DNA of 64,000 nucleotides, from the NCBI GenBank assembly GCA_963664115.2, contig CAXWPJ010000010.1, forward strand, positions 288,001-352,000, in the 5' to 3' direction. The notes under the pieces were generated by a model. It did not search any database and was not told the origin of the DNA. It was given only the letters and a program-made list of their open reading frames with translations. Source of the DNA: Terriglobia bacterium. GTDB lineage: Bacteria > Acidobacteriota > Terriglobia > 20CM-2-55-15. The stretch's first letter is position 1. Each line of letters opens with the position of its first letter. The translations under genes and the position numbers were made by a program. Below are positions 1 through 64,000 of the stretch, one piece after another.

Positions 1-359
1 ATTCCGCAGAACTGGCCGGCGTTGTACCCGGCGTCGGTAAACATCTGTGCAGCGCGCGACGCGCGCCCGCCTGAGCCTCAGTAAAAAACCAGTTCGATAT
101 CCTTCGGGATGTCGGCCATCCGGGCTTCGAGCTCACCCATCGGGATGTGAATCGCGCTTTTGATCGCGCCATTGGCTTCGAGCTCCCAGTCTTCGCGGAC
201 ATCAATCAGGAGAAAGGTATCCCCGCTTTCGAGCTTGTCTTTGAGAGTGGGGATTGCAATGCGTTCGATATCGGCACTTTGCTGGGCCTGGGCAAGACCG
301 GCGACACCGACTATCGCGATCCACACCGCCCCAAGGACTCCAATCCATCGCTGCGACAT
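1..359 (-). CDS. Secreted rhodanese-domain protein, probable selenoprotein (in-frame TGA at 78-80); 3' end runs off the window
   Basis: SD GAGGAGG upstream of ATG 359; signal peptide MSQRWIGVLGAVW..AQA; LIDVRE rhodanese motif; frame continues past TGA as VFY-(TGA)-GSGGRASRAAQMFTDAGY, the rhodanese active-site loop. Confidence 0.8.
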
Positions 360-539
360 TCTTGACCCTCCTCGATTGTTATTCGACACTCTGAACACCG
401 GCATTATAGCGAGATTCGACGGACCTACAAACAAGTCGTCGACTCCATAGGATATTTGTCTGACAATAACGAGGATCAAAGAAAGACCGATTTCCGGATG
501 ATCGTTGGCTCGTACTACAGACTCACATTGGACCACACT

Positions 540-1430
540 ATGAAACGACACTATGTAGCCACTATTGACGCGAGCCGGTTCCAGACACCGGAACACTACA
601 AATCCCACTCTTCAGGATATACACGCCTCGCTCTCATTGACCACACGATCGATCCGTCGTCCGTACATATGGAACTGGCTCTTGCCGAAATCGAACCCGG
701 CGGGCATCTCGATCCTGTCGCGCACGCCTTCGAAAAAGGATTCTATGTGCTGGCTGGGACCGTCATCGCTGAAATAGACGGCCGCACCGCGGCGCTGCCC
801 CCGGATCATTACGGTCTCATCCCTTTAGGCGTGACGTATGCAATGGTCAACGCGGGATCGGAACCGGCGCGTCTCCTGGAAATGATCGCGCCACAAACGA
901 AGCCGGCCGATGACATGTTCAAGGACACCTACTTTCACAAGGATGGCGTTGGGCCGACCTCGGGCACGGTAGCTGACCTGTCCGACCCGCGCGTGTCAAA
1001 GTACCTGGGCAAGTTCGAGGAGTCGCAGTTGCCTGAATCGGGAGAAATAGCGGCCGTGGGAGCCCGCAGCGGGTCGATCACCGGCGTCGCCATCAAAGAA
1101 ATGATCGACCGCATGCTGGGCGCCGAGCACATGGCTATGTTCATGGTGCAGTTTCGTCCCGGAGGCATCGGCACCCAGCACGATCATGCGTTTGAGGAAT
1201 CTTACTTCTTCCTCTCAGGTGAGGCAGAAGCGGTATTGAACGGGACAACGTATCGCGTCAAGGCAGGAGACATCGTGTGGACAGGCGTCGGTTGCATGCA
1301 CAGCTTTGAGAATGTCGGAGATAAACCGGTGCGATGGATCGAGACACAGGCGCCCCTGCCGACCCAGACAGAGGCCTTTCGTTTCCGGCGTGAATGGGAA
1401 CCGGTCGCCAGGAAGATTGAGCAGTCTTAA
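540..1430 (+). CDS. Bicupin (two cupin domains) protein
   Basis: Two cupin motifs (HAFEKGFYVLAG; HDHAFEESYFFLSG...HSFEN); start at ATG 540 inferred. Confidence 0.8.
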   Translation: MKRHYVATIDASRFQTPEHYKSHSSGYTRLALIDHTIDPSSVHMELALAEIEPGGHLDPVAHAFEKGFYVLAGTVIAEIDGRTAALPPDHYGLIPLGVTYAMVNAGSEPARLLEMIAPQTKPADDMFKDTYFHKDGVGPTSGTVADLSDPRVSKYLGKFEESQLPESGEIAAVGARSGSITGVAIKEMIDRMLGAEHMAMFMVQFRPGGIGTQHDHAFEESYFFLSGEAEAVLNGTTYRVKAGDIVWTGVGCMHSFENVGDKPVRWIETQAPLPTQTEAFRFRREWEPVARKIEQS

Positions 1431-1541
1431 TCGCTTTTCCACCTGCACATAACACGAGGTCGGGGGGGCCCGTTCCGTACCGTCGTCGCATCAGCAAATC
1501 GGGCCGGCTCGTCGCCGGCTGCGGCGGACCATCAGATACTG

Positions 1542-1970
1542 TCAGCCTTTGTTAACCATCCATGCGGAGAAGCTTTCGAGGAAAGCCCTGAAGCCGTCGA
1601 GGTGCTCGAGGGGGAAGTTGTATTGCTCATGCGCGCGGCTCAGCGTCTTCTCGAAACATGCGAGCCAGACCTCACGTGCCTCCGCATCGATCTCAAACGG
1701 AAGATGTCTCGCTCTCATGCGGGGCGGCCCGTACTTTTCAAAGTAGAGCGGGGGTCCTCCCATGAGCGTCACGAAGAAGGACGCCGATTTCTTCGACGCT
1801 TCCTCCATGTCGTCGGGAAAGAGATGCCGGAGCTCGGACTTCTCCAGTTCTCCGTAGAAGTCGGACATCAACCTGAAGATGTTCCCCTCGCCCATAATAT
1901 TGTAGATGTCCTTGCTGGGTCCGGGTCCCTGAGGCGGCCCACCGGGAGGCGTATAGATGATTCGGTCCAT
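1542..1970 (-). CDS. Truncated hemoglobin (group II-like)
   Basis: LMGGPPLY, GPPRMRARHLPFEI and WLACF motifs typical of GlbO-type globins. Confidence 0.85.
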   Translation of the reverse strand: MDRIIYTPPGGPPQGPGPSKDIYNIMGEGNIFRLMSDFYGELEKSELRHLFPDDMEEASKKSASFFVTLMGGPPLYFEKYGPPRMRARHLPFEIDAEAREVWLACFEKTLSRAHEQYNFPLEHLDGFRAFLESFSAWMVNKG

Positions 1971-1993
1971 TTCGACCCTTTTGCAGTGAAGCC

Positions 1994-2024
1994 AAAACGG
2001 GCCCCCGTAGAGGCCCGTTCTTTT
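1994..2024 (-). terminator. Intrinsic terminator hairpin downstream of the MBL-fold gene
   Basis: Minus strand AACGGGCCTC-TACG-GGGGCCCGTT followed by T's; UNCG-type loop. Confidence 0.6.
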
Positions 2025-2067
2025 CTGTCATCGTGAGGCGATCAATCAGCAATCCGCTGACGGCTCT

Positions 2068-3102
2068 TTAATTACCGGAGAGTTCCCTGTACGCTCCGGC
2101 GATATTTTGCGGGCGCTGGGCTGCGAAGAACTCCCAATGGTCGTAGTCTTCGAGCCTGATACTCTCGCGTGCTTCGTCGAGACTCTGTCCCGCGGCTATC
2201 GCGGCAGCGACTTGTGCCCTCACTTCCTCGCGATACTCAAGATTGTTGGTGAAGTCTTCGTGCCGGCCCAGTTTTCCGTGGCTACAAATGAAATGATCGA
2301 AGTCCATGGCGGCCACCTGCTTGACCAATTCAATTTCGCTGGCGGTTGAAACTGCCGGGCCGAAAGGTGTCCGGTCGATCGTGACCCAGTCCGACGCGAA
2401 AAGCACGTTCGTACCGTCAACGAACCGGACGATCGTATTGTCATCGGCGTGAGCGACCGGGAAGGGGATGACCTCGACGAGTTTACCGCCCAAACGAATA
2501 TTGAGGGGTTCCGTATAGGTCAAGTCCGGAGGAACAACGTTCTTGAACGGACCACGCGTCACTTCCGCACCGCTGAGCACGCCATCTTCGTTGTCATCAT
2601 ACAAATCGAACTGTCGCCCCAGGTTTCCCATGGCTTCGGTATATTCGAGGCGGCCATTGCCGTTGGCGTCCTGTTCCCGGAACCGTTCCGGGAGCGCTGT
2701 ATTCGCTGGCGGCATTTCCAGATGCCCGATCATGTTCTCGTGGCCGATCAATCGCGCGGTATCCGCCCATATGGCGGCACCGGAGCCGTGGTCATAGTGG
2801 TGATGGCTGTAAATGACATACTTCACCGGCACATCGAATCTCTCTGTCAATTCGCCCTTGAGCCAGCGCGCCATGTCCAGGCCGATCGGTTCAACGAGAA
2901 TGATGCCGTCGGGGGTGACCATGAAGACCGAGACGTAATCGTCCTGCCGTGCGTAATAAACGTCACCCGTCAAATTCCCGATCTCTCGTCCCTGGTACTG
3001 GGTCTGCTGAACGAGGCGGCGATCCTGAGCGCCGGCCGACGGCGTGAGCAGTGTCAGGGCCAAACACCCGACAAGTAAAACTACTAAGCAACTACCCTTC
3101 AT
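2068..3102 (-). CDS. Secreted MBL-fold metallo-hydrolase with EF-hand-like insertion
   Basis: Signal peptide; SHHHYDH metal motif, later H, D and H ligands; DANGNGRLEYTE and DDNEDGVLSGAE loops. Confidence 0.8.
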   Translation of the reverse strand: MKGSCLVVLLVGCLALTLLTPSAGAQDRRLVQQTQYQGREIGNLTGDVYYARQDDYVSVFMVTPDGIILVEPIGLDMARWLKGELTERFDVPVKYVIYSHHHYDHGSGAAIWADTARLIGHENMIGHLEMPPANTALPERFREQDANGNGRLEYTEAMGNLGRQFDLYDDNEDGVLSGAEVTRGPFKNVVPPDLTYTEPLNIRLGGKLVEVIPFPVAHADDNTIVRFVDGTNVLFASDWVTIDRTPFGPAVSTASEIELVKQVAAMDFDHFICSHGKLGRHEDFTNNLEYREEVRAQVAAAIAAGQSLDEARESIRLEDYDHWEFFAAQRPQNIAGAYRELSGN

Positions 3103-3250
3103 ATCGTCTCCTGTTTGAATCGATTGTCTTTGCGCTTCGTCATCCGGCTTCCCCGCCGCAACCTGAGATACTACCTCAATACGCTATGGGCAGCGCCTCT
3201 CCTAATTTCTGATCTGTTTCTTCAGAGCCGTCTGCACCATCACGGCACTC

Positions 3251-4318
3251 TCAAGGAGAACTCCGCATTTCTCTGAGCCGGGCCAACTCCTGTCCATAGG
3301 CAATCGCAGCCTCTATGAGCGTGTCGACGATAGCCAGAGGCTCCGTTTCCCCGGCCCCGTCGGGGAAAACACCCGAAACTTCCTCCATGGCTGGAGCGTA
3401 TTCCCGCATGAAATCGAGCCACCCGTCGAGGGCAGAAAGATTCTCGTTCCGCGGAGTATCACCATCAGCAGACACCGCAAGCGCGTCGATCTCAGCCCTG
3501 GCGGGCTCTCTGCTGCCTGAATCCGCCAGCTGCACGAGGGCAGCTTCGGCGCGCTCCACACTGCCGCGGCCGGCGTAGGCGCGCGCAACCTCACGCAATG
3601 CATCGTCACGAGCGCTTCGGTCAGCATTGATCGCACCGGCCGTATTGAGAGCGTCCTCGAGATCTCCAGCCGCCAGCTGTACCTGCAGAATTCTTTGGAG
3701 CACATCCGTTCTTTCCTGCTCCCCCTGCCCTGGGGCGCAGCGCACACAGAAACCCGGAATTTCGTCTGCGGTCATCAGCGCCTGGGGAGCCATCACCCGG
3801 GACCGCGCTTGAGCTTGAGCGATTCGGTCATACGCTGTCATCCGGTCGTTTGGACCGCCGGAATCCGCCTGGAGTTCTGTGGCACGCTTAGCGCTCTGGA
3901 ACAAGTCCGCCAAGCGAGAGAAGGCCGCACTGTCGAGGTCCCCGATTCGAACCTTCGTCTGCAGGACGTTGGGGGCTTCGGGCGCGGCCGCCACATAAGT
4001 GCTCAGCCAGCCCATCGCCAGGAGTTCGTTGAAAGCTGAGAAATCATAGGAGAGTGCCAGATTATAAACAATGGCCGGAGCTGTGGGTGCAGCCGCCTGG
4101 ACCACAACCAGGTTGCGGATTGCCGCGTCCCAGTCCCCCTGGCGGAAGGCATCGAGCCCTCGATCCCAAGAAGCCCGCGCATCCTCGGGCAAGTCCTCGG
4201 GAATCTGCGCGAAACCGGAGTTCCACCCTAGAAAAACCAGCATGACAAGCGCTCCCAAGCTATACCATCGGCTGGATGCGACAGTCGCGTTCGCGTAACG
4301 AACCGTTTCTAGCTGCAT
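3251..4318 (-). CDS. Exported TPR/helical-repeat protein
   Basis: N-terminal hydrophobic segment, TPR-like repeats (GDWDAAIRNL..., YNLALSY). Confidence 0.6.
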   Translation of the reverse strand: MQLETVRYANATVASSRWYSLGALVMLVFLGWNSGFAQIPEDLPEDARASWDRGLDAFRQGDWDAAIRNLVVVQAAAPTAPAIVYNLALSYDFSAFNELLAMGWLSTYVAAAPEAPNVLQTKVRIGDLDSAAFSRLADLFQSAKRATELQADSGGPNDRMTAYDRIAQAQARSRVMAPQALMTADEIPGFCVRCAPGQGEQERTDVLQRILQVQLAAGDLEDALNTAGAINADRSARDDALREVARAYAGRGSVERAEAALVQLADSGSREPARAEIDALAVSADGDTPRNENLSALDGWLDFMREYAPAMEEVSGVFPDGAGETEPLAIVDTLIEAAIAYGQELARLREMRSSP

Positions 4319-4538
4319 GGCCTCTCTTAACGCCTCGAACTCAGCTGCCGGACGTAGCTGACCTCATGGCTTGCTACCGCGTAGTGGGGTTGTTTCAACC
4401 GTAGATGCAGTCTGAGAGCGCACCCACAACAGTAGGATGGCGATCCATTGTGAAATGACCGACTACGGTTACGGCTATGAATTGTTGAAGGTACCCCCAC
4501 GCGCGCTCGTGGGTCAAGCACTCCAAATTGGGGGAGGG

Positions 4539-4642
4539 GGAAGGGGCGGACACTTCATGCGACATTGTGGCCCGGCAAGTGTATTTCGGCTGAAGTTTCC
4601 GTCCCTTCAGCACTCTGTCGCATGAAGTGTCCGTCCCCTTCC
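4539..4642. repeat. GGGG(A)CGGACAC-tipped palindrome (family E, copy 1)
   Basis: GGAAGGGGCGGACACTTCATGCGACA ... TGTCGCATGAAGTGTCCGTCCCCTTCC with an internal third arm at 4591-4608. Confidence 0.75.
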
Positions 4643-4688
4643 GCGTAATTGACGTCTTCGGCCGGGAACATCGCTGTAAAATGAATTC

Positions 4689-5492
4689 ATGCGCCCAAGC
4701 GCTCGTTCACTCAGATTCCTGGTCGGGGCCGGCCTTCTGCTTGCGCCTGTCGCGTCGGTAGCGCGACAGACCCCGCAGATACGAGAAAAAACGCACCTTG
4801 AGGAAGTCGAACAACTGCTTTTTGACCACGTGAACGCGGAGCGTGTGCGCGAGGGACTTAATCCACTGCGGACCGAACTCATCCTCGTCGAAATTGCCCG
4901 TAGCCACACACTGGACATGTTGGAACGGGAGTTCTTCGATCATGAGAATCCCGACGGTCAAGGGCCGGCGGCGCGCGTTGGCCGCTTACATCGGACGCTT
5001 GTCGGCGAGGTTTCGGAAAATGTCTGGACCGAAATCCGGTCGGAAGCTATAGACCCGGCTGCAATGGCGAAAAACATCATGGAGGGACTGATGAATAGTC
5101 CCGGACATCGAAGAAACATACTGACGCCTGCTCTGACCCATTTGGGGCTCGGGGTTTACTCTTCGAGTGGACTGGCCGTGATGACGACCGAATTCATGGT
5201 GACGCAACTCTTCGGGGCGGTCCGGAGTTATTTAGAGGAACCCCTTCCAGAAAGCCTTTTGCTCAACCAGGTCGTGCGTTTCAGATTGCGGGATCTGGCG
5301 AGCGATCGTACAGACGCTGAGTACTACGACCTGTGGTCCCCGGAGGAGCAGCGCCCGGTCATCGGACCCACCCCTATAGGCCGGTCGAGGTTGGAGGTCT
5401 CTGCTGGAACCTTTCAGTTGCGCTTCCTCTACCCGAGCTCCCAGCAGGGCCAGTTCGATGCCGTCTCCGCACCCTACGTCACGGTTCGTTAG
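4689..5492 (+). CDS. CAP/SCP-domain exported protein
   Basis: VNAERVREGL, ARSHTLDM..FFDH, ENV and LMNSPGHRRNIL motifs. Confidence 0.85.
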   Translation: MRPSARSLRFLVGAGLLLAPVASVARQTPQIREKTHLEEVEQLLFDHVNAERVREGLNPLRTELILVEIARSHTLDMLEREFFDHENPDGQGPAARVGRLHRTLVGEVSENVWTEIRSEAIDPAAMAKNIMEGLMNSPGHRRNILTPALTHLGLGVYSSSGLAVMTTEFMVTQLFGAVRSYLEEPLPESLLLNQVVRFRLRDLASDRTDAEYYDLWSPEEQRPVIGPTPIGRSRLEVSAGTFQLRFLYPSSQQGQFDAVSAPYVTVR

Positions 5493-5720
5493 TGTCCTCG
5501 GATCGACGTTCTCCATATAAGATTTCGCGCTAGCGGGATTAGTCCCGGTTATCAATAACATCCGGACGTGTTTTCTGAAAAATCATCGGGGCTTTCGAAA
5601 ATTCTAACAACCGGATAGACTCCTATGTTCCGTCCAACACCTCGGACGAGATCCCCATTGGAGATGGAGGCGCCGATCCGGTCGGTTGCTTCTCATAAAA
5701 CAGTTCAAGGAGAAAGTCTG

Positions 5721-6869
5721 GTGAGTGAATCACGACGATTATTTACTTCGGAGTCTGTGACCGAAGGACACCCGGACAAGATGGCCGACCAGATTTCGGA
5801 TGCGATCCTGGATCAGGTGATGGCAGAGGACCCCATGGGTCGCGTCGCCTGCGAAACGATGGTAGCCACCGGATATGCCCTGGTGGCTGGAGAGATTACG
5901 ACGAAGTGCTTTATCGATTATGAACACCTGGTGCGTGACACCGTTGAAAGTATCGGTTACGTAGATGCCGCAACCGGATTCGATTCGAAAACGTGCGCCG
6001 TCATGTCGGCCGTTGGGCGTCAGTCACCGGACATTGCCATGGGCGTGGATACTGGAGGGGCGGGAGACCAGGGGATGATGTTCGGCTATGCCACCGACGA
6101 GTCACCCGAATTGATGCCAACCCCTATTCTCCTGGCCCACAAGCTCACCGCCAAGCTCGCTGAAATTCGAAAGTCCGGCCTGCTTCCCTTCCTGAGACCC
6201 GACGGGAAATCGCAGGTCACTGTGGAATATGACGGCGAAACCCCCAAGCGCGTCGACACCGTCGTTATATCGACCCAGCACAATCCGGAAGCGACGTCGA
6301 ACCAGATTCGGGAAGAAATCATCACACACGTTATTAAGACTGTTATCCCGGCCGAGTTGCTCGATTCGGCGACTACATATCACGTGAATCCCACGGGACG
6401 TTTTGTCGTCGGCGGTCCCCAGGGTGACTGCGGCCTGACGGGGCGCAAGATAATCGTCGACACCTACGGTGGGATGGGCCGGCACGGCGGAGGCGCATTC
6501 TCTGGAAAAGATCCGACGAAAGTTGACCGATCGGCCTGTTACATGTCCCGCTACGTAGCCAAGAACGTCGTCGCGGCAGGACTCGCACGGCGGATAGAAA
6601 TTCAGCTCGCATATGCGATCGGCGTCGCCGAGCCCGTATCTGTCCTCGTGGACTCCTTTGGAACCGGCAAACTACCGGACTCCAAGATCTCCGAACTGGT
6701 CCGGGACAATTTCCAACTGACTCCGCGCGGTATCATCGAGTCGCTCGACCTGCGGCGGCCCATTTACCGGAAAACCGCTTCCTATGGACACTTCGGGCGG
6801 GAAGATGCCGACTTCACATGGGAAGCCCGCGACAGGGCGGACGCTCTAAAGCAGGAAGCGAATCTGTAA
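5721..6869 (+). CDS. metK: S-adenosylmethionine synthetase
   Basis: [28 protein letters not shown] motifs; SD AGGAG before GTG 5721. Confidence 0.98.
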
Positions 6870-6870
6870 G

Positions 6871-6901
6871 AGGGGACGGACACGTCCCTTTGCCGTCCCC
6901 T
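6871..6901. repeat. Family E short hairpin; likely terminator between convergent genes
   Basis: AGGGGACGGACAC...GCCGTCCCCT directly after the metK stop. Confidence 0.65.
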
Positions 6902-6902
6902 T

Positions 6903-8051
6903 TCACCGCAATCCATCCATTATCAGTCTGAAGTGCGTTCCGAGAACACGGCCCTCGCGGGGGGCGCTCATGATGTCGTCGAACGCGGAAGTCAACTCAA
7001 GGATTTCAAATCCCGACTCTCCAAGATCGCGATACCCCCGGACATATCCGTCACGGAACCCCAGAACGTGCCCGAATTCATGCGCGAGTGTCCGCACCGT
7101 GACATCTCCGGGACCCAGCGCGACGTAACGTCCCACAAAACCATGGGTCGCTTCCGCACCGGTCGTCAGCACTGCGCCATCTTCCGGAAAGCGTGAAGCG
7201 TGACTCAGAAGATCGACGGGATCGCCGGGCTCCGGCCCTACAGTCTCCGGATATAGATCAGTGACATCCACCTGCCGAAACTCAATATCAAGCCCATAGA
7301 CGGCCTCGGCCTCCTGAACGCGCCACATGTTCTCGATCGCGTTCTCGACATTTCTCAGAAATGTCACATCCCCAATATCGGTATAGACCGGAACCCGTAA
7401 AACGATAGCGTCGGGCAGATATCCCTCTACACCTACAAACAATGGAACCTCGGGAACCCCGAGGACCGCCTGAATCGCCTCCGTTGTGTCACGATCCCCC
7501 GAGATCATCAGTTCGTAGAGCGTCGTCATTTGATCGAAGCGCGGGCGGTCCCGGGCGATGGCTCGCTGCCAGAGACGGTTGTACTGGATGTATCCGTCAA
7601 TCGTCCGTTGGTTTCTTACGAGCGTGCGATATTCAAGAATGAACTCCTGGATCACATCGGGTGTGACGTTGGGGGCCACCTTTTCGAATTCCTCTGCGAC
7701 ACGTTGAAGCTTTTGAGCTTCGCCATCGACATACTCTCCGGTAATCGGCCAACTGTAAGAGAATGAGGAAACTGGCGCCTCGTTTTCGGAGGAAAAGTCA
7801 TCAACGATTCGTGGTAGCAGCCCATAGCCGAAGACCACAGGCTCCGGCGGTGGATCTTGAAATGTGGCTAAGAGTTCCGGCGCACGGCGGGCTACCGTAG
7901 TCCGAAGGGAAACAAAAAACCGGTCCAGGTTGGCTCGATGGTCGCGGAACTCGGCCTCAACCCTGTCTCCTGCGACGACGTGCGCCGCGGTGATCCCCGC
8001 CTGAGGGGTCCAAAGCAGCCAGAACAAGCCAATTGAACTCAATATCGACAT
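6903..8051 (-). CDS. Putative exported zinc metallopeptidase
   Basis: TLAHEFGHVLGFRDGY zinc motif and downstream DIMS Met-turn; hydrophobic N-terminus; start uncertain. Confidence 0.65.
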   Translation of the reverse strand: MSILSSIGLFWLLWTPQAGITAAHVVAGDRVEAEFRDHRANLDRFFVSLRTTVARRAPELLATFQDPPPEPVVFGYGLLPRIVDDFSSENEAPVSSFSYSWPITGEYVDGEAQKLQRVAEEFEKVAPNVTPDVIQEFILEYRTLVRNQRTIDGYIQYNRLWQRAIARDRPRFDQMTTLYELMISGDRDTTEAIQAVLGVPEVPLFVGVEGYLPDAIVLRVPVYTDIGDVTFLRNVENAIENMWRVQEAEAVYGLDIEFRQVDVTDLYPETVGPEPGDPVDLLSHASRFPEDGAVLTTGAEATHGFVGRYVALGPGDVTVRTLAHEFGHVLGFRDGYVRGYRDLGESGFEILELTSAFDDIMSAPREGRVLGTHFRLIMDGLR

Positions 8052-8400
8052 GGCCTCAATTGTAATCGATCGCGCGGCCTGCACTTGCCCGATGCACCGG
8101 CGGTCAATCTGAGATCAGATCGTTCGAAAACGTTTATCCATAAATCCGCTAAGTACTTGCGTGACCTGCCGAGGCTCAGTATATTGGTCAATTGGCACTG
8201 TCGTGGTGCCGGGTCCGATAACACTCAGGGTGTGATATGGAACACTGCACCGTGTCTAATCAGACCGACAAGATCGATGGAATGAAATTCGAAAAGAGAG
8301 AAGAGTCCCCCGGAAAAATAAAGGTAATCGCACAGGAATTTGCCGAGCCTGGTCGCCGGCAATAACCCGGACCTGATTTTTATTCTTAGCCCTCATAAGA

Positions 8401-9042
8401 GTGAACACGCAAGCTAACAAGAGAATCGGTCGTTGGTGGAAATTCATGCTCGCCGGCGCTGTAATAGCGACCGGCCTTGCGGTGGGGATCATCACCAGTG
8501 ATGGAGTCCTGAGCGGTCAGGAGACCACGCCAACTGAAATCGAATCGCCGGAATCGTCCGTCTTCACGCCTGCGCACCGCTCCCTTGGTGAGGCCGTCCG
8601 GCATTTTCTCGGCATCCGGCCGGAACCGGTACAGCCGATCGCTTACTCGCACCAATTGCATCTGAACGAGGTCGGACTGACGTGTGACTTTTGTCACGAC
8701 AGCGCTGCGCGCGGACCCATTGCGCGCATTCCCAGCGTGGAAACATGCATGTTCTGTCACCTTGGGGTGGCCACTGACAGTCCTGAAATCGAGCTTCTCA
8801 CGTCCTACTACGACAGGGGCGAAGAACCCCCCTGGCAGCGGGTTTACGGATGGACGGAAGAGGCGCACGTCCTGTTCAACCACGCACCCCACATTCGCGC
8901 TGAAGTGGACTGCGCCACCTGTCATGGCGACATGAGGGAAGCGACCGTGACCCAGCGTGTCGTGGATCACTCGATGAGTTTTTGCGTGGACTGTCACAAC
9001 CAGCAGCAGGCCTCCATCGAGTGCTTGACCTGCCACTATTGA
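8401..9042 (+). CDS. Membrane-anchored pentaheme cytochrome c (ActA/QrcA-like)
   Basis: Five CxxCH motifs (CDFCH, CMFCH, CATCH, CVDCH, CLTCH); QPIAYSH and FNHAPH motifs. Confidence 0.9.
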   Translation: MNTQANKRIGRWWKFMLAGAVIATGLAVGIITSDGVLSGQETTPTEIESPESSVFTPAHRSLGEAVRHFLGIRPEPVQPIAYSHQLHLNEVGLTCDFCHDSAARGPIARIPSVETCMFCHLGVATDSPEIELLTSYYDRGEEPPWQRVYGWTEEAHVLFNHAPHIRAEVDCATCHGDMREATVTQRVVDHSMSFCVDCHNQQQASIECLTCHY

Positions 9043-9049
9043 GACGAAA

Positions 9050-11308
9050 ATGGATCGCCGACATTTCTTCAAGGTCACAGCCGCAAGCGGAGCCACAGCG
9101 TCGCTGGCCGGTTGCGGCAATCCTGAAAACCAACTGATTCGATTCATTCCCGAAGAACAACTCGTTCCGGGGGTGGCAACCTTGAAACCGAGCGTGTGCC
9201 CCCTCTGCTCGGCCGGTTGCGGCGTTCAGGTCCGCGTCATGGATGGCGATGTCGAGATCGTCCGAAACGGACAGGCAGGAGTGATGAAGAAGGGACTTGC
9301 CAAAAAACTGGAAGGCAACCCGGAGCACCCCATCAATCAGGGGAAGCTGTGTGCACGAGGTCAAGCGGCTATTCAGGTGACCTACCATCCCGACCGCATC
9401 ACAGGGCCGCTGCGGCGCACCGGCCCCCGGGGTTCGGGCCAGTTCGAGACAATCACATGGGATGAGGCGCTCGCCGATCTGGTTTCGCGCCTGGACACCC
9501 TGGCCAACGCGGGCCAATCCAGTGGTCTCGCTTTCTTGACCCGCCCGCTCCGCGGCCAGAAAGACGTCCTGGTACGCGAGTTTCTGAGACGCTTTGGCGC
9601 GCCGGATCCGATAGCGTTTGAGGTGTTTTCCGATTCCGTCCTCCGCCGGGCGAACGAGTTGAGTTTCGGATACCGTCAGTTGCCGACGCTCGATCTGGCG
9701 CGTTCGAATTATGTTCTCTCGCTAGGTGCGGATTTCCTAGGCACATGGAACTCGCCGGTCGCGCAGAACTTCGGATACGGAGAAATGCGCCAGGGCCGTC
9801 CGGGCGAGCGCGCAAAGTTTGTGCAAGTGGAACCGAGGATGTCGCAGACCGGGGCCAACGCAGACGAGTGGATTCCGGCCAAACCTGGAACCGAGGGCGT
9901 CCTGGCCCTGGGCCTGGCTCACGTCATCATGAACGAGGGTCTCGGATCAGAGGAAGACGCAGGCCGCGCCGGTAGCCTGATCGAAGGATGGTCTGAGGGT
10001 CTGCCCGAATACACCCCCGAAGAAGTGGAGGCTCTCACAGGAATCAGCCAGGAGAGGGTCGAACGCCTCGGCCGGGAGTTCGCGGCAGCGACACCCGCCG
10101 TCGCCATCATCGCAGGTGCGCCGCTGGCCCACACGAACAGCCTGTTCCAGGCACTTGCGGTCAACGCCCTGAACGCGCTCGTTGGCAGCGTATCCACAGC
10201 GGGCGGTGTTTTCTTTACTTCACGCCCGAACATGAACCCCGATTTGGACCCAACGGTCAATGCTCCGGGACCGGGACAGCCCATCGATCAGTTCGCGGCC
10301 GACATCCTGGCGGGGGACGATTCCCGGGTGCAGATACTGTTGCTCAACGATGCCAACCCCGTGTTTGGCACACCGGAGGCCTGGCGTGTCCGGGATGCAT
10401 TGTCGGCGGTACCCTTTATTGCCAGTTTTGGACAATTCGTGGACGAGACCAGCATCCTTGCGGATTTGATTCTGCCGGATCACTCTTTCCTGGAATCGTG
10501 GGTCGACGACCTGCCCGAATCAGGTGCGATTGGCTCCATCGCCAGCGTCGCACCCCCGGCTATGAGGCCCCTTCATGAAACCCGGGCCATGGCCGACGTT
10601 CTGCTCGAGGTCGCCCGGACTCTGGCCAACCCGCTGGATCCGGCCTTCGGATGGGACACTTACGAAGACATGCTCGAAGCCGGTTTCCGGACCCTGCCCG
10701 CTCCGGCGGGAGCCACTGTTTTGTGGCGACGGGCACAGGAAGATGGAGGCTGGTTCGGAGAAGCACAAGAACAGACTCCAGTCCCGGCCGAGGCGGAGCG
10801 CGCGCCACTGGTTTATTCCGAGCCTGACTTCGAAGGGGACCCCGGTCAATACCCTTTTCATTTTCTGCCCTACGCCTCTCAGGCTTTTCTCGACGGTTCC
10901 CTGGCCCACTTGCCCTGGCTTCAGGAGTTGCCCGATGTTCTCTCCACTGCTATGTGGAGCAGTTGGGTTGAAATCAACCCCGAAACCGCGGCCGGACTGG
11001 GAATTGCAGATGGCGATATGGTTGAGATCGCTTCCCAACAGGGTTCGATTGAAGCCCCAGCATTGCTGTCTCCCGGCATAGCCCCCGATGTCATCGCCGT
11101 GCCGGTCGGGCAGGGACACGAAACATTCACGCGGTATGCGAGCGGGCGCGGAGCCAATCCGCTCCGGATATTGGCGCCCCTGGCGGAACCGGAGACCGGT
11201 ACCTTAGCCTGGGCCGCAACCCGTGTCAGGATCACGAGAACCGAGGGTGAGGGAAACCTCATTCTTTTTGCAGGCGCGTTGAGAGAAGTAGAAGAGCGAT
11301 CACGATAG
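9050..11308 (+). CDS. Tat-exported molybdopterin-oxidoreductase-like subunit (QrcB/ActB N-part-like)
   Basis: MDRRHFFK Tat signal, LAGC lipobox, CPLCSAGC...LCARGQ Fe-S motif, ADLILP and C-terminal molybdopterin-binding-like domain. Confidence 0.9.
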   Translation: MDRRHFFKVTAASGATASLAGCGNPENQLIRFIPEEQLVPGVATLKPSVCPLCSAGCGVQVRVMDGDVEIVRNGQAGVMKKGLAKKLEGNPEHPINQGKLCARGQAAIQVTYHPDRITGPLRRTGPRGSGQFETITWDEALADLVSRLDTLANAGQSSGLAFLTRPLRGQKDVLVREFLRRFGAPDPIAFEVFSDSVLRRANELSFGYRQLPTLDLARSNYVLSLGADFLGTWNSPVAQNFGYGEMRQGRPGERAKFVQVEPRMSQTGANADEWIPAKPGTEGVLALGLAHVIMNEGLGSEEDAGRAGSLIEGWSEGLPEYTPEEVEALTGISQERVERLGREFAAATPAVAIIAGAPLAHTNSLFQALAVNALNALVGSVSTAGGVFFTSRPNMNPDLDPTVNAPGPGQPIDQFAADILAGDDSRVQILLLNDANPVFGTPEAWRVRDALSAVPFIASFGQFVDETSILADLILPDHSFLESWVDDLPESGAIGSIASVAPPAMRPLHETRAMADVLLEVARTLANPLDPAFGWDTYEDMLEAGFRTLPAPAGATVLWRRAQEDGGWFGEAQEQTPVPAEAERAPLVYSEPDFEGDPGQYPFHFLPYASQAFLDGSLAHLPWLQELPDVLSTAMWSSWVEINPETAAGLGIADGDMVEIASQQGSIEAPALLSPGIAPDVIAVPVGQGHETFTRYASGRGANPLRILAPLAEPETGTLAWAATRVRITRTEGEGNLILFAGALREVEERSR

Positions 11309-11321
11309 GGGACAAGCACAC

Positions 11322-12017
11322 ATGGCCTACAAATGGGGAATGGCAGTCGATCTGGACCGGTGCACGGGCTGTGAAGCCTGCGTTACGGCGTGTCACGCAG
11401 AAAACAACATCGCCACCGTGGGGCCTGAACAGGCCGATGCCGGTCGGGCAAAGCACTGGATTCGAATCGAACGCTACTGGGAAGGCGAGTTCCCGGATGT
11501 CCAGGTGAAGTTTCGGCCAGTGATGTGCCAGCAGTGCGATGAGGCACCGTGTGAACCGGTCTGTCCAACCTATGCCACCTATCACACAGAAGAAGGCCTC
11601 AATGCTCAGGTGTACAACCGGTGCATCGGCACGCGATTCTGCGCCAATGCATGTCCCTACAACGTGCGCTTCTTCAACTTCTACAACCCCGAGTGGGACA
11701 AACCGCTCCACCTCCAGTTGAACCCGGAAGTCTCACTACGTGAAGTCGGGGTCATGGAAAAATGCACCTTCTGCATACAGCGGATCAACCACGCAAAAAT
11801 CGACGCCAAGGCTGAGGGTTTGGAGTCTATCGAAGACGGAACACTCCAGACTGCATGTGTCCAGTCATGCACGGCCAACGCTTTGGTCTTTGGAGACCTG
11901 AACGATCCGGAAAGTCGGGTTTCCCGTTTGTCGGACTCACCGCGCGGCAGCAAACTGCTCGAAGATCTGGGAACCCAACCCTCAGTGACCTATCTGCAGC
12001 GAGATTCTGAAGAATGA
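11322..12017 (+). CDS. 4Fe-4S subunit (QrcC/ActB C-part-like)
   Basis: CTGCEACVTAC, CQQCDEAPCEPVCP, CIGTRFCANACP, KCTFC. Confidence 0.92.
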   Translation: MAYKWGMAVDLDRCTGCEACVTACHAENNIATVGPEQADAGRAKHWIRIERYWEGEFPDVQVKFRPVMCQQCDEAPCEPVCPTYATYHTEEGLNAQVYNRCIGTRFCANACPYNVRFFNFYNPEWDKPLHLQLNPEVSLREVGVMEKCTFCIQRINHAKIDAKAEGLESIEDGTLQTACVQSCTANALVFGDLNDPESRVSRLSDSPRGSKLLEDLGTQPSVTYLQRDSEE

Positions 12018-13375
12018 ATTCTGCCGCCGACAAGCGGATGACAGAGGATCTGCTCCGTCCTCTGTTCCATACCTCGCTAAAGTTCTACGTCGCTGTGGCC
12101 ATCCTGGGATCGGGCGTAATCATGGGCGTCGGGGCCTGGGCTTACCAAGCGTATTACGGAATCGGTGAGACCGGCCTCAACTGGCCTGTCTACTGGGGAT
12201 TCTATCTGGTCAACTTCGTTTTCTGGATCGGCATCAGCCACGCCGGAACGCTGATTTCGGCAATCCTCCGATTGGTCGACGCCGGTTGGAGACGCCCGGT
12301 GACCCGATGCGCGGAAGCGATTACGGCGTTCGCACTGATGATCGGCGGCATATTCCCACTGATTCACCTGGGCCGACCCTGGCTGTTTTTCTACTTGATT
12401 CCCTATCCGAGCGATCGTGGTATATGGCCCAACTTCCGCTCACCATTGGTGTGGGATTTCTTTGCCATCGGCACCTACCTGACGGCCAGCAGTCTTTTCC
12501 TGCTCTTGCCGATGATCCCTGACTTCGCTTTGGTCCGGGATCGCACGAGCGGGTGGCGTCACAGAGTTTACGGGCTTCTGGCGATGGGCTGGCAGGGGAG
12601 CACGAAGCAATGGAGCAGGCTGGAATCGGCCATGCACATCATGGCGATCGCCATCATTCCCATCGCTGTATCGGTCCACACCGTCGTGTCTTTCGATTTT
12701 TCGATGGCCGTCGTACCCGGATGGCACTCGACAATTTTTGGCCCCTACTTCGTGACCGGCGCGATCTTCAGCGGTATTGCAGGACTCATCGTTGCGATGG
12801 CGGTTCTTCGGAGACTATTGCACCTGGAGGACTATCTCCGGCCAATACATTTCCAAAATCTTGGAAAACTCCTGCTGGCGATGAGCCTGCTCTGGGGCTA
12901 CTTCCTCTTTAACGAACGCCTCGTAATCTGGTACGGCAACGAAACGCACGAGATGGGAGTGTTCTGGGCTACTTTGGCCGGCGAGTACGCACCGTTCTTC
13001 TGGACGATGGTCGTTTGTAACTTCGTTATTCCTCTTTCCATCCTGGCATTCAAGAGAACGCGGACGATCACGGGAACCGTGATAGCTTCGGTCGGCGTCG
13101 TTCTGGGCATGTGGCTGGAAAGGTTTCTGATCATCATTCCGTCGCTCTCTTACAAGCAGTTACCTTACTCCTGGGGATCGTACCTGCCCGGATGGCCGGA
13201 GATCACGATCATGGTCGCCTCGTTCGCTGCCATGGGCCTGCTCTACCTGCTATTTTCAAAATTCGTCCCTATCATTTCCATATGGGAACTCAAAGGGGAT
13301 GACCCGACAGTGACTGTTCCTGAAGAACCCGAACCGAGGGCGGCCTCGACCCGCACTGCAGGAGAATTCGTATGA
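12014..13375 (+). CDS. NrfD/PsrC-family membrane subunit (ActC-like)
   Basis: NFVFWIGISHAGTLISAIL, HLGRPW, NFRSPLVWD, WHSTIFGPYF motifs characteristic of ActC. Confidence 0.92.
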   Translation: MNSAADKRMTEDLLRPLFHTSLKFYVAVAILGSGVIMGVGAWAYQAYYGIGETGLNWPVYWGFYLVNFVFWIGISHAGTLISAILRLVDAGWRRPVTRCAEAITAFALMIGGIFPLIHLGRPWLFFYLIPYPSDRGIWPNFRSPLVWDFFAIGTYLTASSLFLLLPMIPDFALVRDRTSGWRHRVYGLLAMGWQGSTKQWSRLESAMHIMAIAIIPIAVSVHTVVSFDFSMAVVPGWHSTIFGPYFVTGAIFSGIAGLIVAMAVLRRLLHLEDYLRPIHFQNLGKLLLAMSLLWGYFLFNERLVIWYGNETHEMGVFWATLAGEYAPFFWTMVVCNFVIPLSILAFKRTRTITGTVIASVGVVLGMWLERFLIIIPSLSYKQLPYSWGSYLPGWPEITIMVASFAAMGLLYLLFSKFVPIISIWELKGDDPTVTVPEEPEPRAASTRTAGEFV

Positions 13376-13872
13376 CAGCGGTCTATGCCCTTTATGAGCG
13401 GCCGGAAGCTGCGCAGAAGGCTGTCGACGGCCTGCGGGCCGCCGGTGTCCAGGACAAAGACATCACAATACTGTCATCCGAGCCTCTGGAAGCGTATGAG
13501 ATGGGACAGAGAGACCACCACACCGTCATGCCGTGGATGGCGTGTCTCGGGGGGCTGACCGGCTTCTCCGCAGGCGTCGCGCTGACGTCGTTGACGCAAC
13601 TGGACTGGCCGCTGGTTACGGGCGGTATGCCTATCGTTTCGATCTGGCCCAACATGATCCCGATCTTTGAGCTGACCATGCTCGGTGCCGTACTCGCCAC
13701 GGTAGCCACACTCATGGTTTCGGCCGGTCTGCCCGGACGGATGGCGGAATTATACGATCCGGCGGTTTCCGACGGTAAGATCCTCGTCGGCGTGGCTGAC
13801 CAAGCGGGCATCACGTTGGCGGACCTGGAACCGACACTCCAGGACGGTGGTGAGGTCAAGTGGATATCTTGA
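13372..13872 (+). CDS. ActD-like (DUF3341) membrane protein
   Basis: Two TM helices around WPLVTGGMP..IFELTML. Confidence 0.85.
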   Translation: MTAVYALYERPEAAQKAVDGLRAAGVQDKDITILSSEPLEAYEMGQRDHHTVMPWMACLGGLTGFSAGVALTSLTQLDWPLVTGGMPIVSIWPNMIPIFELTMLGAVLATVATLMVSAGLPGRMAELYDPAVSDGKILVGVADQAGITLADLEPTLQDGGEVKWIS

Positions 13873-13907
13873 GTGACACCTGGCCGGTTAACAATTGAAC
13901 ATTACAA

Positions 13908-14112
13908 GTTAAGAGCGGGTCTTTTGGAACCGGAACTCTGGCGCAGGCCCTGAAGAACCCGCAGCGTTCCTCGCTGCGGGTGGACCGCTTTCAGAGTAAA
14001 GACGCGGTAGCCGAGGCGTCAGTCCAATAGGATGATCGGATCAAACGGGAAAAGTCGTTCCTTCGACTCTCACCACAGGCTGCTAGGGAATCCGAAACGC
14101 ATAGCTCTTAAC
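13908..14112 (+). mobile_element. Family F hairpin element, partial copy F1
   Basis: CCCGCAGCG-TTCCT-CGCTGCGGG hairpin, GCGGTAGCCGAGGCGTC motif shared with F2-F4; bounded by GTTAAGAGC/GCTCTTAAC inverted repeat. Confidence 0.65.
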
Positions 14113-14145
14113 GTGTGACTTCTTCCCGCTGACGGCAAATTACTT

Positions 14146-15572
<1,427 letters not shown>

Positions 15573-15576
<4 letters not shown>

Positions 15577-16595
15577 GATTTCACCTTTCGTTTTATTAAC
15601 TTTTTGGGTGTTATAACAGTTGCATCGCGTGCCCTGCGTACTGCGGATATCAGGAACAGATCCGGGGCCGGCCGCGCTGGGGCCGCCGGACTGCCCGCCT
15701 CCGGCTTTGGAAGCAGCCGGCAGCTTAAAATTGAAAAACCTGAGCGTTCGAGTTCATCTGCAACGTGATCAGGGTCGAGGCCATTGGACGCGTCTCCGAT
15801 TCGCCGCCGAAAGTCTTCCATCGAATGGGGCGCCACGTCGACGACCAGGAGCCGCCCTCCATCGACAACACCGCGAGCCAGTTCTTCCACGGACCGTCCG
15901 ATGTCTGGCGAATGCCTAAGAACAAGGATGGCCAGCGCGCAATCGATCGAGGCATCCTCAACCGGCAAGTCCTCAATGCGTCCCAGCTTGAACCCGACAT
16001 TCGACAACCCTTCGCGCTCGGCCCGTTGGCGAGCGAGTTCCAACATGGCCGAGGAAGCATCGGCCGCGATCACATGAGCAAACTGGCGAGCCAGAAACGG
16101 CAGCATATAGCCGGTGCCGGTTCCGATGTCAAGGACACGCCAATCTGTCGGCAGTAGACTCGCGACGGCCTCCAGATGGAACAATCCGCCAAAGTGCTCA
16201 GAACGCAGTTCGTCCCACTGATGTGCCACTTGCTCAAAGGTATCACCCGAACCAACACGACTCTCCACCATCTGTCGCAGTCGCAGATGAATTGCCGAGG
16301 GCAGGGCCTGCTGACGGAGCCAGGAGTTCAGTATAGCTGGAAGATCCCCTTCTCCGTTGCTACCGCCGCTCGGTTCGACCAACTCGATATAGACACGGTT
16401 GCCTTCACTTCTGTCCACGAGAAGCCCAGTTGAGCGGAGCGTTTTCAGGTGTCGGCTCACCGTAGACTGCGGGAGTCCCAGTACCTCAGCGATCTCCCCC
16501 ACTGTCAGCGGCGTCTCTGCCAGGATCCGGGCGATTTGACGGCGAACGGAGTCGCTCAATGAACGGAAAAGAAGACCAGGGCTATATTGATCCAC
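15573..16595 (-). CDS. sahR: ArsR-family regulator fused to SAM-binding methyltransferase-like domain (SahR-like)
   Basis: ArsR HTH ([12 protein letters not shown]) plus [12 protein letters not shown] motif; overlaps the ahcY start. Confidence 0.85.
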
Positions 16596-16631
16596 AAATT
16601 CGAATATACGAATTTAATAAATATATGTCAA
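16596..16631 (-). promoter_or_regulatory. sigma70 promoter of leaderless sahR with overlapping palindromic operator
   Basis: Minus strand TTGACA-N17-TATATT, 7 nt before GTG; perfect palindrome AAATTCG-N6-CGAATTT at 16596-16615. Confidence 0.8.
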
Positions 16632-16859
16632 TCCGGATAACAGCAAGCGCACGGACTTGCCCCAGCTATTCGAGGCGCTGAACGAAAAGGGAGGTCCAAG
16701 TATGAATTCTGCGCAAGGGGCGAAATTCGACGGCGTCTCCTAACTGTTCTCCGGTCAAACGAGCCTACCTGAGTATGAGACCGACGCGACGGTCACGGAA
16801 GTTTTCTCCCGGCCCTTCCGATGTGTGGCACAGCATAATGGGACTTTCACCAAGAGCCT

Positions 16860-17870
16860 CTATCTTTCGAAGTCATCTTCCATACGTTTCAAGTCCTTCG
16901 CCTCCCCCATGGCGATCAAGTAGTCGCCGGCTTCCATCCGGATATCGCCGGCCGGGTTGAACAGCATCTCTTCGGACGGCTTCTGAATTGCGAGAACGAT
17001 TACACCGTAACCCTGGCAGATCCTGGATTCCTCCAACGTTTGAGAGACCGTCTTACTGGACGCCCTGATCGGTATCTGCCCGATCTCAAGGTCGTGCCCC
17101 GAGGCTTTGTTGAAAGCGGAGGCTACGTCCAGAAAACTGAGCACGTGCGGGCGAATCAGAGACTGCGCCAGTCTATGACCGATGAACGGATAGGGTGTGA
17201 AAACGGCCGTTGCGCCCGCCGTACGCAACTTGTCTTCCTCCTGCTCGTTCGAAGAGCGGGCCGAAATAAGCAACTCCGGGTTCAGTGAACGACCCGCCAA
17301 TGTCACGTAAACGTTTTCGGCATCGGAACTGACCGCAGCCACGAGACCCCTGGCCCGATCGATTCGGGCTTCCCTCAACGTTTCATCCTGAGTCGCGTCA
17401 GCAACCAATACCGGAATGTCGCGGTCGATCGCCCACTGGGCACGTTTCGGGTCGTTGTCGATGAGCACCATTTACGCTTGACTCCGCAACAGTTCTTCGA
17501 CGACGCCACGGCCCACACGGCCCGCGCCACAAACGATGTAATGGTCCGACAATCCGCTGAGCATACGTTTCCTCCGGAGCAGGCCAAAATGGTCTGCCAA
17601 TTCCAGTTTTATCAGGGTGTCCGCCATGATTCCAATTGAAACGAACACGATCAAGATGCCACTGAGCATCAGCATCGAGTTGAAGATGCGGCCCGGCTGA
17701 CTCAGGGGCGACACCTCGCCGTACCCGACGGTAGTCAGGGTAATCAAAGCCATGTAGAAGCTATCGAACCACAGCCAGCCCTCGATCACATGGAACCCCA
17801 ACGTTCCCAGGCCGAGAACTGTGGTCAGTAGACCCAGTACCAGAAGTAACCGAGATAATGAAGCGCGCAT
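16860..17870 (-). pseudogene. 2TM potassium channel with TrkA-N/TrkA-C (RCK) domains, split by in-frame TAA at 17472-17474
   Basis: TTVGYG filter and GAGRVG in the first ORF; same frame continues after TAA (ELLRSQA*MVLIDND). Confidence 0.75.
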
Positions 17871-18161
17871 GACTATGAAATCCCCGACCTTGTATAGCAG
17901 CTTTTCGAATCCTCGTCCGCCAAAGTTATCTACTCAAGCGTTTCAAAGGAGAACGCCGGCCTGCCACTCAGATTCTAACGGAATTACCCCAGCCCAACAC
18001 CGACACGCCAGTTCAGGCGTTCGAAAACCTCCATCCTCATCATCCTGCTATACTTAGGTAGTCCGCTTCCCGGGTCGATGGCTCAGAGAAACCGCACCGC
18101 TTTCGGACGTCCCGTGAGCGATGGAAAATGGTTGCCGGTCAAAATCAACGATAAGGACACT

Positions 18162-19583
18162 ATGGAATCGATTAAAACCGATCTGGTCGTGCTGGGTGCC
18201 GGTCCTGGCGGCTATGGAGCGGCATTCTACGCTGCGGACCTCGGCAAGAAGGTCATGCTCGTCGAAAAAGACGCCCGGCTGGGTGGCGTCTGTCTCAACC
18301 GTGGATGCATTCCTTCGAAAGCCTTACTGTACGCAACGAAACTCATTTCCGAAGTCGAAGAATCGGCCGGCCGGGGGATCGTTTTCCCGTCCCCTGAAAT
18401 CGACGTGGCCAAACTGGCAGCCTGGAAAAACACTGTAATTGGAAAGCTCTCGCAGGGAGTCGAGCTATTGGCCAGGACACGGGGAGTCGACGTCGTGTCC
18501 GGCCACGGAAGTTTCGAAGATTCGACGCATCTCAACGTAGAGACCGCGGACGGTGAGGTTTCAATCGAGTTCGATCATGCGATCGTCGCCACCGGTTCGC
18601 ATCCGGTCATTCCAAAACCGTGGGACCTGGGCGATCCGGACATCATGACCTCGACCGAGGCATTGGAAGTGGCTGTGGTTCCCGATGACCTGCTGGTGAT
18701 TGGAGGTGGGTACATCGGGATGGAACTGGGAACCGTCTACGCAGCTCTCGGCAGCAAAGTGGTCGTCGTGGAAGCGCTGCCCTCTATCCTTGCAGGAACC
18801 GACGCCGACCTCTTACGCCCGGTCGTCCTGCGTGCACAGGAAACCTTCAGCGAACTTCGACTCGGAACCAAGGTTCAGCGTTTGGCGAGCAAGGGAGACC
18901 AGATCGAAGTCGTCACTGAAAATAACGGCGAAGAAGTGACCGAACTCTACGATCAGGTCCTGGTCGCGGTCGGCCGAGCACCGAACTCGGACGGTATCGG
19001 TCTGGACAAGACCGCTGCGAAGTTGAACTCAAACGGATTCATTCAAGTCGATGAAACTCAGAAAACGACGGATCCGAACATCTACGCGATCGGAGACATC
19101 ACCGGAGGGTTCATGTTGGCCCACAAAGCCTCCAAAGAAGCCCGTGTTGCAGTCGAATCGCTCGTGGGCAAAAAGAGTGTGTTTGAAGCCGTGATACCGG
19201 CAGTCGTTTTCACCGATCCTGAAATCGCATGGTGCGGACTGACCGAATCCGAAGCCAAAGAAAAAGGTATCGCCGTCGAAATTGCGAAGTTCCCGTGGGC
19301 CGCTTCCGGCCGCGCCCTTGCGGTTGACCGACCGGACGGACTCACCAAAATTGTCGTTGAACCCGAAACCGAACGCATTCTGGGCATGGGAATCGTCGGT
19401 GTCGGTGCCGGTGAGTTGATCAGCGAGGGTGTTGTCCTGATGGAGATGGGGGCTACGGTCAGGGACCTGGCCGATTCTGTGCACCCCCACCCGACGCTGT
19501 CGGAAACACTGATGGAGTGCGCGGAGATGTTTTTTGGTCACGCCACCCACGCGGCGCCTCGGCGGCGGCGCGCAAACCCATGA
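18162..19583 (+). CDS. lpdA: Dihydrolipoyl dehydrogenase
   Basis: GAGPGGY, GGVCLNRGCIPSK, GGGYIG, HPHPTLSE. Confidence 0.95.
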   Translation: MESIKTDLVVLGAGPGGYGAAFYAADLGKKVMLVEKDARLGGVCLNRGCIPSKALLYATKLISEVEESAGRGIVFPSPEIDVAKLAAWKNTVIGKLSQGVELLARTRGVDVVSGHGSFEDSTHLNVETADGEVSIEFDHAIVATGSHPVIPKPWDLGDPDIMTSTEALEVAVVPDDLLVIGGGYIGMELGTVYAALGSKVVVVEALPSILAGTDADLLRPVVLRAQETFSELRLGTKVQRLASKGDQIEVVTENNGEEVTELYDQVLVAVGRAPNSDGIGLDKTAAKLNSNGFIQVDETQKTTDPNIYAIGDITGGFMLAHKASKEARVAVESLVGKKSVFEAVIPAVVFTDPEIAWCGLTESEAKEKGIAVEIAKFPWAASGRALAVDRPDGLTKIVVEPETERILGMGIVGVGAGELISEGVVLMEMGATVRDLADSVHPHPTLSETLMECAEMFFGHATHAAPRRRRANP

Positions 19584-19641
19584 AGGCCGCCCAAGCGAAA
19601 CCGAGGCCCGGAGAAATCCCTCCACTGGCGCCGCCATCGTC

Positions 19642-20262
19642 ATGAACTTTAACCGTGGCTTGCTGGCACTTGGAGCGATAACACTCCTGGCGTCTGTATT
19701 CGTTGCGTTTACACCTCTGGCCAACGTCCTCGGGAATCGATTGGCGATAGCCGAGGCCCTGGCTCCCGCTGATGCCATCGTTGTCCTGGGTTCAGGAATC
19801 TCGACTGAAGGCGAGTTGAGCCGGCCTTCTCTGAAACGTACGATTCGCGGCATAGAGCTCTTCCAGCTGGGCTATTCCCCTGTCCTTTTACTGCTGGGCC
19901 CGGCGCGATTCGAAGGCTACCCCTCAGAAGCCGAGGTCCGACGCCGACTCGCGCGCACGATGGGTCTGGATCCCGGCGGCATCATGACTGAAGCAAACGG
20001 CCTAACCACCCGCGACGAGGCCCGCCTCAGCAGGGAAAGACTCTTCCCTCTCGGGATCGAAACCGTCCTGCTAGTGACGGAAGGACAACATCTCATACGC
20101 GCCGTGCGTTTGTTCGAAAACCAAGGCTTCCAGGTGTACCCGGCGCCCGCCAATGACTATTCGACGCAGCCAACCGGCCCGCGCGGACGGATCGCCTTAA
20201 TGAAAAGAATTCTCGAGGAGCAAGCCGCCCGAATCTACTACCGACTCGCAGGCTATCTGTAG
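19642..20262 (+). CDS. YdcF/DUF218 family membrane protein
   Basis: DAIVVLGSG, SEAEV, TTRDEA, LLVT..HL.RA motifs; start inferred. Confidence 0.8.
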   Translation: MNFNRGLLALGAITLLASVFVAFTPLANVLGNRLAIAEALAPADAIVVLGSGISTEGELSRPSLKRTIRGIELFQLGYSPVLLLLGPARFEGYPSEAEVRRRLARTMGLDPGGIMTEANGLTTRDEARLSRERLFPLGIETVLLVTEGQHLIRAVRLFENQGFQVYPAPANDYSTQPTGPRGRIALMKRILEEQAARIYYRLAGYL

Positions 20263-20570
20263 TGTCTGAGATCTTCCTGCTCTTGCTCCTTGTGTGTACC
20301 TCCGCCGGGGCCTACGGATTTGGACGCCGCTGGCTCGGATTGCAGGTTCCCATCAGCCGGGGAATTCAAAGAACCGTCGAAACCGTGGTTGTCGCGGTCG
20401 CGTTCTTTGTCGTCAACGTCGGCGTCACCGTCGTCGGTATCTTGGCGCTCAGAAGCCTGGGAGTTTTTGTCTCGCTATATATCGCCACGGACTACACGCT
20501 GATCGTTCTGTCGTTCCTGCAGGGAGTCGTCTTTCAGTATTGGCGGTATGGAGGCACCTCGCGAAACTAA
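20262..20570 (+). CDS. Small hypothetical membrane protein (about 3 TM)
   Basis: Hydrophobic segments; translationally coupled to neighbours. Confidence 0.55.
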   Translation: MSEIFLLLLLVCTSAGAYGFGRRWLGLQVPISRGIQRTVETVVVAVAFFVVNVGVTVVGILALRSLGVFVSLYIATDYTLIVLSFLQGVVFQYWRYGGTSRN

Positions 20571-20572
20571 GC

Positions 20573-21214
20573 GTGAAGCGTCATGCACAGAAGATCCTGG
20601 AGGGAACCTCTCACATCAGCGCCCTCGACCCAGTCATGCGCCGCATGGTGGCCCAGTGCCCGCCCCTGACTTCACTACGATTGCAGTCGAACCGATTTCA
20701 AGCGCTGGTCAACTCCATCCTGTCACAGCAGATTTCGATTCACGCTGCCCGAACCATTCGATTGCGTTTGGCGGAACTCGCTGGCCCCGACGGCGTCACG
20801 GAAAGGAGAATCAGCCAGCTCAGCCTGGTGCAACTCCGGTCCGTCGGCATATCGCGGCCAAAAGCCAACTACCTCAAAGATCTGGCCGACCAAATCCGGT
20901 CCGGCCAACTCCGGCTCAACCAGATCGGCCGTTCCAGCGATTCTGGCGTGATCGAACAACTGACCGCGGTTAAAGGAATCGGGGTCTGGACCGCTCAAAT
21001 GTTCCTGATTTTCTCTTTAGGCCGGCTGGACGTGTTCCCACACGACGACTACGCAATTCGTGCGGCAATCCAAAATCTGTACGGATTGGGGGAACTTCCC
21101 GACAAGAAGACGTCTTACCGGATCGCCGAACCCTGGAGCCCTTACCGAACAGTCGCCACATGGTATTGCTGGCGCAGCCACGAACTGGAAGCGAATAAGA
21201 GCGGAGGGACGTAA
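20573..21214 (+). CDS. AlkA-family (HhH-GPD) DNA-3-methyladenine glycosylase
   Basis: ILSQQIS, LTAVKGIGVWTAQMFLIF, VFPHDD, WSPYRT; start GTG 20573 inferred. Confidence 0.88.
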   Translation: MKRHAQKILEGTSHISALDPVMRRMVAQCPPLTSLRLQSNRFQALVNSILSQQISIHAARTIRLRLAELAGPDGVTERRISQLSLVQLRSVGISRPKANYLKDLADQIRSGQLRLNQIGRSSDSGVIEQLTAVKGIGVWTAQMFLIFSLGRLDVFPHDDYAIRAAIQNLYGLGELPDKKTSYRIAEPWSPYRTVATWYCWRSHELEANKSGGT

Positions 21215-21224
21215 GAAGGTTCAA

Positions 21225-21403
21225 ACCGCAAAGGCGCAAAGACGCAAGAAACAAGAAAAATTAGGCCGTGTAAGATTCAGCGGTATAGGGTCTTGTGGTT
21301 TCCAACGACTGTCCAGCTAACCCAACTGAGTTCGGTCGAATTAGCCTTAGATCACCTGGTCACCTATCCTGCCTTTTCCTTTGCGCCTTTGCGCCTTTGC
21401 GGT
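21225..21403 (+). mobile_element. Family A element copy A1
   Basis: ACCGCAAAGGCGCAAAGACGCAA ... TTGCGCCTTTGCGCCTTTGCGGT ends; core TTTCCAAC..GCTAACCCAACT. Confidence 0.8.
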
Positions 21404-21412
21404 AAGAAACTC

Positions 21413-22534
21413 TTATGCGGCGGAACGGCGGCCTTTGAATAGGCCTCGCAGACGGGATGGCTTTTTCGCCACTACGCGGTTCTTTCCTGCTCTTTTGGCC
21501 TCGTAAAGTGCTTCGTCCGCCCGTCGAATGACTTCTTCGACAGTTTCGCCCTCGACAAACTCTGCGGCGCCACAGCTGATAGTGAAGCGGATTTGGTCGG
21601 TCGTTTCAGCCAAAGCAAATTCGTACTGCGTTGCGGCGACCTCCGACACGAGACGATTGAAACGCTCCTCGGCACTGTCGATCCCACAGTTGCGGAGCAG
21701 GATGGCAAACTCTTCTCCACCATAGCGCGCCACCATGTCACCGGAACGAATAGACTTGCCGAAGATTTGGGCAGCACCCACAAGTACGCGGTCGGCAATC
21801 TGATGACCGTATTGATCGTTGACCTGCTTGAAGTCGTCCAGGTCAAGCATCCCCAACGTAAAACCGTTTCCGGCGCCGCCGTGGGTCTCAACCCAATCCT
21901 TGATCGTACGATCGAAGCTGCCGCGATTGGGAATTTGAGTCAGAGAATCCAGCATCGCATCCTCCTCGGCACGCTCCAGACGGTTCTGCAGAGTTTCGAT
22001 GCGGCCCGACAACTTTGAATAGCGCTCCAGATCCTTCTCTTGCTTTTCCTCCACCACACGATTCAAGCCCTGCACTTCCTCCGTGATCCGCTGTTTGAGA
22101 ACCTGCAAATCCTCGATATCCAGAAGCATCTGGAACCTCTCGGAGGAACCAAGCACACTCTCGTTGAAGTGTTCGGATTCACCGGCAAGCTTCCGCACGG
22201 TTTCTCTGAGCACATCGATAATGTCTACGAATTCGATTTCTCTGTTCAGAGCATGTTCGCGCGCACGAGTGAAGAAATCTTCGCACGCGGATATGCAGGT
22301 ATCCGCCATGGCCTCAAGCGAAGAAGGTGTCGGCACAGGGCGCCCGCATAACGCCTTCCCGAAGTCGCCGAGTAGGGCACGGAATTCTGGTGTCGTCTTC
22401 AAATGCTCATTGCTTACCGCAACATCAGAGACCAGTTCCAGTAGACGTTCTACGATGGCGATCAACTCACCCGCAGCATCCGATCCTCCACCATCCCTAT
22501 TTCCCAGCTTCAATTCAACTAATTCGTCCGACAT
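21413..22534 (-). CDS. Diguanylate cyclase (coiled-coil + GGEEF)
   Basis: DSLTQIPNR, DLDDFKQVND, RSGD I-site, RYGGEEF. Confidence 0.92.
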   Translation of the reverse strand: MSDELVELKLGNRDGGGSDAAGELIAIVERLLELVSDVAVSNEHLKTTPEFRALLGDFGKALCGRPVPTPSSLEAMADTCISACEDFFTRAREHALNREIEFVDIIDVLRETVRKLAGESEHFNESVLGSSERFQMLLDIEDLQVLKQRITEEVQGLNRVVEEKQEKDLERYSKLSGRIETLQNRLERAEEDAMLDSLTQIPNRGSFDRTIKDWVETHGGAGNGFTLGMLDLDDFKQVNDQYGHQIADRVLVGAAQIFGKSIRSGDMVARYGGEEFAILLRNCGIDSAEERFNRLVSEVAATQYEFALAETTDQIRFTISCGAAEFVEGETVEEVIRRADEALYEAKRAGKNRVVAKKPSRLRGLFKGRRSAA

Positions 22535-22566
22535 GCACTCTCCTGCAATAGATACACTTGAATACT

Positions 22567-22594
22567 CAATCGGAGTATTGAGTTCAATACTTTA
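22567..22594 (-). promoter_or_regulatory. Possible sigma28-type promoter of the diguanylate cyclase
   Basis: Minus strand TAAA-N16-TCCGATTG versus consensus TAAA-N15-GCCGATAA. Confidence 0.35.
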
Positions 22595-22681
22595 GCCCGC
22601 GGATCCCCTAAAAGCGCTGGGCGCTCTAAGCCATTGATTCATATGGGTCAGCAGGCAAGCTACGACAGGGGAATGACCATC

Positions 22682-22857
22682 ACCGCAAAGGCGCAAAGAC
22701 GCAAAGTAATTCGAAGAGATATGTCGTGTCAGATTTAGCGGGATGAACTCGTGTGGGTTTCCAACAACTGTGTTGCTAACCCAACTGCTGCTGGCTCAAC
22801 TAGACGTTGGCAGCCTATTCGGTCTTTTCTTCCTTCGCGTCTTTGCGCCTTTGCGGT
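22682..22857 (+). mobile_element. Family A element copy A2
   Basis: Same periodic inverted ends; core TTTCCAACAACTGTGTTGCTAACCCAACT. Confidence 0.8.
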
Positions 22858-22867
22858 GAAAGCTCTT

Positions 22868-24850
22868 CTAGAGCAAGGAGATGGGGTCGACGTCGATGAC
22901 GACACGGGTCGGGGAGATTTTGTGCTCACTCATGTAGGCCTGAAGCTGCTTCAGGAGGCGGTGCAGAGGCGCCCTCGATGCGGATTTGATCAACAACTGG
23001 TGGCGGAAAGTCCGGTTGATTTTCTCCAGGGGCGCGGCGGCGGGTCCCAGGATGCGCACCGACCGCGTGCGGACACTATCGAAGAAGTCACCGATTTCCC
23101 GAGCGAGCCCGGCGGCTTTCTCCCGGCTCCGCTCCAGAACCATGACACCGGCCAACGCTGTAAACGGTGGATAGAACATGGCCCTTCGGAATTGGACTTC
23201 GCGGGCATAAAACGCTTCAAACTTCTGTGTCGAAGCGAGTTGAAAGGTATAGTGCGCGGGGAAATAGCTTTGAATAATCACTTGTCCGGGCGTGTCCCCG
23301 CGCCCGGACCGACCGGCCACCTGGGTCAAAAGTTGGAAGGTACGTTCGGCCGCCCTGAAATCAGGCAGCGAAAGAGCGCTGTCGGCCCCAACCACTCCGA
23401 CCAGCGTCACCTTGGGAAAATCGTGACCCTTCGCAACCATCTGGGTTCCCACAAGAATGTCGAGTTCTCCGTCTCGAAAAGCCGTGAGGACACGGTCGTA
23501 ATCTCGCAATTGGCGCATCGTGTCACGATCCACCCGCCCGATACGGGCAGTCGGGAATCTCTCCTTCAGCAGAGCTTCCAACTGCTGGGTTCCCTCCCCG
23601 ACATACTGAATGAATTCGCTCCTACACTCCGGGCAGGTGGATTCAGGCTTCCGCGTAAGACCACAATAGTGGCATAGCAACCGCTCGATCGTGCGGTGGT
23701 AGGTCATCGAGACACTGCAGTCCCGGCACTCAAACGAATAGCCGCAGTGACGGCATAGTAAGAACATCGAAAAGCCACGGCGGTTCAAGAGGACAATGGT
23801 TTGTTCCTCACGCTTAAGGCGGTCCTCGATACCGTCCATCAAGGCCCGGCATAATACGACCTGCTCTCCCTGCTGGACGTATTCGTCGCGCATGTTGATG
23901 ATTTCTACCTTTGGAAGAGGTCGCTCCTCGACTCGATCCGGAAGGTGGACATAGACATACCGTTTTGTTTCCGCGTTTCGAAACGACTCCATCGAAGGCG
24001 TGGCTGACCCCAGCACAGTGACGGCACCCGCCATCTTCGCCCGCATCACAGCGCAGTCACGGCCATGGTAGCGTGGCAATTCACCCTGCTTGTAGCTCCC
24101 CTCGTGTTCTTCATCGACAACGATCAAGCCAAGATTCTTAAGGGGGGCGAACAATGCGGAGCGAGTCCCGATCACGATCGACGCGACACCGTTGTAGATC
24201 CTGAGCCATTCGTTGATGCGTTGTTTTGAAGTCAGAGAACTGTGCAGAACCGCAAGTCGCGAACCGAAGCGCTTTATAAAGCGCTCACGTAGCTGCGGAG
24301 TCAGCCCAATCTCGGGAACCATGACAAGTGCGGTCTTTCCCAGGCGTTGGAAGTGCTCCACGCTGCGCATGTAGATTTCGGTTTTGCCACTGCCGGTGAC
24401 GCCATGCAAGAGCACGGTGTTGAACCCGTCCTCTCGTGTGATGGCAGTCAAAGCACTCTCCTGGGCGGATGTCAAAAGAGGAACCGAGGGCAGAATGTGA
24501 GGCCGCGGGGGGGAGGGGTTAAACTGGGCCAAATGTTTCGCAGTGATTGCCGGTGGCAGGGCACTCTTGAGCACTTCGCCGAGCGGGGCCAGGTAGTAGT
24601 CCGCAATCCACCGGCAGAGTTCGAAGATGTCCTCACGGATCAACGGTTCCGGATCAAGAACCTCCAGCACCTGACGAATCTCATTCAATCCCTCAGGTTT
24701 GTCTTTCCTGAATCCAACGACAAATCCCTGCACCTCGCGGTTTTTGAAGGGAACTCTGACACGTGCAGGAAGCGGCGTTTCACCAGTAACCTCATACACG
24801 AAGGTCTGTGGAAATGGGAGGCAGACGGCAACGTCGGCGTACATAGACAA
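22868..24850 (-). CDS. priA: Primosomal protein N'
   Basis: GVTGSGKT, DEEH, four CxxC, GTQMVAKGHDFP, QVAGRSGR. Confidence 0.95.
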   Translation of the reverse strand: MSMYADVAVCLPFPQTFVYEVTGETPLPARVRVPFKNREVQGFVVGFRKDKPEGLNEIRQVLEVLDPEPLIREDIFELCRWIADYYLAPLGEVLKSALPPAITAKHLAQFNPSPPRPHILPSVPLLTSAQESALTAITREDGFNTVLLHGVTGSGKTEIYMRSVEHFQRLGKTALVMVPEIGLTPQLRERFIKRFGSRLAVLHSSLTSKQRINEWLRIYNGVASIVIGTRSALFAPLKNLGLIVVDEEHEGSYKQGELPRYHGRDCAVMRAKMAGAVTVLGSATPSMESFRNAETKRYVYVHLPDRVEERPLPKVEIINMRDEYVQQGEQVVLCRALMDGIEDRLKREEQTIVLLNRRGFSMFLLCRHCGYSFECRDCSVSMTYHRTIERLLCHYCGLTRKPESTCPECRSEFIQYVGEGTQQLEALLKERFPTARIGRVDRDTMRQLRDYDRVLTAFRDGELDILVGTQMVAKGHDFPKVTLVGVVGADSALSLPDFRAAERTFQLLTQVAGRSGRGDTPGQVIIQSYFPAHYTFQLASTQKFEAFYAREVQFRRAMFYPPFTALAGVMVLERSREKAAGLAREIGDFFDSVRTRSVRILGPAAAPLEKINRTFRHQLLIKSASRAPLHRLLKQLQAYMSEHKISPTRVVIDVDPISLL

Positions 24851-24876
24851 TCCGTGGCTTGAGCGTCCGATTGGAA

Positions 24877-25542
24877 CTAGCCCTCGGCCAGAGAGTTGAG
24901 TGCTTCCCGAATCTGCTTCATGTCTTCCCAGACTTCACGCTTCTTCGCAGGATTGCGCAACAGATAGGCCGGATGGAAGGTAGCAATGAAACGGATGCCT
25001 TCGATGTCATGAAAGCGGCCGCGCAATTTCGATATGGGAACCTTCATGCCGAGCATCGTTTGGGATGCGAACGTTCCCAGGCAACACACGATCTGCGGGC
25101 GCACCGCTTCCAGTTGCTGGCGCAGGAACGGGCTGCAGGTTTCCACTTCATCGGCTTCTGGATTGCGGTTCTTCGGGGGACGGCACTTGAGTACATTGCA
25201 AATATAGACATCGTTTCGTTCAATACCAATGGACTCGATGATCTTCGTCAGGAGTTGTCCGGCCCGTCCTACGAACGGCAGACCCTGGCGGTCCTCCTCC
25301 GAACCCGGCGCCTCGCCGATGAACATGAGCCTCGCATCGGGATTGCCTGAACCGAACACGATCGATGTTCTGGATCCGGAGAGCTTACACCGACTACAAT
25401 CGCCGAGTTCCTCGCGTATATCATCCAGCGTCATCCGGGCCTCAACCTGTGGGTCAGACGAACCAAGCTCTCCAATATCCAGGTGGGAAATGCCGATGTC
25501 TCTAAAAAACTGAAGCTGTGCGACGAGTTCATCTCGATTCAT
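24877..25542 (-). CDS. Family 4 uracil-DNA glycosylase
   Basis: CSRC, GEAPG, LKCRPP.NR, TFHPAYLLR. Confidence 0.93.
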   Translation of the reverse strand: MNRDELVAQLQFFRDIGISHLDIGELGSSDPQVEARMTLDDIREELGDCSRCKLSGSRTSIVFGSGNPDARLMFIGEAPGSEEDRQGLPFVGRAGQLLTKIIESIGIERNDVYICNVLKCRPPKNRNPEADEVETCSPFLRQQLEAVRPQIVCCLGTFASQTMLGMKVPISKLRGRFHDIEGIRFIATFHPAYLLRNPAKKREVWEDMKQIREALNSLAEG

Positions 25543-25582
25543 TTCGACGATCCCTCACACCTCAACGGCGTCGACCGATTCG

Positions 25583-25665
25583 TTTCAACACGAAGAAACG
25601 AAGCACACGAAGTTTCTTGAATTTTATCGAAACCAATCCGCTTCTTCGTGGCCTTCGTGTTGAAA
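25583..25665. repeat. Family B (ACGAAG-periodic) palindromic element copy B1
   Basis: Perfect 13-bp ends TTTCAACACGAAG / CTTCGTGTTGAAA with tandem ACGAAG units. Confidence 0.75.
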
Positions 25666-25692
25666 ACACACCCTCTTAACTGAGACGGAATT

Positions 25693-26907
25693 CTAGAGGA
25701 ACGGTATGACCCGATCGATAATGCGGTGGGCCACCTCGACCTTCGACATCAGCGGCAAATCTTCTCGGACGCCGTTCGAGTCCACGATGCTCGCTTGACT
25801 AGTATCACCGTCAAAAGCCGAATCCGGTCCCGAAACACCATTGATCACAATGAGGTCCAGGTTCTTCGAGCGCAACTTTTCGAGACCGAATTCGATGTGA
25901 TTTTCTGTCTCGGCTGCAAACCCAACGAGGACTGTACCGTTTTTCGAATTTCCGATTTCACCAAGAATGTCGGAGGTCGGCTCAAACCGGACGTCGAGAC
26001 CGGAACCCTTCTTGATTTTTTGGCGAGCAGTTTCGGCGGGCCGGAAATCCAGAGGCGCAGCCGCTTTTACGACAACGTCTGCACCGGGTAGATGCTCAAG
26101 AACGGCATCTCGCATTTCACCGGTAGTGCGAACCCGGATCGTCCCTGGAAATTCCAGCTCTGTAGGTCCCGAAATCAGTGTAACTTCCCCACCGCGCTCG
26201 GTGACCGCACGAGCCACGGCAAACCCCATTTTGCCTGATGAACGATTGCTGATGAAACGCACCGGGTCGATGTCCTCTACAGTCGGGCCTGCGGTCACCA
26301 GAACGCGTTTGTCTTTTAAATCACGCCGGCGTTCCAGTACAGAAACAACGTATTCAACGATGTGATCAACATCCGCCAGACGACCCGGACCATAGGTCCC
26401 GCAGGCCATTTCTCCGACGTCTGGATCGATGACACGGACTCCGCGCTGTCTGAGTGCACTCAGATTACTCTGCACGGCCGGATGCCTCCACATCTGCGTG
26501 TTCATAGCCGGGGCAATCACAACCGTCGACTCAAAGGCCAGGTGAAAGGTGGTCAGGAAATTATTTGCGATTCCCGACGCCATCCGAGCGATACAGTCGG
26601 CCGTGGCCGGAGCCACGAGAAAGAGATCCACTGACTGCGCCAGGAAGATGTGGTCGAAAGAACCTTCGAATGCTGCGCCCGGGGAAGCCCCTTCGAACAT
26701 GTCGGAATACACCTTGTTTCCGGACAAAGCTGCGAAGGTGAGGGGGGTCACGAAGCGCCGGGCATTCGGAGTCATGATGACTACAACATCAAATCCCCGA
26801 TCCTGGAGTCGGCGAAGAATCTCCGCTGACTTGTAACAAGCGATCCCACCGCTGACTCCGAGCGCGATCTTTTGCTTCTGACGTGTCTTCGCCGTGTCGT
26901 CGGCCAT
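25693..26907 (-). CDS. coaBC: Phosphopantothenoylcysteine decarboxylase/ligase
   Basis: GGIACYK, APAMN, ACGTYGPGR, DPVRFISNRSSGKMG. Confidence 0.96.
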   Translation of the reverse strand: MADDTAKTRQKQKIALGVSGGIACYKSAEILRRLQDRGFDVVVIMTPNARRFVTPLTFAALSGNKVYSDMFEGASPGAAFEGSFDHIFLAQSVDLFLVAPATADCIARMASGIANNFLTTFHLAFESTVVIAPAMNTQMWRHPAVQSNLSALRQRGVRVIDPDVGEMACGTYGPGRLADVDHIVEYVVSVLERRRDLKDKRVLVTAGPTVEDIDPVRFISNRSSGKMGFAVARAVTERGGEVTLISGPTELEFPGTIRVRTTGEMRDAVLEHLPGADVVVKAAAPLDFRPAETARQKIKKGSGLDVRFEPTSDILGEIGNSKNGTVLVGFAAETENHIEFGLEKLRSKNLDLIVINGVSGPDSAFDGDTSQASIVDSNGVREDLPLMSKVEVAHRIIDRVIPFL

Positions 26908-26941
26908 GTTCTATGCCATTTAAACCGGCCCTTAGCTCCGG

Positions 26942-27136
26942 CTATTGTTTCTTAATCTTTTTGGGAATCGTAAAAGATATCAGGTCCTCGAGTACTTCCT
27001 GCTGCGCGACCTGCGTCGCCTTGCGACCCTCGTCGTCAATCAACGGACGACTCCCACTTTGTAGCTGCCGCGCACGCAGCGCCGAGATAATTACGAATCG
27101 GTATTTACTGTCAACTGACTCTGGAATCTCTATCAA
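26942..27136 (-). CDS. rpoZ: RNA polymerase omega subunit
   Basis: SKYRFVIISALRARQL; gmk-rpoZ-coaBC order. Confidence 0.9.
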   Translation of the reverse strand: MIEIPESVDSKYRFVIISALRARQLQSGSRPLIDDEGRKATQVAQQEVLEDLISFTIPKKIKKQ

Positions 27137-27750
27137 TCCATACCTCCAAAAGAAGCAATGATCTCACGTATTCGTTCCTCCTGGCAGATCGGTCGGGCCG
27201 ACCCCGAACGTACAATCGCCTCCAGGAGTCCGAATGATTCGTCTAACTTGTCGTTGATGACAACGTAATCATAATCGTTGTATCTCAGGATTTCCTTCTT
27301 CGCAATAGCCAGACGTCTTCGAATCGTTTCGTCGTCCTCAAGACGACGTTCCTTCAAACGGCGCTCCAGTTCAGTGAACGAGGGGGGCATCAGGAAAATC
27401 GTTACCGCTCCCTCGATCTGGTCCTTGACCTGCTGCGCTCCCTGGACATCGATATCCAGTATGACTGCATGTCCCGAGGCTATGTTTTCTTCAACAAACT
27501 GCCGCGAAGTCCCGTACAGGTTCCCATGGTATTCGGCCGACTCCAGAAACTCCCGCCGGTCGACCATTCCTTGAAATTCATCCCGGTCGATAAAGAAGTA
27601 CTCAATACCGTCCTCTTCATGTCCCCTCGGAGTCCGAGTCGTGTAGGAAATCGAAAAAAGCAGGTGATCGAACTTCGTGACTAGGTGCTGGAGTAATGTG
27701 GTTTTCCCGGAGCCCGAGGGCGCCGACACGATGTAAAGATTTTCGCGCAT
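27133..27750 (-). CDS. gmk: Guanylate kinase
   Basis: APSGSGKT, SYTTRTPR, YGTS, LDIDVQG. Confidence 0.96.
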   Translation of the reverse strand: MRENLYIVSAPSGSGKTTLLQHLVTKFDHLLFSISYTTRTPRGHEEDGIEYFFIDRDEFQGMVDRREFLESAEYHGNLYGTSRQFVEENIASGHAVILDIDVQGAQQVKDQIEGAVTIFLMPPSFTELERRLKERRLEDDETIRRRLAIAKKEILRYNDYDYVVINDKLDESFGLLEAIVRSGSARPICQEERIREIIASFGGMD

Positions 27751-27787
27751 CGGCCAATTAACTAATATAGCTCACTTGGCTCCCGGT

Positions 27788-27876
27788 TAAAAAGGGGTCA
27801 GAGCCCTATATTCCCTATTTCCTACACGATTCCTTCGAACTCAAAAATAGGAATATAGGGCTCTGACCCCTTTTTA
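27788..27876. repeat. Long GGGGTCAGA-tipped inverted repeat (about 32-bp arms)
   Basis: TAAAAAGGGGTCAGAGCCCTATATTCCCTATTT ... AAATAGGAATATAGGGCTCTGACCCCTTTTTA; the right arm includes the yicC stop. Confidence 0.8.
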
Positions 27877-28773
27877 TTCGATGTTTTGGACTTGTTCGCG
27901 GAGCTTGTCGATTTCGACTTTAATCTCGATCGCGGCCTCGCCAATGCTGATTCCCGACTGGTTCAAACCCGAGGTCTTCGACAAAATGGTGGTCGCCTCG
28001 CGATTCATCTCCTGCAAAAGAAAGTCCAGCCTCTTGCCGGCCTCGGCCTTGCGCGACGTGATTTCACTGAAATGGTCCAGGTGGCTCGCTAAACGCGTAA
28101 TTTCTTCAGCAATATCGCTCTTTTCGGCATGGATGAGAGCCTCAATTTCGAGTCGATTGCTATCCACGTTCAGGTTCGGTGCCAGCTCCGCGACCCGGCT
28201 TGTCAGAAGCTCCCGGTAATGCTGGAGCAGCACTGTGGCACCCTGACGGATGGTCTCAAGGTGGCCGCGGATAGTCTCGATTCGCTGCTCCAAATCTTTG
28301 ACAAGCGCCTTTCCTTCTTTCTTGCGCATCTCCAATACCTGTTCGATGGCAGCCAGCGAAGCCTTTTCGAGATTCTGGGACACGGACAACTGCTCCTCGG
28401 AAGCCAAATTATTACTGGACACTGTAATGGCGCCTGGCAACTTGGATATGGCCTCCAGGGTCAAGTCTCCGGTGATAGGAAAACGGTGTTGGAGTTCTCG
28501 GACGAGCTCGATGTAGGACTCGATGAGTGCCGGATCGGCCTCAATCTTCACACCCTCTGTCGTCAACTCGATCTTCACGAAGATGTCCACGCGTCCGCGG
28601 CGCAACTTGCCCGATACGGTTTTTCTTACGACAGGCTCCAAACTTTGAAACTCAGCCGGCAGTCGTATATGAAGGTCCAGATGGCGATGGTTAACCGTCT
28701 TGGCGTCCACAGAAATGGTCAGGTTCGGGACTTCAGCGCGGCCCGAGCCGAACCCGGTCATGCTCAATATCAT
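27874..28773 (-). CDS. YicC/YloC family endoribonuclease
   Basis: SMTGFG, VNHRHLD, DIAEEITRL, GKRLDFLLQEMNRE, REQVQNIE. Confidence 0.93.
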   Translation of the reverse strand: MILSMTGFGSGRAEVPNLTISVDAKTVNHRHLDLHIRLPAEFQSLEPVVRKTVSGKLRRGRVDIFVKIELTTEGVKIEADPALIESYIELVRELQHRFPITGDLTLEAISKLPGAITVSSNNLASEEQLSVSQNLEKASLAAIEQVLEMRKKEGKALVKDLEQRIETIRGHLETIRQGATVLLQHYRELLTSRVAELAPNLNVDSNRLEIEALIHAEKSDIAEEITRLASHLDHFSEITSRKAEAGKRLDFLLQEMNREATTILSKTSGLNQSGISIGEAAIEIKVEIDKLREQVQNIE

Positions 28774-30557
28774 GAAGGTACATCCTCAAATTGGAGTTGG
28801 TGAAGCTTCCAGTACAGCCCACGGCGTAAGATCAATTCGTCATGGGTTCCCTGCTCGACGACACGGCCATCGGAAAGCGCAAGGATGCGGTCTGCATGCC
28901 TCACCGTGGAGAGGCGGTGGGCGATGACAATCGTTGTCCGGCCCTCCATGAGGTTAGCCAGAGCGCGTTGAACGAGCGCCTCCGACTCGGTATCGAGCGA
29001 AGACGTTGCCTCGTCAAGAATCAGAATCGGCGCATTTTTGAGCAGCGCACGAGCGATGGAAATACGTTGGCGCTCTCCACCGGAGAGCCGCAATCCCCTC
29101 TCTCCGATGACGGTCTCGTATCCTTCAGGCAAACCGGATACAAAATCATCGACAAGAGCGGCACGCGCTGCCGACCGCATGTCCTCTTCAGTGGCCTTCG
29201 GGTTACCATAAGCGATGTTGGTTCGAATCGTATCGTTGAAAAGAATGACATCCTGAGTCACCATGGCGATCTTGTCGCGAAGAGAGCGCAACTTGAATCC
29301 ACGGACATCGGCCCCATCAATCTCAACGCTACCATCGCTGACATCGTAAAAGCGCGGCAGCAGGTTCACCAGCGTTGTTTTTCCGACACCGCTGGGGCCC
29401 ACCAGGGCCAATACCTCCCCGGCCAAAAGAGTGAATGAGATACCGTTAAGAATCGTTTCTCCGGATGAGTACTCGAAGCGGACTTCGCGGAATTCAATCG
29501 CATGGCGAAACTCATCCAGGTCCCGCTGTCCCGGATCGGGCTCCACATCCGAGCGCAGAATCTCGAACAGCTTTTCCGAAGCCCCTATGGCTTGCTGAAA
29601 GGAATTATTGATGCCGCTCATTCTGCGGATAGGGTCATACAATTTGATGACCGCAATAATGAAAGCCAGGAACAAGCCAACGCTCATCCGTCCGGCTTGA
29701 ATCTCGTTTCGAGCGTATAGCAAGAGCCCCACAACCACGAAAATCCCCAGGATTTCCATCAGGGGGGACGAGAGCGCCCACGTCAACCGTTGCCGGATGC
29801 TCAAGCGAAACACCCGGTTTGCAGCCCCCCGGAACTTGGCTAGCTCCGCCGCCTCCATCGTGAAGATTTTTACGATGCGGTTTCCTGAAAATGTCTCGAA
29901 CAGGATATTGGCCATGCCGGCCATTTCCTCCTGGGTGGAGTGGCTCAAGCGCCTCAAACGTCTGCCAAACCATACCGCCGGGTATAAAACCAAGGGCACC
30001 AGAATCAGGGAGCTGATCGCCAGTCTCCAGTCAATCAGGAAGATTGCTGCGAGAAGAAACAGAAGGATGGCCGCTTGCTTCAGGAACTCGGCCAGGGTCT
30101 CCGAGACCGCGCTCTGCACTTTTTCCACGTCAGCAGAAACACGGGAAATCAGTTCTCCCGTCGGATATCGTGCAAAGAACGCTATAGGTTGGGACACGAT
30201 GGAGCTATAGACATCGGTTCGAAGATCCCGGACAACAGATTGCCCGAGGTACGCGGTAGCGGCAATGGAACCATATTCCGCGATGGCTTTCAGAATCGTG
30301 ACAAGCACGAGAGCCGCGAGCAACCAGATCCCGTACTGCTGTGGAATATTCAGCGGGATGTCGAAAAACGGCGTAACCAATGGCGGTGTCTCGGATTGCA
30401 CCAGGACCGTGTCGAACACCATGCCGATCAGGAAGGGCGACACCGCTTCAAGAATACCGACCACGCCAACAAACAGAAGCGCAATGACCAGCGTCCAGGC
30501 GTAAGGCCTCAAGTATTTTCGAAGTTCGGGCAGTGCGGACTGTGCGGTCTCACTCAC
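28770..30557 (-). CDS. MsbA-like ABC exporter
   Basis: TMD plus GPSGVGKT, LSGGERQR, ILDEATSSLD. Confidence 0.88.
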   Translation of the reverse strand: MSETAQSALPELRKYLRPYAWTLVIALLFVGVVGILEAVSPFLIGMVFDTVLVQSETPPLVTPFFDIPLNIPQQYGIWLLAALVLVTILKAIAEYGSIAATAYLGQSVVRDLRTDVYSSIVSQPIAFFARYPTGELISRVSADVEKVQSAVSETLAEFLKQAAILLFLLAAIFLIDWRLAISSLILVPLVLYPAVWFGRRLRRLSHSTQEEMAGMANILFETFSGNRIVKIFTMEAAELAKFRGAANRVFRLSIRQRLTWALSSPLMEILGIFVVVGLLLYARNEIQAGRMSVGLFLAFIIAVIKLYDPIRRMSGINNSFQQAIGASEKLFEILRSDVEPDPGQRDLDEFRHAIEFREVRFEYSSGETILNGISFTLLAGEVLALVGPSGVGKTTLVNLLPRFYDVSDGSVEIDGADVRGFKLRSLRDKIAMVTQDVILFNDTIRTNIAYGNPKATEEDMRSAARAALVDDFVSGLPEGYETVIGERGLRLSGGERQRISIARALLKNAPILILDEATSSLDTESEALVQRALANLMEGRTTIVIAHRLSTVRHADRILALSDGRVVEQGTHDELILRRGLYWKLHQLQFEDVPS

Positions 30558-32281
30558 TGTTGCAATCGGTCTCCCAACACATCCCGAACGCGCTCTTCAA
30601 TCTTTAAGTGGCTCCGCAACTTCAAGAGTCCATCAGTGAGTTCACGCAGTTCGGCGAGCGAAACCGAACGAATGAAGTTCTTGATACGTCGATATGCTCC
30701 CATATTCACTGATAGAGCCGTAAACCCCATCCCGAGTAAAACCGCCGCCGGAAGAGGATCGGCTGCGATTTCCCCACACACCACGATAGGCTTTCCGGTG
30801 GGAGCAACCAGATCGTGCACTTGCTTCAACTGTCTCAGAACGGCGGGATGGAAAGGATTGTACAGTTCCAGACTCGACTGATCCATACGGTCAATCGCGA
30901 GTTGGTACTGAATCAGGTCGTTCGTTCCCAGACAAAAGAAATCCACTTCCGAAGCCATCAGATCACAGGTTTGTGCCGCCGCGGGAGTCTCAACCATCAC
31001 CCCGACGGGCACGGTTTCATCAAAGTCGATTCCCTTCTGAGTCAGTCTCCGACGGACGTCGGCGATGATGTGATTGGCTTCGGAAAGCTCGTCCAGAGTT
31101 GAAACAAACGGCAGGACGATCCGCGCGTGCCCATTCGGAGAGGAGCGGTAGATGGCTCGAAGCTGCCTACGGAACAGGGATCTGTTCTCCAGCAGGAACC
31201 GCAACCCCCGGGCACGGGACGCTGTAGAGGTGCCGTCCAGGCCCTCCCGCATACCCACATCGATCACCCGAATGTTGATGGGAAGGGTGCTTGCCTCCGA
31301 CAACACATAGGAGTAATCCTCGACCAACTTGTCTTCGGTGAGAGGAGTGCCCTCCCGGAAGAAGTCAAACTCAGTGCGATACAGACCAATGGCCTCACAT
31401 TCGTTGGCCACCACGGACTTCACATCGTCTTTGAAGTTGATGTTAGCGCCCAGCAGGATGGAAATTCTGTCCGTCGTCACACATGGCGCGTTGCTCACCC
31501 GGGCCAAGCTCTGCCGGGATTTTTCCTCCTGCTTGGCGCGTTCCCGATAGTCCTCCAGTGTTTCCTCTGACGGCGCACGTATCACCATGCCCTCGTCGCC
31601 GTCCACAATGATCAATTCTCCAGATATCAGACCCAGGAGCACATCAGCGACGCCGGTCACCGCAGGCACGTCCATCGATCGCGCCATGATCGCGGTATGG
31701 GACAGGGGACCGCCGATTTCGGAGACAAGCCCCACCAAGCGGGGCGATTTCAACTCGAGCAACGTTGACGGCGGTATGGCCCGCCCTACCAGGATGGTGT
31801 TATAGCGAAGCGACCGAAATGTCGGTGGCTGATACGAACGCAGGTTGAACATTAGACGACGGACAACATCCTCGAGGTCGCCACGTCGATCGCGAAGATA
31901 GTCGTCACGAACGCGGTCATAGGCTTCCAGAATCGTCCTGCTGACCGATTGAATCGCCCACTCCGCATTGATTTGATCGCTCTTGATCTTGTCGACTATT
32001 CGATTCACGAACATCCTGTCTTCAAGAATGAGCAGATGGGCATCGATCAGAGTTGTCGAGTCGCCACCGTGGGACTGCTCCAACTTAAGCTGCATCTTTC
32101 CCAACTGCGAGCGGGATTTCTCTATCGAACGCCGGAAATTCTCTACATGGGAGTCGACCTCCTCAGCTTCCAAAGAGTAATTGAGCGTAACCAACTCCGG
32201 GTCCCACGCCGTTACCGCGTGGCCGAACGCGATCCCCGGGGACGCTGCAATACCTTCCAGTTTCCGTTCCACACCGGTCAT
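30554..32281 (-). CDS. ptsI: PEP-protein phosphotransferase (Enzyme I)
   Basis: GIAASPG, GGPLSHTAIMAR, GLYRTEF, GTNDLIQY, CGE. Confidence 0.9.
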   Translation of the reverse strand: MTGVERKLEGIAASPGIAFGHAVTAWDPELVTLNYSLEAEEVDSHVENFRRSIEKSRSQLGKMQLKLEQSHGGDSTTLIDAHLLILEDRMFVNRIVDKIKSDQINAEWAIQSVSRTILEAYDRVRDDYLRDRRGDLEDVVRRLMFNLRSYQPPTFRSLRYNTILVGRAIPPSTLLELKSPRLVGLVSEIGGPLSHTAIMARSMDVPAVTGVADVLLGLISGELIIVDGDEGMVIRAPSEETLEDYRERAKQEEKSRQSLARVSNAPCVTTDRISILLGANINFKDDVKSVVANECEAIGLYRTEFDFFREGTPLTEDKLVEDYSYVLSEASTLPINIRVIDVGMREGLDGTSTASRARGLRFLLENRSLFRRQLRAIYRSSPNGHARIVLPFVSTLDELSEANHIIADVRRRLTQKGIDFDETVPVGVMVETPAAAQTCDLMASEVDFFCLGTNDLIQYQLAIDRMDQSSLELYNPFHPAVLRQLKQVHDLVAPTGKPIVVCGEIAADPLPAAVLLGMGFTALSVNMGAYRRIKNFIRSVSLAELRELTDGLLKLRSHLKIEERVRDVLGDRLQQ

Positions 32282-32305
32282 AGTTGAGCCTGTCCGATTT
32301 AACGC

Positions 32306-32569
32306 TTACCCTTTCAGGTAGTCGCAAATGGCATCCATTGCCAATTCCTCGTCTTCGCCCTCGGTCTGAACCCTGACCCGGGTTCCCTGGCTCGCCGCCA
32401 GGAGTAATATCGCCAGGATGCTCCTGGCGTCCGCGGGCTCACTTCGATTTTTATCGGCCCGGGAAATGCTGATTTCTGAGTGGAACTGTCCTGAAAGTCG
32501 CACCAGCTTGGCTGAAGCGCGCGCGTGCAAGCCCAACCTATGGCCAATGACAACTTCGCGTGTTGTCAT
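32306..32569 (-). CDS. ptsH: HPr phosphocarrier
   Basis: GLHARAS (His15) and DARSIL (Ser46). Confidence 0.9.
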   Translation of the reverse strand: MTTREVVIGHRLGLHARASAKLVRLSGQFHSEISISRADKNRSEPADARSILAILLLAASQGTRVRVQTEGEDEELAMDAICDYLKG

Positions 32570-32976
32570 GATTCGGATCGGGGAGAGAGCAGCTTGCTGG
32601 CGATGTAAATGTTGTTCTGCCCGTTCTCGCCCACCAACTTTGCCGCCTCAGCCAGATCGACCTCAGCTCCAATCTGAATGAGCTTAATGAGCATTGGCAG
32701 GTTGACCCCCGTAACGACTTCGATCACACCCTCGTCCAGAAAAGTCGATGCGATATTGGTAGGCGTGCCGCCAAACATGTCGGTCAGTACCAACACACCG
32801 GACCCGGTATCCACACGCCGGATAGCCTTTTCCACCATGGACGATGCCATGGCTACGTCGTCGTGCCAACCGATCGACACTGCGGCAACGTTTTGAATAT
32901 CGCCAACGATCGCTTCAGCCGCATTCAGCAGCTCGATCGCGAGCCTGCCATGAGTCACGATAAGGCCGCCAATCAT
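32566..32976 (-). CDS. PTS mannose/fructose-type IIA protein
   Basis: IVTHG, TDMFGGTPTN, GVNLPML. Confidence 0.92.
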   Translation of the reverse strand: MIGGLIVTHGRLAIELLNAAEAIVGDIQNVAAVSIGWHDDVAMASSMVEKAIRRVDTGSGVLVLTDMFGGTPTNIASTFLDEGVIEVVTGVNLPMLIKLIQIGAEVDLAEAAKLVGENGQNNIYIASKLLSPRSES

Positions 32977-33036
32977 GGCTCGATTCTAACACTTATTGCC
33001 ACCGCACTAGCCCAACGCAAGGCTGACTGCAACGGT

Positions 33037-33137
33037 GATCTTTCAACACAAAGACACGAAGTTCACGAAGTTTTTGTCTTCATACCTAATAACCTTCGCG
33101 AACTTTCGTTAACCTTCGTTCTCTTCATGTAGAGATC
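33037..33137. repeat. Family B element copy B2
   Basis: TTTCAACACAAAGACACGAAGTTCACGAAG ... repeated CTTCG units; GATCT/AGATC flanks. Confidence 0.65.
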
Positions 33138-33138
33138 T

Positions 33139-33999
33139 TTATTTTTCGATGTCGCGATGGATTATTTTCAGGCGGCGTTTGGGGTCGGCCAGCGACGCAG
33201 CTTCATTGACGATCATCACAGAGCGGTGGCGGCCACCGGTACAGCCGATCGCGATAGTCAGGTAGGATTTGCCTTCCTTCTCAAACTGGGGCAGGAGGAA
33301 GTTCATCATCGATTCCAGGTGCTCAAGAAAATCTCGTGTGGTCTCATGGCCCTTCATGAATTCGACCACCGGCTGGTCGGAACCCGTCATAGTCTTCAAA
33401 TCGGGAACGAAGTAAGGGTTGGGAAGGAACCGGACATCAAAGACCATATCGGCATCGATTGGAATCCCGTACTTATACCCGAAGCTGACCAAGGTAATGA
33501 GGAGAGGCACTGGGCCCTGCTCCGCAAACAACCGGTCCGCATGAGTCCGGAGTTCGTGAATAGAAAAGTGGGAAGTATCGACAACATGGTCGGCCATCGC
33601 CCGGATTGGAGCGAGTTGCTCCCGCTCCAGAGGAATTGCTTCCCGAACCGGGCGCGTCGAATCGTATGGGTGGGGCCGGCGGGTTTCGCTGTATCGGCGC
33701 ACCAATGCATCATCGGAAGCATCCAGAAAGTACAGCGACACGGCGAGGCCCGGAGTCGCTTTCAGGTGTTGATAAACATCGGGAAACGTGGCCAGGACCT
33801 CGCCTTCACGCACATCGACAACGAGCGCGCCACGCGGCACCTCTTCGTCTGATTTGAGAAGCAGTTCAGAAAATTTCGTCAGAAGTCCGACCGGCAGGTT
33901 GTCGACACAGAAATAGCCACGGTCTTCAAGGGCTCTCAGCAGAGTTCCCTTTCCGGCGCCGCTCGGCCCGGTGATGATGACGAGAGATGAGCCCTGCAT
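33139..33999 (-). CDS. rapZ: RNase adapter / P-loop protein RapZ
   Basis: GPSGAGK, VDNLP, ETRRPHP, FDVRFLPNP, GCTGGRHRS. Confidence 0.95.
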   Translation of the reverse strand: MQGSSLVIITGPSGAGKGTLLRALEDRGYFCVDNLPVGLLTKFSELLLKSDEEVPRGALVVDVREGEVLATFPDVYQHLKATPGLAVSLYFLDASDDALVRRYSETRRPHPYDSTRPVREAIPLEREQLAPIRAMADHVVDTSHFSIHELRTHADRLFAEQGPVPLLITLVSFGYKYGIPIDADMVFDVRFLPNPYFVPDLKTMTGSDQPVVEFMKGHETTRDFLEHLESMMNFLLPQFEKEGKSYLTIAIGCTGGRHRSVMIVNEAASLADPKRRLKIIHRDIEK

Positions 34000-34104
34000 G
34001 TACGCAGATTAAATGACACGGATTCCACGATTTGTCACGGATTTCTCGAATCCTGGCCGTGGAATCTGAGGTGATTCGCCTAGCCCGCCGAACGATAGCC
34101 GCAG

Positions 34105-34322
34105 CTATTGATCCGGATCAATCCAGCCGAAGTTGCCGTCTTCTAGACCTACAAAGCGACGTTCAACCTGTCGGATTTGGAATTGCGGAACAAAAAGAAG
34201 CCCTTGTCCGATGCGGAATGTTCCGTAGCCGCATCATCAATCTCGAGTGGTTTAATTTCCGACTGGTCGGTTCGGTTGATTTCGGGAAAGCGCCTTACGA
34301 CTTCCGTGTCGACCTCCCCCAC
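34105..34322 (-). pseudogene. Relic C-terminal domain of long HPF
   Basis: After the hpf TAG the frame reads ..IKPLEIDDAA..GFFLFRNSKSDRLNVA, then after a 1-nt frameshift VGLEDGNFGWIDPDQ*. Confidence 0.75.
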
Positions 34323-34649
34323 CTACTCTGCATCAATTACGCGGGGATTCGCAGCAGTCCTGCGTTGCTTAAGGTACTTTGATTTAGACTTCTGCACCTG
34401 CTTCTCGAGTTTGTCCAGCACCGAGGCGATGGAGGTGTACAACTCACTGGTAGTGTCCGTGCAATTGTGAAAATCGTCGCGCGTCTTCAGATTCACTTCG
34501 GCGATGTACCTCTGATTGTTCTCGGAGGTCAGAATGAAATGGACATCTATTATGTCGGGCAGCGACCGCATCCGTTCCAGTCTATCCAACGCAAACTTTC
34601 GAATGGGTTCAGTAACTTCAACATGCCGTCCAGTAAACTCCACATTCAC
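34323..34649 (-). CDS. hpf: Ribosome hibernation promoting factor (N-terminal domain only)
   Basis: MNVEFTGRHVEVT, LYTSIASVLDKLEKQ; follows rpoN. Confidence 0.88.
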   Translation of the reverse strand: MNVEFTGRHVEVTEPIRKFALDRLERMRSLPDIIDVHFILTSENNQRYIAEVNLKTRDDFHNCTDTTSELYTSIASVLDKLEKQVQKSKSKYLKQRRTAANPRVIDAE

Positions 34650-34666
34650 AGAATTCTCTCCAGTTC

Positions 34667-36196
34667 TCAGATTCTCAATCTTCGTTGGTGGGTGCTGGGA
34701 ATCTTCAGATCTTCCCGGTACTTGGTGACGCTGCGGCGCGTAACCGAGATACCATCTTCCTGCAACAAAGCCGCAAGTTTCTCATCCGTGAGTGGTTTGT
34801 GGGCATCCTCACTCTCGACCAATCGCTTGACCTTCAATTTGACCAAGGTGAGGGATGTGTCCCGTCCGTTGGTGCCTTTGACAGCTTCAGAGAAAAAGAA
34901 TCGCAGCTCGCACACTCCCTGGGGTGTGTACGCAAACTTATTGGCGACAGCCCGGCTCACCGTCGACGGATGCACCCCCACTTCTTCAGCAACATCTTTG
35001 ATCATCATCGGTTGCAACGCATCGATTCCGTGATCCAGGAAATCATGCTGGTGTTTAACGATGGCCTCGCACACCTTGACGATGATGTTCTTCCGCTGTT
35101 CGATGTTCTTCAAAAGCTGGACCGCTGACTTGAACCGGTCTTTCACATAGTTACGAACTTCCTTATTGACCTCCGCTCCCTTCTGGAGCATTTTCCGATA
35201 CGTCTGGTTGAGTCGAAGTTGCGGAACTTCGTCCTCGTTAGCGACGACGGTATATTCGTTCCCTACTTTCACCAGATACACGTCCGGTTCAATATGCCGG
35301 GCGTCGGGCTTATTGTATTTCTGGCCAGGGCGTGGATCGAGGGTCTGGATGAGTTCCAGTGCAGCCAGAACCTCCGGCATCGGCCGGCCCAGCGCCTTGG
35401 CGATTTCTTTGTATTGATGGTTCTGAAGTTTCCGCAGATGATCGGTAACGATCCCCATAGCGGTCGAGTTGTCTTCAGCGAGAAGAGCAAGCTGGATGAG
35501 CAAACACTCCCGCAAATCCCGAGAACCGACACCAGGGGGATCGAAGCTCTGAACCCTCAGCAGCGCCTTTTCGACCGCTCCGATTGTGTGAGGACCCGAG
35601 ATCGCAATTTCCTTGAGAGAAATAGGAACTTCAACGCCCTTCTCGTTAACCCCGGCAAGATATCCGTCCTCATTGAGATTACCGATAATCGAGGCACAGG
35701 CCTCCCGCACATCCGTATCGATGACCACGAGACCCAACTGCCATTCCAGGTGATCGTTCAACGTGGACGGACGTGCCAGAAAGTTTTCGAAGGAAGGCCT
35801 TTCAAATACCTCTGTTTCCCGCGGTCGGGAAGCCCCGTCGCTGAGGTATTTCTCGAATTCCTGAAGATCGAAATCACGGAACTCGTCTTCCTCAGGGGCC
35901 TCGGGCTCGGGTTTTTCGACGGTCGGCTCCGCATTTTCCTCGCGTTGTTTCAGCAGTTCGTACTGCGCGTCGGCCCCATCCCCCGGCTCGGGATTTTCTT
36001 CGAGAGATTCAACTTCCTGCTCTTCGACAATTTCGGTAGCTTCCTCCAACACGGGGTTTTCCACAAGCTCTTCAGAAATCATGTCCACCAGTTCCAGCTT
36101 ATTAAGAGCAAGGAGGCTCACCATCTGGACCAGGCCCGGAGTGAGGACCTGTCTCTGGGTCGTTTTGAGGGCCAGCCTGTGTTCGAGATATGCCAT
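34667..36196 (-). CDS. rpoN: RNA polymerase sigma-54
   Basis: ENPVLE, DLRECLLIQL, HPSTVSRA, RpoN box variant TRRSVTKYRE. Confidence 0.96.
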   Translation of the reverse strand: MAYLEHRLALKTTQRQVLTPGLVQMVSLLALNKLELVDMISEELVENPVLEEATEIVEEQEVESLEENPEPGDGADAQYELLKQREENAEPTVEKPEPEAPEEDEFRDFDLQEFEKYLSDGASRPRETEVFERPSFENFLARPSTLNDHLEWQLGLVVIDTDVREACASIIGNLNEDGYLAGVNEKGVEVPISLKEIAISGPHTIGAVEKALLRVQSFDPPGVGSRDLRECLLIQLALLAEDNSTAMGIVTDHLRKLQNHQYKEIAKALGRPMPEVLAALELIQTLDPRPGQKYNKPDARHIEPDVYLVKVGNEYTVVANEDEVPQLRLNQTYRKMLQKGAEVNKEVRNYVKDRFKSAVQLLKNIEQRKNIIVKVCEAIVKHQHDFLDHGIDALQPMMIKDVAEEVGVHPSTVSRAVANKFAYTPQGVCELRFFFSEAVKGTNGRDTSLTLVKLKVKRLVESEDAHKPLTDEKLAALLQEDGISVTRRSVTKYREDLKIPSTHQRRLRI

Positions 36197-36317
36197 AACT
36201 ATTTCAGACGGGACATAACTTCGGTCTTCCGGGGATGTTACGGGATGGACACGGTACTCCGCAAATCAGAAATCGCCACGTATCAGGAAAACTTACGGCG
36301 TCTCCACTCCCCGCAAC

Positions 36318-37043
36318 TCAATTCAAACTGAAATGCTCGCCCAAATAGACCCTCTTAACCTCTTCGTCGCTGCCCAGTTCGGCCGGAGTTCCGGAACGGA
36401 AGATTTTGCCGTCGTTAATGATATAAGCACGGTCGGTTACCTGCAAAGTCTCCCGGACATTGTGGTCCGTAATGAGGATACCGATCTGCTTGTTCTTGAG
36501 GTGCTGAATGATCTTCTGGATCTCAAGAACAGTGATTGGGTCGATTCCTGAGAAGGGTTCGTCCAACAGGATAAACTTCGGAGAAATCACGAGGGAACGG
36601 GCGATTTCGACCCTGCGGCGCTCGCCACCGGAGAGAGTGTCGGCCAGGTTCTTGCGAACATGCGTGATGCCGAACTCCTCAAGCAGTTCCTCCAAACGAT
36701 GACGCCGTTCCTGTCCTGACAGCGGGAGAGTCTCCAGAATCGCCATGAGGTTCGCCTCGACAGTCAGCTTACGGAACACCGAAGCTTCTTGTGGAAGATA
36801 GCTGATGCCGTTGCGCGCCCGGAGATACATCGGCAGCTCTGTGATGTCGTTTTCGGCCAAACGGACAGCTCCGGAATCGGGCTGGGTCAATCCAACGATA
36901 ATGTAGAAAGTCGTCGTCTTTCCGGCACCGTTCGGCCCAAGAAGACCGACCACCTCTCCCTGTGACACGCTGACATTCACATCGGACACGACAGTACGAT
37001 TCTTATAAGATTTTCGTATATTGACAGTTTCTAAAGCGGCCAT
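36318..37043 (-). CDS. lptB: LPS export ABC ATPase
   Basis: [38 protein letters not shown]. Confidence 0.95.
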
Positions 37044-37048
37044 TGCCT

Positions 37049-39064
37049 TTAGTTGTTTACTACGCGCCGACTGACAACGCGGCAATCATCATCACTCTCC
37101 ACTGTGGCGTCTCTGGTTTCAACGTCGAGCACCAAACGGCATCCGCTGACGGCGCCATTGACAGAGTCTGAAACTTCCGCATCCTGCCCTGTCAGCGTAA
37201 TCGTCGCGCTCGAACGGACATAGATAGCGGCGTCGCCCCGGCCGTCAAATTCTGGCCCCTGAATACTCACATTTCCGGTCGCGACGACTTCGTCGGGTTC
37301 CCCGTCAATCAATCGTACTTGCAGGTCCGCGGCATGCAGTTCAACTTCGTCGAACACGGCGCGGACACCCCCAGAGTGATACAGAGTCCCGCCTTGTTCG
37401 TCGAATTCCATCCGGCCCGACCAGAAACGAAGATCATCGATCATCGAGACGACTTCGTCTGTCGCCACAAAACTGCGCCGCGTTGGATCGACATCGATCG
37501 TAGACGCGCTGACATGGGTATTGCCACTCCACAATTCTGCTGTTTCAGTAAAGGTGATCCGCGTTTCATTTCCTTCGGCCTGACCACTGAGGACCAAAAC
37601 GGGTTCTTCGCTATCGGTCCACAACGTTCGCACCGTTCCCACGGCTCGAAACGATCCATTCTCCTGATTGAGAAGGATCTCGGCGGCATTTACTTGAAAC
37701 GCAGCATCCTCTATTCTGGAATCACCTGCCATAAGAACCCGGCTCCCGCCTTCTTGAATTTCAATGCGTTGGGCAGATCCCGTCCTGCCGTCCTGTACAA
37801 ATTGAACATCGCCATTCTGAACGAGGCTGATCAACGTGCCTGTGTCCGGATCAAACTGAGCCTCGGTCCGGCCCCCTCGCAATAATCCGGCAGGCATCGC
37901 TATCGAGGCTGGTCGATCGGTCCGGAAAGTTATAACGTCCCCCTGTTGAACGACGAAATAGCTTCCGTCCAAACGGTATTCACCCAACTGCAATACGGAG
38001 TCTTCCGAGGTCGAGATCGCGCCCGAAAATTCGTTCCGAATCGACTGAGACTCAAGACGTTCTCCACCCTCGAGCCGCATCTGTCCGTTTCCCCGAGCCT
38101 CAACCGACTGAATGCGGCCCGACTCGTCAAAGGCCGCGTCAAGCGTGTCCCCAGTTAGCAGTCGAGCCGTTTCTCCCTCCAGAGATTCCAGAACCGCATG
38201 GCCATCGGCCCGGGCTCCGATCACTCGGCGCTGGGACATTCGGACGGCCAACTCGTTCGCCGTCAGCGTCAACAGGCTCGAAGGAACGGACAGTTGGGCC
38301 CGAACATCGCCTGAAATCCTTATCAGCCGCGGCTCCAGTGTCTGCGGATTCAATTCAATTTCCGCCTGGGAACCCGTAACTGTCCCCTGGGTGTTCGTCA
38401 TTCGCAATCCATCCGCCACCCGGATCAGGTTTGCATTCTGGTCATAACGAGCGGTTTCAGTTTCCAGAACAGCACCGTCAGCCATAACGATGCGGACGCT
38501 GCCGCTGACCTCAAGGACATTGTCTTCAATGTGGAGACTCATGCGATCTGCGCGGCCCTGGAATGCTCCTGGCCGCGCGATTTCGGTAGCGGACAAAGCC
38601 GTGATCGTCCGACTCTCGTGGCTGTAGGTCATGGCAGCAGTTCGGCCAGACGTGAGCCCATCCAACTGCATTTCCACGTTCCCGTCACACTGAATATTGT
38701 TGGTTCCCTCATCGTATCCACACCGGTCTCCGTGTATCCGGCGTTCGGGAATGAAATCGTCATCGCCATAGAGAACCACCGTCACATCTTCGAGCAGGTT
38801 CCGCCCGTCGGTAAATCCAAGGTTCGTGCGGGCCTCCACCGTAAAAGCCGTTCGTCCACCTTCGGTCTGCGAGAACTTGATCTCCTCGGCCAATTCCGAA
38901 ACGTTTTCAACCAACTTTGGCGGGGGTGGCAGGCGGGCAGGATCGTCGCTCGAACGGTCTAGATAGTTCCAGATGGTGACGCTCATCAAGGCGAGGAGGA
39001 CAACCGGAATCGTGACCCTCAACACACGCACCACGTGGTACGCGTGAATCCTCTCCAAACGCAT
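37049..39064 (-). CDS. Long LptC/LptA-like multi-jellyroll protein
   Basis: Single N-terminal TM then repeated beta-strand units (..A.G.V..); directly upstream of lptB. Confidence 0.75.
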
Positions 39065-39101
39065 GTTCAGATCGTATCATGTAAGGAAGGAAGAGGGATT
39101 C

Positions 39102-39549
39102 ACCGCAAAGACGCAAAGGGTAGGAAGGAATAGCTTGTCTGAGATTCGGCGGGATGAACTCTGCTGGATTCGCAATCACAGTGTCGCTAAGCCATCTATT
39201 TGTGATTGAAAGAGGCACCGGCAAGGCAATCTGCCAGATTGCAAGTTCGTGAGATCGGATTTCGCTCGGTCGTTCAATCGGCTGACCATCTCTGTCGCGT
39301 TCCACGCGTGGGCCGAACGACCGTCGACCCTCTCCATCATCCTGATGGAGAGGCTTATTGGGAATTACGGGATGTCGTAGAAACTGGTCCCAGACAAAAC
39401 CCGCAGCGATCCTCGCTGCGGGTGAACAACGAGGCGGAAGCCGAGGCGTTTAGGGTAATAAGATAATTGGATCAATCAAGCGACATCGCTCGGGCGACAT
39501 TGACGACGGACACAAGTCTATCTCTTCTTGACCTTTGCGCCTTTGCGGT
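39102..39549 (+). mobile_element. Family A copy A3 containing a nested family F element
   Basis: A-type ends 448 bp apart rather than about 175; A core broken after GCTAAGCCATCT. Confidence 0.75.
39244..39475 (+). mobile_element. Family F hairpin element copy F2
   Basis: GATTTCGCTCGGTCGTTC..GAACGACCG, CCTCTCCATCATCCTGATGGAGAGG, CCCGCAGCGATCCTCGCTGCGGG, AACGAGGCGGAAGCCGAGGCGT. Confidence 0.75.
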
Positions 39550-39561
39550 AAAAATCCCGAT

Positions 39562-41286
39562 CTACTCGTTGTTCACGAAAACATCGAGTTCCGCCCCCAG
39601 GTCCCGGGCGGAAGGTGTGACTATCGTTTGGGCGTCGATGATGATCTTGATATTGGCGGCGGCAGCGGTGCGGACGTCATCTTCACTGACGAACTCCGCA
39701 GGAGTCGGAGGTGCGGAAAGCGGCGTTGCTACCGATGGCTCCAACTGCTCGTAGTTCGCCAGCGGAGGCGCTGTAGCCACCGGTTCGGGCGATACCGCCG
39801 CTTGCCCGACTGCGGCTTCCGAGCGCCTGCTTGGAGTTTTCCTCTCCAGCCAGCTATCGACAATTGACGCAATTTCGCCCCGCTCGATCGATACCGGCTG
39901 CGGGGGTTCGGGCACCTTGACCCCAGAATCCGTCGATTCCACCTCACGAACGCCGAAAGCGACACGCTTCAGGTTGATCAGATGCAGCGGTGAAATGTTG
40001 TCTGAGGTGATGTTGCCCCCAAAGGCCCCACAGCCCAGAGTCATCGAAGGAAAGAGATTCGTCGTGTAGCCGACGGCACCGAGTGCTGCCGGCGTGTTCA
40101 CACAGATACGATAGGCGGGCTTTTGCAGTGCAAATTGGCGGATGATTGCATCGTCAGTCGAATGCAAACCCAGCGTATGCCCCAAGCCTCCAAAATTCAG
40201 GATGTCCATGCACTGCTGACATCCTTCTCTCCAGTCCTTGACGCTGTAAAACCCGAGCACCGGGGAGAGCTTTTCCATTGAAAGCGGGTGTTGGCGCCCG
40301 ACACCCCGGGCCATTCCAACCAGTGCACGCGTCGCGGGAGGAACCTCGATACCGGCCATCTCCGCAATGCGCGTTGCGGATTGCCCGACAATATTGATGT
40401 TGAGAGTCCCTGCGGGCGTCTGAATCGCGCTCCCGAGCTGCTGGCTTTCGGCATCGCTACACACGTAGGCGCCCTGCAAACCCAGTTGGGCGAGGACCTC
40501 GTCGCGGATCGCATCGTCCACGATCAAGCTTTGCTCGGAAGAGCACAGCGTACCGTTGTCAAAGCACTTACCGGTCAGAACGTGAGCGACGGCACGCGCC
40601 ACGTCCGCAGACTGCTCGATATACGCGGGGACGTTACCGGGGCCGACACCAAAGGCCGGCTTGCCCGCGCTGTAAGCGGCCTGAACAAGCCCCGGCCCAC
40701 CGGTTGCCAGTATTACGGCAGTCTGGGGGTTCTTCATCAGCTCATGGGTCCCCTCCAGAGTCGGCGTTTCCATTGAAGACAGTACTCCCGGCGGGGCCCC
40801 GGCCTCTTCAGCCGCCTCACGAAGGATTCGCACCGTTTCATTAATCGATCGGACGGCTGCTGGGTGCGGACTGAAGACGATCGCGTTGCGGCCTTTCAAG
40901 GCAATCAGTGCTTTGTAGATCGTGGTCGAGGTTGGATTTGTCGAAGGAATAATCCCGGCGATCACACCAACGGGGCTGGCGACTTCTATGATCTTCTTCT
41001 CTTCGTCTTCGCTGACGATTCCGACCGTCTTCAGGGGTCGGATCGCAGCGTAAACGTCACGCGCGCAGAATAGATTCTTGAGGGTCTTGTCCTCAACTCG
41101 ACCGAAGCCGGTTTCCTCCACTGCCATTTCAGCAAGAGCGCGGGCATGGGCAATGCCCGCGCGAGACATGGCCTCAAGGATAGTTTCGACCTGCTCTTCG
41201 GAGAACTCTTCAAACGTCTTCCAGGCCGTGTGAGCTGAGGCGACGAGTCGTCGCGCTTCCTGTATGGATTGAAGATCTTTGTCCAT
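39562..41286 (-). CDS. CoA-acylating aldehyde dehydrogenase, microcompartment type
   Basis: MDKDLQSIQEAR, PSTNPTST, ATGG, GVGPGN, DNGTLCSSEQ, EKLSP, TLGCG; C-terminal extension. Confidence 0.9.
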   Translation of the reverse strand: MDKDLQSIQEARRLVASAHTAWKTFEEFSEEQVETILEAMSRAGIAHARALAEMAVEETGFGRVEDKTLKNLFCARDVYAAIRPLKTVGIVSEDEEKKIIEVASPVGVIAGIIPSTNPTSTTIYKALIALKGRNAIVFSPHPAAVRSINETVRILREAAEEAGAPPGVLSSMETPTLEGTHELMKNPQTAVILATGGPGLVQAAYSAGKPAFGVGPGNVPAYIEQSADVARAVAHVLTGKCFDNGTLCSSEQSLIVDDAIRDEVLAQLGLQGAYVCSDAESQQLGSAIQTPAGTLNINIVGQSATRIAEMAGIEVPPATRALVGMARGVGRQHPLSMEKLSPVLGFYSVKDWREGCQQCMDILNFGGLGHTLGLHSTDDAIIRQFALQKPAYRICVNTPAALGAVGYTTNLFPSMTLGCGAFGGNITSDNISPLHLINLKRVAFGVREVESTDSGVKVPEPPQPVSIERGEIASIVDSWLERKTPSRRSEAAVGQAAVSPEPVATAPPLANYEQLEPSVATPLSAPPTPAEFVSEDDVRTAAAANIKIIIDAQTIVTPSARDLGAELDVFVNNE

Positions 41287-41322
41287 TGCATTGCTTGCAG
41301 AAGATCGACCTAAGCGAACTTA

Positions 41323-41427
41323 TTTTTCAACACGAAGGTAACGAAGAAGACGGAGGGCCACGAAGAACCTGAAACAATACAGATGATATACCCGGACTAG
41401 ATTAACTTCGTGTCTTCTTGTTAAAAA
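41323..41427. repeat. Family B element copy B3
   Basis: TTTTTCAACACGAAGGTAACGAAGAAGACGGAGGGCCACGAAG ... CTTCGTGTCTTCTTGTTAAAAA. Confidence 0.65.
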
Positions 41428-41436
41428 GAACGGACT

Positions 41437-41739
41437 TTAAGCCTTCGGCACGTCTGTCGATTGTCTTCCAATCAGCTCGCCCACATCCCCGTATGGCATC
41501 GCAATAACGTGGACACTGACAAGTTCGCCCACCCTCCGGGCTGCGGCAGCACCTGCATCCGTTGCGGCCTTGACGGCGCCCACGTCCCCACGCACCCATA
41601 CGGCAACATAGCCGTTTAAGAGATACTCCTTGCCTTGGAGCGACACATTTGCGGCCTTCAGCATGGCATCGGAAGCCTCTATGGCACCCGTAAAACCAAT
41701 AGTTTCAATTAGACCGAGTGCTTCGCTGATTTCGCCCAA
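41437..41739 (-). CDS. BMC-H microcompartment shell protein
   Basis: [34 protein letters not shown]. Confidence 0.9.
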
Positions 41740-41835
41740 GGGAATGCGCCTTCAATTTTCATGCGATGAAACGATTCTTTCGCCTGACGGCCTCGCGGCC
41801 GCGGGTACGGTAGCAGAAACTATAAACAAAAGCAA

Positions 41836-41864
41836 TTGACTCCTAAGTGTCTAATTTATAAGAT
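41836..41864 (+). promoter_or_regulatory. sigma70-type promoter upstream of the rodZ-like gene
   Basis: TTGACT-N17-TAAGAT. Confidence 0.55.
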
Positions 41865-41901
41865 CCTTGCTACCCACTGATACAGGAGTATTCGCGCAGA
41901 C

Positions 41902-42705
41902 ATGTCAGGGTTCGGAAACAGCTTCAAGTCAGCACGCGAGTCGCAAGGCCTCAAGCTGGAAGAGATTGCGCAGGAAACGCGCATTAGCGCGCGTTTTTTG
42001 CGTGCCATTGAGGAAGAGAAGTTTCGCGACCTGCCGGGCGGCCTGTTCAATCGGGGCTTCATTCGCACGTACGCCAAACGCCTTGGAATAGACGCGGAGC
42101 AAAGCGTCTCCGAATACAAAGCACTCGTTAAAGAAGCTAACACGGACGAATCGGAACAGATGTCTAAGGTCTCCCTGGAGAATTCAGAGGGCCACGTACT
42201 GCCGATCGCTATTGGCACTCTTGTTGTACTCGTGGTTCTGTTCTACGTGTTTGCGAGCGACCCCGGGGTGCCAACCGAAGCGGCCGCCCCTCGGCTCGAG
42301 GAAAGCGAGGTTTTGGCGAGGAGAGAACCGGCACCAATCCCACAAGTTGCCCCGGAAACGCTCGAGCGCATAAACCTCCCCGCTCGGATTGCAACCCCGG
42401 CCTCCCCGACAGCACAAACAGAGCTTACGGACAACGCCACCGGTTTTGACGTGCGGATCGACGTCCACAACGATACGTGGGTCTCCGTGCAATCCGACGG
42501 AGAAGCGGTCGTCGAAGGCGTCATTCTGGGAGCCGGCACAACGCGACGATACTCGGCCATCGAAGCACTGGAATTGACGATCGGCAACGCCGCGGGACTG
42601 ACACTGAGTATTAACGGCCGCGAAGTTCCCACCCTGGGCCGCGACGGGCAAGTCCGCATCCTCACGATCACCCCCAACAACATCGAACGCCTCACCGGCA
42701 GTTAA
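41902..42705 (+). CDS. RodZ-like protein (HTH, TM, DUF4115)
   Basis: ARESQGLKLEEIA, RGFIRTYAKRLG, TM, IGNAAGL. Confidence 0.85.
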   Translation: MSGFGNSFKSARESQGLKLEEIAQETRISARFLRAIEEEKFRDLPGGLFNRGFIRTYAKRLGIDAEQSVSEYKALVKEANTDESEQMSKVSLENSEGHVLPIAIGTLVVLVVLFYVFASDPGVPTEAAAPRLEESEVLARREPAPIPQVAPETLERINLPARIATPASPTAQTELTDNATGFDVRIDVHNDTWVSVQSDGEAVVEGVILGAGTTRRYSAIEALELTIGNAAGLTLSINGREVPTLGRDGQVRILTITPNNIERLTGS

Positions 42706-42713
42706 GCCCTCTC

Positions 42714-42883
42714 ACCGCGAAGGCGCAAAGACGCAAAGAAGAATAAGAGGAGATAGGCTGTGTAAATTGCAGCTAAATGAACCTCTGCGTGTTCCCACAA
42801 AATTCTTGCTAATCCTGTCACGTCGGATCGAGCTAGAGGTATGCAGACCTATCCCGTCTTTTCTTCCTTTGCGCCTTTGCGGT
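42714..42883 (+). mobile_element. Family A element copy A4
   Basis: Periodic CGCAAAG ends; core TTCCCACAAAATTCTTGCTAATCC..GAGCTAGA. Confidence 0.8.
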
Positions 42884-42916
42884 CAACACTCCCCTCGTGA
42901 GCTATACTTCGGGGTT

Positions 42917-45703
42917 ATGGCCAAGGCCCTGAAGCCATCTGAGGAAGAACGTATCGTCGTTCGCGGCGCCCGGGTTCACAACCTCAAGAACATCGATTTC
43001 GAAATCCCTCACAGTGCACTAACGGTCGTGACTGGCGTCAGCGGTTCGGGCAAGTCGTCGCTGGCTTTCGATACGATCTACGCTGAAGGTCAGCGGCGCT
43101 ATATCGAGTCCCTCTCCGCCTACGCCCGCCAGTTCCTGGAAAGGATAGAAAAACCCGATATCGACGATGCAACGGGCATTGCTCCGGCCATAGCTATCCG
43201 CCAGAGAAACACATCCCGGACACCGCGTTCCACGGTCGGGACTTCCACCGAAATTTACGACTATTTGCGCCTCCTCTTTGCACGCGTGGGTATCACCATC
43301 TGCAGACAGTGCGGGAAGATTGTGGAGCGCGATACCGTCGATCAAATATTCGCCGCCCTCGCCCGCTGGCCCGAAGGCACACGCTTCTACGTGCTGTTCC
43401 CGATCCCCCGCCTGGAGTCCGAGAGTGAGATTGCGGATTGCCTCGGAGATCTGAAGAGACGCGGCTTCGGAAAGGTGTATCAGGACGGTCGGACATTTGA
43501 ATATTCCCGGCCGGAATCCTTAATCGATGCGGACTTCACTCGCACAAGTTTCGTGCTTGTAGACCGTCTGACTGTTACACCGGACATGCGCCAACGGCTG
43601 ATCGACTCCATCGAGATCTGCTTTCATGAAAACGACGGTGAAGTCGTCATTCAGGAAGCTGCTCCCGAAGGCGGCACCCGTCCACAGCAGCGCTTCAGCG
43701 AACGTTTCGAGTGCAAAGTTTGCGATATTCGATGCGAAGATCCGGAACCCAGGCTATTTTCTTTTAACAATCCCTTTGGTGCGTGTTCGCGTTGTCAGGG
43801 ATTCGGCAACACGATCGACCTGGATATGAACTTGGCGGTGCCCGACAGGGGGAAGACTCTGGCGGAGGGCGCGATCGTGCCATGGACGAAGCCTCGGTTC
43901 CGTCGCTATCTGAACGACCTTAAGAAGGAAGCTCTCGAACGGTCAATTCCCCTGAACGTGCCCTTCCAGGAGCTGAGGGAGGAACATCAGTCTTTGGTCA
44001 CCCAAAAGATTCGTTCGTTCTTCGACTACCTCGAAACAAAAAAATACAAACTCCACGTGCGGGTCTTTCTCAGCCGCTACCGGGGCTACACCGTGTGTCC
44101 GGAATGCAAGGGAGCGCGCTTGAGGCAAGAGGCGCTCGATATCTTCATCGGCGACAAGAACATTGCTGACGTTTCCCGAATGTCTACCGCAGAAGCATTC
44201 GATTTCTTCAGTGCCCTGAAACTCACTCCGACCCAATCGGAGATCGCCGAACGTGTTCTTTGGGAAATCCAGACGCGCCTCCGCTTTCTGAACGACGTGG
44301 GGCTGCAATACCTGACCCTGGACCGTTTGTCGTCAACCCTGTCGGGTGGCGAAGCCCAGCGGATTCAGTTGGCAACTTCATTGGGCTCTACACTCGTGGG
44401 TGCTCTCTACGTTTTGGATGAACCGTCGATCGGACTCCATCCCAAAGACAGCGTCCGGCTGATCAACATCCTGAAACAGCTGCGGCAACTGGGAAACACG
44501 GTTCTCGTTGTAGAACACGACCGCGAAATGATAGGCGCCGCGGACTGGATCATCGACCTTGGACCCGGAGCCGGAGAAAAGGGTGGGAATCTTGTGTTCC
44601 AAGGACCGCTGGACCTGCTCGAAAAGACTCCGGCATCGCTAACCGGAAAGTACCTTAGCGGCGAACTCAAAATTCCCCTCCCGCGTCAAAGACGTAAACC
44701 TGGAAAACAGAAGCTGATCCTCCGTGGGGCATCCAAGCACAACCTTAAGAATGTTGACGTCGACATTCCTCTCGGACTGATGACTACAGTCACTGGTGTT
44801 TCCGGCTCCGGAAAATCCACACTTGTACACAACTGCCTCTACGAAGCTCTGCGAGCCTATCTCCAGGGAACCGAGCCCGATGGGGCGTCCGGATCGATCG
44901 AAGTAAACCCGAAATGGCTGGCAGATGTGGTACTCGTGGACCAGAGTCCGATAGGACGGACACCGCGATCGAATCCCGTGACTTACATCAAGGCCTTCGA
45001 TCAGGTCCGGGACCTGTTTGCATCGACGGAACGATCCCGGTCCCGCGGCTATACGGCCGGAAGTTTTTCCTTCAACATCCCCGGAGGACGTTGCGAAACA
45101 TGCCAGGGAGACGGAACCGTGACGGTGGAAATGCAGTTCCTCGCCGATGTCCATTTGGTGTGCGAAGAATGCAAGGGCATGCGCTACCGAAACGGCGTTT
45201 TGGAGGTTCTGTACAAAGGGAAGAATATTTACGATGTGCTTCAAATGACGGTTCGCGAAGCGATTCGCTTTTTCTCAGGCGCGGGGCGCATCGTGAAGAA
45301 ATTGACGATGCTGGACGAAGTGGGCTTGGGATATCTGCGCCTGGGACAGTCCGCAACAACGCTTTCTGGTGGAGAAGCCCAACGAATAAAGCTAGCATCT
45401 CATCTAGCGAAAGATACGAGCCCCAAGACCTTGTTCATTCTTGACGAACCGACGACGGGTCTTCACTTCGACGACATCAACAAGTTGCTGACCGCGTTCC
45501 GGCGTCTGATTCGTGCGGGAGCCTCGGTGTTGATCATCGAGCACAATCTCGACATCGTTAAATCGTCAGACTGGATCATCGATCTGGGACCGGAGGGCGG
45601 AGACGGCGGCGGAAAGGTCGTTGCCGTCGGAACACCTGAACAGATAGCGCGGTCGCGCCGATCAGCCACCGGTAAATTCCTGAAACCGATGCTGAAGGCT
45701 TAG
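42917..45703 (+). CDS. uvrA: Excinuclease ABC subunit A
   Basis: GARVHNLK, two GVSGSGKS, two LSGGEAQRI, zinc fingers; upstream ORF extension lies in repeat A4. Confidence 0.95.
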   Translation: MAKALKPSEEERIVVRGARVHNLKNIDFEIPHSALTVVTGVSGSGKSSLAFDTIYAEGQRRYIESLSAYARQFLERIEKPDIDDATGIAPAIAIRQRNTSRTPRSTVGTSTEIYDYLRLLFARVGITICRQCGKIVERDTVDQIFAALARWPEGTRFYVLFPIPRLESESEIADCLGDLKRRGFGKVYQDGRTFEYSRPESLIDADFTRTSFVLVDRLTVTPDMRQRLIDSIEICFHENDGEVVIQEAAPEGGTRPQQRFSERFECKVCDIRCEDPEPRLFSFNNPFGACSRCQGFGNTIDLDMNLAVPDRGKTLAEGAIVPWTKPRFRRYLNDLKKEALERSIPLNVPFQELREEHQSLVTQKIRSFFDYLETKKYKLHVRVFLSRYRGYTVCPECKGARLRQEALDIFIGDKNIADVSRMSTAEAFDFFSALKLTPTQSEIAERVLWEIQTRLRFLNDVGLQYLTLDRLSSTLSGGEAQRIQLATSLGSTLVGALYVLDEPSIGLHPKDSVRLINILKQLRQLGNTVLVVEHDREMIGAADWIIDLGPGAGEKGGNLVFQGPLDLLEKTPASLTGKYLSGELKIPLPRQRRKPGKQKLILRGASKHNLKNVDVDIPLGLMTTVTGVSGSGKSTLVHNCLYEALRAYLQGTEPDGASGSIEVNPKWLADVVLVDQSPIGRTPRSNPVTYIKAFDQVRDLFASTERSRSRGYTAGSFSFNIPGGRCETCQGDGTVTVEMQFLADVHLVCEECKGMRYRNGVLEVLYKGKNIYDVLQMTVREAIRFFSGAGRIVKKLTMLDEVGLGYLRLGQSATTLSGGEAQRIKLASHLAKDTSPKTLFILDEPTTGLHFDDINKLLTAFRRLIRAGASVLIIEHNLDIVKSSDWIIDLGPEGGDGGGKVVAVGTPEQIARSRRSATGKFLKPMLKA

Positions 45704-45746
45704 CAGTTCATGATTAACGTCAAAGCCGGCAGCGCTACGTCGCGCC

Positions 45747-45955
45747 GTTCGCAAAAGATTTCGCTCGGTCGTTCTTACGGCCATCCTGGCCGAACGACCG
45801 GCGACCCTCACCATCATCCTGATGGCGAGGCTTATGGGGATCAGCGGAATGTCGAAACCGTTCCCGAAAAGGTCTCGCACCGGTCCGACGGTGCGAGTGG
45901 ACGGCTTTCAGATTAACGAAGCGGTAGCCGAGGCGTCAGAGTAAGCGGATGATCG
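45747..45955 (+). mobile_element. Family F hairpin element copy F3
   Basis: Same ordered motifs as F2; hairpins GGCCATCCTGGCC, CCATCATCCTGATGG, CTCGCACCGGTCCGACGGTGCGAG. Confidence 0.75.
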
Positions 45956-47184
45956 TCCAACTTCTTCTAGTCCTTCTCGTTCAAACTGCGGCAGTTGACA
46001 CGCCGAATCCGCTAGAGGAACTCTACGCCGAAGCCATGACAGCGATGGAGGCCGGAGACTGGACCGAAGCGATATCCAGGCTCGAGGCGATCTTGCTCGA
46101 GGACCCGTCTCACGTCAGCTCCCGTTTTAATCTCGCTGTATCGCTCGGCGAAGCGGGGCAAACGGACCGTGCTCTGGAGTCGTACCGCGCCATACTTGAT
46201 GCAGACCCCACGATCTTCGAGGCCCGGATGAACCTAGCCATCCTCATGCACGAACATGATATGTCCGATGACGCGATCGTGGAGTTTAGCGCAGCGGCCC
46301 GCCTGCGGCCGGAAGACCCGCTGCCTGCGCTGTACCGGGCACAGCTGCTCGACCAGAGCGATCGCATCGACGAAACGATCCAGGCATATGAGGTCGTTCT
46401 CGGCATCGATCCCGAGCTTGTGGAGGCGCACGAGCGATTGGGATTCATTTACCGGGACATGGACGACACCGATCAAGCCATCCGGGAGTTCAGTGAGGCG
46501 ATACGCCTGGGATCGCTTGCCCCAGCAATGTTTGTAGCGGCCGGAGATATCGAATCCGATCGAGACAATCTGGATGCCGCGCGCGAGTACTACGAAAGGG
46601 CCGCCGCACTCGTCCCAGGTGACGCCGACATCCGGCTTCGGCTTGCGCTGGTCCTAAGAAACCAGGAACAGCTGCCCGAAGCGATTGCGATCCTTGAGGA
46701 CCTGGAAGAATCGGACCCTGTTCTGGCTGAGGCATACATGGCGGCCGAGATGTACGCCGAAGCGGCTGCCGTGTTTGAGCGTCTGACGGCGCAGAATCCC
46801 GAAATCTCAGATTATTGGTACATGTTGGGCCGGGCGTACTTCCTGACAGGTATGAGCGAGCAGGCAGAGTTCGTCCTTCAACGAGCCATGAGCATCGAAC
46901 CGGAACGGGTCGCGGGTTGGGGAACACTGGCGGCAATCTACATGGAGCGCGAAGACTGGCAGAGTGCTGGCGTCATGCTGCTCCAGTACGTCACTTTAGA
47001 GCCGGATCACGCGCCTTCCCACTTCGCAGTCGCGCTCTGTTTCGACAATTTGGGAGAATTCGAAAGGGCATTGATGCACTATAATAGGTTCATTGAGCTC
47101 GACGACGGATCGGACGATGTCCGGTCTTTTCAGGTCAGACAAAGGGCAGAATCACTTGAGCGCTATCTCAGTGAAAACGAATAG
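45949..47184 (+). CDS. Exported TPR-repeat protein
   Basis: Signal peptide and many tandem TPR units. Confidence 0.8.
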   Translation: MIVQLLLVLLVQTAAVDTPNPLEELYAEAMTAMEAGDWTEAISRLEAILLEDPSHVSSRFNLAVSLGEAGQTDRALESYRAILDADPTIFEARMNLAILMHEHDMSDDAIVEFSAAARLRPEDPLPALYRAQLLDQSDRIDETIQAYEVVLGIDPELVEAHERLGFIYRDMDDTDQAIREFSEAIRLGSLAPAMFVAAGDIESDRDNLDAAREYYERAAALVPGDADIRLRLALVLRNQEQLPEAIAILEDLEESDPVLAEAYMAAEMYAEAAAVFERLTAQNPEISDYWYMLGRAYFLTGMSEQAEFVLQRAMSIEPERVAGWGTLAAIYMEREDWQSAGVMLLQYVTLEPDHAPSHFAVALCFDNLGEFERALMHYNRFIELDDGSDDVRSFQVRQRAESLERYLSENE

Positions 47185-47686
47185 CTCGCATCTAGTCAGA
47201 GCGTTCTTCGCAGGTATTGCACTCCTCGGATTGATCGGCTGTTCGAGTCGTCCAAACGTGTTCACCGAATCGCTTGACGAGCGTTTGCGGCGGCTCAACG
47301 AAGAGCGGACCCGACTCGAGACCACGACCAACCCTGTCGCGCGGACGCGCATCCAGATTCGTATTTCAGACTTGCTGATCAGCTTCGTAGGAGACGCCGT
47401 GGACCTGGGCGATGTGGAACTCATCGACGAACGTGTCCGTGAGTACACAGAGACCATTGTTGACGCGAGAGACACGATGGTGAATTCCGGGCGGAACGCT
47501 GTAAACGATGCCAGCGGTTACAGGGAACTGGAAATAGCGTTACGACAACACATCCGACAGGTCGGCGACATCGGTGCACAGCTGAACTTTGAGCGCAGAC
47601 AGGTTCTGGATCAGCTCATCATCCAGATATCCGATATACGTGAAGAAATGCTCGACATGCTTTTCCCGGAACAAGATGCGATTTAG
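47171..47686 (+). CDS. Hypothetical lipoprotein (helical)
   Basis: LIGC lipobox; overlaps both neighbours. Confidence 0.6.
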   Translation: MKTNSSHLVRAFFAGIALLGLIGCSSRPNVFTESLDERLRRLNEERTRLETTTNPVARTRIQIRISDLLISFVGDAVDLGDVELIDERVREYTETIVDARDTMVNSGRNAVNDASGYRELEIALRQHIRQVGDIGAQLNFERRQVLDQLIIQISDIREEMLDMLFPEQDAI

Positions 47687-48284
47687 TAAGGCGGCCGGAC
47701 TCATCGTCCTCCTGCTCAGCTTGTCCCCTGCCACAGGGGCCTTTGCACAGGACTATTTCACCGACCTTGAAATAGACGAGATTCGTGGAGCACAGGAAAT
47801 TGACAAACGTGTCGGCATCCTCCTTCAGATCGGCCAGGTCCGGCTAGCACAATTGGGACTGGTAGAACTGGAAGAGGAGGTCCAGAGCACGACCGGAACC
47901 AGCCGTATCACTCGAGCCATCGTACGTGTTCTGAGTCGCGGCACTGCCGATGAGTTGGACAAGGCCGAAGAGGAGCTGGAAGTTTTCGACAGCGATCTCT
48001 CCCAATTCGATAGGACAGAGCTGCTTCGAGGCTATTTTCAGGCGCTGGAAGAAACGATGGACAACATCGACGACGCCTACGAGCAGAATCGGGGCGACCT
48101 CCGGGAGCCTCTCGACTCGCTGAAGAATTTTACGGAGCAGTCGATTCCGCTGCTCCGGGAGTTTGAAGTGGAAAACGAATCGGAAGAGATCGCCCTTGAG
48201 GATGCCATCGCACAGGCCGAACTGGCCCTGGAAGGCGCAGAGGCCGCCATCGAGATAATTCCGAAAACCGAAAGAGACCGGTGA
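47676..48284 (+). CDS. Hypothetical exported acidic helical protein
   Basis: Signal peptide ending AFA; coupled to neighbours. Confidence 0.6.
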   Translation: MRFSKAAGLIVLLLSLSPATGAFAQDYFTDLEIDEIRGAQEIDKRVGILLQIGQVRLAQLGLVELEEEVQSTTGTSRITRAIVRVLSRGTADELDKAEEELEVFDSDLSQFDRTELLRGYFQALEETMDNIDDAYEQNRGDLREPLDSLKNFTEQSIPLLREFEVENESEEIALEDAIAQAELALEGAEAAIEIIPKTERDR

Positions 48285-48967
48285 CCGAGCTTGAGTGCGC
48301 CGTCCGAAAAATCCACCACGAACTGAAACCACGCACGGCCCTGCCTACAATCGAAACAGAGTTTTTCCCATCCGTTGGAGCCAACCATTCGGCGACGCTT
48401 GAAGAGGGTGTCCTCCGGGTACGGGTCAGCGATCTGTTTGCCGACGCCCCCCTCGAAATCCTCGAGACGGTCGCAATTATTCTGCTGTCGAAGCTTTACC
48501 GGAAGAAGATTGATGCCGAGCGCCAGAAGGACTACCGTCGATATACGATGAGCCACCGCATGTTGGAGCGTAGCCGTCGCTTTCGTTCTGAAAGAGGCCG
48601 GCCCACCCCGACAACCTCCCCTCAGGGGCGGTGCTACGACCTCGACACTCTCTTTGACGCAATCAATGTCAGCTGCTTCGACGGTACGCTCCCGAAACCC
48701 CAACTCTCATGGACACGGAGAAAAGCCCGGTCCACTCTGGGCCGCTACGACTTCGAACAGGACGTAATATTCGTCAGCCGGTATCTCGATTCCGACACAA
48801 TCCCCTCACACGTCATCGAGTACATTCTGTTCCACGAAATGCTCCATGTGAAGCACGGCACCGAAATCAAAGGTCTCCGGGAGATCGTTCATACGCCGGC
48901 CTTCCGCCGAGAAGAGAAACTGTTCACACACTACCAGGCTGCCAGTGACTGGCTGGCGAGCCACTAA
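48281..48967 (+). CDS. SprT/YgjP-like zinc metallopeptidase domain protein
   Basis: FDAINVSCF, TLGRY, YILFHEMLH, HTPAF. Confidence 0.75.
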   Translation: MTELECAVRKIHHELKPRTALPTIETEFFPSVGANHSATLEEGVLRVRVSDLFADAPLEILETVAIILLSKLYRKKIDAERQKDYRRYTMSHRMLERSRRFRSERGRPTPTTSPQGRCYDLDTLFDAINVSCFDGTLPKPQLSWTRRKARSTLGRYDFEQDVIFVSRYLDSDTIPSHVIEYILFHEMLHVKHGTEIKGLREIVHTPAFRREEKLFTHYQAASDWLASH

Positions 48968-49000
48968 AGAAGACTGACGAAAAGACCCGCGGCCAAAGCC

Positions 49001-49142
49001 TCTTTCCCCGTGTTTTGCAGCTTTCCACAGAACTTGTGGAAAAGTCTGTGCAAAAACCTGTGCCGTCTATCGCTAAGCGTGCCTAAAACTATAGTTTATA
49101 GCGTTTTGCACCTTTTCCTGTCACCAGGGCAACTGTTGAAAA
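49001..49142. promoter_or_regulatory. Cluster of DnaA-box-like 9-mers
   Basis: CTTTCCACA 49021, TGTGGAAAA 49035, TGTGCAAAA 49047, TTTTGCACC 49104, TGTTGAAAA 49134 in an AT-rich gap. Confidence 0.55.
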
Positions 49143-49195
49143 AACGGCAATTTTTTCAAATAAAAGGAAAAATCTGCATCAGGAATTCAAGTCTC

Positions 49196-49370
49196 ACCGC
49201 GAAGGCGCAAAGACACAAAGGGAGGAGGAAGAAAATAGATTGCCTTCGCCCATTCGACCGGAAGCGCCAGGATGAGCGACGCCGCTGTTGGGAATCCCTT
49301 AGATTCAATCCCAATCGATCTTATCCGGCCTATGGCTCCTTCCCCCTTTGCGTCTTTGCGCCTTTGCGGT
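49196..49370 (-). mobile_element. Family A element copy A5 (inverted), overlapping the hflX 3' end
   Basis: Periodic ends; reverse-complement core TAGGCCG..GATTCCCAACAG..GGCAATCTA. Confidence 0.75.
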
Positions 49371-50412
49371 TAACGCTTCCTTTCCCTTTCGGGATCGCTT
49401 CCAGTATCCGGCCTTTCAGTTCCGCAATGCCTTCTCCCACAAGCGCAGAAATTGCGATGTCGTGAGATCCAAGCTCAGGTTTGTGATCAATGTTGTCACA
49501 CTTGTTATAGACGCGAATCTGGGGATGCGTTTCACACGCCAGGTCCGTGAGAACCTCATCGACCGCTCGGATCTTGTCCGGATGATCCGGATCGGAGGCG
49601 TCGATGACGTGCAGGATCAGGTCTGATGCGGTCACTTCTTCCAGAGTGGCACGAAAGGCCGTTACCAGCTGGTGGGGCAGCTTCCTAATGAAACCTACGG
49701 TATCGGAAACCAGAACCTCGGTTCCGGCCCCTAGCCGAATCCGTCGAACGATGGGGTCCAGGGTTGCGAAGACCTGATTCGAAACAAGCGTGTCCTGACC
49801 CGACAGCCTTTCAAATAGAGTCGACTTACCGGCATTGGTATATCCAACCAGCGAAACGGTCGGCATATGGCTTCTCTTTCGCTGGGAACGGTGCAACTGG
49901 CGGTGTTTACGAACCTGCTCGATATCCCGGCTCAACTTGGACATCCGGCTCCGGAGGCGGCGGCGATCCACTTCGAGCTGGGTTTCGCCTGGCCCCCGCG
50001 TCCCGATACCTCCACCCAGCCTCGACAACAATTCGCCACGACCTGCCAGATGCGAGATGCGATAGCTCAGCTGAGCCAGTTCCACCTGGAGCTTGCCTTC
50101 CCGAGTCTGAGCGCGGCGGGAGAATATGTCCAGGATCAACCCGGTCCTGTCGATTACTTTCGTCTCGAGGAGACGCTCCAGGTTACGAACCTGGCTGGCG
50201 CTGAGTTCCTCGTCGAAAACAACCAGGTCGGCCTGTACCAGCAGGACTTCATCACGGACTTCAGCCGCTTTGCCTTTACCGACGAAGTACCGAGCGTCGG
50301 GCTGGTCCCGGTGCTGGACGAACTCGGCCACAACGCGGCCACCCGCGGCTGTAGTAAGTTCCCGGAGCTCGTCGAGGGACTCCAGTCCGACCAGAATCGC
50401 GGTTTCGCTCAT
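49330..50412 (-). CDS. hflX: GTPase HflX
   Basis: GIGTRGPGET, GYTNAGKS, FATLD, DTVGF, NKCD. Confidence 0.95.
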   Translation of the reverse strand: MSETAILVGLESLDELRELTTAAGGRVVAEFVQHRDQPDARYFVGKGKAAEVRDEVLLVQADLVVFDEELSASQVRNLERLLETKVIDRTGLILDIFSRRAQTREGKLQVELAQLSYRISHLAGRGELLSRLGGGIGTRGPGETQLEVDRRRLRSRMSKLSRDIEQVRKHRQLHRSQRKRSHMPTVSLVGYTNAGKSTLFERLSGQDTLVSNQVFATLDPIVRRIRLGAGTEVLVSDTVGFIRKLPHQLVTAFRATLEEVTASDLILHVIDASDPDHPDKIRAVDEVLTDLACETHPQIRVYNKCDNIDHKPELGSHDIAISALVGEGIAELKGRILEAIPKGKGSVNRKGAKTQRGKEP

Positions 50413-50526
50413 AGGGGACGGACACTCCTCGCTACATCTTCACCTGAAGACGGGGTTAGGGGACGGACACTTCCCCCTACAGCTTCACCTGAAGACGACG
50501 TGTCGATTGAAGTTGTCCGTCCCCTC
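50412..50526. repeat. Family E copy 3: two 45-bp direct repeats plus an inverted arm
   Basis: TAGGGGACGGACACT..CTACA.CTTCACCTGAAGACG at 50412 and 50457; GAAGTTGTCCGTCCCCT at 50509-50525. Confidence 0.75.
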
Positions 50527-50811
50527 TCACGGCGTCTCTTGCGGTGGAGGAGGCGGTGGAGGGGGCTCTCTCCGAGGTCCCTGAGAACGCGGAGGCGAAG
50601 ACCCCGGCCGGGAAGTCGTGACCGTCGAGATCGCGTGTTTGAAAATCAGCTGGTCCTGGTGATTCGCCTCCAGGATGACCGAGAACTTGTCGAAGCCCCG
50701 CAGCCGCCCCATGAGCTTCACACCGCTCATCAGAAAGATCGTCACGGGTATCTTTTCGCGACGCACGGTGTTGAGATAAACATCCTGGACATTTTGAGTT
50801 TTGTTTTCCAT
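50527..50811 (-). CDS. hfq: RNA chaperone Hfq with proline-rich tail
   Basis: [23 protein letters not shown]; miaA-hfq-hflX order. Confidence 0.95.
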
Positions 50812-50859
50812 AAGGGAACCCCCCTAAAAAGTTGATCTGAAAAATCCGGAGATCGCGTC

Positions 50860-51852
50860 CTAATTCCCAAGCGATGGCTCGTTCAATTGCCTGGTCGTGA
50901 GAGACCCAGGAATCTGTCCGGAATTTCCAAATGCATGGTCAATATACCGATGGATTCGTTCTTTCATATCGTCTTCATTCCCGAATCCATCGAACCAGGT
51001 AACCGAATGTTGCTTCTTAAACCACGTCAGCTGGCGTTTCGCATACCGACGCGTCTCACGTCCAGTTAACATTATCGCCTCATCGAGTCCAATAGCGCCA
51101 TCAATGTATTCCAAAACCTGACGATATCCGATCGCTCGGAACGCGTTCGCCTCTGGCGCCACTCCACTCTCAAGAATCCGCTTAACTTCTTCAACCAGGC
51201 CAACTTTCCACATCCGCCGGACGCGTTCTTCTATCCGTTCATATAGGGCGGCGCGCGGTGGATCGAGACCGACGACACTGAAAGCGAAACCCTGGATAGG
51301 CCGCCGGGGCGCTCTATCCAAATGGGATGAAAGCTTCCGCCCCGTCGTGAGACGGACTTCAAGAGCGCGAATCACTTTCGGAAGATCCCGCGGTGCGATG
51401 CGCAGAGCCGTGGGAGGGTCCAGCCGTTCGAGCAGCGAATGGAGATACTCCCGCCCCTTTTCTCGAGCAATTACCTCCATGCGGTCACGCCAGTAGGTGG
51501 ATCGCTGCGGTCCGTCAAAAAGTCCCTCCATGACGGCCCTCAGATAGAGCCCCGTCCCCCCCACCAGTATCGGTAACTTGTTTCGCTTGCGAATGTCATC
51601 GAGGACCTCGCGGGCACGCCATTGGTATTCGCCGGCACTGAAACCCTCATCCGGTTCGAGGATATCGATCAGATGGTGAGGAACCCGACACTGCTCATCT
51701 TCCGAGGGCTTGGCCGTACCGATATCCAGATGGCGAAAGATCTGGAGGGAATCGTAATTGACAATCTCACCATCGAAGCCCTCGGCGAGGTACAGGGCGA
51801 GATCAGACTTTCCACTGGCGGTCGGACCCGCGATCGCTATCGCAGGATACAT
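50860..51852 (-). CDS. miaA: tRNA dimethylallyltransferase
   Basis: GPTASGKS, DSLQ, DIGTAKP, GGTGLY, YAKRQLTWF; upstream extension lies in element F4. Confidence 0.95.
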   Translation of the reverse strand: MYPAIAIAGPTASGKSDLALYLAEGFDGEIVNYDSLQIFRHLDIGTAKPSEDEQCRVPHHLIDILEPDEGFSAGEYQWRAREVLDDIRKRNKLPILVGGTGLYLRAVMEGLFDGPQRSTYWRDRMEVIAREKGREYLHSLLERLDPPTALRIAPRDLPKVIRALEVRLTTGRKLSSHLDRAPRRPIQGFAFSVVGLDPPRAALYERIEERVRRMWKVGLVEEVKRILESGVAPEANAFRAIGYRQVLEYIDGAIGLDEAIMLTGRETRRYAKRQLTWFKKQHSVTWFDGFGNEDDMKERIHRYIDHAFGNSGQIPGSLTTRQLNEPSLGN

Positions 51853-51854
51853 GC

Positions 51855-52127
51855 GAGTGTTCCGACTTAAAACTGCATTACTCGATAGATTTGCCATCTT
51901 CCGAACCGAAGCGATCATTTTATTCCACCGACGCCTCGGCTCCGCCTCGTTGTCCACCCGCACCGTCGGACCGGTGCGGGTTGTTTTGGGAACTGCTTCA
52001 ATTTTCCATCGATGCCTATTGGCCTCGCCATCAGGATGATGGCGAGGGTCGCCGGTCGTTCAGACAGGATGTCTGATCGAACGACCGAGCGAAATCTTAT
52101 GTCGCAAACTTCTGATTCGCGACACTC
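51855..52127 (-). mobile_element. Family F hairpin element copy F4 (apparently full length, 273 bp)
   Basis: Reverse-complement of the F2/F3 motifs; imperfect ends GAGTGTTCCGA / TCGCGACACTC; fills the gap between the SpoIID-like gene and miaA. Confidence 0.75.
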
Positions 52128-53870
52128 TTAATAGACCCTTTCTATCTCAATTCCCCGGTAGTAGGTCTTCAGAATTTCTTCGGCAGAAGCACCGTCGATC
52201 GCCATGCCATAGGCCCCTACCTGACACAGACCGACACCATGTCCCCAACCGCCTCCAAAGAAGCTCATTCCCAACAGCTCGCGATCGGCATTGCGTTCTT
52301 CGTCGATGTACACAAGGCTGTCGCGCAGACTGAAAAGTGTTCGCAGGCGGGAGCCTTCGATAACGCGCTCCCCATCCGTCCCTCGCACTTCGACCCGCAG
52401 GGCCCGGTTCGAGGGCCCCCGGGAAAGGATGACGATGTCATCCAGGTTCCCGATGTTGAGCGCACGGATTGCCTGATCCAGTTCTTCGCTGCTCCGATGA
52501 GTCTGCCAGTTGGCCAGGGGCGAGTAACGATCCGCTGCCGGACTCATCGGGCCGGAACGGTACACGAGTGCTTCGATCCGGTCGTCTATGATGCGCAGTT
52601 CCATGCTTTCACCGCCCAACCAAACCCCCTGATCCACAGGGATTCTCTCATCGCCAATTCTTCTGAAAACGGCCGCGTCGGGGGCCAGACTCAGTTGGCG
52701 GATTTCGGCACCGATGCGAGTTTCGAAAACTTCCCCATCCCAGTGGATCAACCGGGCATCCTGCCATTCGAATACGTTCTTTCTCAGCAGCAGCCGGAGA
52801 AGGACATCCTGCATCCGGTTCTCATCCGTCGTCGACAACACACCTTGTTCCTGCAGAAACAGGAGATCGGATTCGGCGGGTACGGTTGGAAAGAATTGGC
52901 TTTTGATGAATGACGCCAGCTCCTCCGCGCTCGTGCCGGAAGGAGAATCCACATTGGTGATCCCCAGGAACCGGCCTGCAGAGGCAAAGTCATCCACTCC
53001 GGCGATACCCAGCAAGCCCTCTTCCCAGTTTCTGTAAACAGTCGTCGACTCGAACGGTTGAGGGTCGGGATGTTCGTAGTGGCAGATCGTCGATACGAGA
53101 TAGGGCACGGCCTCGCCAAAAACGTTTTCCGCGTCCTCGGTCCGGCCACCGCAGGTCGAGCTGTACAGCGCGTTGATCGGCTCTCCCTCGTAAGTCGCAA
53201 TCTGGCCCCGCGTTTCTTCGATCGCCTGAGTGGCGAGAGGATGCTCGGTGTCGAGTCCTCCATAGACCTGGCAGAAATCCGTGTCACAGATATCGAATCC
53301 CTCGTCTTCGAATTGTCCAAGATTTCGGACGATGTAGGTTCTTGCCGCCACGGACTGAGCTTTCAGGGCCTCAAGCTCAGGAAAGGTATTCGGACCGAGT
53401 TCGTTGGGGACCACGCCCAGCAAATACGCCTCCAGGGGTAATTCATTGACGAGCGTCAGCGACCCGCGAGAAGTGCCCCGAACCTCAAGACCACCGCGAT
53501 AGGCACTACCGTCGACTCGGAGGGGGGCGTCACCGGGTTCGACACGGATCGCAGTCGAGGGGTCCATAGGCCGCAGGAATACGCGCTCGTCGTCGGTTTC
53601 GACCCCGATACGCGTTTCCAGGTCGTCTCTGTTGAACGGGCCCTCACCCTGAGCAAGGGCAATCACGATCAAAAATTCCGCCCGCCGTGTGGAGATCCCC
53701 TCGATCACAAAGGGAGCACTTGAACTCAGTGTGAATCCCTCAACGTTGCGCTCAATGCCGATCCGTACGGTTGGCTCCGCAGGTAGCGAGACCTGCGACA
53801 ACAGCACAAACCCTAACAACAACCGCAACCGGCCCAATCCCCCGATGCCTCTAACTTTCAACATTTTCAT
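52128..53870 (-). CDS. SpoIID/LytB domain protein
   Basis: LEAYLLGVVPNE, ALKAQSVAARTY, CQVYGG, GWGHGVGLCQVGA. Confidence 0.9.
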   Translation of the reverse strand: MKMLKVRGIGGLGRLRLLLGFVLLSQVSLPAEPTVRIGIERNVEGFTLSSSAPFVIEGISTRRAEFLIVIALAQGEGPFNRDDLETRIGVETDDERVFLRPMDPSTAIRVEPGDAPLRVDGSAYRGGLEVRGTSRGSLTLVNELPLEAYLLGVVPNELGPNTFPELEALKAQSVAARTYIVRNLGQFEDEGFDICDTDFCQVYGGLDTEHPLATQAIEETRGQIATYEGEPINALYSSTCGGRTEDAENVFGEAVPYLVSTICHYEHPDPQPFESTTVYRNWEEGLLGIAGVDDFASAGRFLGITNVDSPSGTSAEELASFIKSQFFPTVPAESDLLFLQEQGVLSTTDENRMQDVLLRLLLRKNVFEWQDARLIHWDGEVFETRIGAEIRQLSLAPDAAVFRRIGDERIPVDQGVWLGGESMELRIIDDRIEALVYRSGPMSPAADRYSPLANWQTHRSSEELDQAIRALNIGNLDDIVILSRGPSNRALRVEVRGTDGERVIEGSRLRTLFSLRDSLVYIDEERNADRELLGMSFFGGGWGHGVGLCQVGAYGMAIDGASAEEILKTYYRGIEIERVY

Positions 53871-53876
53871 TTTTTC

Positions 53877-54044
53877 ACCGCAAAGGCGCAAAGACGCAAA
53901 GAATAAGAACAGCTAGGCTGTGTACGTTTCAACGAAATACACTTCAGTGCGGTCCCAACAAAATTATTGCTAACCCAATAACCTCTGTCCGAGCTAGACG
54001 TACGCAGCCTAGTTCGATCTTTTCTTCCTTTGCGTCTTTGCGGT
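53877..54044 (+). mobile_element. Family A element copy A6
   Basis: Periodic ends; core TCCCAACAAAATTATTGCTAACCCAA..GAGCTAGACGT. Confidence 0.8.
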
Positions 54045-54059
54045 AAATCTTCCCGTCCA

Positions 54060-55163
54060 TTAACTCATGTTGTAGAGGAACGTGAACTGCAACACGATCT
54101 GATTGTCGTCAAAATCGTCGGGTAAGCGCGGAAATGGATTCGAGGCTGTAATCGCTGCCGTCGCGGCGCGGTCCAGAGACAGCGTTCCCGAATCCGCCAC
54201 AAGTCGCAAATCCGTCACATCACCGTTCTCGGTGATCGTGAAGATCAATACGACCCGTCCCCGGTTTTGCCTCAACCGCGCGGCCTCCGGGATCAACGAA
54301 TACCAGTTCACTCGCACCCGATTGACAACCTGATTCATGTACGGCCCGAAGTCGTAGCCGCGCGTGTCCGACAAGATGGTCGGATCTTCGGTCGTAAAAT
54401 CGGGAATTTCAGGGACACCCTGTTGTGCTCTGGGACGGCGGCCATCGGCAGCCACGCGCCGTTCCTCGGCCAGGTTCTCTTCAACAATGCTCTCAGCGCG
54501 CTCCCTGAGATTAGGCAACAGGAGCGCATTGGGGTTCGTGTTTTCGGTGAGTTCAGTCAGGTCCTCTCCAGAGGCAATATCGGGCTCTCCGGCCTCAGCC
54601 TCCGCCAGAGCCTCCTCGATCTCCAAATCCCCGAATTCCCCCTCTTCAGCGGTCTCGCCCGCATCCGGATCGGTTTCAGCGATCACCAGATTGTCCGGAC
54701 GGTCCGGGGCTGGAGGCGTCAACTCCGCTTCAGGCACTGCATCTGGACGCGCCCCTTCAGTAATCACGTCGTCGGGACCGATGATTGGAGGCGGCGGTAT
54801 AGGGACTTCCGGCTGTTCTTCCGATTCCTCGGGCGGCGGGGGTGGCGGTGGGGGTGCGGCTTCCAGCACGGACGGGGCTTCGATTTCGGGTACGGGCTCA
54901 AGCTCCGCAACCTGGGGCGGCTCCTCCGGTGCCACGATGTCTTCGGGCGCCAGGATGAGGTCGTACTGTTCGAAGCGGTCGCGGTCAAACTCCTGGCCCG
55001 CGATACGGATGATGCGCAGCGGTGTGCTCCTCAAGAACTCAGGGTTGAAGAACACAAACAGAAACAGCAGCGCATGCACACCGATCGACAGACTCACACT
55101 TCGCCGCCGATCGAACCCGAATTCGGGTTTGTTCGTCAGCTGAAATTGGAGTTCATGTTTCAA
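54060..55163 (-). CDS. TonB/TolA-like protein
   Basis: S..VH TM anchor, Pro/Glu-rich linker, TonB C-terminal fold (LDRAATAAI..PFPRLP). Confidence 0.8.
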   Translation of the reverse strand: MKHELQFQLTNKPEFGFDRRRSVSLSIGVHALLFLFVFFNPEFLRSTPLRIIRIAGQEFDRDRFEQYDLILAPEDIVAPEEPPQVAELEPVPEIEAPSVLEAAPPPPPPPPEESEEQPEVPIPPPPIIGPDDVITEGARPDAVPEAELTPPAPDRPDNLVIAETDPDAGETAEEGEFGDLEIEEALAEAEAGEPDIASGEDLTELTENTNPNALLLPNLRERAESIVEENLAEERRVAADGRRPRAQQGVPEIPDFTTEDPTILSDTRGYDFGPYMNQVVNRVRVNWYSLIPEAARLRQNRGRVVLIFTITENGDVTDLRLVADSGTLSLDRAATAAITASNPFPRLPDDFDDNQIVLQFTFLYNMS

Positions 55164-56101
55164 TTTCGCACGGCCGCCTCGGTTCGGGACCAGTGTGCCT
55201 GGATTTTATCAAGGACAGACATAGCCACGTCCAGCGCTTTCACTCCGTCGTCGCCACTGACACGCGGGGGTTGCCTGTCTCGAACTGACGAAGCAAACGC
55301 CGCTAACTGCAGCTTGAGCGGTTCGGCCACCTCCGGTTCGAGCTTCTTCTCACTGATACGTCCGCCGTCTAAAGAAAGGACGGAGCCTGTCTGAGACGCA
55401 TAATCGAGGGAAACATAGTCATGTGGCTGAAAAAAACGCAGCTTGCGGACCGAATCCGTGCTGACCCTGCTTGCCGTCATGTTGGCGACACAGCCGTCCT
55501 CGAATTCCAAGCGAACGTTCGCGATGTCGGCTTTGTCGGACAGAACCGGAATGCCAACGGCACGGATCTCGGACACCGGAGACTCGACGAGCGCCAACAC
55601 GATGTCGATGTCGTGAATCATCAGGTCGAGAACGACATCAACATCGAGGCTCCTCATGGAAAACTTGTTCAAACGATGGACTTCGAAAAACTGCGGCCGG
55701 GTCGCCACCTTGGAGGCGGCTTCGACAACGGGATTGAAACGTTCCACATGGCCGACCTGAAGAATACAACCCTTCTCATCCGCGATCCGAGTCATCGCCC
55801 GTGCCTGATCCCCGTCCCCCGCGATCGGTTTCTCGACCAACACGTCCAGACCACGCTCCAGACAATCAATCCCGATTGATGCATGCAGTTGGGTGGGTAC
55901 CGCGATACTGACGGCATCGACCTGTGACAACATATCTGTGTAATCGACAAAGGCCCGGGCTCCATACTGGGACCCAATCGATTCAGCTCGGTCGGCAAGC
56001 ACGTCCGCCACACCCACCAATTCGACATCGTCCAACTCAGAGTAAATCCGGGCGTGATGCTTACCCAGATGCCCAACCCCGATTACGCCAACCTTTAACA
56101 T
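55160..56101 (-). CDS. Gfo/Idh/MocA oxidoreductase (GnnA-like candidate)
   Basis: GVGHLG, EKP, GHVERFNP, DLMIHDID; next to lpxA-lpxI. Confidence 0.85.
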   Translation of the reverse strand: MLKVGVIGVGHLGKHHARIYSELDDVELVGVADVLADRAESIGSQYGARAFVDYTDMLSQVDAVSIAVPTQLHASIGIDCLERGLDVLVEKPIAGDGDQARAMTRIADEKGCILQVGHVERFNPVVEAASKVATRPQFFEVHRLNKFSMRSLDVDVVLDLMIHDIDIVLALVESPVSEIRAVGIPVLSDKADIANVRLEFEDGCVANMTASRVSTDSVRKLRFFQPHDYVSLDYASQTGSVLSLDGGRISEKKLEPEVAEPLKLQLAAFASSVRDRQPPRVSGDDGVKALDVAMSVLDKIQAHWSRTEAAVRN

Positions 56102-56127
56102 ATTCAAACCACTACAAAGAGTTTTTC

Positions 56128-56305
56128 ACCGCAAAGACGCAAAGGCGCAAAGGAAAATGAAGAGATCCACTGTGTAAAATTCCTCGAAATGAACCTGCCA
56201 TGGGTTCCCAACAACTGTGTTGCTAACCCAACTGTTTCTGGCCGAGCTAGACGTAGGCAATCTAGTTTCGTCTTTTCTTTCTTTGCGTCTTTGCGCCTTT
56301 GCGGT
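56128..56305 (+). mobile_element. Family A element copy A7
   Basis: Three CGCAAAG units at each end; core TTCCCAACAACTGTGTTGCTAACCCAACT. Confidence 0.8.
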
Positions 56306-56317
56306 AAAAACATCCGC

Positions 56318-57133
56318 TTACTCCACCGCCACGATGGTGATGTTGTTTTCGTCGGCGGTGCGGATCAGATCGTCGCGATCGATCATCAGCGTCTTGCGGG
56401 CTTCTATGGCCAGGGCTGTGACCTTTGATTCCACCATGATTGTCAGCGTGCCGGGTCCCACAACAGGTACGTCGAAACGCAGGTCCTGGTTGGGCTTCGC
56501 CAACTTCACTACGGCCAACCCCTGCCCGTTGACCAGCGAGGCCGCGCGTCGAATAACGGCGTCGGTGCCCTCCATAGCCTCCAGGGCCACGCACGCGCCA
56601 TCGCACACAACGACGGACTGCCCGAGATCAAGCCGCCCCAACTCCCGGGCAACACGAAAGCCATAATCCAGATTCTGTTGCTCGTCTCCGGAAGGGGCTC
56701 TCGCCGTCAATACCCCGGCGTCCGGCAATAAGGGCTCCAGAAATGCCGTTGAATCCATAAGCTCGATGCCCTCGTCCGCCAGAACACGCGCCACTCCCCC
56801 TATCAGGGAGTCCGTCGATTTCGTCGCCAACCCAGCCAACAGCTGGATCATTTTCAGATCGGGAACAATGCCACTGAAAATCTGCTTGTGCTTTACCTGA
56901 CCGGCCATCACCGCGCGGCTCACGCCTTCAGACTTAAAGGTCTTGATCAACTTACCCAACTGCCCAAGCGACATCCAATGAACGATTTGAGCCTTCTCTT
57001 CGATCTCCGGAAACGTCTCTTCCTTGATCGCTGCAACCACCATGGCGATGCCCTGACTGCGTGCCGCCTCCAGGACAAGGAAGGGGAAGCGGCCGTTCCC
57101 CGCAATGAGCCCGACCTTACTTGACGATCCCAC
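56318..57133 (-). CDS. lpxI: UDP-2,3-diacylglucosamine diphosphatase LpxI
   Basis: GLIAGNGRFP, DLGQSVV, EAMEGTD, QDLRFDVP; start uncertain. Confidence 0.9.
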   Translation of the reverse strand: MGSSSKVGLIAGNGRFPFLVLEAARSQGIAMVVAAIKEETFPEIEEKAQIVHWMSLGQLGKLIKTFKSEGVSRAVMAGQVKHKQIFSGIVPDLKMIQLLAGLATKSTDSLIGGVARVLADEGIELMDSTAFLEPLLPDAGVLTARAPSGDEQQNLDYGFRVARELGRLDLGQSVVVCDGACVALEAMEGTDAVIRRAASLVNGQGLAVVKLAKPNQDLRFDVPVVGPGTLTIMVESKVTALAIEARKTLMIDRDDLIRTADENNITIVAVE

Positions 57134-57920
57134 GGTCCGACTTCTCGATGAAATCAATGACGATCTGCGCTTCAGCAGAATCAAGCTCGCGACCGATGGC
57201 CTCGACTGCCTGCGTGGTGTTCAACTTCGATTGCAGCAGCAGGCGGAAAGCTTTCTTGATGCTCCCGATTTGGTCGGGCAAAAAGCCCTTCCGCTCAAGA
57301 CCGATGGTGTTCACGCCGAACGCCTTGGTGTTTCTAGAGCTGACAGATTTCGAGAACGGCAGGACGTCCTTGGTAATGACGGAATACCCTCCCACGTACG
57401 CATGAAATCCAACGCGACAGTACTGATGGACGCCAGAAAAGGCTCCGATCGTGGCATGATCCTCTATCGTGACGTGTCCGGCGAGCGTCGCCGCGTTTGC
57501 CAGGATGATGTCGTTGCCCAAGAGACAATCGTGAGCAACATGGGCGTACACCATCAGAAAATTTCTATCGCCGATTCGGGTTTCTCCGCCGCCACCCGCA
57601 GTTCCTCGATGAAGATTGACGTATTCCCGGAAAATGTTGTCGTTCCCGATGGTCAAAGTCGTTTCTTCGCCACCGTGTTTGAGATCCTGAGGTTCGAGGC
57701 CGATCGTGGCGAACGGGTAAAACCTGTTGTTGGCGCCGATTTCGGTCGGGCCCTCGACAACAACGTGGGAGTCGAAGCGGCAACCGGGTCCGATCCTGAC
57801 GCCGCCGCCAATCGTCGAAAAGGGTCCGATGTACACGTCGGCGGCGATGACCGCGTCGGGGCTGACAACGGCACTGGAATGGATGTCGGGAGCTCTCTCT
57901 TGGAGGGGTCTGCTCTTCAC
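57117..57920 (-). CDS. lpxA: UDP-GlcNAc acyltransferase
   Basis: Hexapeptide repeats, PQDLK, HRGT, HVAHDC, LAGHV, VHQY. Confidence 0.95.
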   Translation of the reverse strand: MKSRPLQERAPDIHSSAVVSPDAVIAADVYIGPFSTIGGGVRIGPGCRFDSHVVVEGPTEIGANNRFYPFATIGLEPQDLKHGGEETTLTIGNDNIFREYVNLHRGTAGGGGETRIGDRNFLMVYAHVAHDCLLGNDIILANAATLAGHVTIEDHATIGAFSGVHQYCRVGFHAYVGGYSVITKDVLPFSKSVSSRNTKAFGVNTIGLERKGFLPDQIGSIKKAFRLLLQSKLNTTQAVEAIGRELDSAEAQIVIDFIEKSDRGIVK

Positions 57921-58450
57921 GGCTGCTTCCCGACCGATGACAGCAACGTGGCTTCGGCCGCCAGCTCATCCCCGACATGAACCTGACCTCGCATCTTCCA
58001 TATCGTGGCTCTTCTCCGGATGATTTCGCCCGAGATGCGCAGTTGGTCCCCTGGAACGATGGGGCGGCGAAACTTGGCTCCATCGATACCCATGAAGTAG
58101 ACCAGGGAGTTTTCTATATCGGATTCTTCGAGCAGACCCAGAATTGCACCGACCTGGGCCATGCATTCAATGGTGAGAACTCCGGGCATGACCGGAGCGG
58201 TAGGAAAATGGCCGACAAAAAAGGGTTCGTTGATCGTGACGTTTTTGAGCGCCACGATGCGACGCCCCCGCTCGACCTCCACAACCCGATCAACCATCAG
58301 GAAAGGGTAGCGGTGCGGAAGGATCCGCATTATTTCGGCGATTCGCAGCTCCAAAGTTTCTCCTGACGCCCCCTCGCCTGTCTCAGTCCATCCGGCGTTC
58401 GGGTTCTGGGTATGGACAAATCGCTGGCTCTGCCCAACCCCAGCCTGCAA
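57917..58450 (-). CDS. fabZ: 3-hydroxyacyl-ACP dehydratase
   Basis: LPHRYPFL, GHFP, PGVLTIECMAQ; start uncertain. Confidence 0.95.
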   Translation of the reverse strand: MQAGVGQSQRFVHTQNPNAGWTETGEGASGETLELRIAEIMRILPHRYPFLMVDRVVEVERGRRIVALKNVTINEPFFVGHFPTAPVMPGVLTIECMAQVGAILGLLEESDIENSLVYFMGIDGAKFRRPIVPGDQLRISGEIIRRRATIWKMRGQVHVGDELAAEATLLSSVGKQP

Positions 58451-58479
58451 GGCCAGCCACCCCGCAGCTAAAACCTTTC

Positions 58480-59046
58480 CTACGGTTGGGGCTCGGGAGT
58501 CACCGCCGGTGTCAGTGGAGGCGCCTCGGTGGTTTCTTCAGATGCCGCATCCATGCGTCGAATGATCTCGTTGGTGATGTCGATCGATGGAGCGGCGTAG
58601 ATCAACCCTGTCTGCTCTGCGGAGATATTGAAGATCAGCGTGTACTGCTGCTCATCCGCGTAGGCCTGAAAAACCGTCTGAGCCCTTTCGAATATCGGCA
58701 GCAACAGTTCATCGTTTTGAGCCTGCATTTCCAGTTGGGCGTCTTCCGAGGCGCGGGTGAGCCGTGTTTGCGTGTTCTGGATGTCACGATTGAGCCCGGC
58801 CAAAGCCGCCGCGGAAAGGACCCGCTCCTGAGTCGCCAACCGACCCTGCATCTCCTCCAGGCTCGCCTGCTGCACCTCCAGGTTCGCAGCCAATGAATTG
58901 TAATGCTGCTCCAGCTCTACACCGGCGGCACGGCCCTCTATGCTTTCGGCGACAACTCTGTCAAAGTTGATGACTGCGACTCTCTGCGCAAGAAGTGATG
59001 CCGGAGTCAACAGCGTCACTAGCAATACCAGCTTCAAGTACTTCAT
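58480..59046 (-). CDS. skp: Skp/OmpH periplasmic chaperone
   Basis: Signal peptide, VAVIN, coiled coil, DITNEII; follows bamA. Confidence 0.85.
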   Translation of the reverse strand: MKYLKLVLLVTLLTPASLLAQRVAVINFDRVVAESIEGRAAGVELEQHYNSLAANLEVQQASLEEMQGRLATQERVLSAAALAGLNRDIQNTQTRLTRASEDAQLEMQAQNDELLLPIFERAQTVFQAYADEQQYTLIFNISAEQTGLIYAAPSIDITNEIIRRMDAASEETTEAPPLTPAVTPEPQP

Positions 59047-59071
59047 CTTTCCTCCCACAAGTTCCTCCAAT

Positions 59072-61705
59072 CTAAAATGTCTTGCCAACGGTAAATTTGA
59101 ACCCCTTCTCCTGCTCCCTGAGAAAGAATTGCTGGCCGGAGTTGGGCGTCGTTATGGTCCGGTCAAGTCTCAAGGCATTGTAAAAATAAATCAGACGGAA
59201 CGGCGCATTAATCACCGGCATCAAGACCTGCAGCTCGGCCCCGGTGCTGACTCTGAGCCCGGAGTTCGTGCCCGGAATGAACTGGACATCGTCTATACGA
59301 ATGGATCCGTCGGGTTGAACAACCTCACGCTGCAACTGACTCGTATTAATTGCCCAGCTGTTTCCGATGTCGAGAAACGGCGCGAGAGTCAGCACTTGCC
59401 CTGCGATGGGAATGCGATACTCGATGTTGGCGACCGCCGTCGTATCGCCGCCCACATACGCAATGTCGTCGATCACGATCGGCTGACCCGTGAAATCATC
59501 AACCGATTCACGTGTAACGAACGCCATCGGGCTGATCGAGCGAAACTCGAAGCCACGCACATCGAAGTCCCCACCCATGAAATAGCGCTGGTAAAACGGA
59601 GTTCCCGTACCGGAGAAACCTCTGATGTGCCCGACCTGCAATCGAAACGCCAGCGTATTCCGGAAATTGTTCATGGGCTTATAGAACTGGTACTCGAAAA
59701 ACGGCTGGATATAGTTCGTGTTGCCGCCGAGGAAGCTGCCTGTGAAATTAAAACTCAAGCTGACGCTCTGGCCACTCTGCGGACGGTTGGGGTTGGATAC
59801 GGTGTTATACCTGTACGTCGAAATTATGGAACGCGTTTTAAAATCGCTGAAACTGCCGCCGGTCTGGACGAAGCTTCCACGTTCCGATTGGCGTACGTTG
59901 TCAAAAAAGGCCGACGTCGCCGGGTTGATCGCGTCGCTTGATGAATTGTCAAACTGAAAGGTCAGACCCAGGCGATGGAACACTCGCAAGGGATAGCTGG
60001 TAAAAACGTTGAAGCCTTGCCGGCTCTGTTCGTAATTGAGGCGGTTCTCGAAACCCAGACCGGTTGGCAGGTCGTCGGGATTGAGACCGAAAATGTCACG
60101 TGCCTGGTCAAACCGGTACTCGCTCTTGAAGATGGTAAAACCCGCCGAGATCGGCCGGTCCATCAGATATGGTTCTGTGAAGCTGAAGGAGAAGTTGGTC
60201 TGTCGGGTTCCACCCTGGGCCGTTACGGCCAGGGTCTCGCCAAACCCCAGAAAGTTGTTCGTTGAATAGTCGATACCCAGAAAGCTCCCGCCAATGCCAC
60301 TGACGCCACCGCTGAACCCGATTGTGTTTCCCCCGCGCTCTTCAACGTTCAGCGTGATGTCGACTTCCGCTTCGGTAGGGTTCGGCCGGATGTCGGCCGC
60401 ATCCGCGGTAATTTCCTCGAAGTAGCCCAGCTGGTTGAGCCGAAGCAGGCTCATATCCCAGAGCTGGGAGCTGAAAATCTTACCCTCTTCCAACATCACT
60501 TCCCGGCGTATGACCTTGTCGCGGGTGCTGGTGTTTCCGCGAAAGTTAATTCGGTTGACGAAGAACTGTCTATCCTCATCGACATTGATGGTCAGGTCCA
60601 CGATCCTGGCTTCATCGTCGAAATCATAGTTAGGCACCGGAGTGAAATTTACGTACCCGAAGTTTCCGTACAACTTTCCGAGGTCTTCAAACCCTTCCCT
60701 CAGCCGCGTCTCGTTAAACACCTCGCCTGAATTGAGGCGCAAAAAACTGAGCAGTTGCTCTTCGGTAAACTGCTCGTTACCGGTAACGTTTATGTCACGC
60801 AATCGATACTGGTCGTTTTCTTCAACCCGAATCTTAATAAAGAAACGGTCGACTTCCTTTTTCCAGAACGGAAGAGGAATTCCCCACGGGAACGAGGGTT
60901 TGATAAACGGGAGCGTCCGGCTGATTTTATGGGGACGAATCTCGACTTCCGGATCCAGGACAATGGCCCGAACGTAACCGTTCTCGCGAAATAGCATCTG
61001 GATGCGCGTAATGTCGTCGTTCATTTTCAGCGGGTGGTAGACGTCCTGGCTGCGGAACGAAGCAATCGGACCCGCTTCCTTGAGCAATTCCATCGCGCCT
61101 TTAATCTCGCCGTCGGAAAAGGCTACGTTGCCGAGGATTTCAATTTCCTCGATCTTGATCTTTGGTCCTTCATCGATCACGAAGGCCACACCGATGGCAT
61201 TGGGAGGAATCTCGTAGGTTTCGACTTCGACTGTCGCGTTCTGGCGGCCCTGTTCGGCCAGTAGGGACAACAGAACTGCTTTGGCCCGCTGAATCCGTGT
61301 CTCGTCGTATGGGATCTCTACGCTCAGACCCACCCCGGCGTCACGCAATCGTTCCAGAATGGACGACAGCGTAACCGAATCGTTTCCCTCGTAGTCGATG
61401 GCGCGGATGATGGGCTTCTCCGCGACTTCGAAAATCACGATCTTGCCGTTCTCGCCATCCTCTTCATCGACACGGATATCCTGGAAATATCCCAGGCCGT
61501 ACAGGACTCGAATGTCCCTCTGAATCACTCCCAATTGGACCAGCTCGCCGGGACGAGTCTGGAGATTGTATCGGATCGTTTCAGACGGAATCCTGCGGTT
61601 GCCCCGGACCTCGACGGCCTCGATTACATCCGGGACCGGCACCTCAAGGTCCTGGGGTTGAACGCCGTTGAGAAAAACCGCTAAAAAGACGGCGACAAGC
61701 TTCAT
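59072..61705 (-). CDS. bamA: Outer membrane protein assembly factor
   Basis: POTRA repeats (GN..), TRDKVIRRE, VRGF, C-terminal Phe. Confidence 0.93.
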   Translation of the reverse strand: MKLVAVFLAVFLNGVQPQDLEVPVPDVIEAVEVRGNRRIPSETIRYNLQTRPGELVQLGVIQRDIRVLYGLGYFQDIRVDEEDGENGKIVIFEVAEKPIIRAIDYEGNDSVTLSSILERLRDAGVGLSVEIPYDETRIQRAKAVLLSLLAEQGRQNATVEVETYEIPPNAIGVAFVIDEGPKIKIEEIEILGNVAFSDGEIKGAMELLKEAGPIASFRSQDVYHPLKMNDDITRIQMLFRENGYVRAIVLDPEVEIRPHKISRTLPFIKPSFPWGIPLPFWKKEVDRFFIKIRVEENDQYRLRDINVTGNEQFTEEQLLSFLRLNSGEVFNETRLREGFEDLGKLYGNFGYVNFTPVPNYDFDDEARIVDLTINVDEDRQFFVNRINFRGNTSTRDKVIRREVMLEEGKIFSSQLWDMSLLRLNQLGYFEEITADAADIRPNPTEAEVDITLNVEERGGNTIGFSGGVSGIGGSFLGIDYSTNNFLGFGETLAVTAQGGTRQTNFSFSFTEPYLMDRPISAGFTIFKSEYRFDQARDIFGLNPDDLPTGLGFENRLNYEQSRQGFNVFTSYPLRVFHRLGLTFQFDNSSSDAINPATSAFFDNVRQSERGSFVQTGGSFSDFKTRSIISTYRYNTVSNPNRPQSGQSVSLSFNFTGSFLGGNTNYIQPFFEYQFYKPMNNFRNTLAFRLQVGHIRGFSGTGTPFYQRYFMGGDFDVRGFEFRSISPMAFVTRESVDDFTGQPIVIDDIAYVGGDTTAVANIEYRIPIAGQVLTLAPFLDIGNSWAINTSQLQREVVQPDGSIRIDDVQFIPGTNSGLRVSTGAELQVLMPVINAPFRLIYFYNALRLDRTITTPNSGQQFFLREQEKGFKFTVGKTF

Positions 61706-62022
61706 TATCTTCCTCCAAGCGACAAACGACAGAATCGTGTCAAATTGTACTACGACAACAGGTTAAAACCAATGGACAGTGCGGCATAACGCTTTCAGAG
61801 CCAGCCGGGCGCCGTCAGGTGATGCGCGAGCTTGCCAAAAGCCCCCGGAAACGCAATCCCGGCTCGGACACATCTCTCCAGCGGGGGCCAGACGCACGTG
61901 TCCTCAGACAGTTTTCACTTAGACTTTGGGGAAAGCGTTTCGGTGTAAAGAAGAAGTAAGAATCCGGAATTTCCGGGAACAGAGGGCCGGATTCCCTGAA
62001 TCGGGAGTCGGTTCAGAATTTC

Positions 62023-64000
62023 CTATATCGTCAATGGTACGCCCACTTCCTCATGATCTTTGGACCGATACCAGAGTTTTTCACCATCCCGATACACTTC
62101 AACCTGGGCAATACCCTCAAGGTTGCCCTGTATCAAAGCTTCCGACAACGGGTCCTCGATGTAGCGCTGAATGGCTCGACGTAAGGGCCGCGCTCCATAA
62201 TTCCGATCGTGGCACACTTTATCCAGTATCCACAGCTTGGCCTCTTCCGTCAGACTCACTTCCAGGTGCTTGTGCTCAAGGTAAGTGTTCAGCTGGTCGA
62301 TCATCAGTTCAACGATACGTTCCAGGTCGTTGTCGGTAAGCGAGTTGAAGATGATAATTTCGTCGAGCCGATTGATGAATTCGGGATTGAACAGCCGTTT
62401 CACTTCGACCATCACCGCTTCTTCCATCTTGGCCTCGGTGGCCTCCTCGCTCGGGGCCTGGAAGCCCAGGCTCGTGTGCTTGCTCAGGAAACGCGCACCG
62501 ATATTGGAAGTCATGGTGATGATGGTGTTCTTGAAGTCTATCGTGTTGCCCAAGCCGTCAGTCAACTGGCCGTCTTCGAACACCTGCAACAGTATGTTGT
62601 AGACATCGGGATGGGCTTTCTCGATTTCATCAAGCAGGATCACCGAATATGGATTTCGCTTCACACGTTCGGTGAGTTGGCCACCCTCCTCGTAACCGAC
62701 ATACCCTGGGGGGGAACCAATCAGTTTCGACACCGAGTGCTTCTCCATGAATTCGGACATGTCGAATCGAATCAGGGCTTTCTCGCTGCCAAAGAGGAAC
62801 TGGGCCAGCGCTCGCGCCATCTCGGTCTTACCCACACCCGTCGGCCCCAGGAACAGGAACGATCCTGCCGGCCGGTTCGGGGACTTTAAGCCTGCCCGGG
62901 AGCGGCGGATGGCACGTGCCAAGGCATCGATCGCCTTGTCCTGGCTGACGACCCTCCGATGCAGCTCTTCCTCGATTCGGGTGAGGCGAAGCATCTCTTC
63001 TTCCTTGATCGATGTCACCGGGACACCGGTCCACTTGGATACGACTTCTTCAATATCGGCCCGTGTGACGACTCCCATCGTGGCGGTTTCGCTGATGTTG
63101 AATTTTTCGCGAATGCCCTGGAGATTGTCCCGCTCTACCTGCTCCTGACTCTTGTAGTGCTCGGCTTTCTCGAATTCCTTGCTTGAAATGGCGCTTTCCA
63201 TCCGGGCCACGATGAACTTGATCCGGCGCTGGATATCGGTCATTTCAGACGGCAGTGTCGCCTGCCGTAGCTTGACCCGCGCACCGGCCTCATCGAGCAG
63301 GTCGATGGCCTTGTCGGGCAGGAAACGGTCAGGAATATATCGACTGGACAGGTGCACGGCCGCTTCGATCCCTTCTTCCGTGTAGCTGACCATGTGGAAC
63401 TTCTCGTAACGCGACTTCACACCGTGCAGGATGCGGACGGTTTCCTCCTCGGGGGGCGCCCCGACCTTAATCGACTGGAAACGCCGCTCGAGAGAGCGGT
63501 CCTTCTCGATGGACTTTCGAAATTCGGCGGGTGTGGTCGCACCGATACACTGGATCTCGCCACGCGACAGTGCCGGTTTTAGAATATTAGCCGCATCCAA
63601 CGAGCCTTCGGCAGACCCCGCACCAACCAGCGTATGCAACTCGTCAATAAAGACAATCGTGTTGGGGTTGTCCACCAACTCCTTCATGATGGTCTTCAAT
63701 CGCTCCTCGAACTGACCTCTGTACTTTGTTCCCGCAACGATCAACGAAAGGTCGAGTACGAGGATCCGCTTGTCGGCGAGGAAGGTCGGCATTTCTCCGT
63801 CGACGATTTGTTGTGCCAGTCCTTCAACGATGGCCGTCTTACCGACACCGGGATCACCAATCAGGACGGGGTTGTTCTTGGTTCTCCGGCAGAGGATCTG
63901 GACGACACGATCGATTTCGTTACCCCGGCCAACCAATGGATCGAGTAACCCATCTACTGCCGCCTGAGTCAGGTCCCGCGAAAACTCCGACAGGAGAGGT
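62023..64000 (-). CDS. clpC: ClpC-type AAA+ chaperone (5' end outside the window)
   Basis: [48 protein letters not shown]; frame open to the window edge. Confidence 0.9.

Follow-up and report, generated by a model that had tools for sequence, protein, structure and literature searches.

What is the element that lies between a gene with a spoIID domain and an IPP-transferase (miaA-like) gene in this stretch of 64,000 nucleotides (the window), and why do its hairpins carry the same GGA triplet in their loops? Alignment to a family consensus, with Pfam matches of the neighboring genes, places a complete copy of the element, family F, at 51854-52128 with its GGA strand on the plus strand. The sequence-only reading had described an inverted copy at 51855-52127. 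That copy is present, and its extent is to be corrected to terminal inverted repeats plus CTAG. On the plus strand, the copy begins with a decayed terminal inverted repeat of the IS630 left-end type that includes a degenerate CTAG (51854-51876). A −10-like hexamer follows (51913-51918; GATCAT, GATTAT, or GATAAT in the family) where the left ends of parent IS630 elements have their transposase promoter, and may serve as a promoter. A conserved box (51930-51954) is closed by a short covarying helix, P4, with the top covarying pair. Hairpin 3 (51956-51981) has GGA in its loop, hairpin 2 (52023-52047) has a CAGGAUG loop, and hairpin 1 (52050-52091) has a 4-nt bulge and again a CAGGAUG loop. The copy closes with a decayed inverted repeat of the IS630 right-end type (52105-52128), where the family consensus keeps the C-terminal RTSDSGH-stop of the transposase in frame. 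The special string pointed out earlier at 52064-52072 is present, ACAGGATGT. It has one base less than the SELEX core ACARGGAUGU and equals the CsrB repeat CAGGA(U/A/C)G as given in PMC7652899.

Other copies in the window have their GGA strand on the minus strand. These are a copy with a long hairpin-1 tip (39234-39516), a copy with partly deleted ends (45735-45970), and a partial copy with hairpin 3, the box, and one end (13918-14086). The four copies, their ordered motifs, and the compensatory pairs listed earlier are all found in the window sequence. An orphan end with the inverted repeat and the first core bases (5489-5530, plus strand) had been missed. The statement that every loop keeps TCC is true of the window, where all 10 loops of the four copies do so, but not of the family: 27 of 42 copies in this genome keep all three and 38 of 42 keep at least two.

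An iterated profile search (nhmmer) of this 4.89-Mb genome gave 63 matches to family F, 42 of them near full length. BLAST found the family in all four congeners and weakly in one of 36 other relatives. Covariance-model matches numbered at least 54-81 per congener, with at most 81 candidates scored per genome. Outside the genus, the model matched 50 and 34 times in two genomes of another genus and once in a third, and there was no match in 27 of 35 genomes from the host's taxonomic family. A 23-mer box pattern gave nothing in 400 genomes of the phylum; this pattern is insensitive because it matched only one place in this genome. The two sister-genus genomes contain half-elements in REP-like arrays with no detectable inverted repeats. 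Their hairpins 1 (AUGGAU) and 3 still carry GGA although loop size changes, and hairpin 2 does not. At two loci of genome G022 (L328 and L329), tandem units of about 280 bp with hairpin 3 and the box alternate in orientation in a BIME-like manner, again without detectable inverted repeats.

Family F is almost certainly a non-autonomous IS630-type MITE of about 280-305 bp. It is bounded by CTAG and inverted repeats of about 23 bp that match autonomous IS630 elements of other bacteria. In a flank alignment, these decayed repeats lie beyond hairpin 1 by about 35 bp and beyond the box by about 70 bp, and many copies of the congener G002 still have them intact. Both ends are kept within 5 mismatches in 38 of 169 near-full copies, and the copies keeping both ends are 264-322 bp long and have no transposase. 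CTAG is the consensus tetramer at each end (TA target duplication); the duplication is taken from the consensus because the bases of single copies have decayed. A 25-mer of the end, searched in one genome per species, matched at least 120 loci. Among the matches listed there are 117 distinct ends, at least 7 of them on complete elements of 1145-1180 bp and at least 37 on MITEs shorter than 400 bp with unrelated hairpin cargos, and the remaining 73 have no second end within the DNA examined. Both ORFs tested from the seven autonomous elements are IS630 transposases (267-271 bits against a cut-off of 100). The GGA strand of the family F consensus ends with the same in-frame RTSDSGH-stop as these two ORFs and is therefore the sense strand of the parent IS.

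The sequence-only reading had not recognized a named family and had set down beforehand that a match to a known IS-end family would count against it. The ends do match such a family, IS630. It had also considered a hairpin substrate for an ssDNA/RNA-binding mobilizer. As far as tested, the evidence favors a DDE transposase acting on inverted repeats, not HUH. Its view of a mobile non-autonomous element is borne out by the IS630 ends, the CTAG sites, and the empty sites described below. In the Rfam search that it had proposed, no known family matched any copy, at the gathering score or at E values up to 10.

The age of family F is near the radiation of the genus. The 52-kb site is filled by family F in G002, has a different inverted-repeat MITE in G001, and is empty in G003 and G004, where the element is absent and one degenerate tetramer is kept. 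The 39-kb site is empty in G003 and filled in G002, and the site of the 45-kb copy is likewise filled in G002. There are 35 DDE_3 matches in this genome, and those inspected carry other ends. With one query, no cognate transposase was found in the genus. IS630 transposases in four of five genus genomes are at most 54% identical to the query over full length, and again those inspected have other ends. The missing transposase would fit a family that is now fossil. Family F is an old, miniature, fossil IS630-type transposon with decayed ends and with its inner hairpins and GGA loops kept.

Several neighboring mobile elements were also observed. A single IS630 end is found on both sides of at least 37 short cargos that differ from one another (L067, L072, L075, L090, L103, L108, L116, L126, L147, and others), nearly all of them hairpin-rich, in records from Acidobacteriota, Planctomycetota, Proteobacteria, Actinomycetota, and Chloroflexota. 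An AAGGCG...AACG motif is common to 5 of the 37 cargos among the matches listed and resembles a permuted form of the F box. It seems that IS630 ends serve REP-like hairpins as a general carrier. At F ends, CTAG has repeatedly been the insertion site of younger IS630 elements and of other IS630 MITEs (G000 C2:407381, C7:77193, C9:547802, C9:830971; C10:180330; and G002 L045, L049, L051, L053, L369). CTAG is scarce in this genome, with a 6.5-fold deficit (2910 vs. 19112), and given this scarcity and the repeated insertions, F ends act as landing pads. A second palindrome family with GGACGGACACTTC arms has 120 arm matches genome-wide, for example at G000 C10:180220-180280 and at about 4540-4640 of the window. 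One such palindrome was inserted into hairpin 1 of an F copy.

The core of family F is very probably under real constraint. The alignment to the consensus comprised 169 near-full copies, with 42 from this genome and 80, 22, 8, and 17 from the congeners (90, 22, 14, and 23 sampled). The 80 copies of G002 were picked by a hairpin-2 motif and are biased, and the copies of this genome were found without a loop filter. Divergence, counted as difference from the column majority, is 32.3% at the ends and 26.6% in the linkers of this genome's copies, and 6.2% in the stems and 6.7% in the box. The loop TCC is changed at 25 of 360 positions (6.9%). The other loop bases of hairpin 3 vary by 50% and the hairpin-1 bulge by 24%. 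For the 47 copies of G001, G003, and G004, divergence is 12.7% in TCC and 27.6% in the linkers. The 38 copies chosen by their ends have 13.7% at the ends, 19% in the inner linker, 5.0% in the stems, and 7.5% in TCC. When the copies of 24 cross-species same-site pairs were compared, the ends differed by 0.41-0.44, the linkers by 0.29-0.42, and four-fold codon sites of the neighboring genes by 0.33-0.42, with 0.06-0.14 for the stems (hairpin-1 base 0.06; hairpin 2 0.12, and its loop 0.07). The conservation of the stems, the loop GGA, and helix P4 is 3-5-fold stronger. The decayed ends of the family are a built-in neutral clock, which makes the constraint on the core measurable, and this contrast with ends and linkers bears out the earlier claim that structure and loops are constrained. 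The constraint is not universal because about eight orphan ends in this genome have lost or decayed cores. There is no consistent correlation between the loss of GGA and the general decay of a copy.

The fold of family F has z values of −4.3 on the GGA strand and −5.4 on the TCC strand. Among 50 copies, 15 of 37 pairs were changed on both sides, compared with 6.3 in shuffles. The best covarying pair is not in the hairpins described earlier but in P4, the short helix closing the box, which is new here. P4 has only 3-4 pairs, 20-35 nt apart, and both of its variable pairs are kept in 142 of 150 copies, in three states. The stems are 10-17 bp long. There are 108 compensatory doubles where 12.7 would be expected, and transversions make up 29 of 46 events. 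Several copies have an inverted loop (7 listed, of which at least one is an overlap artefact and two are a duplicated pair), and one hairpin arm has been rewritten to a longer perfect palindrome. Template switching is described as producing compensatory doubles and inverted loops without selection (10.1101/2021.04.15.439925). The covariation is for this reason weak evidence for RNA, and part of it can be mutational. A G-U strand bias is absent, with 49 events on the GGA strand and 38 on the TCC strand (p = 0.28). A DNA GNA-triloop was ruled out because, among the loop bases of hairpin 2, the middle G is conserved best (changed in 2 of 169 copies) and the first G worst (changed in 22 of 169).

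Copies at the same site have more derived alleles in common than randomly paired copies do (mean quantile 0.27, p = 0.002), so most same-site pairs are old orthologues. Subfamily markers disagree in 8-16 of 24 same-site pairs, and all four combinations occur in 553 of 612 marker pairs. Variants therefore move between copies or recur. One stem variant is present in 19 of 42 copies in this genome and in 2 of 80 in G002. Some same-site copies are opposite in orientation (G000 C11:101834 vs. G002 L191; G000 C6:291604 vs. G002 L227), by either inversion between the ends or independent insertion.

We tentatively propose, as a possibility that falls short of being probable, that the GGA loops are kept because family F is transcribed and its RNA binds CsrA. 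An IS630 transposase supplied in trans, now absent, would have moved the family. A predicted promoter inherited from the transposase could then drive the GGA strand of many copies, and the transcript would be an RNA with three GGA loops. Such an RNA may bind CsrA and could titrate it beside FliW. A more complete version is that a dead IS630 MITE family has been domesticated, with 60-120 dispersed copies under the old transposase promoter, homogenized by conversion, as a distributed CsrA-sponge RNA in a FliW-type bacterium. This version is unlikely. If it is true, it shows how transposon debris can give rise to Csr antagonist RNAs beyond the gammaproteobacteria.

The sequence-only reading had suggested looking for csrA and fliW, and both are present, in flgL-fliW-csrA. 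The csrA located there is the one that passes the curated cut-off. For a second CsrA, the profile match stops at residue 43, without the conserved C-terminal RNA-binding stretch. The second, stand-alone csrA-like gene (L002, G000 C9:507406-507534) is without the usual arginine motif and is present in most genomes of the taxonomic family. There are six short flagellin genes (G000 C2:992140, C4:31640, C9:22073, C9:72865, C9:629475, and C9:633045). Four of the six leaders have, by eye, GGA hairpins of the CA-N-GGA-UG type, as CsrA targets do, and two near-identical copies do not obviously have them. Hairpins 1 and 2 of family F read CAGGAUG, with CAGGAAG and CAGGACG as common variants. Variation affects the base that follows GGA in 38 of 169 copies and the A that precedes it in 5, a pattern that fits the CsrB repeat consensus, CAGGA(U/A/C)G (PMC7652899). 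Among 108 other intergenic hairpins, a loop with GGA/TCC is present in only 9. The −10-like hexamer occupies bases 55-60 counted from the IS-left-type end, with about 90% conservation at four of its positions, and TATAAT or TATAAC stands at base 57 in two of five parent IS left ends. This hexamer would drive the GGA strand. On that strand there is no conserved −35 and no clear terminator.

The long stems (10-17 bp), the presence of FliW, the missing G-U bias, and the GGA-less subfamilies count against a CsrA sponge. The same holds for the excess of compensatory doubles and the inverted loops, the second CsrA without its RNA-binding stretch, the lack of a conserved −35 and of a clear terminator, the orphan ends with lost or decayed cores, and the host-gene orientation and GGA-loss counts given below. 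Most SELEX ligands of CsrA are reported with at most 4 contiguous pairs and with hexaloops (PMC7652899). FliW is described as anti-correlated with BarA-UvrY, the activator of Csr sRNAs, with Acidobacteria among the likely FliW users (PMC4682653), and in Campylobacter titration is attributed to FliW and flagellin mRNA (PMC4894983). A heterologous screen reportedly found many CsrA homologues unable to repress a GGA target (PMC13443453). Spread has also occurred in subfamilies that lack GGA, either in hairpin 2 (17 of 169 copies) or in the long hairpin-1 tip. Of the 35 family-level genomes, 8 have a covariance-model match, and each of these 8 carries csrA; in two complete genomes without csrA the model has no match. 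This co-occurrence is uninformative because 22 of 24 such genomes carry csrA. Dedicated CsrA-antagonist sRNAs are known from gammaproteobacteria, and FliW bacteria are thought, in these accounts, to rely on the FliW protein (PMC4682653) or flagellin mRNA (PMC4894983). If family F RNA does bind CsrA, a FliW lineage would have a sponge that was born from a transposon and is spread over many loci. Mobile GGA-hairpin repeats, for which bioRxiv 10.64898/2026.09.22.753630 describes the connection of mobility with regulation as unresolved, would then have a concrete origin as well.

Orientation relative to host genes had been called mixed. Both strands do occur, but the distribution is not neutral. 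A co-directional host transcript reads the TCC strand in 57 cases and the GGA strand in 14 across five genomes, by our own gene calls and tblastn; the copies are not independent, and 37 vs. 5 come from G002. The counts for this genome alone are 15 and 9 (63 matches). An IS630-A control shows no orientation bias (9 vs. 10), and replication strand was ruled out as the cause (30 vs. 33). Loss of GGA is equal whether or not the host gene reads the GGA strand (41/236 vs. 29/182). Since the host reads mostly the TCC strand and GGA loss is independent of host reading, a CsrA role needs a promoter of family F's own. Such a GGA-strand promoter would explain the rarity of copies firing into a downstream gene. 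A 3′-UTR role of the TCC strand explains the orientation bias equally well. Six metatranscriptome runs hold small shares of this organism, as unstranded contigs only. Summed depth over hairpins 1-2 of the 52-kb copy reached up to 155 and 35 in two runs of one study, compared with 2-7 on most flanks, and summing over about 60 copies and related strains can give this. Two runs of another study have one unstranded contig each over the 52-kb copy, although genes of this organism are present at 99+% identity in one of these runs (X1), and the two studies conflict.

Family F could also maintain itself at the level of DNA, by arm-to-arm template switching with short conversion tracts or through a hairpin-recognizing REP-style mobilizer, with GGA from the founders and no role for CsrA. 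The excess of doubles with their transversions, the inverted loops, and the arm rewritten to a longer palindrome all favor this. The four-combination marker pairs, the markers that differ in a third to over half of the 24 same-site pairs, and the stem variant common here and rare in G002 do so as well. Half-elements in REP-like arrays in two genomes of another genus, and the at least 37 unrelated hairpin cargos bracketed elsewhere by the same IS630 ends, point in the same direction. However, unbiased arm-to-arm repair would not be expected to lower per-site divergence, and conversion should also homogenize the 41-nt inner linker and the GGA-adjacent loop bases, which vary 19-50%. Helix P4 still pairs in nearly all copies in spite of its few, distant pairs, neither Y1 transposase gene is bracketed by family F (one box fragment is near one of them), and the bias toward host transcription is left unexplained. 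Maintenance at the DNA level is somewhat unlikely. A neutral fossil, in which conservation of the core is only apparent and comes from ascertainment and alignment, is very improbable. Discovery of the copies through their cores, selection of the G002 sample by the hairpin-2 motif, and the orphan ends with lost cores would fit it, but the inner linker lies within the searched core and decays like the ends. The same pattern is found in copies chosen by their ends and in same-site pairs. The end-chosen copies, the same-site pairs, and the divergence values largely refute this reading.

The strand that host genes read bears on a further explanation, an ERIC/REP-type 3′-UTR element whose co-transcribed TCC-strand hairpins protect, process, or end host mRNA, and whose loops would be important as UCC or to some protein besides CsrA. 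In 133 of 160 copies with a call, a gene is directed into the start of the TCC strand, and convergent gene pairs flank 34 of 63 matches vs. 383 of 2339 gaps. The slightly better fold of the TCC strand and the purine-rich internal loops of the box on that strand are also in its favor, and co-transcribed 3′-end MITEs that affect mRNA stability are described in PMC3184786. It is nevertheless quite unlikely, as it leaves the same triplet in three different loops and the CsrB-like variation unexplained, and there is no G-U bias toward the TCC strand. Counter-selection of a GGA-strand promoter or a polar signal before genes would give the same orientation bias. Binding of CsrA by family F RNA stays our preferred, tentative reading. 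If there is no such binding, family F is a clear case of hairpin cores surviving beyond transposon ends.

The bacterial MITEs of the RUP, Correia/NEMIS, and ERIC type, reviewed in PMC3184786, are presumably linked to IS630. Such IS630-derived MITEs are like family F in being shorter than 400 bp and without transposase, with inverted repeats of autonomous IS630 and TA within CTAG at both ends. They are also intergenic, enriched at gene 3′ ends, foldable, and matched by empty sites in relatives, and structured, transcribed 3′-end MITEs are already described (PMC3184786). Family F shows the tested defining features of these MITEs except a present cognate transposase. It differs from them in that its ends have near-neutral divergence while the hairpins, the loop GGA, and the small helix are conserved across species, and its variants are shuffled. 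A search of titles and abstract openings, covering few subscription journals, found no IS630 MITE with selected GGA loops. The Bacillus bcr1 repeat is likewise mobile and transcribed, with compensatory changes that keep a multi-hairpin structure, transcription of family F being predicted only; bcr1 has 5-bp target repeats and no GGA-loop constraint reported in PMC3184786.

That mobile GGA-loop repeats serve as multivalent Csr/Rsm sponges has been put forward in print, as a hypothesis, for TwoAYGGAY (Rfam RF01731; PMC2864571), a motif extended further by bioRxiv 10.64898/2026.09.22.753630. From these accounts, TwoAYGGAY and family F are both multi-copy intergenic GGA-loop hairpins with very variable copy number and mobile-like spread, and the relatives of family F in another genus have the AUGGAU loop. 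TwoAYGGAY is characterized by two AYGGAY-loop hairpins on a common basal stem, whereas family F has three separate hairpins with AGGAU/NNGGAN loops and no shared basal stem, as well as IS630 ends and a FliW-type host. RF01731 has no match in this genome even at an E value of 10. The CsrB/CsrC and RsmX/Y/Z sRNAs, as described in PMC7652899, share with family F several CAGGA(U/A/C)G hairpin loops per molecule and a csrA in the genome. Several conserved GGA loop motifs on one strand and a csrA with GGA-hairpin targets, which mark membership in the CsrB/Rsm group, are both found here. Unlike these sRNAs, family F is dispersed in about 60-120 transposon-derived copies with three sites each, and it has long stems, no Rfam match, a host with FliW, and a promoter that is only predicted.

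REP/BIME/REPIN elements (PMC3733652) are similar to family F as GC-rich intergenic palindromes with a convergent-gene bias, and half-element arrays are found in the sister genus. Family F differs in having no GTAG/CGTC tag at the hairpin foot, no RAYT bracketed by it, and IS630 inverted repeats. A HUH/RAYT mobilizer is unsupported, with two Y1_Tnp matches in the genome and neither of them bracketed by family F. At G000 C10:490081-493158, a broken nucleotidyltransferase toxin-antitoxin-like gene pair has a Y1 (RAYT-like) transposase gene on each side, the two being near-duplicates, and a fragment of the F box lies about 300 bp behind one of these transposase genes.
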